A stretch of DNA of 64,000 bases from Mobula hypostoma (taxonomy: Eukaryota). Numbering within the stretch: the first letter of the stretch is position 1; the number at the start of each line of letters is the position of its first letter. Under the pieces are notes generated by a model. The model made no database searches. It was not told the DNA's origin and worked only from the letters and a program-made list of their open reading frames with translations. The stretch spans positions 118,918,001 to 118,982,000 of the forward strand of contig NC_086097.1 in the NCBI RefSeq assembly GCF_963921235.1, written 5' to 3'. Made by a program: the position numbers and the translations under genes. This document shows positions 1-64,000 of this stretch, piece by piece.

Positions 1-235
1 GCCATCGTGATGTGTCATCATCTTCTGCCACCTCCAATACTGAGGTCATGGCTGAATCGTTCTTTGTCTGGATCACTCTTTGTCATGGGTGATCCTACTA
101 GGAGCTAAGCACCAGATGGTTAAACTCCAGAAGACAGCACTCTGGGGATCTCAGGAACTTACACAAAGGAAGGCTGATGCACAGCCAGCCACCGCACAAT
201 CCTTAAAAGACAGGCATTACTAGGAAGATAACAGC

Positions 236-2222
236 ATGAATAGGAGATTGGCTCAATGGCAGGAGGCAAGGAGTGGGAACAAAGTGGGGCCCTTCTGGCT
301 GCTGGTGACTAGTGGTGTTCTGCAGGAGTCTGTTTTGGGACCGCTTCTTTTTACATTATATATTAAAGTTTCAGATGATGGAATTGATGGCTTTGTGGCC
401 AGGTTTACAGATGATATGAAAATAGGCAGAGGGGCAGGCAGTATTGAGGAAGCAGGAAGTTTTCAGGATATTGACAAATTGGGAAAAAGGTCAAAGAAAT
501 GGCAAGTGGAAAATAGTGTAGGGAAGTGTATGGCAATGCACTTCGGTAGAAGAAATAAAGGCATAGATCATTTAGAAACAAGGAGAAAGTTCAAAAACCC
601 TTTTGGAAGTCCATGTGCAGGATTCCCTAAGGGTTAACTGCAGGGTGAGTTGGTGGTGAGGAAGGCAAATGCAATATTAGCATTTATTTCGACAGGTCTA
701 CAATATAAAAGCAAGGATGTAATGCTGAGGCTTTATAAGGCATTCCTCAGACCACACTTGCAGTATTGTGAGCAGTTTTGGATGCCTTATCTAAGAAAGG
801 ATGTGCTGACATTGGAGAGGGTCCAGAAGAGGTTCACAAAAATAATCCAGGATGGAAGTGAAAACATGTGAGAAGCATTTGATGGCTTTGAGCCTGTATT
901 CATCGGACTTTAGAAGAGTGAAGGAGGGTCTCATTGAAACCTACTGAGTATTGAAATGTCAATATAAAGTAGACAAGGAGAGGATGTTTTCTATTGTGTG
1001 GGAGTCTAGGATCAGAGGGCATAGCCTCAGAAGAGAAGGACATCCCTTTAGAATGGGGATGAGGGGGAATTGCTTGAGCAGCTGAGTGGTGAATCTGTGG
1101 AATTTATTGCCACAGATGATTGTGGAGACAAAACCATTGGGTATATTTAAAGCAGTGGTTGATAGGTTCTTGATTAGACCATAAGACCATGAGACCATAA
1201 GATATAGGAGCAGAAATAGGCCATTCAGCCTATTGAGTCTACTCCACCATTCATTCGTGGGCTGATCCAATTCTTCCAGTCATCCCTACTCCCGTGCTTT
1301 TACCCCATACCTTTTGATGCCCTGGCTAATCAAAAACCTATCTATCTCTGCCTTAAATACACCCAATGACTTGGTCTCCACAGCTGCTTGTGGTAACAAA
1401 TTTCACAGGTTTGCCACCCTCTGATTAAAGTAATTTCTCTGCATCTCAGTTCTAAATGGATGTCCTTCAATCCTGAAGTCATGCCCTCTTGTCCTAGAAT
1501 ACCCTACCATAGGAAATAACTTTGCCATATCTAATTTGTTCAGGCCTTTTAACATTCAGAATGTTTCTATGCGATCCCCCCCTCATTCTCCTGAATTCCA
1601 GGGAATACAGCTCAAGAGCTGCCAGATGTTCCTCATACAGTAACCCTTTCATTCCTGGAATCATTCCTGTGAATCTTCTCTGAACCCTTTCGAATGTCAG
1701 AATATCCTTTCTAAAATAAGGAGCCCAAAAATGCATACAATACTCCAAGTGTCATCTAACGAGTGCCTTAGAGAGCCTCAACATCACATCCCTGCTCTTA
1801 TATTCTGTACCTCTAGAAATGAATGCCAACCTTCTTCACAACTGACTCAACCTGGAGGTTAACCTTTAGGGTATCTTGCTCAAGGACTCCCCAGTCCTCT
1901 TGCACCTCCGCATTTTGAATTCTCTCCCCATCTAAATAATAGTCTGCACATTAGTAAGGGTATCAAAGGGAATTGGGGAGAAGGAAGGGGAGGGCTAATA
2001 AATCAGCCACTTATATCTGCCTATGCACAGTTTGTTTTCAATTTGAAGTTACTGTTTACTAAGATTTGCTCAGTATGCCCACAGAAAAAGAATCTGATGA
2101 TGTATGTGGTGACATGCATGTACTCTGATAATAAATTTTACTCTGAACTTTGATGATGTACTGTAAATGACTCAGTGGGTGGAATGGCCTAATTCTGCTC
2201 CAATAATTTTTGGTTTTATGAT
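236..2222 (+). mobile_element. Degenerate CR1 LINE 3' part (RT C-terminus and 3' UTR), interrupted by an antisense CR1 and a short Rex-type tail
   Basis: ORFs show SGVLQESVLGPLLF, FTDDMK and LRPHLQYCEQFWMPYLRKD, typical of CR1 RT. The sequence breaks at gataggttcttgattag (1177) and resumes at attagtaagggtatcaaagg (1950). Confidence 0.85.
1178..1949 (-). mobile_element. CR1 3' fragment nested in the previous CR1
   Basis: ORF 1494..1748 reads EYCMHFWAPYFRKD...ERVQRRFT. A (gaccataa)n tail lies at the left end, and ATTAG is repeated at both junctions. Confidence 0.85.
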
Positions 2223-3163
2223 CAAGGTCAGGGTCCAGTAGCTAGAAATGAGAAATGACTGGGGGCACTTCACTGCTGCTGCCTTCCTCCACCTTCACTG
2301 CCTTTGTGATGTGTTGTCATCTTTCGACAGCTCCCCCATTGAGGTAATGCTCAAATAATACAGTGAATTACTGTCCCAAACCTACCTGCATTGTCCTTTT
2401 ATTAAACAATACACTGGCTTTAAATGGACAGTTTGGTATTTAGAGGGATTGGGAAAGCTTTTTTTTTCAACACCTGAGCAGTTTGTTCATTTTAGGAATC
2501 AGGATGAAAAGCAACAGTAAAATGAAGAGAACTAGATCTCAGCCTTTGCCAACTCAAGGCCACCTAAGCAATTTTTCAGCCAGGCTTTGATAAAGGTTTC
2601 TTGATTTTTCGCCTCAGTTAATATCAGTATATTTAAACAGGTTCTTATACTGCAACACGTGACTGCAAGTTAGAAAGGGAGAATCATATAGGACACATAC
2701 TTGTGTCTTGGTTCCTGCCACTGAGCTGTTGAGCAACACTTAGAAGATGGATCATGCATGTCACGCATTATTCATGACCTTACTGCATTTGTAGCTTAAC
2801 TTCTTGGTCAATTCTGAATGTTTTGTCCATTCCCTGCCCCTACCCAGTGCTGGATTCATTTTTAGACCATGAAGACAGCAATGAGAATCAGAAACATCCA
2901 ATATGAAATGTTACTTATTTACCATTCTTTCTAGTCCTAATCTCTCAAATCAAGCTGTATTTCCATGGTTTTTTTAGATATAACTTTGCTGCTTTGGGAG
3001 AGTAAACAACAGGCCATGTTTCATTTTCACTATGGTGTATGATCTGCTCTCACGAGATAAGCTCCAATGTGTGAATGCCCAGAGCATGTCAGAATCTGAA
3101 TTAAGCTGAAACATATCTTAACGTCATTCACCCTGGAAGGAGCCAGGAAGGAACTTCATTCAC

Positions 3164-4895
3164 TCAGGGAACTTGAATGACTTCAAGTTCCCCTGCCCCG
3201 ATAGTCTCATTTGCATCATGGACATCCAGTCCCTCTACACCACCATCCTCCGTCGGGAGGCCCTTAAAGTTCTCTGTTTCTTTATAGATAACAGACACAG
3301 CCTGTTCCCCTTCACCACCGCTCTCTACCGTCTGGTGGAACTGGTCCTCACTCTCAATAATTTCTCCTTTGTTTTCTACCACTTCCTCCAAACCAAAGGT
3401 CTGGCTATGGCACTTTCAGCTATGTCTGCTATTTTTTTTCAGCTATGTGGAATGGTCTATGTCTCAAGCCTACACTGGTATCACGTCCCAACATTTCCTA
3501 TGCTATATCAGTTGGTGCTGTTTCCTGCAGCCATGCTGAGCTCATGAACATCATCAACTTTGCCTCCAATTTCCACCCTGCCTTTAAATTTACCTGGTCC
3601 ATTTCTGACACTTCCATCCCCTTTCTTGATCTCTCTGTCTCCGTCTTTGGAAACAGTTTATCTACTGAGATTTTTTACAAACCCACTGATTCTCACAGCT
3701 ACCTGGACTACACTTCTTCCCACCCTGTCACTTGTAAAAATGCCATCCCTTCTCTCAATTCCCCGTCTCCACTGCATCTGCTCTTAGGATGAGGCTTTTC
3801 AGTCCAGAACTAATGAGGTGTCCTCCTTCTTCAAAGAAAGGGGCTTTCTTTCCTCATTTATCAATGTTGCCCTCACCCATGTCTCTTCTATTTCACGCAT
3901 GTCTTCCCTCATCCCTTTCCTTTTGTCCTCACCTATCACCCCACTAGCTTCTACATCCAGCACATTATTCTTTGTAACTTCAGTCTTCTCCAATGGGATC
4001 TCACCATCAAGCAAAGCTTTCCCCATCCTCCGCTTTGTTCTTTCTGCAGAGATTGCTCCCTATTCGACTCCCTTACCCATTCGTCCCTGCCTACTAATCT
4101 CCCTCCTGGCCCTTACCCTGCCACACCTGCCCCTAAACCTCCTCCCTCACCACCATTCAGGGCCCCAAACAGTCCTTCCAGTTGAGGCAACACTTCACCT
4201 GTGAGTCTGCTAGGGTCATATACCATGTCCGGTGTTCCCGGTGTGGCCTCCTGTATATCGCTGAGAGCCAATGTAGATTAGGATACCACTTCGCTGAGTA
4301 CCTACGCTCCATCCAATAGAAAAAGTGGGGTCTCCCTGTGGCCATCCATTTCAATTCTAGTTCCCATTCCCATTCCAACATGTTGGTCCCTGGCCTCCTC
4401 TACTGTCACGATGAGGCCACACTCAGGTTGGAAGACCAATACCTTATATTCTGTATGAGTAACCTGTATCCTGATGGCATGAACATCAATTTTTTGAACT
4501 TCTGGTAATTTCCCACCCCCCTTCACCATTCCCCCATTTCCATTTCCCTCTCTCAACTTATCTTCCTATCTGCCCATCACCTCCCTCTGGTGCTCCTCTC
4601 GTACCCTTTCTTCCATGGTCTTCTTCCCTCCCCTAACAGATTCCCCCTTCTCCAGCCCTTTCTCTTTTTGACCAATCAACTCCCCAGCTCTTTGCTTGAC
4701 GCCTTCCCCTCTCACGGTTTCACCTATCACCTACCACCTTGTACTTCTTATTCCCCTCCCCCCACCTTCTCGCTCTGACTTTGCATCATTTTCGAGTCTT
4801 CATAAAGGGTCTCGACCCGAAACATCAACTGGTTACTCTTTTCTACAGGTACTTCCTGGCCTGCTGAGTTCCTCCAGCATTTTGCGTGTGTTGCT
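3164..4895 (+). mobile_element. Penelope-like element (RT plus GIY-YIG endonuclease remnant and pLTR end), frameshifted
   Basis: Motifs MDIQSLYTTI, QTKGLAM, PFLDLSVS and YKPTDSHSYLDYTSSHP. Around 4190-4310 it reads HFTCESARVIYHVRCSRCGLLYIAE (GIY-YIG-like). The terminal segment is shared with other copies in the window. Confidence 0.9.
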
Positions 4896-5950
4896 TCATT
4901 CACCCCTAATCTTACCTGACATTAATTTAAACTTTGACGAACATAAGAATGCTGAATCAGTAAGTGTCAGTTCTTAACCACTGCATCAAGAGAGCACAAT
5001 AAAAGTTTATGCATTTGCATTAACCAGAGATTGAAATTGCTTATGGGGAAAGTAGGTGTCATAAATCCCATATAAAACTGGAACAGGATCATGAGGACTT
5101 GCACCAATTGACACAGCAGCTTAAAGATCACGTTTAGAAAGACAGTGCAGTAATTTCCTGAGGGAAATATTTACATCAGAAGACAAGGGTAAAGTTGTGA
5201 AGGTTGGAATACAGACTAAGTGTCTAAGAGCTGATCTTACGATAAGAGTGTCATGACATAAATATAGGACCATAAATTATGGAGTCCATTTGCAGAGAGT
5301 ATGGGAGAAATGTTGTCAGGCAAATGAAAGCAAAGTCCCACCAATTAGGCAACTCTGTACGGAGTACTGGTGATGCTGCGCCTGGAGTACCGTGGGCAAT
5401 TCTGGTCTCCTTACTTGAGGAAAGATATAATCGCTTTGGAGGTGGTCCAGATGAGATTCCCCAGGATGTGTCCAGGGATGAGGAGAGATTGAGCCATATG
5501 GTTGAAAAATAATAACTGCTCCTGAACCTGGAGTGCAGGACTTAAGGTTCCTGTACCTCCTTCACGATGGTGACAGCGAGAAGAGAGCATGGCCTCAATG
5601 GTGGGTGTCCTTGATAACAGATGCTGCTTTCTTTGGCGGCGCTCTTTTTAAATGTGTTCAATGGTGGCGAGCGCTTTTATATCCCACCTGCCCTAATAAC
5701 TATTGTCTCCCAGTCACAGCAACATCCTGGTGAATCTCCATCCAACCATCTCCAATGTAATCACATCATTCCTAAACTGTGACATTTTAAATTGGACATT
5801 CTGACAGAATCCATCTTTAAATCAATGAAAGGTTGAACAGAGTGGTTTGAAAATAATCAAAAACATTGAGGCCTGGGTTACAATGGGAATTTTAATAGTC
5901 ATTTATAAGGCTACTGGAACTAATACAGTCTATTACTAAAGTCAATCAAG

Positions 5951-8485
5951 GAATCAGAATCAGTATCAGGTTTATTATCATCGGCATGTGACATGAAATT
6001 TGCGAACTCAGCAGCAACAGTTCAATGCAATACATAATCTAGCAGAGAGAAAAAATAAAATAAAACACAATAATAAATAAAAAAGTGAATCAATTATGTA
6101 TATTGAATAGATTTAAAAATGTGCAAAAACAGAAATACTGTATATTTAAAAAAGTGAGGTCGTGTCCAAAGCTTCAATGTCCATTTAGGAATTGGATGGC
6201 AGAGGGGAAGAAGCTGTTTCCGAATCGCTGAGTGTGTGCCTTCAGGCTTCTGTATCTCCTACCTGATGGTAACAGTGAGAAAAGGGCACACCCTGAGTGC
6301 TGGAGGTCCTTAATAACGGACGCTACCTTTCTGAGACATCACTCCCTAAAGATGTCCTGGGTACTTTGTAGTCGAGTGCCCAAGATGGAGCTGACTAGAT
6401 TTACAACCTTCTGCAGCTTCTTTCAGTCCTGTGCAGTCGCCCCTCCATACCAGACAGTGATGCAGCCTGTCAGAATGCTCTCCACAGTACAACTATAGAA
6501 GTTTTTGAGTGTATTTGTTGATATGCCAAATCTCTTCAGACTGTGAGGATTGGTATGTGTTCTTCGTCTTACCCTTCCTGAAGTCTACAATCGGCTCTTT
6601 CGTCTTACTGACATTGAGTGCCAGGTAGTTGCTGTGGCACAATTCCACTAGTTGGCATATCTCTCTCCTGTATGCCCTCTCGTCACCACCTGAGCTTTGA
6701 CTGTTACATACCAGCAGCAATAGATATGAAATTGAATTTGGTTTTTATAAATAACAAAATTTATTAACCTCCACTCAGAAACATAGACAAGTATCAAATG
6801 ACTAACTGAAACGGAAGTTAACAGTGTTATGCACCTATAGTTATCGAACAGTTGAACATAGGGACAACTCTTAACAGATGTTACTCAAACACAGTCTTCA
6901 GGTGGTAGTTCAAAGAATCCAAGTGATTTATGAAATAAGTGAGAGGAGAGACTTCCCAAAGCAGCGATGAAGAAAAGACGAAACTGCTGACGCAGATCCC
7001 AGCCGAGAAATGCCTTGTCCGAAGAGATCACGAAGGATAAGATTTCTCACAGTAACTGACCTTTCACCGGAGGTGGTCACCACACAACACCCGAGACCAT
7101 GCAGGGGTTAACCAAAAGTGTGTGCCACAATACCCGTATGGACCATACCAAATGTCAATCACAGAACCCGTTGATATCTTGGGTTCGTACAAAGCTGGTA
7201 ATCCTTCAGTCTCTTTCTCTCTCCTTCCATGATTACGTAACCACCGACTGTGACTCCCCAACAAAAACAACTGCGCAACAAACTGCGGTCTCCCCTTTTA
7301 TACCGGTTGGAACATGCCATAACGTGACATCACATCACCCCACTATCACAACAATTACATCATGCCAATATCACTAGACAATCATATCATGCTTATGAGA
7401 TACTCGTGGGACAGGTAACACTACCAACAATGGTTGTATCGTCAGCAGATTTATAGATGATATTTGAGCTATGCCTAGCTACACAGTCATGTATATACAG
7501 AGAGTAGAGCAGGGGGATAAACACACACCCCTGAGGTGCGCCAGTATTGATCGTCAGCGAGGAGGATATGTTATCACCAATCCGCACAGACTGTGGTCTT
7601 CCAGTTAGGAAGTACAGGATCCAATTTCAGAGGGAAGTACAGAGGCCCAGTTTCTGGAACTTCTCAAACAGGATTGTGGGAATGATGGTATTAAATGCTG
7701 AGCTATAGTCGATGAATAGCATCCTGACATAGGTGTTTGTGTTGTCTCGATTTTCTAAGGAGAGTGGAGAGCCATTGAGATTGCATCTGCCATTGACCTA
7801 TTGTGGCAATAGGCAAATTGCAATGAGTCCAGGTCCTTGCTGAGGCAGGAGTTCAGTCTAGTCATAACCAGCCTCTCAAAGCATTTCATCACTGTCGATA
7901 TGAGTGTTACTGGGCGATAGTCATTAAGGCAGCTCACATTATTCTTCTTAGACACTGGTATAATTGTTGCCTTTTTGAAGCAAGTGGAAACTTCTACCCA
8001 TAGCAGTGAGAGGTTAAAAATGTCTTTGAATACTCCCATTAGTTGGTTGGCACAGGTTTTCAGAGCCTTACCAAGTACTCCATCGGGACATTCTGCCTTG
8101 CCAGGGTTCACTCTCTTTAAAGACAGTCTAACATCGGCCTCTGAAACGGAGTTCACAGGGTCCTCAGGTGCAGCAGGGATCTTCACAGCTGTAGCTGTGT
8201 TCTCCCTTTCAAAGTGGGCATATGAGGCATTGAGTCCATCTGGTAGTGAAGCATTGCTGCCATTCATACTATTGGGTTTCGCTTTTTTAGGAAGTAATGT
8301 CTTGCAGACCCTGCCAGAGTTGCCGTGCATCTGATATCGCCTCCAGCCTCAATTGAAATTGCTTCTTCAACCTTGAAATAGCCCTCCACAAATCATACCC
8401 AGTTTTCTGGTACAGTTTGCCAGACTTGAATGCTAAACATTTAGCCTTCAGCAGATGATGTACCTCCTGATTCATCCACGACCTT
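5951..8485 (-). mobile_element. Rex1/Babar-like LINE (RT region to 3' tail), interrupted by a solo LTR
   Basis: ORF 7755..8330 has KATIIPVSKKNNVSCLNDYRPVTLISTVMKCFERL...LQFAY, and ORF 7393..7587 has NTGAPQGCV and YKSADD. The (gattct)n tail on the minus strand is at ~5951. Confidence 0.85.
6702..7420 (-). mobile_element. Solo LTR (~720 bp) inserted in the Rex-like LINE
   Basis: Bounded by TGTTAC...GTAACA, and the LINE sequence is continuous across it. Minus-strand AATAAA (~6760) and a TATA-like motif (~7297) are present. The TSD is only partly preserved. Confidence 0.75.
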
Positions 8486-8486
8486 T

Positions 8487-8950
8487 GGTTTTGGTTTGGT
8501 TTGGATTATTCTAGTTGCCGTAACCATTTACATATATTAGGAGTCTGCCATGGGGTGTTGGTGCTACATACAGCAAAAAACAACATTCAACAATTATACA
8601 GAATATAGAATTATATAAAATAACATTAGAGGCATGGATATGGAATAACATGTGCATATATGTATAAATACTAGCTTGTATTTACACTGTAAGAAAATTA
8701 TAATTGGTTTAAAGTGTTTACAATGCAGTTCAGTGACAGGGATAATAAATGCCTGGAGGAAGAAACTTTTAAGATGATGTGAATATTTTGCTTTATTAGA
8801 CCTATTGCGCTTTCCAGAAGGAAGCTTTCAGAAAAGGTAGTTTGCAGGGTGGGTAGTAGCCACAATAATTTTTCCTGCTTGCTTCATTGTTCTGGACACA
8901 TATAGGCCCTGCAGTGTTGGTAGACCGCAGCCAATCAACTTTTCTGCTGA
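8487..8950 (-). mobile_element. Old Rex/L2-like LINE 3' end with (ttggt)n tail
   Basis: Short tandem tail followed by a segment resembling the other LINE 3' ends in the window (aagaaactt...cctattgcgctttccagaagg). Confidence 0.5.
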
Positions 8951-9429
8951 GAGTCACAGCCTGCTGGTAGTAAGAACCCCAGATTTGGGTAGTGCTCTCA
9001 GAAAAGTATAGGTAAGTAACTGCAGTTACAGATGAGATACGGTGCTGACTTGGTCTGATGATGCCCTGGCAATGATGATATACTCCTTGGGTAGCTTAAT
9101 GGAGGCATTTGATTAATTTCCTCAAGGCAATGAATAAATCCTCCCTGATACTGCACTTGTTTCTTTTCTGTTAAACTAAATCGAACTTCTGCTTGCAGCT
9201 GAAAAAATACACATTTCTTTCATGATGTAACAACTGTTAACAATCTTAATATATTGAAAAATCTTGCAATTACTGTGTCATTAAGATAGAAAAGGGATTT
9301 ACTGTTTCCACTACTTTCACAGGTAGGAGGTTCCAGGTCATTCACTGTGTAAAAATAATTACATCTCTCTGCAACTTCAATGTTTCAAAACGAGCAATGA
9401 TTTTCTGCTTCAGGTCTGTGGCTATGTAC

Positions 9430-10013
9430 GTCCCTGAAGATCTATCCTGGGCCCAACATATTGATGAAATTACGGAGAAGGCACGTCAGTGGCTATCTTT
9501 AATTCAGCATTTGAGGAGATTTGGTATATCAACAAAGACTCAACCAATGTTTTACAGATGCACTGTGTAGAGCATTTTGATTGGTTGCATTACTGTCTGG
9601 CATGGAGGGGCCACTCTACAGGATCAGAAAAAGCTGCAGAAGATTGTTAACTCAGCCAGCTCCATCTTGGGCATTGGACTCCTCACCATCAAAGATATCT
9701 TCAATAGGTTATGCCCCAAGAAGGTGGCATCCATCATTAAGGACCTTCAGCATCCAGGACATGCCCTCTTCTCATTGCTACATTACAGATCAGGCACAGA
9801 AGCATAAAAATACACACTCAACACTTTAGGAACAGTTCCTTCCCCTCCACCATCAGTTTTCTGAATAGACAATGAAACCCATAAACACTACTTCACTTTT
9901 GGCACTGCTTATTTATTTTTATGCATGCATATTTCTTAATATATTTCGAGTAATTTTATATATTGATCTGTACTTCTGATATATGTCAGTGATCATAAAC
10001 CTGAATCTGATTC
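9430..10013 (+). mobile_element. Rex1/Babar-like LINE 3' fragment
   Basis: ORF 9577..9807 reads GCITVWHG...KKLQKIVNSASSI...HPGHALFSLL, and it ends in aaacctgaatctgattct. Confidence 0.8.
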
Positions 10014-10015
10014 TT

Positions 10016-11280
10016 ATTCTATTTTTATTTTTTTTATTTTTATTGAAGGAATGACACAATACAGAATATATAATGGATTACATTTTCCTCCTTTTTGCTT
10101 TTATATCGTACCCCCAAACAAACCTCCCCCCACCCGCCCTCCCCGAACATATCATGGCAGCTAATATATTTACAACACAACAATTCACAGATACAAGTAC
10201 GGACATTTCACAACCATACCCCCACACTACTTCAAGACGTCGGCTCACACACATCTGCAACATGTCAGATGATCCAAAATACGCTCATATTTATAATTCA
10301 TCAACCACCCTGTGAGGTAAATTATAAGTGTGTTAAATGGGAGGCAACTTCCCAAGTACAATCAAATGCCCTCAACTAGTAGGTAATTCCTTAAGACTCC
10401 CAAAATATGATAAGAAAGGTCCCCATTTCGAATAGAACTTTTTCACAGACCCCCTCAAAGTGAATTTAATCTTTTCTAATTTCAGAAAAAACATTACACC
10501 TTCTAACCAAGCAGCAGCAGTTGGGGGAGTGGCAGATTTCCAAACCAGCAAAATTTTCCTCCGGGCCAATAGCGATGTAAATGCAATGTTATCCGACTGG
10601 CTTGCATTTAAACCCAAATCATCATCTGCCACACCAAATACAGCTATAAGTGGGCAAGGTCTCAGTGTCACTCCCAAAACCTCACTGATAATTTTAAAAA
10701 CCAGTGACCAATAGTCATCAAGCCGAGGGCATGACCAAAATGCATGCACTAAACCAGCTGGAGAGAAGGAACACCTGTCACAGCCAGCGTCTGTCCCAGG
10801 ATATAGAGGGTAAAGAGGACCGGGTCGAGGCAACAGAGACTTTTGGAGAAGAGGAGCTTGGTGGGTAATACCGTTCTGCCTGACCGGAAGTGCACCGAGA
10901 GCAGTAAGCGTGAAGGAGTGGGGTGCTTACTGATCTGGCTAACAACGGATGGTGCAATCCGGGGTATATTATGATCGAGGAACGTGTTTGAAGACTGGAT
11001 ATTGAACATTTTACTGTTGGACTTCGGACACATTCCACAGTGATACAACACTTGGCGGCACGGGAGGTCGTTCCTGCCTGTGGCCATCGAACGTGCAGCT
11101 CCTCCCGTGGAGGGTCAGACACCCTGCGCCAATAGACTGGTCCTGGACTTATTTTCCATCTGGCATAGTTTTACATTTTGTTGTTTGACTGTTGGGGTTT
11201 TTTGTATTGCTATACTTACGCTTTATTCTTGGTTGGTGAGGCTGTAACGAAACCAAGTTTTCCTCGGGATTAATAAAGTA

Positions 11281-11312
<32 letters not shown>

Positions 11313-12000
11313 CACCTATCTATATGTCTGCAAGTCAGGCTTTACTTAAATATACTCTGTGTAAAACTTTAAATTGTATGAGCCCCAGTCTAGAACATGA
11401 TGATGAGAAATGAACCCTATTCAATACTTTTGCACAATATTCCTCAGCCAGATCCATACCAAGGTCATCCTCCCACCTACTCTTAGTTTTGTTTAGATCT
11501 TGAACTCCCAAAGACATCAGCTGAGAGTATAGTTCAGAGATCAGCCCTTTATTGTTAAAGCTAAGAGTGCGTTTTTCCCATAACATAGCAGGTGGAGATC
11601 AGGAAAAGAGGGAAATTTTTCCTTGACAAAGTGGCGAATCTGCAGGTGTTTAAAAAAATGATTATGCAGAAGGCCATACTTACTGTGCAGGTTATCAGAG
11701 CTATCAAATATGTTATCAGTATACAAATCCTTAACACGCGTAAGACCGTTCAAACCCCATTGTCTGAATGCTGAATCGAATGTGGAGGGGGGAAATAAAT
11801 GTTTTTTATGAATGGGGCCCAAAACTGAAGCTGATATGAACTTATAGAGGCAGCAAAATTGATTAAAGATTTTGAGGGTGGAGAGCATGACCAGGTTAGC
11901 TGTGAATTGAGAGGATTTCAATGGTAAGGAAGAATACACCAAAGCTGGGAGAGACAAGGAGAGGCAAGACCGTGACTCGAACAGGCACCAGATTATATCT
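10016..12000 (-). mobile_element. L1/Tx1-clade LINE 3' fragment (zf-RVT region), interrupted
   Basis: QFKVLHRVYL and CDRC...LVHAFWSCP are the L1 C-terminal Cys motifs. A T-rich tract at 10016-10045 is the antisense poly(A)-like tail. Confidence 0.85.
10805..11321 (+). mobile_element. Short retroposon with Rex-type 3' end and (TATC)n tail, nested in the L1
   Basis: It splits the L1 reading ...LADI|YPGTD. Its 3' part (ttcctgcctgtggccatc...gtcagacaccctg) matches the reverse complement of the Rex copy at 42630-42700. ATAT is present at both junctions. Confidence 0.7.
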
Positions 12001-13059
12001 GCTGATTCTTATTCTGACCTCATACCTGAATCTTAAATCTGTATTCAGAATCCTTGAGCCATGAACTAGTCAGATCAGATTTTCTTTGTTTCCTTATTTA
12101 AACTTCATTTGCCTCTACCAAAGTAGCCTTCAAACACCATTAGTTCCAAGGAGAACAGCTCAACATCTCCAGTCTACACTTGTGAACCCTTGAATCGCAC
12201 TGACAATTTCCTCTGCACCCTCCCAAGAATCTTTGCAAACTTCCTGAAAGTTTGGTGAGCAGAACTATACGCAATACTCTGTTTGATCCAAGGCAGAATT
12301 TTATAAATGTTGGACGTTAATGCACTGCTCTTAAAGTCCAAGGTCCCATATGATTTGCCAAATACTTTTTGAATACCTGCTGTCACCTTCAAAAACCTAC
12401 ATCTGTGAACATTTGGCACATTTATTTCTAGATGTTCCTTACCACTGTAACAACCATGAAATATTTGCTGTTTTTTCTCTTCTCTTCCAAAGATTGGCTG
12501 ATTATATTCAGTGATCTCTTCAGCCCAGTAATTGTCAGCATGTCTTGGATAAAGACTCCTGATCCAAATATTCGATAATTTTTGAGCACCTTTACAATTT
12601 TCAGCATTTGCTCCTTTGATTTGTTCTCATTACTTGGAAGCCAAATAGATTAGCCCCATCATTATGATCAAGTCCTTTTTGCTTCTCAACCCCAACAAAA
12701 TCAATTCATCCATCCTTCCCAAACATTCATCCTTCCCTATGTGACATTGCCTTTCTCAATCAGTATCCTACCCCTTGTCTATTTTTCTGCTCCCCGTAAG
12801 TTTTGAGCACATCATACTTGAAATATTAAGCAGATAGTTCTTGCCTTTTCAACATATTTCTGTTATATACATTGCATCATATTCCCACATGGTTATTTGA
12901 GACTCACCATTTTTATTCACTCCACTGCATATAATTACATACTGTAGATGCATTCTAAATGCATCTGCATTCCTGGTAAGTCTTCTTGTATTTCGCTCTG
13001 CAACTTAGGAACTCCTTGATTCTCTTTCCTTTCCACAATTTCTTAGTTGTGTTCTGCAG

Positions 13060-14033
13060 GGTTTGGTGTTGGAACCACTTCCTTTTATGCTGTATATAAA
13101 TGATTTAGATGATGGAATAGGTTCCTTTGTTGCCATGTCTTCAGTTGATACGAAGAGGAGCAGGTAGTGTTGAGGAAACTGGTAGGGTGCGTAAGGACTT
13201 GGACAGATTAAACAAATGGGCAAGAAAGTGGCAAATGAAATAACAATGTTGGAAGAAGCGTGGTCATGCACTGTGGTAGTAGAAATAAATGTGTGGAATA
13301 TTTTCTAAATGAGGAAAAAATGCAGGAATCTGAGATGCAGAGGGACTTGGGAGTCCTTGTGCAGAACACCCTGAAACTTAACATGCAGGCTGAGTCAGTA
13401 GTGAGGAAGGCAAATGCCATGTTAGCATTCATTTCAAGAGGTCTAGAACACAAGAACAAGGATGTGATGCTGAGGCTTTATAAGGCACTGGTGAGGCCTC
13501 CCCTTGTGTATTGTGAACAGTTTTGGGCCCCTCATCTTAGAAAAGATGTGCTGACATTGGAGAGGGTCCAGAGGAGGTTCACAAGGATGACACCAGGAAT
13601 AAAAGGTTTGTCATATGAGGAAAGTTTGATAGCTCTGGGTCTGTACTCACTGGAATTCAGAAGGAGGAGGGGGGATCTCATTGAAAGCTTTTGAATGTTG
13701 AAAGGCCTAGACATAGTAGGTGTGGAAAGGAAGTTTCCCATGGTGGGAGAGTCTCCGACAAGAGGGCACAGCCCTTTTAAAACAGAGATGCGGAGAAATT
13801 TCTTTAGACAAAGGGTGGTGAATCTGTGGAATTTGTTGCCACATGCAGCTGTGGAGGCCAGGTGTATTTACGGCAGAGATTGATAGGTTCTTGATTGGAC
13901 ATGACATCAAAGGTTACAGGAAGAAAGAGGGGAACTGAGATTGAGGAGGAGAAAAAAAGATCAGCCATGATTGAATGGCTGAGCAGACTCTATGGGCTAG
14001 ATGGCCTAATTCTGCTTCCATGTCTTATGGTCT
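13060..14033 (+). mobile_element. CR1 LINE 3' fragment
   Basis: ORF 13260..13694 reads RDLGVLVQ...LYKALVRP...ERVQRRFTRM...RGDLIE, and the 3' UTR ends tcttatggtct. Confidence 0.9.
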
Positions 14034-14741
14034 TTCCTCTCTGTTTGTCTTTTCTACTTCTATAGGCTGGATCTTGTTGAACTGTATCAGATCGAGCATA
14101 ATGATGTAGCAAGGTCTGTGATCGATTGATCTTGTAATGAATTGATTGGGCCTCCTATGTTCAGAGGGCTCTCTCTTTTTGCACTGGCTTTCAAGTGTGC
14201 ACTTTTTTCATCGCGGCAGAAGCTGTTCGCCATTTTTGAACTGTAGGTCGTCCAGCATGTACAGTGGCTTACATGACTTAGTAAAAACATTTAATCCTTC
14301 AGTTCATCTGCATAGTTGTTCTTGCTCCACATTTTGGTAACACACATCTCCCAACCAACTCACCTTATACCCACTTCATCCACAGATATTAACCTCTAAA
14401 AAGCTACTGACAGGGTGCTATGTGGTTAGTGTCAGATTTGGGGCTTAGAATCCAATAGAGTTCATTGGAGGATCTCTAGCTTCCAGGCATTTATACTGTG
14501 AATTTTTGCCTCTGAAACTACCAAAGTTACATCTGAAAGAATTTCAACTCCTTTCATTCCAATTGAAAATAATGGCTGCTAAAGACAAAGGAAACCATTC
14601 ATATTTGTTCACAGAATTCAGTCAGCAAATTCACTTAATTGTTTTAAGAGCTTCCTAGTATTTTAATTTGTCTTTTTTTTTATTTGTAATGCTTTAAAAA
14701 AAATTGATGCAACTTTTAATCACGAGTACTCAAATTGTTTG

Positions 14742-14953
14742 ACACACACAAAATGCCCGAGGAATTCATCAGGTCAAGCAGTATCTATAAAAAGAGTAAA
14801 CGGTTCATGTTTTGGGCCATGACCCTTCATCAGGATTCACCTGAAACATCAACTGTTTATTCCTCTCCATAAATCCTGCCTGGCCTGCTGAGTTCCTCCA
14901 GCATTTTGTGTGTGTTCCTCTGGATTGGTAGCATCTGCAGAATCTCTTGTGTT
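14742..14953. mobile_element. Inverted pair of Penelope-derived terminal segments
   Basis: The left arm acacacacaaaatg...gacccttcatcagga is antisense and the right arm cctgaaacatcaactg...cattttgtgtgtgt is sense. Confidence 0.7.
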
Positions 14954-16570
14954 TACAAGTTGTTTGACATTTATGACAACTGGTTAATCCAGGTGTGTGA
15001 TTTAGCCAGTTCTCAAAATATTTCTGTAGGTGAAATTTACTATTTATGGTTGTGGGGCCCTATGCTGTGCAACGTCGCACCTACGAGATTTGGATACAGC
15101 TTCAAGATCCACTCCGGGTGAAAGGAGACTTCCTCTAGCTCAATAGTACATTGGATGAGGAAGTGATGAGTGTCGTTAGATTTTATTTTTACTTACTGCT
15201 TAAGTTAATCAGAAGTACAGAAACTAATCTCAGTCAATAATTTACTTTAGAGTGTTCATCTATGATTTTTTTTAACAAATTCGACCGTAAATTTTATGAT
15301 AGCTCATTAAACAAAGGTTTGTAAGAGAGGAGCTTTTCAGTGGAAGTTAGCCTTACACCCCATGAATGAACAACGAATCACACAAGCTGTAAATTGAGCA
15401 TGCCGAGTTTGCAGCCAAGTATTCAATATGCAGTTCTCTTCCATAAATTATTTCTAACTTACGTATAATTAATGCAGCTCTAATGAGCTGTTCATTGATT
15501 GATTCAATTTTCTTGCTCTTTTTAAAGACTTGCAAAATACAAGCTCAATACCCTTTACTAAAGCTTCTTAATTTCTATACCCTTTACTCTTGAAATTTCA
15601 AACCTTAGTGTCAGTGAGAAAGTCAACATTCACCATATAATATAATTTTTCAACTAAAGAAAACATAGTGAGAAACAGAGTAAAGCTAAACATGGCAAAT
15701 AGGTCATTGAGGAAGAACTTTCATGATTGATTGATGATTAAACAGTGGTATTTTGCAATTTAAATTAAATATAGGCTTATTATAAAATCCAATTATTTGC
15801 CAACTTGCTTTATCTGAACATTTAAAAAGCAAAAACTCATTGAATCCTGCTGTTTAAGTCTTTCTTAAATATAATGACAAGTAATTCTGACATAAGGAAT
15901 TGAAACATTTACATTCAAATTTTCATCCAATGTACATAAGGAGCTAGAGGAATGGACGTAATGTGCATATTCAAAGGAACTATATATTTTGTTTTAGTTG
16001 AACGTATAGGTTTAATGATCAGTGGCAAAAACAAATGATTCACTGGCTGCTTTGATCTCTTATATCATATATAGATATTCAAAGTAAATATCAGCACTCA
16101 AAGATAAGGCCTGCCTGCTCAATACTCATGATGACTGTCTTTGTTTGGGAGGGTGAAGTGCAAAATTTTCACTTGAGACTGGAATCAACATCAAAATATA
16201 CAGGAAGGTGTAAAACTGGCTCATTACATTGAAGGAAATGAACAGTTAATTGTCTCCATAACAGGCACCTGATACCAGTATCCTAATTATACCAAAGCAA
16301 CATACTGACAGTATACATCACTGATTCTAATCCCATTTCTCAGTCTTTTCGTGCAAATATTCTTCCGTTGCAAATACATGCCCATTTTCTTGTTACCTAA
16401 TACTGTAGCTTGTGTTAATGGACTTCCTGTTGCAAAAAAGAACTCAAGGAGGAGATTGAAAGGCAAAAAGGGGTCATGAAATGGCCTTGGAGTCTTGATG
16501 AAGGGTCTTGGCCCAAAATATTGACTCTTTATTCCTTTCCGTAGATGCTGTCTGACTTGCTGAGTTCCGT

Positions 16571-17372
16571 AAGATCATAAGACCATAAGGTATAGGAGCA
16601 GCCACTTGATCCATCTAGTCTTTTCCACCATTCCATTATGGCTGATTTATTATCCCTCTCAAACTCATTCTTCTGCCTTCTCCTGTAACTTTTGATGCTC
16701 TGACTACCAAGAATTTATCAACCTCTATTTTAAAAATACTCAATGACTTGGCCTCCACAGCCATCTATGGCAATGAATTCTACAGATTCACTACTCCCTT
16801 GCTGAAGAAATTGGTTCTTATCTCAGTTCTAAAGGGATGTCCCTCTATTCTGAGGCTGTGCCCTCTGGACCCAGACTCACACACTATAAGAAACAGCCTC
16901 TCCACATCCATTTGGTCTAGGCCTTTCAATATTCAATAGGCTTCAGTAAGATTCCCCCCCCCCCATTCTTCTAAATTCCAGCAAGTACAAGCCCAGAGCC
17001 ATCAAACGCTTCTCATACATTAACCTTTTCATTCTCGGAATCATTCTCGTGAACATCCTTTGGACCTTCTCCAATGCCAGCACATCTTTTCTTTGATAAT
17101 GAGCCCAGAACTACACACAGTACTCCAAGTACAGTGTGACCAATGCCTTATAAAGCTTCAACATCACGTCCCTGCTGTTATACTCTAGTCCTCTCAAAAT
17201 GAATGCTAACATTCCTTTGGCCTTCCTTACCACTGACTCAAACTTCAAGTTAACATTTAAGGAATCCTGCATAAGTATTCTCAAATCCCTTTGAACCTCA
17301 GATTTTTGGATTTTCTTCCTGTTTAGAAAATATTCTGTGCATTTATTTCTTCTACCAAAGTGCATGGCCATT
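16571..17372 (-). mobile_element. CR1 LINE 3' fragment
   Basis: ORF 17111..17371 reads MHFGRRNK...RDL...LYKALV...LEYCV, with a (gaccataa) tail at ~16575. Confidence 0.85.
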
Positions 17373-17455
17373 GTGGAAATAGGTATTGAACCTTATATTT
17401 TTTGTAACCACTTGATGTGACAAAGTAGAGTTGTACAATCGTAGAGTGATAAGCT

Positions 17456-17491
17456 AGTTCTGACGAAGGGTCTCGGCCTGAAACATCGACT
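17456..17491 (+). ncRNA. Minimal type I hammerhead ribozyme-like motif in a Penelope-derived short repeat (17456-17590)
   Basis: AGUU-CUGACGA-AGG(GUCUCGG)CCU-GAAAC-AUC-GACU. The core boxes and stems I and II are present, but stem III is mismatched. Confidence 0.6.
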
Positions 17492-18166
17492 GCGCCTCTT
17501 CCTATAGATGCTGCCTGGCCTGCTGCGTTCACCAGCAACTTTGATGTATGTTGCTTGAATTTCCAGCATCTGCAGAATTCCTGTTGTTTATGTTGCAATA
17601 TATGTGTGTGACTAAAGTAACAAGAAGAATCTAACAGCAGTGTGCTTACTAATGGAATACATGACTGCAAGCACCCAATGTACTGAACCTTGTGCAAGAA
17701 TAAGGAAGTAGCAAAGACAAGTCAACCACAGATGGAAGACTACAACAAACCTGTCCGTTTGATGATTGAAAGGACTGAGCTCGCTGGAAATAGTAACCTT
17801 GCTTGTTCTTATGTATCAAAAGATCACTTTGTAAATGGCATGTTGGAAGTCTCCTACCATTCCTGGTGGGAGTAGAGGTGAACTTCCCTTTGCAATTAAT
17901 GAAGAATAAAGGTGCTTGATAAAGTTCTACTCAGTGTTGGTATTGTGCTTTGTGAGACTTAACAGAGAGATACTCAACACCATTGTCTTCCCTACTCTAC
18001 GTTCCACCTGCCTCTCTTTGCCCATTCTCCCAATGTGTCTAAGGCCTTCTGCAGAACCCCTGCTTCCACAACACTACCCACCCCTACACCTATCATTGTA
18101 CTACCTGCTACCTTAGCCACAAAGCCATCAATTGTATCCCCAACAAACCATTAACATTAAAAAGAA

Positions 18167-18747
18167 AACAACAGGAATTCTGCAGATGCTGGAAATTCAA
18201 GCAACACACATCAAAGTTGCTGGTGAACACAGCAGGCCAGGCAGCATCTCTAGGAGGAGGTACAGTTGACGTTTCGGGCCAAGACCCTTCGTCAGGACTA
18301 ACTGAAGGAAGAGTTAGTAAGAGATTTGAAAGTGGGAGGAGGGAGAGGGAGATCCAAAATGATAGGAGAAGACAGGAGGGGGAGGGATGGAGCCAAGAGC
18401 TGGACAGGTGATTGGCAAAAGGGGATATGAGAGGATCATGGGACAGGAGGCCCAGGGAGAAAGACAAGGCGGGGGGGGACCCAGAGGATGGGCAAGGGGT
18501 ATAGTCAGAGGGACAGAGGGAGAAAAGGAGAGTGAGAGAAAGAATGTGTGTATAAAAATAAATAACGGATGGGGTACAAGGGGGAGGCGGGGCATTAGCA
18601 GAAGTTAGAGAAGTCAATGTTCATGCCATCAGGTTGGAGGCTACCCAGACGGAATATAAGGTGTTGTTCCTCCAACCTGAATGTGACTCCATCTTTACAG
18701 TAGAGGAGGCCGTGGATAGACATGTCAGAATGGGACATCAGAATGGA
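18167..18747 (-). mobile_element. 5'-truncated Penelope-like element with 14-bp TSD
   Basis: Homologous to 4380-4895 in reverse. Flanked by AACATTAAAAAGAA at 18153-18166 and 18748-18761. Confidence 0.9.
18263..18300 (-). ncRNA. Minimal hammerhead ribozyme-like motif in Penelope pLTR
   Basis: The minus strand reads UAGUC-CUGACGA-A-GGG(UCUUGG)CCC-GAAAC-GUC-AACUG, giving an intact core, a GUC cleavage triplet and a loopless stem III. Confidence 0.7.
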
Positions 18748-21480
18748 AACATTAAAAAGAAGCATTCTCAACACTGACCCCTGCAGAAAACCACTGATGA
18801 AAGGCAGTCAAGCAGAAAAGGTTCCTTCATTCCCAGTCATTCCCACTCATTCCCACGTCAGTCAGCCAGTTTTCTATGCATGCTAGTATTTTTGCTGTAA
18901 TACCTTGGTTTCTTATCTCCTTAAACAGCCTCACGTGCAATACGTTGACAAAGGTCTTCTGAAAATCCAAGTACACAATATCCACTGATTCTCCTTTGTC
19001 TACTTCCCTGTTATTTCCTCAAAGAATTCTAGCAGATTTGTCAGGCAAGATGTCCCCTCAGGATAATCATGCTGACTCTAGCTTATTTTATCATGTACCT
19101 CCAAGTATCCCAAAACCTCATCCTTAATAATAGCTCCAACATTTTCCCAACCACTTAAGTCAGGCTAACTGGCCTATTTTTTTCCACCTCCTTCCCTTCT
19201 TAGTGGAGTGACGTGCAATTTTCCAGTCTTTCGGAACCATTGCAGAATTAGTGATACTTGAAAGATCATTACCAATGCCTCCACAATCTCTTCAACTACC
19301 TCTTTCAGAACCCTGGGGTGTAGTCCATCTGGTCCAGGTGACTTATTTATTTTCAGACCAGTCAGGTTCCCAAGCATATTCTCCTTAGTAATAGCAGCTC
19401 CACTTAGTTCTACCCTCTGACAGTTTAGAATTTCTCACATGCTGCTCATGTCTTCCACAGCGAATGCTGATGCAATGAACTTATCAAGTTCATTCACTGT
19501 CTTTTTGTCCCTGTTACTACCTCTCCAGTGTAATTTTCCAGCTGTCCAATATCCATTCTTGTCTCTCTTTTCCTCCTTATATATCTGAAAAGAAAACTTT
19601 TGGTATCCACTTTAGTATGATTGCCTAGCTTAACTTTGCATTTAATCTTTACTCCCTTACAGTTTTCTTTCTCAATTGCATTCTATTTGTATATTTTAAA
19701 CTACCCAATTATCTACTTTCCCACTAATTTTTCGATATCAAATGCCCCCCTTTTGGTTTTATGCTACTTTTAACTTAATTTGTCAGCCACGGTTGCTTCA
19801 CCCTCCCTTTAGAATACTTCTTCATCTTTGAGATGTATTTATCCTGCATGAGTGATTCCCAGAATCTCCAGCCATTCCTGTTCTGCCATCATCCCTGCTA
19901 GTGTCCCCTTCCAATCGACTTTGGCCAGTTCCTCTCTCATACTCTGTAATTCCCTTTACTCCGTTGTAATACTGATAGATCTGACTTTAGCTTCTCTCTC
20001 TCAAACTGCCAGGTGATTTCCATCATATTATGATGCTGCTGCTTACTTTAAGTTTCCTAATCAAATCTGGTTCATTTCACAGCACCCAATTGAGAAAATC
20101 CTAGTGGAGAAAGTTGTTTTGTAGACTTTCTACAAATTTCTTCTCGGGATCTAGCAGCAGCCTAATTTTTGCAATGTACCTGCATATTGAGATCCCCCTA
20201 TAGTAATATTACACTTACTACATGCCTTCCCTATTTACTGTTGAAATTTACATCTCACACATTTACATCTACAGTTTGGAGACCTGTGCATAATTCCTAT
20301 TAGGGTCTTCTTGCCCTTGCAGTTTTTTAAACTCTACCCACAAGTATTCTACACCTTCCAAATCTATGTCACCTCTTTCTGAGGATTTGATTTATTTTTT
20401 TACCAACAGAAGCAACCCACCCCCTCTGCCTACCTTTCCTGTCCTTTCAATACAATAGGTCCTTGGATGTTAAGCTCCCAACTATAATCTTCTTTCAGCT
20501 ACAAATCAGTAATGCCCACAACATCAAAGCTGCCAATTTCTAACTACGCCACAAGATCATTTACCTTAATCTGTATAACAACAGCAGTCCTGTATTCATC
20601 ATCTTTTTCAATTTTACCTCATGTTACACTTCGAATCACCCCACTGGCTGCAATTTTGTTTATCATCTGTTTGTCCTTCTTCACAATCTCACTACACACT
20701 GCATCATCTTGTACACCAACTGCCCCATCCTCAGCCCCATCACTTTGTTTCCCATTCCTCGCCAACTTAATTTAAACCTTCTCCTACAATTCCAGCAAAC
20801 CTGCCCACAGGGATATTGGCTGTCCTTGGATTTAGGTGTAACCCATCCTTGTTGAACAGATCGTACCTTCCCCAGAAGAGATCCTAATGATCCAGAAACC
20901 TGAAATCCTGCCCTCTGCAACACATCCTCAGCCACTCATTCATCTGTACTGTCATCATGTTCCTGCTCTGAGTAGCACATGGTACAGGGAGTGAACCGGA
21001 GATTACTCCCTTGTCGGTCCTGCTCTGCGGCCTCTTCCCTAACTCCCTTTACTCACTGTAGAGGAGCTCCCCTTTACTGTGCCTCTCATTTTTGCCAATG
21101 TGCAGAACGGCCTTTGGCTGCTCACTCTTCCCCTTGAGAATTTTCTGCAGCTGCTCTTAGAATTTTCCATACCATGGAACCTTGCACCTGGGAGGCAACA
21201 CACCATCCTGGCTACTTTTTCATGGCCATAGAATATGTTCTCCATCCCGCTATCTATTGAGTCTCCCATTACTATTGCTCTGTCCAAATCTAGCCTTCAC
21301 TGCTGAGCCTCAGAGCTGGCCATAGTGCCAACTTCAGCATTCGGGCTGTGCGGGAGCAAGGAGTGCTCGAGGTCGACGGACGACTAGAGATTGAAGGATC
21401 AGCCGTTGTAGGTAGGCCGTGGAAGATCGGGACTACCTAGGCATTACCTGGGGAGGAAAGTAAAACTGTGCAGGCGCGGG

Positions 21481-21510
21481 TGACGTCAGCGCGAGCGCGG
21501 AGTTTAAAAA
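21481..21510 (+). promoter_or_regulatory. CRE site (TGACGTCA) and TATA-like TTTAAAAA in the CR1 5' region
   Basis: The motifs are seen directly within a CpG-rich patch. Their function is inferred only. Confidence 0.35.
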
Positions 21511-21714
21511 GAGGCACACTTTCAGGTGCGGGCAGCGTCAGTGTGGGCAGCGGAGTGCGCAGGAGCAGAGTGCTGGACTTTGGCTCAGTGGGCTTCGGCG
21601 TAAGGGGGTCTTCAGTGAGAGGTAATCAGTGAGCCTGAGTACGTGCTTGCTGATGGAAAAAGGTAAGGTTGGTAGGTACTTTTTCATTTATTCTGATTAA
21701 TCTGGGATCAGGTA

Positions 21715-22656
21715 ATGGGGGAGATAGTTAGAGCAGTGGTGTGCTCTGTATGCAGTATGTGGGAGGTCAGGGTCAACGCAGTTGTCCTTGATGACCACAC
21801 CTGCAGAAGGTGCATCCAGCTGCAGCTCCTATCAGAGCGAGTTAGGGAATTGGAGCTGGAGCTGGATGAACTACAGATCATTCGGGAGGCAGAGACAGAG
21901 ATAGATAAGAGTTATTGGGAGGTAGTCACACCGAAAAGACGGGAGGTAGGCAACTGGGTGACTGTCAGGAGATCGAGCGGGAGCAGGCAGAGACAGCACA
22001 GCACCCCTGTGGCCATTCCCATCAACAATAAGTATACCGTTTTGGATACTGTTGGTGGGGATGACCTACCAGGAACAAGTTGCAGTGGTCCTGTCTCTGG
22101 CACTGAAGTTGGACCCTCAACTCAGAAGGGGAGGAGGGAAGAGAGGACAGCGGTAGTGAAAGGGAATTCTATAGTCAGGGGGGCAGATAGGAGATTTTGT
22201 GGGGGAGATCGAGAGTCTCGGATGGTGTGTTGCCTCCCTGGTGCCGGGGTCCGGGACATTTCAGATCGGGTGCAGGTTATTCTCGAGAGGGAGGGCAAGA
22301 ATCCAGATGTTGTGGTCCATGTAGGGACCAACAACGTGGGTAGGAAGAGTGAGGGGGTCCTGCGTAGTGAGTTCAGGGAGTTAGGTGCGAAGGTGAAGGA
22401 CAGGACCTCCAGGGTAACAATCTCAGGATTGCTACCTGTGCCACGTGCGAGTGAGGCAAGGAACAGAAGGATTATACAGATCAATACATGGCTGAGAGGA
22501 TGGTGCAGGAGGGAGGACTTCAGGTTTTTAGATAATTGGGCTTTGTTCCAGGAAAGATGGGATATGTTCCGACGGGACCGTTTACACCTGAACTGGAGGG
22601 GTACTAACATTCTTGCAGGAAAGTTTGCTAGTGCTGCTTGGGGGGGTTTAAACTAA
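21715..22656 (+). CDS. CR1 ORF1p (Cys-rich N-terminus, coiled coil, SGNH esterase domain)
   Basis: Open 313-aa frame with CSVC...CRRC, GNSIVRG (normally GDS), HVGTNN and DRLHLN. Confidence 0.9.
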   Translation: MGEIVRAVVCSVCSMWEVRVNAVVLDDHTCRRCIQLQLLSERVRELELELDELQIIREAETEIDKSYWEVVTPKRREVGNWVTVRRSSGSRQRQHSTPVAIPINNKYTVLDTVGGDDLPGTSCSGPVSGTEVGPSTQKGRREERTAVVKGNSIVRGADRRFCGGDRESRMVCCLPGAGVRDISDRVQVILEREGKNPDVVVHVGTNNVGRKSEGVLRSEFRELGAKVKDRTSRVTISGLLPVPRASEARNRRIIQINTWLRGWCRREDFRFLDNWALFQERWDMFRRDRLHLNWRGTNILAGKFASAAWGGLN

Positions 22657-22959
22657 ATTTGCAGGGGGCAGGGATCCAGAATGTGAGAAAGGATAGCGAG
22701 ATGAAGTATAAAGGACAGGTGGGGACTACACGGTTCCGGAATATTAAGTGTGAAGTAGAGAAAGGTGAGGTGGAACGAGTGATAAGGCGGATACATGTGC
22801 AGAGGGATGGTCTGACAGAGCATGGAGTTAAATGTGCAGAAAGAGTAAGTAAATTTAAGAAGGACAACAAAATTCAAGGGGCGTATAGCCCGGTGAGAGT
22901 TCGGGGAGCTGGGTTATGCACAATAGGTAGCGATTTAAACAGAGAGAGGAGAAATGGGT

Positions 22960-25766
22960 TAAAAATTCTATATCTGAATGCACGAAGTGTCAGAAATAAG
23001 GCGGATGAGCTTGAAGCTCAGGTGCGAATGGGTAACTACGATGTTGTTGGGATAACGGAGACATGGCTGCAGGGGGATCAGACCTGGGAATTGAATGTAC
23101 AAGGGTATACGTGCTATTGAAGGGACAGAATGGTGGGCAGAGGGGGTGGGGTGGCCCTGTTGGTGAGGAATGAGATTCAGTCCCTTGCAAGGGGGGACAT
23201 AGAATCAGGAGAAGTAGAGTCAGTGTGGATAGAACTGAGGAACAGTAAGGGCAAAAAGACCCTAATAGGTGTTATCTACAGGCCCCCAAACAGTAGCATG
23301 GATATTGGGTGCAAGTTGAATAGGGAGTTAACAATGGCATGTGGCAAAGGAAATGTCGCAGTAGTTATGGGCGATTTCAACATGCAGGTGAACCGGGAAA
23401 ATCAGGTTGGTACTGGACCCCAGGATAGGGAGTTTGTAGAGTACCTACGGGATGCATTTTTGGAGCAGCTTGTATGAGAGCCGACCAGGGATAAGGCTAC
23501 TCTGGATTTAGTGTTGTGCAATGAACAGGATTTGATAAGTGATCTTGAAGTAAAGGAGCCATTAGGAGGTAGTGACCATAATATGATAAGTTTTTATCTG
23601 CAAGTTGAGAAGGATTAGGGCAGATCAGAAGTGTCAGTATTGCAGTTGAACAAAGGAGACTATGGAACCATGAGGGAGGAGCTGGCCAAGGTTGACTGGT
23701 TGGATATCCTAGCAGAAAAGACAGTGGAATAGCAATGGCAGGTATTCTTGGGAATAATGCACAAGGTGCAAAATCAGTTCATCCCCCGGAGAAGGAAGGA
23801 TTCAAAGGGGGGAAAGTGGCCACAGTGGTTGACAAAGGAAGTCAGAGATAGCATAGCATTAAAAAAGAAGTATAACAGAGCTAAGGTGAGTGGGAAGACG
23901 GATGATTGGGAAATTTTTAAGGAGCAACAGAACTTAACTAAAAAAGCAATACGGGGAGAAAAAATGAGGTATGAACGCAAGCTAGCTAGGAGTATAAAGG
24001 AGGATAGCAAAAGTTTTTTTAGGTATGTGAAGAGAAGGAAGATAGTGAAGAACGATGTCGAGCCCTCGAAGAATGAATTGGGAGAAATTGTTATGGGAAA
24101 CAGAGAAATGGCAGACGAATTTAATAAGTACTTTGGATCTGTCTTCACTAGGGAAGACAAAAGCAATCTCCCAGATGTATGGGTGGGCCAAGGACAAAGG
24201 GTAACAGAGGAACTGAAACACGTTGACATTAGGAAGGAAACGGTGATGAGTAGACTGATGGGACTGAAGGCTAACAAATCCCCAGGTCCAGATGGTCTGC
24301 ATCCTAGGGTACTAAAGGAGGTGGCTCTGGAAATTGTGGATGCATTGGTGATCATTTTCCAATGTTCCTTAGATTCAGGATCAGTTCCTGAGGATTGGCG
24401 AATGGCTAATGTTATCCCACTTTTTAAGAAAGGAGGGAAGGAGAAAACAGGGAACTATCGCCCTGTTAGCCTAACATCAGTAGTGGGGAAGATGCTAGAG
24501 TCCATTATTAAAGATGAAATAGCGACATATCTTGATAGCAGTGATACGATTGGGCCGAGCCAGCATGGATTTACCAAGGGCAATTCATGCTTGAATAATC
24601 TATTAGAGTTTCTCGAGGATGTAACCAGGAAGAAAGACGCGGGAGATCCAGTGGATGTGGTGTACCATGACTTTCAGAAGGCATTTGATAAGGTACCACA
24701 TAGGAGATTGGTGGGTAAAATCAGAGCTCATGGCATTGGGGGGAGGATTTTGACATGGATACAAAACTGGTTGGCAGATAGAAAGCAAAGGGTAGCAGTG
24801 AATGGGTGTTTCTCGGAATGGCAGGTGGTGACTGGTGGGGTGACACAGGGCTCAGTATTGGGACCACAGCTGTTTACGATTTACGTTAATGATTTAGAGG
24901 AAGGCATTGTGAATAACATCAGCAAGTTTGCTGATGATACTAAGCTGGGTGGCAGTGTGACATGTGATGAGGATGTTAGGAGAATTCAAGGTGACTTGGA
25001 TAGGCTGGGTGAGTGGACAGAAACTTGGCAGATGGCATTTAATGTGAATAAGTGTGAGGTTATTCACTTTGGGAGCAAGAACAGGAAGGCAGATTATTAT
25101 CTGAACGGTGTGGAGTTAGGTAAGGGAGAAATACAAAGAGATCTAGGAGTACTTGTTCATCAGTCTCTGAAGGTGAATGAGCAAATGCAGCAGGCAGTGA
25201 AGAAGGCTAATGGAATGTTGGCCTTTATTACAAAGAGAATGGAGTACAAGAGCAAGGAAATCCTTTTGCATTTGTACAGGGCCCTGGTGAGACCACACCT
25301 GGAGTATTGTGTGCAGTTTTGGTCTCCAGGGTTAAGGAAGGACATCCTGGCTGTGGAGGAGGTGCAGCGTAGGTTCACTAGGTTAATTCCTGGGATGTCC
25401 GGACTGTCTTACGCAGAGAGGTTAGAGAGACTGGGCTTGTACACGCTGGAATTAAGGAGATTGAGGGGGGATCTGATTGAGACATATAAGATTATTATGG
25501 GATTGGACAAGATAGAGGCAGGAAATATGTTCCAGATGCTGGGAGAGTCCAGTACCAGAGGGCATGGTTTAAGAATAAGGGGTAGATCATTTAGGACAGA
25601 GTTGAGGAGGAACTTCTTCTCCCAGAGAGTTGTGGAGGTGTGGAACGCGCTGCCTCAGAAGGCAGTGGAGGCCAATTCTCTGGATGCTTTCAAGAAGGAG
25701 CTAGATAGGTATCTTATGGATAGGGGAATCAAGGGTTATGGGGACAAGGCAGGAACTGGATATTGA
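22960..25766 (+). pseudogene. CR1 ORF2 (APE endonuclease plus reverse transcriptase) with premature stops in the endonuclease half; 23748..25766 still open
   Basis: Motifs YLNARS, GITETW, VIYRPP, MGDFN, NYRPVSLTS, DFQKAFDKV, QGSVLGP and FADD. Confidence 0.92.
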
Positions 25767-26008
25767 TAGTAAATGATCAGTGATGATCTCAGAATGGTGG
25801 TGCAGGCTCGAAGGGCCGAATGGTCTACTTCTGCACCTATTGTCTATTGTCTATTGTCTATTCTGTGTATGTTATTCTGCATTTCTAGCATCTTCAGAAT
25901 CTCTGATGTTTATGAATTAGCCTTGGCAAGTAAGATTGCAGATTCAAATTCATTTATTTATCACATGTACATTGAAACATACAATGAAAAGCATCATTTG
26001 TATTAACA

Positions 26009-26095
26009 CAGTGAAGAGAGTTCAAGGAGTTAGGAAAACCAGCACATCCCCCAGAGATGTGCTGGTTTTCCTAACTCCTTGAACTCTCTTCACTG
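26009..26095. repeat. Perfect 40-bp inverted repeat with 7-nt spacer
   Basis: 26009-26048 is the exact reverse complement of 26056-26095. Confidence 0.97.
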
Positions 26096-26224
26096 CCCCT
26101 AAAACCATCTTTATAAACCCAAAAATCTCAGCTAAGTCTCAGTCACAATATGGATGGATATCATGTCTCTATCTTCACCAGAAAAAGAATCCTAGGCATT
26201 TTATACTTACTCTGAAATTACGGA

Positions 26225-27895
26225 GGCAACTTGATAAAGGGTTGGACCATTCAAGGATAAAGGAGGGAATTTATGCTTAGAGTCAGAGGATGTAAACGAG
26301 GTACTAGACAAGTATTTCGTGTCACTTTTTAACAAGGCTAAAGACTGGTTGGATAGTGAGAGCCATGTGGGGCATGCTAAAATTCTGGGGTATTTTGAGA
26401 TTAATTAAAAGGTAATGCTGACTCTCCTGAAATATTTTAAGGTGGCTATGTCCCCAGGGTTGATGGGATGTATCCTAAGAACTCAAAAGCGGGTTTGACC
26501 AAGATTTTAGTAGCTGAGGTCCTGCAGGACTGGACAGAAGCCAATGTTGTTCCTTTGTTCAGGGAGGGAAATCGGTATAATCCACAAAATTACATGCTGG
26601 TGAGCCTCACACCAGTGTAAGGAAGGTATTGGTGAGGACTCTTAACGACAGGATTTACGTGGATTCTGAATTACTTACATGATTATGGATAGATATCATT
26701 GTTCTGTGCAGGAAAGGTCGTGTCATACAACTTTGATTGAGTTTTTTGAGGTGATTGATGACAGCCATTATCAAATGGCTTACGACATGGATTTCAGTAA
26801 GCGATTTGATAAGGTCCCACATGCCAGACTCATCCAGAAGGTTAAGCTGCATTGGATCCTGCTGAATTGGTAGCTTGGATTCCGAATTGGCCTGCCCACT
26901 GAAGACAGAGAGCAGTGGTGGGTGGAAGAGTGTTATTTTGGCTTAAATTTTGAGACCACTGGTGTTCCACAGGGATCAATGCAAGCCTTCTATTGCTTAT
27001 TATATCTATAGATGACTGGAATGAAAATGTAGCTGGGTGGGTCAGTATGTTTTCAGATTATAGAGAGTGTTAGAAATTGGACAATGAAGAAGGATGTCAA
27101 GTATATAAGTTAATTACAGATATAGGCAGAAGGCACTTAATCAAGTAAGTGTGAAGTGCTCCAATTTGAGAGGTTGAATATAAGGCAAAAGACTATAGGA
27201 CAGGACTAAGGACAGGATTTTTAAATAGCTTAGATGAACAGTGGGATCTTAGGTTCACATAGATGGTTGGGTAAAGAAAGTGTATGGTATTCTAGCCTTC
27301 ATTATTTCATTGAGTATAAGGGTAATAAGTCTTATTAGGTTTCTATTAAAGTTCAATTGGACCTTACCTAGGGTATTGTATGTCATTCTATTGCCCCATT
27401 ACAGAAAGGATATAGGGGTTTTGAAAAGGGTAGAGATCAGGTTTACTAGTACAGAGACTGGCGGGTTTGAGGTATAAGTAAAGATAGGACATGTTTGGCT
27501 TGTTTTCCCTGGAGCAGCAGAGACTGAGGGGAGATCTGATAGAAGTTTATAAAATTAAAAGAAGCAGGAGGACAGCAACAATCTTTTTTCCAGACTTAAA
27601 ATGTTCAATACTAGAGGACAAGCATTTAAGGTGAAGGGGAGAAAGTTTAAAAGAAGCGTGTATGGCAAGTTTCTAAACACTGAGAATGTTGGGTGCCTGG
27701 ACCTGGCTACCAGGGGAAGTGGCAGAATCAGGTACAATAATGGCATTTAAGAATCTTTTGGATAGACTCATGCATATTCAGGGAATGGAACAAATTGCAT
27801 CACGTACATAAAGAAAAGATTTAGTTTAATTTGGCATTGTGTTTGACATAAACACCAAACAGACTAGGATTGTTCCCATGCTATACTGTTCTATA
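26225..27895 (+). mobile_element. Old degenerate CR1 RT fragment
   Basis: Remnant motifs SCHTTLIEFFE, MDFSKRFDKVPH and LPHYRKDI...RVEIRFT. Confidence 0.8.
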
Positions 27896-28196
27896 TTACT
27901 TTCACTATAAGGGGCCAATGACACTAACTGAAACACCTTACTTTGATGCTTCAGTGGAAATTATAAGTCCATGAATCCCTTGACACCAACCAACAAAATC
28001 TCACCAGCTTTATTTCACCAACCTGTCATCCTCTAAGGGTACAAGTGTTTTCATTTTGCTTCACAATTACAACTTCTCTTTTCTGGACCATGTCGATTGA
28101 TTTTTTGTAGAATCTATTTAGAAGTGTCCAGATCCACACTTACTGTTATGAAATCAGGTGCTAACAATTAGCTTAGAGAGTACCATTAAATTGGTG

Positions 28197-28674
28197 TGTT
28201 GTGACTGTTGTGATAGTGAACTTTGAACAAATTCATCAGGGAGACACTGAAGCTGGTGGGTGTAGAAGTCTTTATTCTGCCACACAAGCAGGTATCATAC
28301 TTGAGACACTCTTAGAAGAAAATGCCTCCTGACCCAATATTACATCATTTGTTGTATGTTAAAGAACAAAGGTAACAACAGACCAATTTATATAGTTACA
28401 TAATGCTTCCTTTGAGTTGCACATAATTTCAAATACCTCCAGATATTCACAACAAACATCCAAAAAGAGTGTTATCTGTAGTTGTGTTTATGCATATGCA
28501 GACATCTCAGTTGAATGGCTATTCCTTAGTTTGCAATCAACCCCAGTCTCCAGGAAGGCCATTGCTCTGAGCTGCATTTCAAATTCAATCTACAATACAT
28601 ATTCAGATCTAAAGACTGGTTGCTGTTGAAATTAATATTTTCTAAATTGCATAACTCCAGAATACGCCCTAACA
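28197..28674 (-). mobile_element. Solo LTR-like element with 4-bp TSD GGTG
   Basis: TGTT...AACA ends and GGTG at 28193-28196 and 28675-28678. It shares blocks (tgttgtgactgt, tagaagtctttatt, aatgcttcctttga) with 33973-34492. Confidence 0.7.
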
Positions 28675-29454
28675 GGTGCATTAATTATATTTCCACAAAA
28701 AATGTGAACATAGGAAGCATCAGCTGGAGTAACAGCAACAGTTTGGTTAACATTCTATCAGAACCTGGCTGAACTATTATCTCAGGGCTACTCTCCTGCA
28801 GTAACCTCACATTCTCCTGTTGCCTTAACATTGAAGAATCTTGGGTAGGAAATTCCAAAGATTCACTGGCCTCTGGTTGCAAAGTTTTTCTCTCATATAC
28901 GCCCTGACATTCATCCATTTTACTGAGTGTAGCCACATCTCCCACCCCCAACAGTCTAGAGATCCTAACCAGGGAAATCATTGACTTATGTCAGAGATGT
29001 AAGGGTTAATAGGTTAAATGGTCAAATGGGTCGAGGTGGATGGTGCAGAGGTGTCAGTCACCATGCTGTATCACTAAATAAAAATAAAATAATTAACTGA
29101 TAATGACAAACACACAACAATGGGTAGGCAATCTGCTCCAGAATTCTGGTGAATCCAGAAATTAGCCCTAATCTTTCAAGAGCAGATCATTCATCAAAAT
29201 AATTTGGACAATATTTATATCTGGAAGCATAACTTCTCCACTTATTATAATGTATTTCAACAACATTTTAGCCTGATTCCTCAATGGGCCAGAAATTTAT
29301 CTAACTTATACTTATTTTTTCTTAAACATGCATTATCTATTATAGTAAATGACTCAGCTTTCATAACTTGTTAGATTACAAAATTTTCCTCATATGTAAC
29401 TCTCCAAGTCCTTACCAGTCTCCAAGACTCAGTCAAACTCTGTCTATAAATAAA

Positions 29455-29545
29455 TAGATAGATAGAACCCCAACCACTCTAGAGCACATAGATAGATGGA
29501 TTGACAGATAGATACATGATACATACATGGAAAGATAGATAGATA
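29455..29545. repeat. Degenerate (GATA)n microsatellite
   Basis: Repeated agat/gata units. Confidence 0.7.
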
Positions 29546-29640
29546 CAGCACAGCAGCAATCAGACAGAATATTCAAAAGCACTCAGCACCAAGATTTGCA
29601 TAAAATGAAGTTTTATGCCCAATGAACCCATGTGACATAA

Positions 29641-29724
29641 GCAACACACATCAAAGTTGCTGGTGAACGCAGCAGGCCAAGCGGCATCTCTAGGAAGAGG
29701 TACAGTCAACGTTTCGGGCCAAGA
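29641..29724 (-). mobile_element. 84-bp Penelope terminal fragment with 13-bp TSD
   Basis: Near-identical to ~18201-18284. CCATGTGACATAA is at 29628-29640 and 29725-29737. Confidence 0.9.
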
Positions 29725-30139
29725 CCATGTGACATAATAGTAGTCTTATGTAGTTGATCCCTGTCAGGGATATAAACTCAAGTGTGATGACTTTAAATGC
29801 TCAAATACTGCTGTTCAGTTCACAGTTAGTAAAGCATATCCTGCTTCTATCTTTACCTGCATCAGCTTGATCTGCAATCAGCAATAAATGAGTTTACAGA
29901 CATTACATACAATACAGTTTGAAATTTTGCTGCTTGTAAGAGTTGTCAGTAAGATAGCTAGGTGAACCATAGCAATCTTCTGAAAGTTACGTACAATACT
30001 TTCAAATATACCTCTTTTAAGTTATTCTTATAAAGAATATGACCTGATACAAAGCAGAAAGGAAATAGTGTTCTCTAAGTAGCCCAATGAAGATGGCAGG
30101 TGTTGGATGTGGCAGGTATCTCATTAAGCCCAAGAGGCA

Positions 30140-31620
30140 CAAAAGGACTCAAGTCTTCACTGTGTACATGGAATGTGTGCAAAAGTTCCTGAAAGTGAAC
30201 CAACTCAAATCCCAGCTGAGGACACAGAACAGAGAAACACAGTAAGAGGAAGGTGATATTGATGCAGGTGACATATGAGATTTTGTTGGCTCTATCAGCA
30301 CCATAAACTATACATGAAGACTCATATGAGGGCATAACAATTTTTTTTAAAAAACCTAATGGCACAGAAAACTTCTGAAAGCTTCAACTTTGGCACATGG
30401 AACCAGGACCAGAGGAAATGGTTTTCGAATATATTGTCAGGATAAAATACTGATAAGATCAAGTCATTTTCTATGCTTTCTGGATTTGTCTTGTGGATTA
30501 CTTAGTGCCAAAACTAGCTGAATTTAGTTGAAATTAACACTGAGCATGTAGCATTTGAGAGAGTATGTGGAAGGGCCACTATTGTGGAGATGGTGCTTAA
30601 TATTATGAGGAAGTAACACTCAGAACACAATTCCAAAGTGTAGGCAAGAAATAATCCTGGCGCAATGAGAATGTGGGCATGGTCTTCCTCATGGCCAAGT
30701 GATGTAGAAACAGGAAGCCAGGGTGTCACAAAGGCTGGGAAGGATGCAAGGCATGTGAGTGCAAAAACTTGTTTTTACATGAGTGGCCTGGCTTCAGGTG
30801 GACTTGAGGAGGACCAGATAGTCTTCTGATCTCAGACACCGCCAAAGTAGCATCATAGGATACAGACTGAACAAAATAGCTATGGAAAATGGCAACACAG
30901 CAGGAAGAATAAACAGTGTATCTCTACAAGTAAGGTTGTAAGGATTATGGGCAACAATAGCAAAGAAGATACCTTCAGATACAAAAGGATTACACTGAAG
31001 GCATTCTTTGAAGTCATAGATTTGCAATGCTAACTTGTCATGTGTCAGAGAGTAAGAATAGTGCATATGTCTGTATCTCTCCAGGTTGATATGAAGGATA
31101 CACTGGATCGTGACGGTAGCATTATAATAGGGCAGAAGATGTTGAACATAAGAGGATCTAGGAAGGCCACCATGAGACTGAGGAATAGACTTGCAAAGCA
31201 AACGAATAGGCTGTTCAAAGAATTCAACAAGGCAAGCTCTGTAAGAGGATAGAACGCTTTGAATCCAAGCATAAAGTTCTTTCTGAGTCACAAGAATCAT
31301 CAATTTGACAAAAACTTGCCTGTCTCAGAACAAAGGGTTTACTTGAAAACTACATGGCAGGCAGTGCAGTGAGGCATCAAAATCAGTTTGAACAGCAAGA
31401 GAGAGCCAGCTTTCAGCAGAGAAGCCGTGTCACCACAAGAGCCCATAAATAAGGTGAGAATCAAAAGGCTTGGCATGAATCGCTGTAGCAGGCTGATATT
31501 GAAGGTCGGTGGCCTGAATGAAACTGAGGAATATGAGAATGCATGGCTGATGCGGAAGAACTCCATCTATACAGTGCTTGCTATTTACATAGAACACCCA
31601 TCAAAGAACATAGAACAGCA
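30140..31620 (+). mobile_element. Ancient RTE-like LINE remnant (endonuclease region)
   Basis: Scattered motifs occur in the expected order: CTWNVC, NTQFQ...SWR and LKAFFEVI. There are many stops. Confidence 0.4.
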
Positions 31621-31719
31621 CTGCCGCATGTCCATCAACCACATCTTAGAGATAGAATCAGAATCTAGTTTATTATTACTAACATATGTCATGAAATGTG
31701 TTGTCTATTGCCGGAGGAG

Positions 31720-32145
31720 TACCTGTACTGTGCCAACACTTCTGCATGGGTCAGAATGCTGGCACATGACAGAGACTGACCTTACCAAGATGTCATCATT
31801 CCACACCCTGAGCCTCCAGAATTTTTTATATTTTCTGAATGAAAAGGATCTGCATCCACACCTTACTCCTTCAGTGTCACGGAGAGGACATGGTCACAAT
31901 CAACATGGCGTGGGATTGGTCACGTGATGAGAAGAGAGGCCAACTCTATCATCAAGCCAGCACTTCGTCAGGGCTGAGGAAACATGGGAGACCAAAGGCA
32001 TCTGGGTGCTGTACTGTAGAGGCAGAAATGATGACCCTGAACCACACCTGGGGCAAAATAGAGAAGATGGCCAAGGACAGCAGAGATGCGGGACTTTCAT
32101 TGCTGCCCTAAGCAGCAGCAGAGTAACAGGCAGTAAGTAAGTAAG
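31720..32145 (+). mobile_element. RTE-clade LINE 3' end
   Basis: PTLLHGSECWHMT, KHGRPK...VEAEM and an (AGTA)n tail. Confidence 0.75.
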
Positions 32146-32182
32146 CACAGTGTAACAAATAAATATAGTATAAAATACAGTA

Positions 32183-33045
32183 AGACTTGAATTAACTTTA
32201 TTTCTTACATCCTTCACATATATGAGGAGTAAAAATCTTCATGTTACGTCTCCATCTAATTGTGTAATGTGCAATCGTAGCAATTTGTAATAAATAGTAT
32301 GTACAACAGGATGGTCAATGTAGCATAGAAATACAATTGTATCAGCTTGAATTCATCAGTCTGATGGCCTGGTGGAAAAAGCTGTCCTGGAGCTTGTTGG
32401 TCCTGGCTTTTATGCTGCGGTACCGTTTCCCAGATGGTAGCAGCTGGACCAGTTTGTGGTTGGGGTGACTTGGGTACCCAATGATCTATCAGGCCCTTTT
32501 TATGCACCTGTCTCTGTAAATGTCCTGAATAGTGGGAAGTTCACATTTACAGATGCACTGGGCTGTCCGCACCACTCTCTGCAGAGCCCTGAGGGAAGTA
32601 CAGTTCTCATACCAGGCAGTGATGCAGCTAGTCAGGATGCTCTCAATTGTGCCCCTGTAGAAAGTCCTTAGGATTTGGGGGCCCATACCAAACTTCTTCA
32701 AACATCTGAGGTGAAAAGCCGCTGTTCTGTTTTTTTCACCAAACAGCCGGTATGTACAGACCACGTGAGATCCTCAGTAATGTGTTTGCCAAGGAACTTA
32801 AAGCAGTTCATCCTCTCAACCCCAGATCCATTGATGTCAATAGGGGTTAGCCTGTCTCCATTCCTCCTGTAGTCCATAACCAACTCCTTTGTTTTTGCAA
32901 CATTGAGGGTGAGGTTGTTTCATTCACACCTCTGTGTCAGGGTGATGACTTCTTCTTCCCTGTTGACTGCCTCATTATTATTTGAGATAAGGCCAATGAG
33001 TGTAGTGTTGTCAACAAATTTAATTAGCAGATTGGAGCTGTGGGT
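32183..33045 (-). mobile_element. Rex1/Babar-like LINE 3' fragment
   Basis: FKFLGKHITEDLTWS and FYRGTIESILTSCITAWY. Confidence 0.85.
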
Positions 33046-33972
33046 GTACAGAGAAATGCAGTATATTTATATTATGTATTAAGTATATGTAGTATTTATT
33101 TAAAATAAATAGTACAAAAAGAGAGCAAAAATAGTAAGGCAGTGTTCATCCTTTCAGAAATCAGGTGACTTTGGTGCCAAATTAAACTAATGCTACTTGT
33201 CTGCTCATTTCCCTCCATGCATATACATGTACCTGTCTAAATGCTATTTAAACATCATCATAACGTCTGCTTCCACCACTTCCAATGACATCATCATCCA
33301 GGCACTTTCCAGCCTCTGTATAAAAAAACTTGCCTTGCACATCTGCCTTAAACCTAGGTCCCCCAGTATTTATCATTCCAATGCTAGGAAAAAGACAACA
33401 TTGTATTTGCAGAAAAATGGCTTAGACTGAATGAATAGAATGTGGAGAAATGTGCAAGGGCCTGTGTCATGGTCCATCCCGAGAGTGACAGAGGACACCT
33501 GACCCAGGGGCACATTCAGAGACAGATATCAAATGCTGCTGGAACATCATTTACTTAGTGAACGACGCACTTTGGTCTGCAGTAGTGCACTACCCCAGGG
33601 GGGGGGCATATAAGGGGCAATAGTGCTATTGGTTTAAAGGAAAATAACAAAACATTACTTAAAACATTGACTGTGAATGAGAAGGCATTGCACATTTTAT
33701 TCTTACAATTTTTTTATTATTAGTTTATTTTGATAGAAAGGTGAATATATACAAACAACATCAAAGCAGTTCCAGATCACTGCAGTTGCTGGAAGAATGT
33801 CACAGAAGATAATAAATTACCAATGTCATTCCATTACAGTATATCCCAAATCGAGTGAGACAGATTCAACACTATCGTGACAGAGTTGAAAACTTTGGAG
33901 ATAATTCAGACAGTGTGAGGGGATAACTTTTAGAATTGGCCAGGAAGAGGTGGTTAGTGGAAGCATTCAACG

Positions 33973-34492
33973 TGTTGTGACTGTGATCTATGTTACCGGA
34001 GCGGCACTAAGGTTTGTGATATAGAAGTCTTTATTCATCACAGCATGCAAGCATTCTCTTGGAATTATTCTTGATAGAAGCTCACAAGCCCAAAAATGTA
34101 CATCACATTTTATAGCCTTAAGATCTATCATAACAGCAGGTGAATCAATACAGTTTCGATAGTTACAATCACATTGTTTACTTCAATATTTTCGGTTGAC
34201 AATGCTTCCTTTGAATTGCATCTCTATAGTGGAAAACACCTCTGATTGTTCAAATACCTTGACTGCAACACTTTCCTGAACTTATTTACATTTCCTTAAA
34301 CCCATAGTTGATGTAGGCCAATTAACACAACCCCATTGTCTTAACATTTGACTTATGGATATACAATGTATTTGTCTGTGGGCCAGTTTTAACTTTAATT
34401 TACTGCTTGCAATTTGCAATAAGAACTGCAGAATAGTTCTTGCTTGAATTAGTATCTGCTATGTTCACATAAGACCAGGATACTCTCTAACA
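33973..34492 (-). mobile_element. Solo LTR-like element related to 28197-28674
   Basis: TGTTGTGACTGT...CTAACA ends and shared internal blocks. No clean TSD. Confidence 0.55.
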
Positions 34493-34524
34493 CCGCGTTC
34501 ATAGCTAGTCATGTAATACGCAAA

Positions 34525-35270
34525 GGCAAAGTCAAAACAAATTTATCATGAAAGTCACCATATATCACCATATACTACCCTGAGATTCATTTTCTTGCAG
34601 GCATTTATAGGAAAACAATGAAATACAATGAACTTTATGAAAAAAGCTCCACATAAATAAAGACAAACAAACAACCAATGTGCAAAAGAAGATAAATTGT
34701 GAAAAATCACAAACAAGACAAAATCTGCTGATGTTGGAAATCCGAGCAACACAAACAAAATGCTGGAGGAGCTCAACAGGCCAGGCAGCATCTAGGAAAA
34801 GAGTACAGTTGTTGTTTTAGCCCAAAACGTCAATTGTATTTTTTTCATAGATGCTACCTGGCCTGCTGAGTTCCTCCAGCATTTTGTGTGTGCATTGCTT
34901 AAATTGTGCAAATAGTCAGTAGGTTGTAAACTCAGTTCAGGGTTGAGGTGATTGAGGTTATTCATGCAGTTTCAGGAGCCGTTGGTTGTAAGGTAATAAC
35001 TGTTCCTGAACCTGGTGGTGTGAGAAATTGAGGCTCCTGTACCTCTTACCCAATGGTAGTAACAAGAAAATAGAATAGTCCAAATGGTCATATCTTTGAT
35101 GATGGATTCAGCTTTTTCGTGGCAGTACTCTTTGGAGATGTGCTCATTCATGGACCGAACTTTTCCTTTGATAGACTGAGCTGTATCCAGCACTTTTTGC
35201 AAGCTTTTCTGGGCATTGGTGTTTCCATACCAGGCTGTGATGCAATTCTCATCAAAAGTCTGTGATAATA
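34525..35270 (-). mobile_element. Rex-type LINE 3' fragment containing an inverted Penelope-end pair (34712-34892)
   Basis: ORF 34972..35313 reads CITAWYGN...LQKVLDTAQSI...TTRFRNSY, and an internal foldback segment is present. Confidence 0.75.
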
Positions 35271-35552
35271 CCAGTTGAATGGCTCTAGTTCTAGGTAGAA
35301 GCTGACTTTTCAACTCATGTTCTGTCGTTTAGTCCTCTAAGGGCCTCCAATCTCATTTAATAGACTCCTCGAAAGTTGCAGCTCTGTAAAAAATAGAGTT
35401 TTGAACCACAACAAAAATATAATCCACTGAAGATACTCCAACTATGTATTTATTATTAACTAATTATTAATGGACAGTTTGTGCAAGAAGTTCTAAAAAA
35501 TAAATTGCAGGTAAAGTGAATTATTGGTGTGTGTAGATTCTTATATAAAGTA

Positions 35553-36416
35553 TGTTACGTACCCCGTAACTGGGTTGCCAAACCAGCAGAAATGGATCAC
35601 TCAGTTGGAGTCTGGAGTACTAGAACTAAGAAAGTTTTATTAAAGAAACAAGCAACACAGTAATCGAAAGAATAATAAATGGAACAGTTCAGCGATGCTA
35701 AACACACATGTGCACAGAATTAAGATAACAGCATCAATCAAGCTCTATCGTTGTCTAGGGGTAAATGACCAAATTTCAAAGTGACTCAAAGTTCAGTCCA
35801 GTTTAGTAGTTCAGTTCGCAGTAATCGTTGCCATGGCGATGGACAACGTGGGGGGAGAGAGAGAGAGAACAGGAACAACTGATCATTCAGACACGGCTTC
35901 ACTCACAGACCCACAATATGGCTCACAAGCAGCTTTTGGGAGGGTCTTTAGTGATGTCACCTGAGGTCACCGACTGTGACCCCTCCTCCAGATGCGATCG
36001 ATCCTCTGCAGTGAACCCGGCACCCAGGCAAGGGCGGACACACACCGGGTTCCCGCTGATCGTACCTTTCCACCCTGGCCGTTGTCTGATACTTCCCACC
36101 GACTTGTGAGAAGCGTACCGCTTCCAGGGTCTCGTTACCTCGGGTGGCGTGTGTGTCCTGCCTTAGCGAACCTGTCCCTTTTTATCCCCCTGCTGGGGTA
36201 TCGCCTGTCCACCACTTCAAACAGTTCAGGGTTCAAAGGGGGGAGCCGCTCCAGACAGCTCTCTCTCCCCCGTCCCTTCATTACACATCTCCAGACGCTG
36301 CTCCATTGTTCCTTATCTCTCCTTCCCCTGAGGGCAGGTGGCAGACCACTTGCTGATGTCACTGATGCTAACCCAGGCCAGCAAACATCTTAATTTTTAT
36401 GTGTATTCTCGTCACA
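35553..36416 (-). repeat. 3' LTR of element 1
   Basis: Direct repeat of 39512-40379, adjacent to a polypurine tract (minus strand of 36417-36428). Confidence 0.95.
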
Positions 36417-36589
36417 CTTCCCCCCTTTAAGGATTTTTACCGGGAGGTAAAAATTACAAACATGAATATATTATTTGATACACACACAAATATACATCTT
36501 TATCAGCTATTTGGCTAACACAGCGAGTTTGAAGCTGTCAACACCTTGACAGACAGTCATCACATTTTCTGTTCCTTTTACACGTGTTA

Positions 36590-37258
36590 TTAATAATCCC
36601 TTAGACCAGGCTCCGACTCAGCAAACTTCATAGTGGCCAAAAACACTGATGAATTGCGACCAATGTAACCTCTCATTTGGTTTTGTCCCGGACCACAATA
36701 ACAAGGGTCGTCCCATTTTGACTCAGTTTTCTCTCGCAAGGGCTTAGTAGGAGGGGGACGGGTATTGACCGCAGAGTTATTGCAAAACTTCCTGCAGTAC
36801 CCCATCATCTCCAAGAGCCTTCTGAGGGCCCTCTTGTCTGTCGGGGTTGGGAGGTCAGCGATAGCCTGCACTGTAGCTTGCATCGCTGCCAGCTGCCCCT
36901 GTGTCACCACAATTCCCAGGTAAGTGACCTTCGTGTGGCCGAATTCATTTTTTTCAAGGTTCACTATCAAACTGGCTTCAGACAGCCGTATTAAATTGCC
37001 GATACACACCTCTGTGTTCATCAGCCCTTTAGTCACTGAATTACTCAAAAAATATGGGTGTTGTTTACTAGGCCGCCCTATTGTAACAGACATCACCCAA
37101 CGTCCCAGTTCTTTGCATTGCCTCGGGACAATCAAACACACGGGTGCGAGTCGTTTAATTACTTCTTCTAAAGATTCGCTTTGTTCGGGGATTAAGGGAG
37201 AGACCTTATCAGTAGACCTGGCCAAAACAATAGCCTTCTCCCATCTGATCGATCCCAT
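36590..37258 (-). pseudogene. Internally deleted RT remnant
   Basis: RPSKQHPY and RLSEASLIVNLEKNEFGHTKVTYLG...PTDKRALRRLLEMMGYCRKF. No YxDD motif. Confidence 0.8.
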
Positions 37259-37268
37259 CCTAATCTTT

Positions 37269-39412
37269 TCAAAATGGTTTTTTTCCTCTTATCAGGGGGT
37301 CCCTAGCTTCATTGATTTCCACGCTAACACCGACTAGGTTTGTTAGCATATCAAAAGCCGGTGACCGTCTCAGTTCGCGTCGGTCATGATCAATAACATT
37401 TTTCCCCCTGGGCAGCCGGTAAATCTCTTTCATGATTCCACCAACTGTTTCCTCCAGCACCGCAAAATGTCCACCGGGGGGTTCCTCGTGGGCCATGTTA
37501 AAAACCTCATCCCCATAACTCTTTTGCACCACCCCCCATTCCTCATCTGTGGGTACTGTCCTTGATTTCCCTTTTTTCCTTAGCACTTCCTCCTCCACAC
37601 AATAGTCTACTAGTTCCCTTGTTAAAGCTGTGTCAGAGAGAGCTGTCTCTGCCAAAACCATCAGCCCCTTGTCTTGTTCCTGCGTCTGCACAAATTCTTT
37701 CCCGGCTACTGCTATGTCCGTCCCAGCTCCCTCACTACCTCTTGTCTCACTACACCCCGTCTCATACAAGGTTGGCAGAAACGTTTCAGCTAAATTCACT
37801 ATCACGGGCCCGTGATGAACCTGTGAGTCCATGGGCGGGGCCTCAATGCTGGCAGGCTGACCTGTCAATCTCACGACTGGGAACACGATTCCTCCGGCGA
37901 TGTCATTACCGAGCAAGACTTCCACGTCTTTCATCGGTAATTCGGACCTCACCCCGATCGTGACTAGTCCAGAGACCAGGTTGCTTTGTAAGTGTATCTG
38001 GTGCAAAGGGACTGACTCTGTCCCTTCCCCAACACCTTTGACCTTGACCTCCCCAGTCTGGGTTTCTGAGCTAAACTCTAATACACTCTTCAGTATTAGT
38101 GACTGACACGCTCCCGTGTCTCTCCAGATCCGCACTGGAACTGGTTTTAACCCCACCTTCACTGCCACCAATCCGGCCGAGATAAACCTCTCGCGCCCTT
38201 CCTGGACTTTTTCAGACCTGTCCTTCCCTAGCGGTTCGCTTAACAGCTCAATACAGCCATTCAAAATCGCCGTTTTTCCTTTTCCCATCTCCTTCTTTGG
38301 GGCAAAGCACCTGGACGCAAAGTGTCCGACTTTCCCACAATTATAACAGACGACCCCAGGAGACTTCCTACCAGACTGCTCCCGGTCTACCTTATCCTTC
38401 TCACTAGTCCCTGGCTTACTTTCTGACTTTTCCGGCGGACTCTCCCCGCCGTCCTGACTACCCTTCTGGTAGCCTTTACTTGGGGAAAACTTCATTTTAT
38501 GCGTCAACGCATACTCATCCGCTAACTTAGCAGTTGCGGCTAACGTGGCTGCCTCTTTCTCATCGAGGTAGGGTCTCATACCCTCAGGGACACAACCTTT
38601 AAACTGCTCAATCAGGATCAGTTGTAGCAGTCTGTCATAATCCCCCTCTACCCCCTTTCGAGGCGCACCAACGCTCACAATATGTCTGCATCTCACGGGC
38701 AAACTCCAAATACGTGCGGTCCCACTGCTTCCTCGCATTCCGGAACCTCTGCCGGTATGCCTCTGGGACCAACTCAGAAATCCTGAGGATGGCCTCTTTC
38801 ACCACCTCATACCTCTGGGCATCTTCCGCGGATAAAGCGGAGTAAGCTTCTTGGGCTTTCCCTTTCAGTACACTCTGAAGTAAAACAACCCACTTATCCC
38901 TTGGCCAGTCCTGACTTATAGCCACTTTCTCGAAGTGGAGAAAGTACCGATCCACGTCGGTATCGTCAAATGGGGGAACCAGCCTAACCTCCTGGGTTGC
39001 CCTGAACCCTCCACCTTGGTTCGGCACGAGCCCCTGCTCGGCCCTTATCTTTAACTTCTCCAGCTCAAATTCCCTTTCCCTCTGTTTCCCTCTCTCTTCT
39101 CGCTCCCATTGCCTCTCTTTCTCCTCTCTCTCTAACTGTCTCTCTTCGTGTTCTAACTGCCGTACCCGGAACTCGTGCTCGAGTCTCAGTTTTTCAAGCA
39201 GGTTTTTCAATAGACACCACCCCCAGCTCACCTTGGGGAAACACACCTTTAGATACATAGTGCTCTACAATAGCTCTGTGTATCTCCTCTCTCCTCATTG
39301 TTGACTTCACCTTAGCAAGATTCAACCGTTTGGCCACAGCTATCAATTCCGATTTCCTGGCATCCTCTAATGCCTCCAAGGTCGGCGCCTTTATAAATTC
39401 CTCAGCCTCCAT
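37269..39412 (-). pseudogene. gag (SCAN-related capsid, CCHC knuckle), protease and integrase N-terminal remnant; two frameshifts
   Basis: VPPFDDTDVDRYFLHFEKVA, LVPEAYRQRFR, LILIEQF, CYNCGKVGHFASRC, RDTGACQSLI, VLLGND and MAHEEPPGGHF. Confidence 0.9.
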
Positions 39413-39488
39413 TTCTGCTGTTTGTCTTTTCTTTCTTTCGGGAATTTTAACCCAATCAATTTACTCCGTCCCAAATTTAGCGTTCAAA

Positions 39489-39507
39489 ATCGCGGACGAG
39501 AACCCCA
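39489..39507 (-). promoter_or_regulatory. Primer-binding site, tRNA-Pro-like
   Basis: The minus strand reads TGGGGTTCTCGTCCGCGAT, against the canonical Pro PBS TGGGGGCTCGTCCGGGAT. It lies just inside the 5' LTR. Confidence 0.75.
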
Positions 39508-39511
39508 CTTA

Positions 39512-40379
39512 CGGTACGTACCCCGTAACTGGGTTGCCAAACCAGCAGAAATGGATCACTCAGTTGGAGTCTGGAGTACTAGAACTAAGAAAGTTTTATT
39601 AAAGAAACAAGCAACACAGTAATCGAAAGAATAATAAATGGAACAGTTCAGCGATGCTAAACACACATGTGCGCAGAATTAAGATAACAGCATCAATCAA
39701 GCTCTATCGTTGTCTAGGGGTAAATGACCAAATTTCAAAGTGACTCAAAGTTCAGTCCAGTTTAGTAGTTCAGTTCGCAGTAATCGTTGCCATGGCGATG
39801 GACAACGTGGGGGGAGAGAGAGAGAGAACAGGAACAACTGATCATTCAGACAATGCTTCACTTACAGACCGGCGATATGGCTCACAAGCAGCTTTTGGGC
39901 AGGTCCTTGGTGATGTCACCTGGGGTCACCGACTGTGACCCCTCCTCCAGATGCGGTCGATCCTCTGCAGTGAACCCGGCACCCAGGCAAGGGCGGACAC
40001 ACACCGGGTTCCCGCTGATCGTACCTTTCCACCCTGGTCGTTGTCTGGTACTTCTCACCAACTCGTGAGAGGCGTACCGCTTCCAGGGTCTCGTTACCTC
40101 GGGTGGCGTGTGTGTCCTGTCTTAGCGAACCTGTCCCTTTTTATCCCCCTGCTGGGGCATCGCCTGTCCATCACTTCAAACAGTTCAGGGTTCAAAGGGG
40201 GGAGCCGCTCCAGACAGCTCTCTCTCTCTCCCACGTCCCTTCATTACACATCTCCAGACGCTACTCCATTGTTCCTTATCTCTCCTTCCCCTGAGGGCAG
40301 GTGGCAGACCACTTGTTGATGTCACTGATGCTAACCCAGGCCAGCAAACATCTTAATTTTTATGTGTATTCTCGTCACA
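39512..40379 (-). repeat. 5' LTR of element 1
   Basis: Direct repeat of 35553-36416. Its inner terminus reads CGGTAC instead of TGTTAC. Confidence 0.95.
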
Positions 40380-42474
40380 AGTATAATATTTTGCATCGGT
40401 TACTGACCATTGTAAGATGCACCCAGAGTGTTAGGAAATGGTAGAATTTAAGTAGATCTAATGGAAATGCACAGAAAATAAAATAGGATGGTGATGTTTA
40501 GGATAGATTTGATTGTTGGTGTGAACTCAGTATGTCGAAGAGCCAACTTCTATGCTAGATTCTATGACAATGATCTACTCAATGTGTGAAAGTGGAAAAT
40601 CCTACCATTCAATACACAAAATACTAGCACAATTTCAGTCCCAATTTATAATGCATCTAACTGTAAATCTTACTGCAAGAACTGGCGATCTCATGTGCTA
40701 TGACCTTGATTCACTGCCATGAGTTCTCGTTTACTTAACATTAAGTCATAATAACAGGCCGAAGGGAATTTCAAGCAAGTACTCTATTCAACTCTGTAAA
40801 TGCGAAAGTGTGTATTTTGTGAAAGCTTTTACATCGAAAAGCAAGCAACAAAGTTAAATCTACTCAACAGGCTCATTGCTCTGATTGATCAAAAGTTTTC
40901 CCTCTTTTGACTTCTCTGACACCTTTACTAAATCACTGCTGAAGGTTAAATAAGAACATTTCTTAACACAGAGGGGGAGAAAACAGCTTCCCATCTTCAT
41001 CCAATAATGTGTCAAACACTGCCGATCTGTTAAAACAAATAAGGTCGGAGACGGCAACAGTAATTGCATCGGAAAAAGTGGCTCTGTGAACTGTCAGACA
41101 GTTTCTTATGTGATTGCAAAGTAGAAATTGGTGTTGATTTGCATCAGGGTCTCTCACTACACGGAGAGGACACTCCTGTGTCTCATGATGTCTGCATGAC
41201 ATCCTCGACTAATATTTTAAAGAAATTATTTCGAAGTTCTAATTCATTATGAATTACGCACATGTTGTCGTTTACTACCTTGAGTAGCATTTTTTGCAGG
41301 CATTTAGAGGAAGATAAAGAAATACAGTAGAATTTATCAAAAACTATACTTAACAAAGACTGATGAACAACCAATGTGCAAAAGATGACAAATCATGCGA
41401 ATAATAAATGGATGGAACTGAGAATGTGAGTTGCAGTGTCCTTGAAGGAGAGTTCATAGATTGTGGAGTCAGCTCAGTACTGAGGTGAGTGAAGCTATCC
41501 ACACTGATTCAGGAGCCTGATAGTTGTAGGGTATCAACTACAACAGTTAAAACTGTTCCCAATCCTGTGGTGTGGGCCTAAGGCTCCTGTACCTCCTTTC
41601 CGATGTTGTAATACTGTGAAGCAAGCACGGTTGGATAATGGATGCTAAGCACTACAAGTAAATGTATTCAATGATGGGGAGGGATTTGCCTGTTATGTTC
41701 TGGTTTATATCCACCATTTTTTGTAATGATATACAATGGTTATAAAATATGATGATCAGCAAAAGAGCTTTAAAAATTCTACAGCATATCTTTGCATGAA
41801 TAGTGTGAAAAATAATTTGATAGAAGAAACGAAGCTTGATATGTCTAGACTTGCCAATTGATCTGCCAGTTCTGTACTGAGTGACTAGTTTTTATTTCGA
41901 GTCTTCCTGAAACAATTTCAGATCCTGTTTTCTTTCTAATTCACCTAATTAAGTATCACTTAAGTTGTAACATGGATAAGTTAGTGTGCTACATATGGTG
42001 GTTCGCAAGAACTATCTGCCACATTCACCACCATTCAAATTGTGGCCCTTTGATAATTAAACAATAATTGCATATAAACCTGATCCTTTAACTCGCACTG
42101 GTGCTTTGCTCTGTATATACTTAAGTGAAGAATATTGAAAATTTTATCTTTAAATTTAGACAATTGGTTGAAAAAGAACAGTGAAGCAAAAGTGTATATT
42201 TTACAACCTAAGGACAAATATCAGTGATCAAAGTCCTCTGTAGTTCACCAGGATTAGCTGATTCTGATGTCATGGGGTGCTGTTAACAAGGCAAGTGACC
42301 AATGTTTGGTGTTGTGCTGGTGAGATTATCTCTGGCATTTTACTCAGCCCAAACGATATCCTGTTCCTTTCTAGGCCCTAAGTCTCTACACACATTTCAA
42401 AGGTGCATTTGTCTAGTATCTACTCCTTGAAAGGTTTAATGAGAATTCCTACAAATATTAACAACTCAGCTAGA

Positions 42475-43013
42475 TATAGTCATAGTCATAGTCATAGTCA
42501 TACTTTATTGAATCCGGGGGAAATTGGTTTTCGTTACAGTTGCACAATAAATAATTAAATAGTAATAAAACCATAAATAATTAAATAGTAATATGTAAAT
42601 TATGCCAGGAAATAAATCCAGGACCAGCCTATTGGCTCAGGGTGTCTGACCATCCAGGGGAGGAGATGTAAAGTTTGATGGCCACAGGCAGGAATGACTT
42701 ACTATGACGCTCTGCATTGCATCTCGGTGGAATGAGTCTCTGGCTGAATGTACTCCTGTGCTCATCCAGTAGATTACGTAGTGGATGGGAGACATTGTCC
42801 AAGATGGCATGCAACTTGGACAGCATCCTCTTTTCAGACACCACCGTCAGTGAGTCCAGTTCCATCCCCACAACATCACTGGCCTTACGAATGAGTTTGT
42901 TGATTCTATTGGTGCCTGCTACCCTCAGCCTGCTGCCCCAGCACACAACAGCAAACATGATCGCACTGGCCATCCCAGACTCGTAGAACATCCTCAGCAT
43001 CGTCCGACAGATG
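42475..43013 (-). mobile_element. Rex1-like LINE 3' end with (CATAGT)n tail
   Basis: ORF 42629..43051 reads MLRMFYES...FAVVCWG...ILDNVSHPL...SFLPVAIKLY. Confidence 0.85.
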
Positions 43014-43271
43014 ACAGACAGAAGACACGCAACTTGACTCATGTGAGTCAATGCTAAAGATTTAAGACATAAAGATAAAACCAGAAAAGAGAAGCGTCTC
43101 TAAATTAACTACTTGAAAATTTCAAAACTATTTTAAAAAAATACTAAAGGGCAACATTGTCGAAATTCACAGGGATTGCAGAGCTCTGTAAAAAATGGTT
43201 ATTTTACCCTGGAGAGAGTTGTGTAACTGTATGGTTGCAGAACTACAAATCAAATAATCTGAACAGTTTTA

Positions 43272-43820
43272 TACTCAGTTGCAACTTTGTTAAATACACC
43301 TGTACACCTGCTCAGTGCAAAATTCTCATCATGTGGCAGAAACTCAATGCATAAGAGCAAGCAGACATGGTTAAGAGTTTGGACTGTTGTTCATACCAAA
43401 CAGCAGAATGGAGTAGAAATGGCAAGAATTGGAGCAGAATGGAGTTAAAAATAAACCAGGACTGCGTGTCCTCATAATCTAATCTAATCTAAAATGTGAC
43501 TTAAGTGATTTTGACCATGGAGCCAGGTGGAGTTCATTTGAGTTTCTTAGAAATTACTGATTTCCTGGAATTCTCACACACATCATTCTCTAGAGTTTGC
43601 AGAGAAGATATGAAATCAAAAAAAAAAATCATCCAGTGAATGCTAGTTGTACAGGCGACATGCCTTGTTAATGAGAGAGGTCAAAGAAGAATTGTCGGAC
43701 TGAATCAAGTTGACAGAAAGGCAATAGTAGCTCAAATAGCCAAACATGGTATGCAGAAGATTTCTGAAATCACATGTTGAACCTTGAAGGGGATGGGCTA
43801 CTGCAGAAGAAGACCACAAG
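43272..43820 (+). mobile_element. Tc1-like DNA transposon remnant
   Basis: Similar along its length to 44405-44992, including ccttgttaatgagagaggtcaaagaagaat. Confidence 0.6.
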
Positions 43821-44404
43821 AGTATTGCCTCAAAATAATGCCAATAATCCAAATCAGAATCAAAATTAAAGTTAATATCATGGACATATATCATGATATT
43901 TGTTATTTTTCATCAGCAGTACAGTGCAATACATTAAAAATACTATATATTTGAATAAGAAGTATATTTTAAGAAATTTAATTTAAATAAGCAGTGGAAA
44001 AGAGAGCAAAAAATAGTGAGGTATTTTTCATGGGATGTTCATTGTTCGATCAGAAACCTAAAGGTGGAGGGGAAGAAGATGTTTCTAAAATGTTGAGTGC
44101 GTGTGTGTTCAAGTTTCTGTACCTCCTTTCTGATGTTAGTAATAAGAAGAGAGCATGTCCTGGGTGATGGCTGTCCTTAATAATGAAGATCATTAAATCT
44201 CCAGAATGCGATCTGATTTACTTGAAAGCTGTATAAAGTGGGATCAAGATCTCATTAAAGTGGAATAATACTCTAAGTCTGTTGTCAGGACACAAAGCTT
44301 TGACTTGACATTTATTTCCGATGATGGTTTAAATAAATGATATTGATTCATTTGACTAGGTCACCACTGATTTTCATTACCAAGTGTGCTACAGTGAAAT
44401 AAAC

Positions 44405-44992
44405 ACACATTAACTAACCATTTTATTAGGTACGTCTGCACACCTCATCATTGATGAAAATATATAATCAGCCAATCATGTGGCAACAACTCAATACATA
44501 AAAGCATGCAGACAGCTTTGTGGGCTGAAGGGCCTGCAATGTGCTGTAGATTTTTCTATGTTATGATTAAGAGGTTCAGTTGTTTTTCACACCAAGCATC
44601 TGAATGGGGAGGAAATGTGACCAAAGTGACTTTAACTGTGGAATGTTTATTGGTGCTGCATGAAATGGTTTGAGTATCAAAGAAACTGCTGATTTCCTAC
44701 AATTTTCACTCTCAGCTGTCCCTAGAGTTTACAGAGAATGGTGTGAAACGAAAAGCGTCCAGTGAGTGACAGATCTGTGGGCAATAACACCTTGTTAATG
44801 AGAGAAGTCAAAAGAGAATGGTCAGAATGTTTCAAGCTGACAAGAATGCGACAGTAATCTAAATAAACACACACTCCACCAGTGGTGTGCAGAAGAGCAT
44901 CCCAGAATGCACAACATTTCAAACTTTGAAATTGATTGCGAACAGAAACAGAGGACCACGAACATACACACAGTGGCCACTTTGTGTAGGTC
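44405..44992 (+). mobile_element. Tc1-like DNA transposon remnant (transposase N-terminal HTH)
   Basis: Translates ...QKRMVRMFQADKNATV...GVQKSIPECTTFQTLKLI...RGPR, resembling a Tc1 transposase DNA-binding region. Confidence 0.65.
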
Positions 44993-45228
44993 GGATGACG
45001 AGGCAGAAATTGACTACGAAATTGTATGGGAGCATGAGCCACTGGAATTCGGACCATGTTGGTGTCAATTTGGCCTTATGCTTCAATTAAAAATTGCATC
45101 TACATTGTAACCAAATGCTGATTCATAGATCAACATACTGTGTACAGGAATTGGAATGTTTTTTTGAAGTAGTGTAAGACATTAGTGAAGTCTAATTTGG
45201 AGTATTAATGTGCAGTTCTAGTCACCTA

Positions 45229-45754
45229 CAGGACTGTGCAAAAGTCTTAGGCACATATATATAGCTAGGGTTCCTGAGACTTTTGCATAGCATTTGGCAA
45301 AGCGGAGCGGACAGGCAGTCTGTAAATCTGGCGGGAGCAAAGGATATTGGCAATGATGAGGGTGGAGCATCATAGAGGGGTGTCAAACAGGTAGCAGAGA
45401 AATGAGCACCAGGGGCTGGGGTGGCTCGGATGCAGGCACACTCAGCCCTGAGAAACCAGGCAAGGTCACTTGATTCCAAACAATTGGTTTATTGGTAATT
45501 ACAGAATGTCTCTCTGGTGCTTCCCGCTACCTCCCCTCTCCCTTCCTCCTTTTGCCAACCATAAATCCCTTCTCCTTGGCCCCTTCCCACTCTCAGTCCA
45601 CAATCGAGACCCTTATCAGAATCAGGTTTATCATCACCCATGTCATGATTTTTTGCAGCAGCAGCAGTAGTACAGTGCAATACAGAAAATTACTATTGTG
45701 CAAAAGTCTTAGACATCCTAGCTATATACATGTGCCTAAGACTTTTGCACAGTA
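45229..45754. mobile_element. Tc1/mariner-type MITE with compound (self-palindromic) termini
   Basis: actgtgcaaaagtcttaggcacatatatatagctagg at the left is the inverted counterpart of cctagctatatacatgtgcctaagacttttgcacagt at the right. The left end is preceded by TA. Confidence 0.8.
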
Positions 45755-45769
45755 GGATAGATATCAGTA

Positions 45770-46472
45770 TGTAGCCCCCCTGGCCAGCCTCAGGGTCGCT
45801 CGGCTCGCTGTCGTCTAGGGAAACAGCCCTCGGCCCTGCCAAACTGGGTAATTAGTTTGTGTGGCTGCTGTGTGATGCACCCCACCCTGCCCAAATAACA
45901 GACAATACACCAGATACGATCAAATGCTTTACAGTTTATTGATATTACTGGAACTATATAATTAACAGAGAGTAAAATATAAATGGAAAATAAAGGGCGC
46001 CACAATTATCAAAGTTCAATCTCTTCGTGCACAAACAGTTGGAGCTTAGGACCCTTCTTCTTCACCTGGCGACCCCTCGAACTACCTCAACCGGCCGTCT
46101 GGGACCAACAACGGTGGTCGACCAGACACTCCACACGAGTCTGTCTCCGTCTCCTCTCCTCGCTGAACGCCCCGCTCGGGGTCCGACCTCGTTAGTGGAC
46201 TTATAGCACCTGGTCCATCCTTTGTCTCTCTCTCCCGCCTTCTCCCCCAAAACCCCACGCAAACAATATCTTCAGACACACCAAAAGCATAACAATTATC
46301 GCAGTTGGTTCATTCGTAACGTCTTCTTATCACAGTCTAACCCAAAACAAGCTGCTAGCACAAGAACTTTCTCAGCGTTTAACATAACAAAGAAGCATTC
46401 CCAAGTATAACATAACAAAGAAGCCATTTTAATTAGCCTACACAGTAACATAAAAGACGAAACACCCTTACA
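45770..46472 (-). repeat. 3' LTR of element 2
   Basis: Direct repeat of 49286-49987. Confidence 0.95.
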
Positions 46473-46959
46473 CTCTCCCCCCTGCCAAACAAAGTCATGT
46501 CCTCATGACTTCCAAATAACTCGCTAACCAGTCCTGCAGACACACAACACACACAGTGACAGCGCCCCCCAAACAGTGGACCTTACGCCCGTCCCACGGG
46601 CGCTACATAGACCAACGTATCTGGGAGCTTCCTAATCCTCCGAGACATCCGTACCACCTCACCTAAACCCTAAAGGCTCAGACACTACTAGGGATACCTC
46701 GGGCCTGCCTGCCAACTCCTCTCTCACTCAGGCCACCATTACAGCTCAGAGCCCCCTGTCCCGTGTCCGGGGCCCCGCCTCTCCTCCTTCCTGATCCTGC
46801 CGTAACTCAGACTGCCCACAGCTAGCCCTCCCCACTACACCCGACTCAGTGGGAGAAGAGCCAAAGGTCTCTTCCTCAATCACGGGGAAGTTAGTGAAAG
46901 GCAGCATGTTCCACATGTGCAGCACATCATCCTTCGAATCCGTATCCTTCCTCATTCCC

Positions 46960-47775
46960 TCGATCGGTAGCTGCTATTTGAGTTTCTCCACACTGAAACA
47001 TTTAGCCGGGGCTACCCCTTCAGCCTCCTGCAGTCGAGACGTCAGCTTCTTCGGGGACTCCTTCAACTCTCGCCACAGCCTCAGCAGTTCTGACTCAGGG
47101 TTCCCGGCCATCTCAGTCTGGGATGCAGTTACCCCACCAGCTTCTTCCACCCTGACCTGAAAAGCAGCAGTTAAAGAACGTTCAGCCTCCGGTTGTTTCT
47201 TCCTGATGACGTCTTCCAGGTCAACTTTCAGTTTTTCCACTTCATTTAAACTGTTGATAGTCATCTTCAGATTCCTTTCAAGCGTCTGCCTCCCTTTTCG
47301 GAGATCTGCCCTCCATTTCTTCACCTCCTCGAGAGTGTAGTCAAACTCCCCTCCCTGGGCTCTCGGTTTTCTGTTGTCCCTAGTCAGAACACTTCCTTGA
47401 TCTTCCCCAACTTGTAAGTCTTCCAATCTTTTCTGGATCGACGTCTTGAGTTTCGCTGATCCCTTCGAAGGGGGGTCATTGTTTTGTCTCGCTGGATTAA
47501 TTCATCAGTACACGACCGCAGTGTCAGCTCGAATTCCGTTGCTCCTTCTCCACATTGACGACTGTGAATTCCAAGTCTGCAATGGTCGTCCCACAAGTGC
47601 GGCATTCAGTCTCCGGCCGGCATTTCTGAGCACTCAGTTCAGTGGTACAAATCCCCTCTCTCCCCTGTGTCTCATTCAGATTGACGACCTGGGTTTCCAT
47701 TCCCAGGTCCACCACCGTCTGCTCCAACACCAGGAAGTTCAATTGGTATGTTGGGTCATTTTTCTCACATTGCAC
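46960..47775 (-). pseudogene. Captured sarcomeric myosin heavy-chain rod fragment (MYH16/MYH7B-like), intron-less, frameshifted and internally deleted
   Basis: Consecutive peptides [102 protein letters not shown] and KKLTSRLQEAE..AKCFSVEKLK follow the order of the myosin II rod as I recall it. Confidence 0.82.
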
Positions 47776-47799
47776 CAAACTCCTCCGGCCAAAAACTCC

Positions 47800-49010
47800 T
47801 CCACATTTGACACTGTGCTTCTTTCGCCCAGGCTCAGCCACTCGCCTCACCTCATAGTCCCCCCAGGCGAATCCAAGCTCTAGGCGGTCATCCACATACG
47901 CCAAAACTCCACACACCTTCACTTCCCCCATGGTCTTCCTCATGCCCCGCAGGAAGGATGCAGGGGCTCCAGATATGCCCTTGGGCATCTTTTTGGATCG
48001 GAAGAATCCTAGGGAACTAATAACGGCCATCTTCTCCTCATCAGCTGCACTCCTCGGGATCTGGCAACATCCACTCCTCAGATCCCGCACATTAAACCAC
48101 GTTGCATAATCCGCGCACACGCTGCCTAGGTCTTCCACGGCGCCAGGGTCCAGTCACCGTGACCTCTCTCTCACTGAGGTGTCTTCAGCGGTCAAGTCCC
48201 CTCCCTTGTAGTAGTTCGGAGCTTCTACTAAGAGGGTCTCACCCTCAGCTACTTTCCCCAGACCGTACCACCGCTGGGTCTCGCTTAAATTTGGTACCGG
48301 CTCAAGGCTGCTACACACGTCCTCAGAAGCAACTCGACATGCTGGGTGCCCAGACAATGCCTCCATGAACTCCAGGGCCGTTGACCAATCATCGTCTTCT
48401 GGATAGCTACTGGCACTGGTACCCAAAATCTCCGGTGCCCTTGCGGTTTTCAAGGGTAAATGCTTCAGACACCGGTTGTAAAACGAACTGTACAACAACT
48501 TGACCTGCGCCCCGGGGTCGAGGATGGCTTTAGCATCGCTTCCCTCTATCCATAACAACACCCTGGGGCGTGGTCCCTCTAAGCCTTCAGGAATAGGGTC
48601 TTTTCCTTTTGGAAGTTCATTGGTACATTGCTGGGAACGTACTTCCCCAGAGACCCCAAGTCATTCCCCCACTGGGCCTCCGCTAAGTTTCTGGACACCT
48701 GTCTGATCAGCTGAACAACTGAAGGATGGGCTGATCCCCTGAAATGATCCCCCTAACACTGCAAGCAATTTAGCTGCCCTCCTAGCCAGAGAAGACACCC
48801 TTAAAACTTTCCCCCATCTTTAAAATAACTGACAGCTGTCACTACAGTGTAATTGAACATGACAACTCTAACACCGTCACCAGCCCGCCTACTTAAACTT
48901 TCAACCAGTCCCTGGCGCTCTCCCTCAACCGAGCACTGCCACTCAACTAACAACTGAGAGATCCGCTCCACCCATGTCTTGCATGCCTCCGCCCCTCTTG
49001 GGGTGGACAT
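47800..49010 (-). pseudogene. Abridged gag (PNMA-like), protease and RT remnants of element 2
   Basis: Gag: [28 protein letters not shown]. Protease: [25 protein letters not shown]...[12 protein letters not shown]...LAYVDD. Confidence 0.88.
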
Positions 49011-49262
49011 TATCCCAAACGCCAGGCAGAGTCTGCCAGAGCTAACATTTATTCGCAGACACTACCTCCAAATTAGACCACTCTTTCCTCTCTCTCCCAA
49101 CAGCATGGACAGCCCCGAGTTCCACCTCCGACTCGACAATGCCAGCCTGAACTCGAACAAAGACCTCACCCACCACGCATGCAGCAATAACCAGCAAACA
49201 TCCCACAGAGACACACATTACTGATTTAAACAGGGCCACCACACAGCATACCAGTAAATCCA

Positions 49263-49280
49263 ATCCCGGACAAAAGCCCA
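49263..49280 (-). promoter_or_regulatory. Primer-binding site, tRNA-Pro-like
   Basis: The minus strand reads TGGGCTTTTGTCCGGGAT, 5 nt inside the 5' LTR. Confidence 0.65.
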
Positions 49281-49285
49281 TACAA

Positions 49286-49987
49286 TGTAGCCCCCCGGCC
49301 AGCCTCAGGGTCGCTCGGCTCACTGTTGTCTAGGGAAACAGCCCTCGGCCCCGCCAAACTGGGTAATTAGTTTGTGTGGATGCTATGTGATGCACCCCAC
49401 CCCGCCCAAATAACAGACAATACACCAGATACGATCAAATGCTTTACAGTTTATAGATATTACTGGAACTATATAATTAATAGAGAATAAAATATAAAAG
49501 GAAAATAAAAGGCGCCACACTTATCAAAGTTCAATCTCTTCGTGCACAAACAGTTGGAGCTCAGGACCCTTCTTCTTCACCCTGCGACCCCTCAGACCAC
49601 CTCGACCGGCCACCTGGGACCAACAACGGTGGTCGACCAGACGCTCCACACGAGTCTGTCTCTGTCTCCTCTCCTCACCGAACGCCCCGCTCGGGGTCCG
49701 ACCCCGTTAGTGGACTTACAGCACCTGGTCCATCCTCTGTCTCTCTCTCCCGCCTTCTGCCCCAAAACCCTGTGCATACAATATCTTCAGACACACCAAA
49801 AGCATAACAACTATCGCAATTGGTTCATTCGTAACATCTTCTCATCACAGTCTAACCCAAAACAAGCTGCTAGCGCAAGAACTTTCTCAGCGTTTAACAT
49901 AACAAAGAAGCATTCCCAAGTATAACATAACAAAGAAGCCATTTTAATTAGCCTACGCAGTAACATAAAAGACGAAACTACCTTACA
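49286..49987 (-). repeat. 5' LTR of element 2
   Basis: Direct repeat of 45770-46472. Confidence 0.95.
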
Positions 49988-51984
49988 AGTAAAATTGACA
50001 GAGTGAAAAAAAAATTTACAAGGATGTTGCCAAGACTTGCGTTTGAATAAGTTAGGACTTTATTCCTGGGAGTGTAGGATAATGAGGTGAGATTTGATAG
50101 AGGAATATAAAATTATGAAGGATATAGATAAGGTAAAATCAAGCAGGCATTTTCCACTGAGGCTGAGTGAGACAAGAACTAGAGATAATGGGTTAAGGGT
50201 GAAAGATGAAACATTGAAGAGGAAAATGAGGGGAAACCTCTTCACTCAGAGGGTGCTGAGAAATTTGGAAATGCACATGAATGGGCTGGGATGTTCAGAA
50301 TCAGAATCAAAATCAGAATCAGCTTTAGTATCACTGGCATATGTGGTGGAATTTGTTGTTATGCAGCAGCGGTACAATGCAATACATAAAAAAAAAACAA
50401 ATTACAGTAATAAGTATATATGCATATTCTTTAAGAAGTTAAATTAAATAAGTAGTGTAAAAAGAGGAAAAAATGTAGTGAGGTAGTGTTCATGCATTTA
50501 ACGTCCATTCAGAAATCTGATGGCAGAGGGGAAGAAATTGTTCCTGCATCCAGGTGCAGCTCAATGGGACTAGGCAGAATAATAGTTTGGTATGGATTAG
50601 ATGGGCTGAAGGGCCTGTTACTATGTTGTTGTGCTCTATGACTATAATTCAAAGTAAAGGCCCATTATCTCAGTGTTACGGTTAAAGGTAACATGTTATC
50701 TTTAGATTCAAAGGAACAATTCTAAATCATTATTAAAGAGAGTAGTTTGCATCTTTGATGTGGTGACAGTTTAAATTTGTCCAGTTGAATGTGTAAGTAT
50801 ACAGACATTGGACAGTCCCAACTTTATTACTTCCTTATGGCAGACGCCACACAAGATAAAAATAATTCAATGTCTGCTAACAAGACAGTCAGTCATTGAA
50901 GCATATTGTCTCTCTCCAGTATTCTGAGGTAATTATGCATCAGATGATCAAGCTATCAAGGAATGTTTGCTGAAACAGAAACTTGTAGCGAATCTTAGCA
51001 TGCATGATTCATTGCAGATTGCCTGACTGGGATATGGCAGCTACTTTTCAATTTGGGAAAATGTATTTCCATGTCAACCGACTTGCTGTTTTCAATAAAA
51101 AAAAATAGAGCTTTTACAAAACAGATGGAAAATGGGCCATCTGTTTATAAGTGACAAGATTGGAAAAGGAGAATCATTTCCTTGAAAAAAATCTTCCAAC
51201 ACTGTGTTGAATATATTTTCTATTAAAGTTTAGTTACATAAATGAAGTAAGAAAAGGTTTCTTCTTTTGCATGCGCCAACTCTGAAGCATATATGTCAGC
51301 GCAACCATCTGGATAAAGGCATTTCTTTTTGTGTGAAGTCATTTATTGTGAAATTAAATTCCATTCTTTGAACTTCCAGTGAGTCTTTTTTCAAATGTTA
51401 TTTCCCATGAGCACAAGACTTCAGTAGCAGTTTCCACCTGACAGTGCAGCACTGACTGAATGTCCTTCATTATTGAGTCTTTCTTATTGTAACCGTCAGG
51501 GTACGCACCACAACTTGCAAAGAAACATTTCTTCATCATCTGACTGTCAACTGGTGGCCTCTTGTGCCTCAAAGGATGTGACATGCCATGAGAAAAGCCT
51601 CTGGGACTCTTTATGAATCTGACATGTAGCACTTGATGCTGTGCTTAAAGAGATTTCAGTCGAAGGGCACAATATTCTCCAAAGAAAACAGTCCCTTCAC
51701 TGTCTATTTCACATCAAAGTCGATGTTGTATTAGGTGATATTGCTTCAACCTGGATATCTTCATTGGCACTTGCCACCCTATATAAAAAAAACTTTCTTA
51801 GTGATTTTGTTAACATTTCAAAGCAAACATTTCTTTCATCCAAGTGGAACAAAACACTCTATGATCTGATTCTTAATTTCTTATAATGTAGCTTTTCCTT
51901 AGTTTGCTATCAATAGATTTTCTATTCTATTAAAGTGTTAGTGTGATGTTAGTATTGTGACCAATGGAAAAGCCAGCAAAATGA

Positions 51985-52508
51985 GATGAATACAGCCCCA
52001 TCCATCACAGAAAAAGACCTCCTCACCATTGAGTACTTTTACAAGGGCTCTGGCATGAAAAAGCATCATCCAAAATCAAGGACCACCACCTTCCAGGCCA
52101 TTCTCTTTCCTTGCTGCTGCCGGGAAAGGAGGTACGGGAGGATTAGATCCCATACCAACAGCTTCAGGAACATTAGGCTCCTGATCCGATGCAGAAAATA
52201 TCATTGACCTCAGCAGTGAATTGATAAGTGAGAACAAACCATGGGCTTACTTTCAAGGACTCTACAATTCATTTTCTCAGTATTTATTTGTTTAGTTTTT
52301 GTTTGTTCGTTTGTTTATCTATCAATTTATTTATTTATTTGCACAGTTTGTCTTCTTTTGTTCATTGGTTGCTCATCAGTTTTTGTGTCTTTTTTTATTT
52401 ATTCTGTTGTATTTCTTTGCTCTACTGACAATGTCCACAAGAAAATGAATCTCAGGGTTGTATATGGTGACATATACAGTGTATACTCTGATTATAAGTT
52501 TACGCTGA
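51985..52508 (+). mobile_element. Rex-type LINE 3' fragment
   Basis: NTAPSIT...IRSHTNSFRN, plus the aatctcagggttgtatatggtgacat tail shared with the copies at 2010-2150 and 34555-34600. Confidence 0.7.
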
Positions 52509-52654
52509 ATGGGCTGTCTGTTACAATAAGTTGGGACTCTATTCTTGTTTATCACAAGCATTTTAAATGTTCAGAAAGAAGCATGTTCAGCAAAGGAAAT
52601 AAAAATAGATGACAGAAGATCCTCCCGGCAAGCACCATCCTGCCAACTTATCAA

Positions 52655-55600
52655 CAAGATATATAGGGAAGTAGTTACACCCAAGGTGCAGGACAGGTAA
52701 TCACAGGTAACACATTGACTAGCAGGAGGGGGAAAGTGGATAGGCAGCAGGTGCAGAGTAGCCCTGTGGCCGTCCCCCTTAACAATAGGTATACTGCTTT
52801 GGACACTGTTGGGGTTGGCGGGGGGGGGGGGAGAATGACAGCAGAGGGAAGATATAACGGTCAGGTCATTGGCACTGAGTCTGGCTCAGAAGAGGAGGGG
52901 AGAGAGCAGGAGTGCAGTACTGATAGGAGATTCCATAGTTAGAGCAGCCAATAGGAGATTCTGTGGATGTAAAAATGCCACCTGGATGGTATGTTGCATC
53001 CCAGGTGCCAGAGTCAGGGATGTTTCAGATCAGGTCCAACACATTCTATAGAGAGAGAGTAAGCAGCCAGAAGTCATGGTAAATATTGATACTAATGACA
53101 TGCAACAGAGAAAAGAAGGAGGTCCTGAAGAGAAAACGTAGGGAGTTAGACAGAAATCTGAAAAGCAGGACTTTCAGGGCAGTAATCTCTGGATTACTCT
53201 GCCATACACCAGTGACAGTAAGACGAGGATAGTTTGACAGATGAACGTCTGGCTGAGGAATTGGTGCAGGGCCAGGGTTTCAGATTTCTGGATATCTGAG
53301 ATCTTTTCAAGGGAAGGTATGACCTGTACAAAAAGGACAGATTACATCTGAACCCAAGGGGGACCAATATCCTTGTGTCTAGGTTTGCTAGAGCTGTTGG
53401 GGAGGGTATAAACTAATTTGACACGGGGAATGAAACCACAGTGACATTGCAAGTTGGTATTCAAGTCAACGCAGTGTGTAGTGAGAAAGGACCAGCAGAT
53501 AAGAGGGCAAAATTGCACTCAGTGACATGAGTTTAAATGCAACATGGGGGCCAAAGCAAGTGTTATATTTGAATGTAGAAGGTATACAGAATAAAGTAGA
53601 TGATCTTGTAGCACACTTAGAGACTGGCAAGTATGACGTGTGGGTAGAATTAAGAAATTTCAAGGGTAGGAACACACTAATGAGAGTTATATGCAGGCCA
53701 CCGATCAGTAGCCCAGATGTGGAGTACAAATTACAATGGACGATAGAAATTACATGTAAAAGGCAACGTTACAATAGTCATAGGGGGTTTCAATATGCAA
53801 GTAGATTGGGAAAATCAGGTAGGTGTTGAATCTCAAGAGGTGGAATTTGTAGAATCCTATAAAATAGCATTTCAGATACACAGATAGATAAATACTTTAT
53901 GGATCCCAAAGGAAATTCCAGTGCCACAGTCGCATTACAAGTGTACAGATATAAAATATTAGGAGAAAGAAAGAATCCTTGGACACTACCTCACTTTCTT
54001 TAATATACAGTATTTCTGCTTTTTGCATGTGTTTTTCTAATCTATTCAATATAAGTATACTTGTTTATTATTATTTTTAAAATTTTATTTATTATTATTA
54101 TTTTTCTCTTCTAGATTATGTATTGCATTGAACTGCTGCCTCTAAGTTAACAAATTTCACGTCACATGCTGATGATAATAAATCTGATTCTGATTCTGAA
54201 ATGAGATACCTAGAGCAGTCTAACAGGAGGCAGTCATCCACTTCCCCAGCTATAGGTTGACTCATTTTAGAGCCTAATGGCCGAGGCAAGAACGACCTCA
54301 TATAGTGCTCTTTGGAGAAGAATGGTTGTCTTAGTCTATTACTAATAGTGGTGCTCTGTTCAGCCAACGTGGCATGCAGAGGAGGAGAAACATTGTCCAG
54401 AATAGCCAGGATTTTCCTTAAGGTCCTTAGTTCTATCACACCTTCCAGTGTGTCCATTTTGACTCCTATAACAGAGCCAACCTTTCTAATCAGTTTGTTA
54501 AGTCTGTTGGCATCACTCATGTTGATGCCATTGCCCCAGTACACCACTGCAGAGAGGATTGTATTGGCAAAAACAGATTGGTAGAACATATGAAGGAGAG
54601 GTCTGCATACTCCAAAGGACCTCAGTCTTCTGAAGAAGAGGATCTTGTGGTTGAGCCCATGAGGAAAAAAGCAATTCTGGATTGGATTTTGCACAATCAA
54701 CCAGGTTTGTTGAAGGAGTTTAAGTAATGGAACTCTTAAGAGGCAGTTACCATAAAACGATGCAAATTATCCTGCAATTTGAGAAGTCAGATGCATCAGT
54801 ATTACAGTGGAGTTAAGGGAATTACAGAGGCATGAGAAAGAGGTGGCTAAATTTGATTAGAAGGGGACACTAGCAGGACTGATGGTAGAACAGCAATGGC
54901 TGGTGTTTTTGTAAGGCGCAGGATAGATACCTCCCAAGTAAGAAAGAATAGTCTAAAGGGAGGATGACACAACCGTGGCTGATGAGGGAAGTCAAAGACA
55001 GCATAAAAGCAGAGCATATAATATAGCAAGAATTAGTGGGAAGTTAGAGAATTGGAAAACTTTTAAAAAACAACAACAACAGAAGACAAGTAAAATGTCA
55101 TAAGAAGAGAAAAGATGAAGTATGAAGGTAAGCTAACCAATAGTATAAAACAGGATACAATAAGTTTTTATCAGATATATAAAGCGTAAAAGGGAGGCAA
55201 GAATGGGTATCAGACCACTAGAAAATATTGCTGGAGAGGTAGCAATGAGAGACAAAGAAATGGTGGACAAACTTAAAAAGTATTGTGCATTAGTCTTCAC
55301 TGTGGAAGACACTAGCTATATGCCAGAAATTTGTGAGTGTTGTGGTTCATATGTGAGTGTAACTGTTTTTACTAAGAAGATGGTTAGGAAGCTAAAGGGT
55401 CTGAAGGTGGATAAGTTATCTTGACAAAATGGACAACATCCCAATGTTCTGAAGGAGATAGCAGAAGAAAATGTGAAGGAATTAGTAATGATCTTTTAAT
55501 AATCAATCGATTCTGGCATAGTTTCAGAGGACTGGAAAATTGCAAATATCACTTCGCCCTCTAAGAAGGGAGGGAGGCAGAAGTAAGGAAGTTATAGGCC

Positions 55601-56122
55601 TGATAGCCTGACTTCAGACATTGGGAAGCTGTTGGGAGTCCATTACTATGGATGAGGTTTCAGGGTATTTAGAGGCACATGATAAAATAGGTGAAAGTCA
55701 GCATGATTTCTTTAAGGGGAAATCTTCTTTGACAAATCTATTGGAATTCTTCAAAGGGAAATTACAAATACTGAAAGGTCCAGATAGAGTGGATGTTTCC
55801 TGTAGTGGGAGAGTCTAGGACCGGAGGACACAGACTCAGAATAGAGGGACGTCCATTTAGAACAGAGATGAGGAGGAATTTCTTTAGCTAGAGAGTAGTG
55901 AATCATGGAATTCATTGCCACAAATTGCTGTGGCAGCCGAGTCATTGGTTATATTTAAATAAGAGGCTGATTGGTTCTTGTAAATGCATCAAAGTTTATG
56001 GGGCATTGAGAGATTGAAAAGAAGAATAAATTAGCCATGTTGGAATGGCGGAGCAGACACAATTGGCTAAATGATCTAATTATGTTCCTATGTCTAATTT
56101 TGTTCCTACATCTTATGGTCTT
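52655..56122 (+). mobile_element. Degenerate, internally deleted CR1 LINE (ORF1 to 3' UTR)
   Basis: VPLNNRYTALDTV, LIGDSIVR...MVCCIPGARVRDVS, SLTNLLEFF and a terminal tcttatggtctt. Confidence 0.85.
53875..54640 (-). mobile_element. Rex1-like 3' fragment (with an opposite-strand tail insertion at ~53980-54198) nested in the CR1
   Basis: ORF 54116..54700 reads RRLRSFGVCRPLLHMFYQSV...AVVYWG...ILDNVSPPLH. Confidence 0.8.
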
Positions 56123-57111
56123 AAAGATAGCTGAGATATGTGGGCATTCTTGCCCGTCATCTAATGTACTCTTTAATAGTGGAACTAACAGCAATTTGAG
56201 GTTCCCTCTTGGAAGTTGGTCACCTCAGGGTGGGGCATGCTCTGTTTTAGATATCCCTATTCTTGGTACACTGCAAGTAGTGAACTGAAAGAAGATGACC
56301 AATAGCCTTTAATATGATGTAATTTCTACTATTTTAGCTCAGTTCTATTCCTGTTCCTGTTTCAGTCGCACTCGCATCAGGGAGGAGAACACGTAACATC
56401 TACAGCAAGTCCACCAGACTCAAAAACAGTTACTTTCCCAAAGCGGTAAGTCTGATCAATACCTCCACCTACAAAGCTACCCCTCCGCAGCCCCAACCAC
56501 CACCTGTTTATCATTTCCTGTCAGTCACCTTAAGTACAGATACTCCTGTGCTGAGCATCACTTTATGGACAATCTATCTATCTATAGAAGTTATATTGCA
56601 TATTATTTTTATTTTGTTTCATTATTATTATTGTGTTCTTTATTTTGCTTTTTTTGTGCTTTACACTTGTGTACTGGAAATGACATTAAACAATCCTGAA
56701 TCTTAGTTATCCCATAAAAGATTTTCTTGTTTAATTCAAGTTGAGTGTATTGGCATGTGAATCAGTACAGTGGAAAACTTGCTTTTTGCAGTAACACAGA
56801 CAACACAGAGAATATAGGTTATGCATAAATTTTGCATAAAATTATCCTGTGCAGTGAATATAAAGACGGTGCAAAAGCAAGGGTTGGATGCACAAAACCA
56901 TTGTCAGCAAGTGATCTGTAGTGTCCCACTTCTGAGGCAGGGTTAGGGTTGTACAGCTAAGTTCAAATACTGATGGTTGTAATAAAATAGCTGCTCCTAA
57001 ACCTGGAGGTGTGAGATTTGGCTTCTCTATCTCCTTGCTGACTGCAGCAGCGAGAAGAAGGCATGATCTGTATGGTGGGGATCTTTGTAAAGAATGGTCT
57101 TCATTTGATAA

Positions 57112-57262
57112 TTCATGGTAGTGCAGTGGTGAGGCACCACTTTGCAATGCAAGCTGTAAGCTAGAGGTTCGATTCCTGCTGGTATCTGTAAGGAGTCTGT
57201 CTATTCACCTCGTGACCACGTGGGTTGCCTCCAGATGCTCCGGTTTCCTCCGACATTCTGCC
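57112..57262 (+). mobile_element. tRNA-derived SINE (HE1/V-SINE-like), partial
   Basis: A-box-like tggtagtgcagtgg, B-box ggttcgattcc and central gtgggttgcctccagatgctccggtttcctcc. Confidence 0.7.
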
Positions 57263-57344
57263 AATGTGAGCTGTGACCATGCTGTGTTGGTATCTGTCAT
57301 CTGGTGATGCTTGTGGGCTGCCAGCAGAATCTTCACTGATTTTA

Positions 57345-57890
57345 ATTGATGCAGAATTAGGTGTAATATCACTGGCATATAACATGAAATTGCATTGTTT
57401 TGGGGTTGCAGTATACTCCAATACATAATATAAGAATGAATTACAATAAGAAATATATATCATATAATGAATAAGTACTGCAAAAATAAGAAATAAAATA
57501 TTGAGGTAGTGTGCATGGGTTCGTTATCCATTCAGAAATCTGATGGCATAGAGGACAAAGCTGTTTCTAAAATGTTGAGTGTGTATCTTTAGGCTTCTGT
57601 ACCTATTCCTTCATGGTAGCAATGAGAAGACAGCATGTCCTGGATGATAGGTGCCCCTAATATTGGATGGTACCTTTCTGATGCTTTGCCTTTTGAAGAT
57701 GTCCTCAGTGCAGGGGAGACTAGGACCCATGATGGGGTTGGCTGAGAATGCAAATTTCTGCAGCTTTTTCCGATCCTGTGCCCCTCCATACCAAATGGTG
57801 ATGCAACCAGTTAGAATGCTCTCCTTGGTATGTCTGTAGAAACATACAAGAGTCTTTAGTGTCATACTAAGTCACTTCAAACTTGTAATT
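57345..57890 (-). mobile_element. Rex-type LINE 3' fragment
   Basis: ORF 57611..57865 reads FYRHTKESILTGCITIWYG...HPGHAVFSLLP. Confidence 0.8.
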
Positions 57891-57966
57891 CTGGCCATGA
57901 CCAACCTCTCACAGTAGATGTGAGTGCCACTAGGCAGCAGTTGTTGAGGCAGCTCACCCTGCTCTT

Positions 57967-60362
57967 ACATAGAACATAGAACATAGAACATAGAATAGTA
58001 CAGCACAGTACAGGCCATTCGGCCCACAATGTTGTGCCGACCCTCAAACACTGCATCCCATATAAGCCCCCAACTTAAATTCCTCCATATACTTGTCTAG
58101 TAGTCTCTTAAACTTCACGAGTGTATCTGCCTCCACCACTGACTCAGGCAGTGCATTCCACGCACCAACTACTCTCTGAGTAAAAAAACCTTCCTCTAAT
58201 ATCCCCCTTGGACTTCCCACCCCTTACCTTAAAGCCATGTCCTCTTATATTGAGCAGTGGTGTCCTGAGGAAGAGGCGCTGGCTATCCACTCTATCTATT
58301 CCTCTTATTATCTTGTACACCTCTATCATGTCTCCTCTCATCCTCCTTCTCTCCAAAGAGTAAAGCCCTAGCTCCCTTAATCTCTGATCATAATGCATAC
58401 TCTCTAAACCAGGCAGCATCCTGGTAAATCTCCTCTGTACCCTTTCCAATGTTTCCACATCCTTCCTGAGTGAGGCGACCAGAACTGGACACAGTACTCC
58501 AAGTGTGGCCTAACCAGAGTTTTATAGAGCTGCATCATTACATCGCGACTCTTAAACTCTATCCCTCGACTTATGAAAGCTAACACCACATAAGCTTTCT
58601 TAACTACCCTATCCACCTGTGAGGCAACTATCAGGGAGCTGTGGACATGTACCCCCAGATCCCTCCGCTCCTCCACACTACCAAGTATCCTGCCATTTAC
58701 TTTGTACTCTGCCTTGGAGTTTGTCCTTCCAAAGTGTACCACCTCACACTTCTCCGGGTTGAACTCCATCTGCCACTTCTCAGCCCACTTCTGCATCCTA
58801 TCAATGTCTCTCTGCAATCTTTGACAATCCTCTACACTATCTACAATACCACCAACCTTTGTGTCGTTTGCAAACTTGCCAACCCACCCTTCCACCCCCA
58901 CATCCAGGTCATTAATAAAAATCACGAAAAGTAGAGGTCCCAGAACAGATCCTTGTGGGACACCACTAGTCACAACCCTCCAATCTGAATGTACTCCCTC
59001 CACCACGACCCTCTGCCTTCGGCAGGCAAGCCAATTCTGAATCCACCTGGCCAAACTTCCCTGGATTCCATGCCTTCTGACTTTCTGAATAAGCCTACCG
59101 TGTGGAACCTTGTCAAATGCCTTACTAAAATCCATATAGATCACATCCACTGCACTACCCTCATCTATATGCCTGGTCACCTCCTCAAAGAACTCTATCA
59201 GGCTTTTTAGACATGATCTGTCCTTCACAAAGCCATGCTGACTGTCCCTGATCAGACCATGATTCTCTAAATGCCCAGAGATCCTATCTCTAAGAATCTT
59301 TTCCAACAGCTTTCCCACCACAGATGTAAGGCTCACTGGTTTATAATTATCCGGACTATCCCTACTACCTTTTTTGAACAAGGGGACAACATTCCTCTCC
59401 CTCCAATCCTCCGGTACCATTCTCATGGGTAACGAGGACATAAAGATCGTAGCCAGAGGCTCAGCAATCTCTTCCCTCGTCTCGTGGAGCAGGCTGGGGA
59501 ATATTCTGTCAGGCCCGGGGACTTATCCGTCCTAATGTATTTTAACAACTCCAACACTTCCTCTCCCTTAATATCAACATGCTCCAGAACACCAACCTCA
59601 CTCATATTATCATCCTCTCCATCATCAAGTTCCCTCTCATTGCTGAATACCGAAGAGAAGTATTCATTGAGGACCTCGCTCACTTCCACAGCCTCCAGGA
59701 ACATCTTCCTACCTTTATCTATAATCGGTCCTACCTTCACTCCTGTCATCCTTTTTTTCTTCACATAATTGAGGAATACCTTGGGGTTTTCCTTTACCCT
59801 ACTCGCCAAGGCCTTCTCATGCCCCCTTCCTGCTCTTCTCAGCCCCTTCTTAATCTCCTTTCTTGCTTCTCTATATTCCTCAATAGACCCATCTGATCCC
59901 TGCTTCCTAAACCTCATGTATGCTGCCTTCTTCCACCTGACTAGATTTTCCACCTCACTTGTCACCCATGGTTCCTTCACCCTACCATTCTTTATCTTCC
60001 TCACCGGGACAAATTTATCCCTAACATCCTGCAAGAGATCTCTAAACATCGACCACATGTCTATAGTACTTTTCCCTGCAAAAACATCATTCTAATTCAC
60101 ATCTGCAAGTTCTAGCCTTATAGCCTCATAATTTGCCCTTCCCCAATTAAAAATTTTCCTGTCCTCTCTGATTCTATCTTTTTCCATGATAATGCTAAAG
60201 GCCAGGGAGCGGTGGTCACTCTCCCCCAGATGCTCATTCACTGAGATCTGTGACCTGACTTGATTTGTTACCTAGTACTAGATCTAGTATGGCATTCTCC
60301 CTAGTTGGCCTATCCACATGCTGTGACAGGAATCTGTCCTGGACACACTTAACAAACTCTTC
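57967..60362 (-). mobile_element. Fairly young 5'-truncated CR1 LINE (ORF2 with frameshifts), (CATAGAA)n tail
   Basis: ORFs 59423..60058, 58404..59441 (YMDFSKAFDKVPH, GVPQGSVLGP, FANDTK) and 58144..58458. Confidence 0.93.
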
Positions 60363-60365
60363 TTG

Positions 60366-63112
60366 GACGTTGATAAGATTGTAGCCCTTTTGAAAATGAT
60401 GGGGACTTCTGTCTGTAGCAGTGAGTAATAGAAGATGTCCTTGAACTGCCCTCCTGTTGTTGGCACAAGTTTTCAGAACAATATCACGTACACCATCAGG
60501 GCCTAATGCCAGGATGCTGTTCATCGACTATAGCTCAGCATTTAATACCATCATTCCCACAATCCTGATTGAGAAGTTGCAGAACCTGGGCCTCTGTACC
60601 TCCCTCTGTAACCGTATCCTCAACATCCTAAACGGAAAACCACAGTCTGTGCAGATTGGTGATGACATCTCTTCTTCGCTGATGATCAACACTGGCGCAC
60701 CTCAGGGGTGTGTGCTTAGCCCACTGATCTATTCTGTATGCACATGACTGTGTGTCTAGGCATAGCTCAAATACCATCTACAAATTTGCTGAACGATACA
60801 ACCATTGTTGGTAGAATCTCAGGTGGTGACAAGAGGGCATACAGGAGTGAGATATGCCAACTAGTGGAATGGTGCCGCAGTAACAACCTGGCACTCAACG
60901 TCAGTAAGACGAAAGAGCTGATTGTGGACTTCAGGAAGGGTAAAACAAAGGAACACATACCAATTTTCATAGAGGTATTAGAAGTGGAGAGAGTGAGCAG
61001 CTTCAAGTTCTTGGGTGTCAAGATCTCCAGGATCTAACCTGGTACCAATACATTGATGTAGTTATAAAGAAGGCAAGACAGCGGATATACTTTATTGAAG
61101 CCATTTGGCATGTCAACAAATACACTCAAATACTTCTATAGTTGTACTGTGGAGAGCATTCTGACAGGCTGCATCACTGTCTAGTATGGACGAGCTTCTG
61201 CACAGGACCAAAAGAAGCTGCAGAAGGCTGTAAATCTAGTCAGCTCCATCTTGGACACTAGCCTACAAAGTACCGAGGACATATAACCGTATGACTATAT
61301 AACAATGACAGCACGGAAACAGGCCATCTCGGCCCTTCTAGTCCATGCCGAACTCTTACTCTCACCTAGTCTCACTGACCTGCACTCAGCCCATAACTCT
61401 CCATTCCTTTCTTCTCCATATATCTATCCAGTTTAACTTTAAACGACAACATTGAACCTGCCTCAACCACTTCTGCTGGAAGCTCGTTCCACACAGCTAC
61501 CACTCTCTGAGTAAAGATGTTCCCCCTCATGTTACCCCTAAACTTTTGTCCTTCAACTCTCAACTCATGCCCTCTTGTTTGAATCTTCCCCACTCTCAAT
61601 GGAAAAAGCCTATCCATGTCAACTCTATCTATCCCCCTCATAATTTTAAACACTTCTATCAAGCCCCCCTCAACTTTCTACGCTCCAAAGAATAAAGACC
61701 TAACTTGTTCAGCCTATCTCTGTAACTTAGGAGATGAAACCCAGGAAACATTTTAGTAAACTTCCTCTGTACTCTCTCAATTTTATTGACATCTTTCCTA
61801 TAATTCGGTGACCAGAACTGTACACAAGACTCCAAATTTGGCCTAACCAATGCCTTATACAATTTCAACATTACATCCTAACTCCTATACCCAATGCTCT
61901 GATTAATAAAGGCCAGCAGACCAAAAGCTCTCTTCACCACCCTATACACATGAGATTCCACCTTCAGGGAACTATGCACCATTATTCCTAGACCCCCTGT
62001 TCTACTGTACTCTTTAATGCCCTACCATTTACTATGTATGTCCTATTTTGATTAGTCCTAACAAAATGTAGCACCTCACATTTTTCAGCATTAAACTCCA
62101 TCTGCCATCTTTCAGCCCACTCTTCTAACTGTCCTAAATCTCTCTGCAAGCTTTGAAAACCCACCTCATCATCCACAACACTACATATCGTAGTATCATC
62201 TGCATACTTACTAATCCAATTTACCACCCCATCATCCAGATCATTAATATATATGACAAACAACATTGGACCCAGTACAGATCCCTGAGGCACACCGCTA
62301 CACACTGTCCTCCAATATGACACACAGTTACTCACCACTACTCTTTGATGTCTCCCATCTAGCTGCTGCTGAATCCATTTTACTACTTCCATATTAATGT
62401 CTAACGATTGAACCTTCCTAACTAACCTTCCATGTGGAACCTTGTCAAAGGCCTTACTGAAGTCCATATAGACAACATCCACCGCTTTACCCTTGTCAAC
62501 TTTCTTAGTAACCTCATCAAAAAATTCGAGAAGATTTGTCAAACATGACCTTCCATGCACAAATCCACGTTGACTGTTCCTAATCAGACCCTGTCTATCC
62601 AGATAATTATATATAACATCTCTAAGAATACTTTCCATCAATTTACCCACCACTGACGTCTAACTCACAGGCCGATAATCAGAAATAATCACATAATCAC
62701 ATCTCTCTCAGAAAGGCAGCGTCCATTATTAAAGACCTCCAGCAGCCAGGGCATGCCTTTTTCTCAGTGTTACCATCAGGTAGGAGATACAGAAGTTTGA
62801 AGGCACACACTCAGAGATTCAGGAACAGCTTCTTCCCCTCTAACATCTGATTCCTGAAAGGACTTTGAAGCTTTAGACACTACCTCACTTTTTTTTAATA
62901 TACAGTATTTCTGTTTTTGCACATTTTTAAATAATCTATACAATATATGTAATTGATTTACTTGTTTATTTATTATTATGTTTTATTTTATTTAATATCA
63001 TTAATTTTTTTCTCTCTCTGCTAGATTATGTACTGCATTGAACTGCTGCTGGGAAGTTAACAAATTTCATGTCACATGCCAGTGATAATAAACCTGATTC
63101 TGATTCTGATTC
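60366..63112 (+). mobile_element. Rex1/Babar-like LINE with inverted 5' segment (~60366-60504), split by a CR1
   Basis: [27 protein letters not shown] and LNVSKTKELIVDFRK. The element resumes at ~62705 and ends in (gattct)n. Confidence 0.85.
61284..62680 (-). mobile_element. CR1 RT 3' fragment nested in the Rex-like LINE
   Basis: ORF 61988..62653 has SCLTNLLEFF, DFSKAFDKVPH, GVPQGSVLGP and YADD. Confidence 0.92.
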
Positions 63113-63129
63113 TAAGTTCATCTGGGAGT

Positions 63130-63700
63130 GAAGCGTCACAGCCATTCATGACGTCAGGAACTAATAGCCTGCAAACCCTATCAAAACTGATGCACATCTA
63201 ATTCCATCTCTCTCCTCAATTGGAATTACACCGTAGTTTTTTCCCTTAAAATAGCCTTCTGTAGGTCATACCTTGTATAGTTCTGGCTGTATTACCAGTC
63301 TTGAATGCAAATAATTTAGCCCTTAGCAGACTATAAATGTTCTGGTTCATCCATGGTATTTGGTTTGGCTGTGTCCAGTACGTTCCTGTTTTCATCCACA
63401 CAGATTTTGAAGTCAGTGACAACTGTAGCATATTCATTCAGACTTGAATTTGAATCTCTGAATATTATCCAGTCCACTGACTCAAAGTAGTCCTGTAAGC
63501 ACTTCTCTACCTCCCTTGACCATATCTTCTTGGCCCTCACCACTGATGCTGCAGTCTTTAGTCTCTGCCTGCATGCTGGGAGTAGAAGTATAGCCAAGTG
63601 ATTGTGCTTTCTAACATGTAGGCATGGGATGGCAGAGTAAGCATCCTTGATGGTGGAATAACTGTGGCCAAGTGCGTTGACTCCTTTGCAACCCTTTGCA
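63130..63700 (-). mobile_element. Rex-type LINE internal fragment; a related plus-strand fragment follows to the window end
   Basis: ORF 63331..63705 reads YSTIKDAY...HLAILLLPACRQRLK...LQDYFESVDW. Confidence 0.7.
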
Positions 63701-64000
63701 CACATTGAGTCTTAAAGTTGTTAAGACTCTAAAGAGCTACCACCAACATATCACCTGTGGAACCAGGGAAGCCAACGCACTTGACCACTATTATGGTCTA
63801 GGGAGGAGGAGGACTGCGACAGGACTGCTTTGAGTTGGTGGACTAGAATCATTTTTGAGTCTGATTGAGTATGACCCAGTTGTCACTGCCTTCATCAAAA
63901 CCAGTGTGCATGAGTGTAAGCCTTTGAGAACATACCAGATATAGTCAAACTAAAAGCCATGGATGAACCAAGAGATTTGTATTCTGCTGAGAGCTGGAAC

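Follow-up and report, generated by a model that had tools for sequence, protein, structure and literature searches.

A Gypsy-type element with a myosin segment

The window, the whole 64,000-nucleotide stretch of Mobula hypostoma DNA that was analysed, carries a 4.2-kb Ty3/Gypsy-type LTR element on its minus strand at 45770-49987. The 3' LTR, 703 bp long with TG...CA ends, lies at 45770-46472 and the 5' LTR at 49286-49987. The ends of both were read directly, and blastn aligns the pair (45769-46472 against 49285-49987) at 94.0% identity over 704 nt. Immediately outside the element are the identical four bases AGTA of a target-site duplication, at 45766-45769 on the left and 49988-49991 on the right, so that the element has the two direct TG...CA repeats and the short duplication by which Ty3/Gypsy elements are recognized. 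A polypurine tract, GGCAGGGGGGAGAG on the element's strand, was read directly at 46473-46486, adjoining the 3' LTR; together with the LTR start, it is 74% identical over 168 nt, by alignment, to the corresponding region of an autonomous relative, L068.

The interior of the element retains parts of gag and pol, all on the minus strand. A gag fragment of the PNMA or Ty3-gag-like type at 48801-49061 exceeds the Pfam PNMA cut-off of 25 (27.7 bits, E 2.1e-6). The gag-RT interval at 48154-48660 contains, in the list of open reading frames, the protease-like motif LDPGA. A Pfam search of this region gave no domain match, and the position and motif, which reads LDTGS in a sister copy, suggest a protease. 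The reverse transcriptase at 47797-48153 is truncated, consisting of the fingers and the palm to just past the YVDD motif (47887-47898), and its Pfam RVT_1 match is sub-threshold (E 5.2e-4, 20.2 bits, below the 29.6 cut-off), while the same region of a Hypanus relative, P0003, matches the Ty3 reverse transcriptase in the PDB with an E-value of 9e-9. A remnant of RNase H, 30 residues long, follows at 47707-47796 and was identified by BLASTP, with 53% identity over 30 aa to the RNase H of the autonomous element L065 (E 2e-6) and 55% over 29 aa to that of the sister copy L062 (E 8e-8). It overlaps by a few bases of microhomology with the start of an intron-free, internally deleted piece of myosin rod at 46968-47713, which was assigned by nucleotide alignment to host exons on contig C68 and by phmmer against the PDB. 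Beyond this cargo is what remains of the pol C-terminal tail (46598-46967), frame-shifted in the window copy and found by tblastx and alignment to autonomous relatives: 46839-46967 matches the pol C-terminal region of L065 (tblastx, 44%, E 8.5e-8), and 46598-46660 (EVVRMSRRIRKLPDTLVYVAP) aligns with the last pol residues in L068. The Ty3/Gypsy domain order of PR-RT-RNase H-IN is seen when the window, L062 and L065 are combined. As the integrase is absent, the RT ends after the palm and no more than 30 RNase H residues survive, the window copy has none of these three enzymes intact and, to judge from its sequence, is a non-autonomous derivative of a Ty3/Gypsy LTR retrotransposon.

An initial annotation of this DNA, made from the letters alone, had described a Gypsy-type LTR element in which three minus-strand reading frames lead from the reverse transcriptase into a myosin rod. 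The LTR pair, the target duplication and the gag and RT domains bear out the element, and the three frames are present at 47524-48153, 47384-47605 and 46974-47501, the first and third with slightly different ends from those first given. The first frame does contain the YVDD motif of the RT and continues without a stop; however, myosin does not follow directly upon that motif, as had been proposed, because the RNase H remnant precedes the cargo, which starts near 47713. The "QEKNDL" block that had been counted as myosin belongs to 47707-47796, and hence to RNase H by BLASTP. The peptides quoted at the time, LETTLAKTEKEK and LKMTIDNLNEMERSKLDLEEVVKK among them, turned out to be strings of known myosins and not letters of the window, which reads, for example, LKMTINSLNEVEKLKVDLEDVIRKK. 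The resumption of Gypsy pol after the cargo was correctly seen, as VVRMSRRIRKLPDTL at 46598-46660 aligns with the C-terminus of pol in an autonomous relative, but the tail resumes directly after the myosin, at about 46967.

At the protein level, the third frame (46974-47501) matches the sarcomeric myosin rod in collinear blocks. Residues 16-107 of the window ORF align with MYH7 997-1088, with the best PDB E-value of 4.6e-5, and weaker phmmer blocks lie at about 1145-1182 and 1380-1418 of MYH7. The blocks had been described as consecutive; collinear they are, but relative to the rod the window lineage lacks three internal segments, of about 9, about 42 and about 210 residues, and the ORF list shows the cargo of this copy to be broken by one stop and two frame changes. 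The Pfam profile Myosin_tail_1 (PF01576), to which the initial annotation had looked for confirmation, found no match in the window ORF at E <= 1 and none in five other element-borne ORFs at E <= 0.01, to which coiled-coil bias filtering probably contributes. Because the cut-off of that profile is not reached, the cargo is filed here as derived from a myosin gene and not as a myosin-tail protein. The nucleotides are more telling. Three longer stretches of the window copy, 68-176 nt each, match host exons at 77% (47713-47538), 80% (47343-47200) and 82% (47119-47052), and 30 of the 32 nt at 47149-47118 are identical to a fourth. The sister copies L061, L062 and L064 are 89-97% identical to three exons of the same gene, and the L061 ORF matches full-length myosins with an E-value of 4e-20 in a library of 5.8 billion proteins. 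On these alignments, the likeness of the window cargo to a host myosin gene is far beyond chance.

The host gene and the copies of the element

The gene from which the cargo derives was located in the same genome: a multi-exon myosin-II heavy-chain paralogue at about 14.40-14.67 Mb of C68, with exons at 14524966-14525196, 14612355-14612504, 14615492-14615596, 14663720-14663815 and 14666485-14666748. GT donors are readable after three of the exons, with CAG or AAG at the acceptor side, and the upstream exons match a protein of the electric ray Narcine, P0127, at 72-79%. The reading of the gene covers 7 exons, with Ec and Ed (14525196-14612355) and the 3'-junction exon lying outside it. Alignment of the element to the host gene, a check proposed at the outset, revealed two exon pairs that abut exactly. 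One does so in the sister copies L061, L062 and L064, where the host has an intron of about 3 kb, and the second (47149-47118 and 47119-47052) does so in the window copy, its two exons being 2.7 kb apart in the host. In addition, two exons that lie 87 kb apart in the host have only about 190 nt between them in the element. The absence of the host introns marks passage through spliced RNA, and the exon alignment and the abutting exons uphold the original claim of an intron-free piece of a host muscle-type myosin rod.

The initial annotation had likened the cargo most closely to MYH16, which is true to the extent that the source is MYH16-related, but it is the paralogue on C68 and not the MYH16 orthologue, which lies on C36. 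The latter is 74% identical to the MYH16 of Callorhinchus and sister to it at 99/96, and in a comparison of 11 rows the cargo, at 33-55%, resembles the C36 gene no more than it does other MYH16 proteins. Moreover, the words EEAGGVTASQ and KRESELLRL are common to the cargo and the C68 paralogue and are absent from the C36 gene. A relationship with MYH16 is seen in the names of the best full-length matches to P0127, the Narcine orthologue, 33 of 42 being called myosin-16(-like), and in the tree, where the cargo-type clade joins the MYH16-type myosins with support of 100/98. By these comparisons, the C68 source gene is related to MYH16 but is not its orthologue. In the trees, the cargo clade branches off outside the crown group of gnathostome MYH16, with a stem as long as 0.49; the exact affinity of the C68 paralogue, judged from few sequences, may thus be influenced by long-branch attraction.

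Several other candidates for the source were set aside. The C36 orthologue was rejected, the cargo matching the gene at 14.4-14.67 Mb of C68 instead, and the same gene was preferred to the sarcomeric cluster at C68:15.3-15.9 Mb. The first host myosin loci, found by a PF01576 search of the genome, are 28-46% identical to sarcomeric myosin and thus of the non-muscle type; neither tblastx nor tblastn nor phmmer matched them significantly with the cargo. P0127, for its part, was considered as element cargo, but it fits better as the source gene's orthologue, and the family is therefore not documented in electric rays. Other intronless myosin fragments are present in the Mobula genome at C18:48745314-48746731 and C1:34554219-34554694.

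A search of the genome with the cargo returned 828 first-look candidates. Each of the 40 scored matches spans the query wholly or for the most part, and 36 reach almost from one end to the other; leaving aside the window's own match, the 39 others are 93-95% identical to it. The copy number, which combines first-look candidates with this scored subset, is to be read as at least several hundred. At most of the 30 loci retrieved, about 3.3 kb can be aligned with the window element, at 88-92% identity, and the junctions shared by many copies show that the cargo was propagated with the element. In a tree, all 10 cargo-type rows, P0127 included, form one clade at 100/99-100 (TE_L063 was excluded from both trees), and the same 3' junction peptide occurs in all cargo lineages seen. 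A single capture is suggested by this common junction with the pol tail and by the one clade that the copies form with the orthologue of the source gene. The cargo was also rightly judged to be more diverged than the two LTRs are from one another, as its p-distance to the source is 0.19 and that between the LTRs is 0.06, and to belong to a non-autonomous family and not to a single copy, given the shared flanks and the 39 of 39 non-self copies that carry it. Different subfamilies have lost different parts of the rod. Exon skipping was considered as a cause of these internal deletions and rejected, their ends lying off the exon limits of the MYH16 orthologue.

Autonomous relatives are very abundant, with 188,434 first-look RNase H candidates, and this abundance, together with the missing enzymes, suggests dependence on a helper and mobilization in trans by such relatives. 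The closest autonomous element examined has only about 74% of the PPT and LTR start, and about 70% of RNase H, in common with the family. Annotations of Mobula, Hypanus and Hemitrygon contain related fusions, frequently under myosin names; the proteins from other species are gene models whose apparent architecture may contain predicted introns. In Mobula and Hypanus, predicted fusion ORFs of 328-432 aa occur, and fusion ORFs there bear NCBI names such as "myosin-16-like", "putative uncharacterized protein MYH16", "myosin heavy chain, cardiac muscle isoform-like" and "striated muscle-like", in agreement with the early expectation that the family would seed myosin-like gene models.

Replacement of the integrase and its explanations

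What the myosin replaced can be seen from the relatives. In the sister copy L062, a full RNase H (Pfam RT_RNaseH, E 2.7e-11) stands directly before the myosin, and in the autonomous L065 the order is RNase H, Integrase_H2C2, rve and a tail that matches the sequence right after the window cargo. Since L062 retains its full RNase H, the ancestor lost the integrase only. The original description of a myosin in place of RNase H and integrase thus holds for the integrase, but RNase H was kept by the ancestor, and it was only later that a deletion in the window's subfamily removed the RT thumb along with most of RNase H. The exchange preserved the reading frame, which in open copies continues into the pol tail beyond the myosin. 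At the 5' junction of L061 and L062, pol runs to base -1 and the host exon begins at base +1, with about 12 nt of imperfect microhomology at the join, and the junction lies no more than 4 nt from the start of a host exon. A GT on the pol side of this junction was sought in L065 and is absent there, and for lack of this splice donor the route is left between two options: a read-through transcript that was spliced into the exon, or template switching by RT at the microhomology. Capture by template switching, as first put forward, is consequently too narrow a statement, since a junction on the first base of an exon with microhomology also fits read-through splicing.

The initial observation was thus partly confirmed and its central interpretation is supported. 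The window copy is very probably a decayed member of a non-autonomous Gypsy-type family in which a spliced host myosin rod was swapped in frame for the integrase and has since been carried as a neutral passenger; of this account, the structure and the source gene are demonstrated, as are the missing introns, the fact that the cargo belongs to a family and the neutral pattern of its substitutions. In the ancestor, the integrase part of pol, which begins just behind RNase H and reaches to the short C-terminal tail, would have been replaced in frame by a spliced cDNA from a class-II myosin rod, starting at the first base of one rod exon and extending over some 570 codons or more. Several subfamilies would then have arisen by deletion at short repeated words, of which the window's also lost the RT thumb and most of RNase H. 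This subfamily can supply at most Gag, and possibly the protease, and was amplified to at least several hundred copies, presumably with RT, RNase H and integrase borrowed from autonomous relatives. The visible effects of the cargo are the hundreds of myosin-like ORFs and the misnamed gene models.

Whether the rod is a passenger or a working part can be weighed from its substitutions and its open frames. In the latter case, for which the odds seem long, a Gag-PR-RT-(RNase H)-coiled-coil polyprotein would be made, whose dimerizing helix replaces integrase multimerization or aids the entry of the defective polyprotein or its RNA into helper particles. It is equally doubtful, though it would explain the success of the family, that the coiled coil gave the defective element a packaging advantage by zipping the truncated polyprotein or its RNA into helper particles or by standing in for integrase multimerization; if it does aid packaging, the frame would be held open while the sequence drifts as freely as heptad repeats allow. 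The open frames lend these ideas some substance. The swap and the pol tail are in frame, fusion ORFs are predicted in both Mobula and Hypanus, and some copies keep open frames of 495-824 aa; over the cargo, frames of 442-677 aa are open in 4 of the 30 fetched loci, and of up to 824 aa among the scored genome matches. Over about 137 cargo codons, 22 of 30 copies are stop-free, compared with 7-9% of sequences in a neutral simulation from host codons at p = 0.15-0.17, an excess that hints weakly at selection for an open frame and against a pure passenger but amounts to a P of only about 0.07-0.09 for the part tested. Against a working part stand the substitutions themselves, in which neither the dN/dS nor the codon-position tests gave a signal beyond shifted-frame controls. 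The window family differs from the host to much the same extent at all three codon positions (847, 792 and 703), and a similar picture is seen between subfamilies (0.213, 0.177 and 0.238 per position). The dN/dS of the window family against the host, 0.77 in frame, is no lower than that in one of two shifted frames (0.70 and 0.98), and the same holds for the L061 lineage (0.46 in frame against 0.44 in one shifted-frame control). Furthermore, different parts of the rod were deleted in different subfamilies. The cargo therefore looks, in its substitution patterns, like a neutrally evolving passenger with no protein-level constraint, and the functional RT-coiled-coil fusion that had been envisaged finds no sign of selection in these tests.

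The remaining alternatives concern the origin of the segment. Pickup at the DNA level, for example by recombination with an existing processed myosin pseudogene or by insertion next to one, with no capture of RNA while the element itself replicated, would equally account for the absence of introns, and intronless myosin fragments do exist on C18 and C1; the microhomology at the 5' junction also fits DNA repair. This route is nevertheless improbable, given that a random break in a processed copy would be expected to fall within 4 nt of an exon start in roughly 5% of cases (our own estimate), that the pol frame is kept at both junctions, and that the passage from cargo to pol tail showed no poly(A) or target-duplication remnant of a retrocopy. 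A generic coiled coil native to Gypsy pol, with a convergent likeness to myosin, might have been suspected from the silent Myosin_tail_1 profile, the modest best PDB E-value of the window ORF and the first exon-level searches of myosin loci, which gave no match. It is refuted by the exon identity, at 89-97% in the sister copies and 77-82% over the longer exons of the window, and is further at odds with the integrase, rather than a coiled coil, that an autonomous relative has at that position and with the match of the L061 ORF to full-length myosins. Just as remote is a retrocopy inserted into the window element alone after its integration, for which no supporting point was found and which is refuted by the presence of the segment in all 39 scored non-self copies, with identical flanks on both sides in most of the 30 loci. 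Taken as an in-frame exchange of integrase for a spliced host cDNA, the ray element can be compared with other systems that have acquired host sequences.

Comparison with known systems

A full-text search of the literature, with most subscription journals outside it, found no report of this family or of any myosin-carrying LTR element. Here, a non-retroviral LTR retrotransposon in a vertebrate has captured a host gene cleanly, and because the source gene persists in the same genome, the two junctions and the subsequent decay are legible at single-base resolution. The practical side is that the family has planted hundreds of myosin-like ORFs, which public annotation already misnames; since annotations name the fusion ORFs as myosins, counts of the myosin gene family in rays are at risk.

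In the model of oncogene capture by retroviruses, read-through or splicing is followed by a non-homologous switch of RT, and the 5' junction on the first base of an exon extends this classical model to a Gypsy element. As in the acute transforming retroviruses, an intron-free host copy is fused in frame to viral coding sequence, with the 5' junction at an exon boundary and the 3' junction without obvious homology, and replication genes have been lost, such that a helper would be needed. Unlike those viruses, the ray element lacks env and shows no trace of an infectious cycle; it is an endogenous element that has multiplied greatly in the germ line, and its cargo is a structural coiled coil that confers no growth advantage and on which no selection was detected. 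LARD and TRIM elements are likewise LTR-bounded and deprived of pol functions, and they rely, as the ray element probably does, on autonomous relatives for amplification in trans, but their internal sequence is non-coding or of undefined origin, whereas the ray element keeps gag and pol remnants along with a traceable host cargo. The processed pseudogenes made by LINEs are similar in being intron-free copies of host mRNAs scattered over the genome; the ray copies differ in sitting between RNase H and the pol tail and in multiplying with the LTR element.

The maize element Bs1, as it is outlined in PMC13317346, is an LTR retrotransposon with transduced pieces of host genes, among them the plasma-membrane H+-ATPase. 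On that outline, both Bs1 and the ray element hold host fragments inside the LTR unit as part of a hybrid reading frame, and both lack a full pol and depend on a helper, which for the ray element is our inference (PMC13317346). Bs1, a plant element present in low copy number, transduced host sequences on three separate occasions (PMC13317346), whereas the ray element is a vertebrate Ty3/Gypsy element with a probable single capture. The ray family further differs, as far as that description of Bs1 extends, in the exact in-frame replacement of the integrase, in a source gene identified exon by exon, and in its at least hundreds of copies with several deletion subfamilies. An internal segment traceable to a specific host gene is what Bs1 and the v-onc type of capture have in common, and with its cargo traced to the exons on C68, the ray element adds a case to the known captures of host genes by LTR elements.

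Architecture of the element and the place of the myosin segment

The window carries two direct repeats on the minus strand, at 45770-46472 and 49286-49987, that are 94.0% identical over 704 nt. Both begin with TG and end with CA, an AGTA duplication stands on either side, and a polypurine tract adjoins the 3' LTR, which together define an LTR element of 4218 bp, also on the minus strand, with an internal part of 2813 bp, much less than a full gag-pol needs. A PNMA (Ty3-gag-like) domain lies at 48801-49061 on the minus strand (Pfam, E 2.1e-6), as do three stop-to-stop frames at 47524-48153, 47384-47605 and 46974-47501. The first includes the RT motif YVDD (47887-47898) and continues stop-free beyond it, with RVT_1 scoring below threshold (Pfam, E 5.2e-4). 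The third resembles the sarcomeric myosin rod: a PDB search aligned its residues 16-107 with MYH7 997-1088 in collinear blocks (E 4.6e-5), with weaker MYH7 blocks at ~1145-1182 and ~1380-1418, and Myosin_tail_1 was not found by Pfam in the window frames. The likeness to myosin claimed in the initial annotation is thus real, although the peptides it quoted were myosin strings and not the letters of the window, and the block it called QEKNDL-like belongs to RNase H. Just outside the element, an 84-nt direct repeat (75% identical; 43663-43746 and 44790-44873) probably derives from another interspersed repeat. GC skew is strong in the window, at +0.35 to +0.40 over 22001-26000, -0.27 to -0.30 across the element (46001-50000) and -0.41 at 58001-60000; the first and last of these stretches may be further strand-biased repeats.

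What the myosin displaced can be read from relatives in the same genome. The sister copy L062, of ancestral type, retains both the RT connection and a complete RNase H (Pfam RT_RNaseH, E 2.7e-11) that ends ...YRPGSYNIDVDV, directly before the myosin. The autonomous Gypsy relative represented by L065 and L068 encodes RNase H, Integrase_H2C2, rve and then a C-terminal tail, the first part of which (...RRDTSSEDDDSDVWYLFPLADSLVPGEETPGPSITESG) aligns right after the cargo, both in the window (44%, E 8.5e-8) and in L062 (E 2.3e-11), while the last residues of the tail, EEVQRPQRTRHPPERLIYIAP, align with EVVRMSRRIRKLPDTLVYVAP of the window. With RNase H before the myosin in L062 and the pol tail after the cargo, these alignments indicate that myosin took the place of integrase, exactly and in frame. 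The earlier proposal that it replaced RNase H together with integrase therefore holds for integrase but not for RNase H, and the point at which myosin was said to start lies in an RNase H remnant that precedes the cargo. The window subfamily has two more deletions: one begins in the RT palm and ends in RNase H, and the other begins in RNase H and extends into the first ~17 cargo codons. Tandem repeats of more than 2 kb (unit GLGEGVAEPPVFQP) occupy the C-terminal part of pol in the autonomous relative (L065:2300-4500 and L068:1-420; C76:3025700-3028320). All three forward frames remain open across this stretch, and the array is absent from the non-autonomous family.

The host gene and the route of capture

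The affinity of the cargo was approached through P0127, a cargo-like protein from Narcine. Among its 42 best full-length matches, 33 were named myosin-16(-like), at 103-112 bits, followed by a lamprey protein (93 bits) and by myosin-7 and fast myosins (88 bits at most). In trees, all cargo rows and P0127 form one clade (support 100/99-100) that groups with the MYH16-type myosins (100/98) and stands clear of the MYH1, 2, 6, 7, 7B and 15 types, on a long branch on which the predicted position of the source paralogue relative to MYH16 rests. The host's MYH16 orthologue, on contig C36, is 74% identical to Callorhinchus MYH16 and its sister at 99/96; it was rejected as the source, since the cargo resembles it no more than it resembles any other MYH16.

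Residues 1-80 of P0127 match two exons on contig C68, 79 kb apart, at 72-79%, and five further exons were found there by following the same gene. These five lie at C68 14524966-14525196, 14612355-14612504, 14615492-14615596, 14663720-14663815 and 14666485-14666748. Words peculiar to this gene (EEAGGVTASQ, KRESELLRL) recur in the cargo, and the sister copies L061, L062 and L064 are 89-97% identical in nucleotides to three of the exons, two of which lie ~3 kb apart in the host and abut exactly in the element. For the window copy, identity is 77-82% over three exons and 30/32 in a fourth, with two exons abutting where the host has 2.7 kb; between 14525196 and 14612355, the host has 87 kb and the element ~190 nt. 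The claim of a captured, intron-free host myosin rod in an LTR element is borne out by these matches and abutting exons, and the suggested MYH16-like source was right as to type, but the donor is the C68 paralogue and not the MYH16 orthologue. Since P0127 matches the C68 exons and the cargo tracks the same gene, P0127 is best read as an orthologue of the source gene, not as cargo. A piece of source-gene exon is matched equally well by C149:137393-137479 and C68:14612427-14612513 (93% over 29 residues), and the former may represent either a contig from an alternative haplotype or a second copy of the source gene. C68 also holds, at 15.30-15.90 Mb, a tandem cluster of around ten sarcomeric myosin heavy-chain genes in which the same large rod exon, 69-78% identical to a turtle myosin, recurs (15310213, 15388036, 15463321, 15536489, 15617583, 15711039, 15827865 and 15892409), and single such genes are present at C2:160.90-160.94 Mb and C40:17.15 Mb.

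At the 5' junction of L061 and L062, pol sequence extends right up to the exon start (first base at C68 14524969), where host sequence takes over, the first discriminating base being +4. Two routes of capture could be envisaged. A read-through transcript spliced into the exon would fit a break so near the exon limit; no GT donor is present at the 5'-junction position in the relative L065. A template switch by reverse transcriptase would fit the ~12 nt of imperfect microhomology (GAG.GG.AGAGT) between pol and exon at this junction. The internal deletions end off the exon limits, at short recurring words (LEEA and LEET, among others); in the typed-rod numbering of P0276, they span ~residues 229-270 and 297-508 in the window and Hypanus lineage and ~243-521 in that of L061.

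Copies, relatives and mobility

When the 3.48 Gb genome was searched at the DNA level with the cargo (46960-47560), 828 first-look candidates came back. The 40 matches that were scored each span most or all of the query, 36 of them over almost its full length; leaving aside the window's own copy, the remaining 39 have 93-95% identity. Most of 30 fetched loci align to the window element over ~3.3 kb, from gag to the 3' LTR, at 88-92%. The segment therefore belongs to the family, as had been proposed, and a retrocopy inserted into this copy of the element alone is excluded. With a turtle myosin rod as query, the window family aligns with rod positions 34-209 as a single block (31-36%, E 1e-13 to 1e-17), frequently stop-free, and a handful of intronless matches at 44-51% was also obtained, four of which were fetched. 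A 64-residue piece of L062 gave 150 scored matches, of which nine (the query counted) cover 61-64 residues at 61-100%, a few dozen are of intermediate type and the rest of window type, so that it is the window form that has been amplified, the less-deleted forms being rare.

Several variants were also seen. Contigs of three of the four runs join window position 47523 to 47644, a 120-nt deletion variant, and the Mobula proteins P0001, P0128 and P0274 are without the same 40 residues (47524-47643). Another intronless rod fragment, at C1:34554219-34554694, has its own internal deletion, is 83% identical to the L062 piece and 68-76% to turtle rod 230-302 and 506-546, which adjoin in it; it may represent either another cargo subfamily or a retrocopy of the source gene. 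The intronless match to Myosin_tail_1 positions 514-993 at C18:48745314-48746731, with six stops, is only 29% identical to a sarcomeric myosin and is for that reason probably a processed pseudogene of a non-muscle-type myosin.

In other species, the relatives are predicted gene models. A word-indexed search found Mobula birostris proteins at 89% and 75% identity and, at 58%, a Hypanus sabinus protein named "putative uncharacterized protein MYH16 isoform X2". In PDB searches, the first hundred residues of the Hypanus protein resemble Ty3 reverse transcriptase (E 9e-9) and a later part MYH7 999-1110 (E 3.5e-10), and one Mobula protein aligns with MYH7 912-1088 in a single stretch (E 5e-9). An exhaustive search with the ORF of a sister copy returned 221 proteins at E <= 1e-3, the best nine of which are short ORFs. 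Eight of these nine were looked up, together with two other matches. One of the eight is P0127 of Narcine, and the remaining seven are proteins of Mobula hypostoma, M. birostris, Hypanus sabinus and Hemitrygon akajei; several of the proteins looked up are named as myosins (e.g., "myosin-16-like" and "myosin heavy chain, striated muscle-like"). Element-borne copies are documented in Myliobatiformes only.

In the cargo region, the longest sense frame measures 114-677 aa across the 30 loci; in four of these it extends from YxDD across the myosin as far as the tail's edge or into the tail itself, from which it follows that the master had one continuous frame. The copies differ from the host exons at a mean p-distance of 0.193 and among themselves at 0.070; 22 of them are stop-free over ~137 cargo codons, and neutral simulations at p = 0.15-0.17 gave 7-9% stop-free. 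Amino-acid constraint on the cargo was not detectable by codon position or dN/dS, either for the 30 copies against the host exons or between subfamilies: differences are spread evenly over the codon positions (847, 792 and 703), and dN/dS is 0.77 in frame versus 0.70 and 0.98 in shifted frames, or 0.45 versus 0.48 and 1.00 between subfamilies. Any sign of the frame having been kept open is weak at best. As the window subfamily has no integrase or RT thumb and only a remnant of RNase H, its copying and integration would have to be carried out by proteins of autonomous relatives. These are extremely abundant (188,434 first-look RNase H candidates, with frames up to 1714 aa), and the one compared, only ~70-74% similar, is too distant to be named as the helper.

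Comparison with known captures

The finding is real and its core interpretation is supported, with three corrections, to the starting point of the myosin, to the domain it displaced and to the paralogue that supplied it. Among the literature listed by full-text searches, no report was found of an LTR element with a myosin cargo, nor any of this particular family. It is a new instance of a known phenomenon. Replication-defective transforming retroviruses are one of its two closest analogues. Maize Bs1 is the other (review, PMC13317346).
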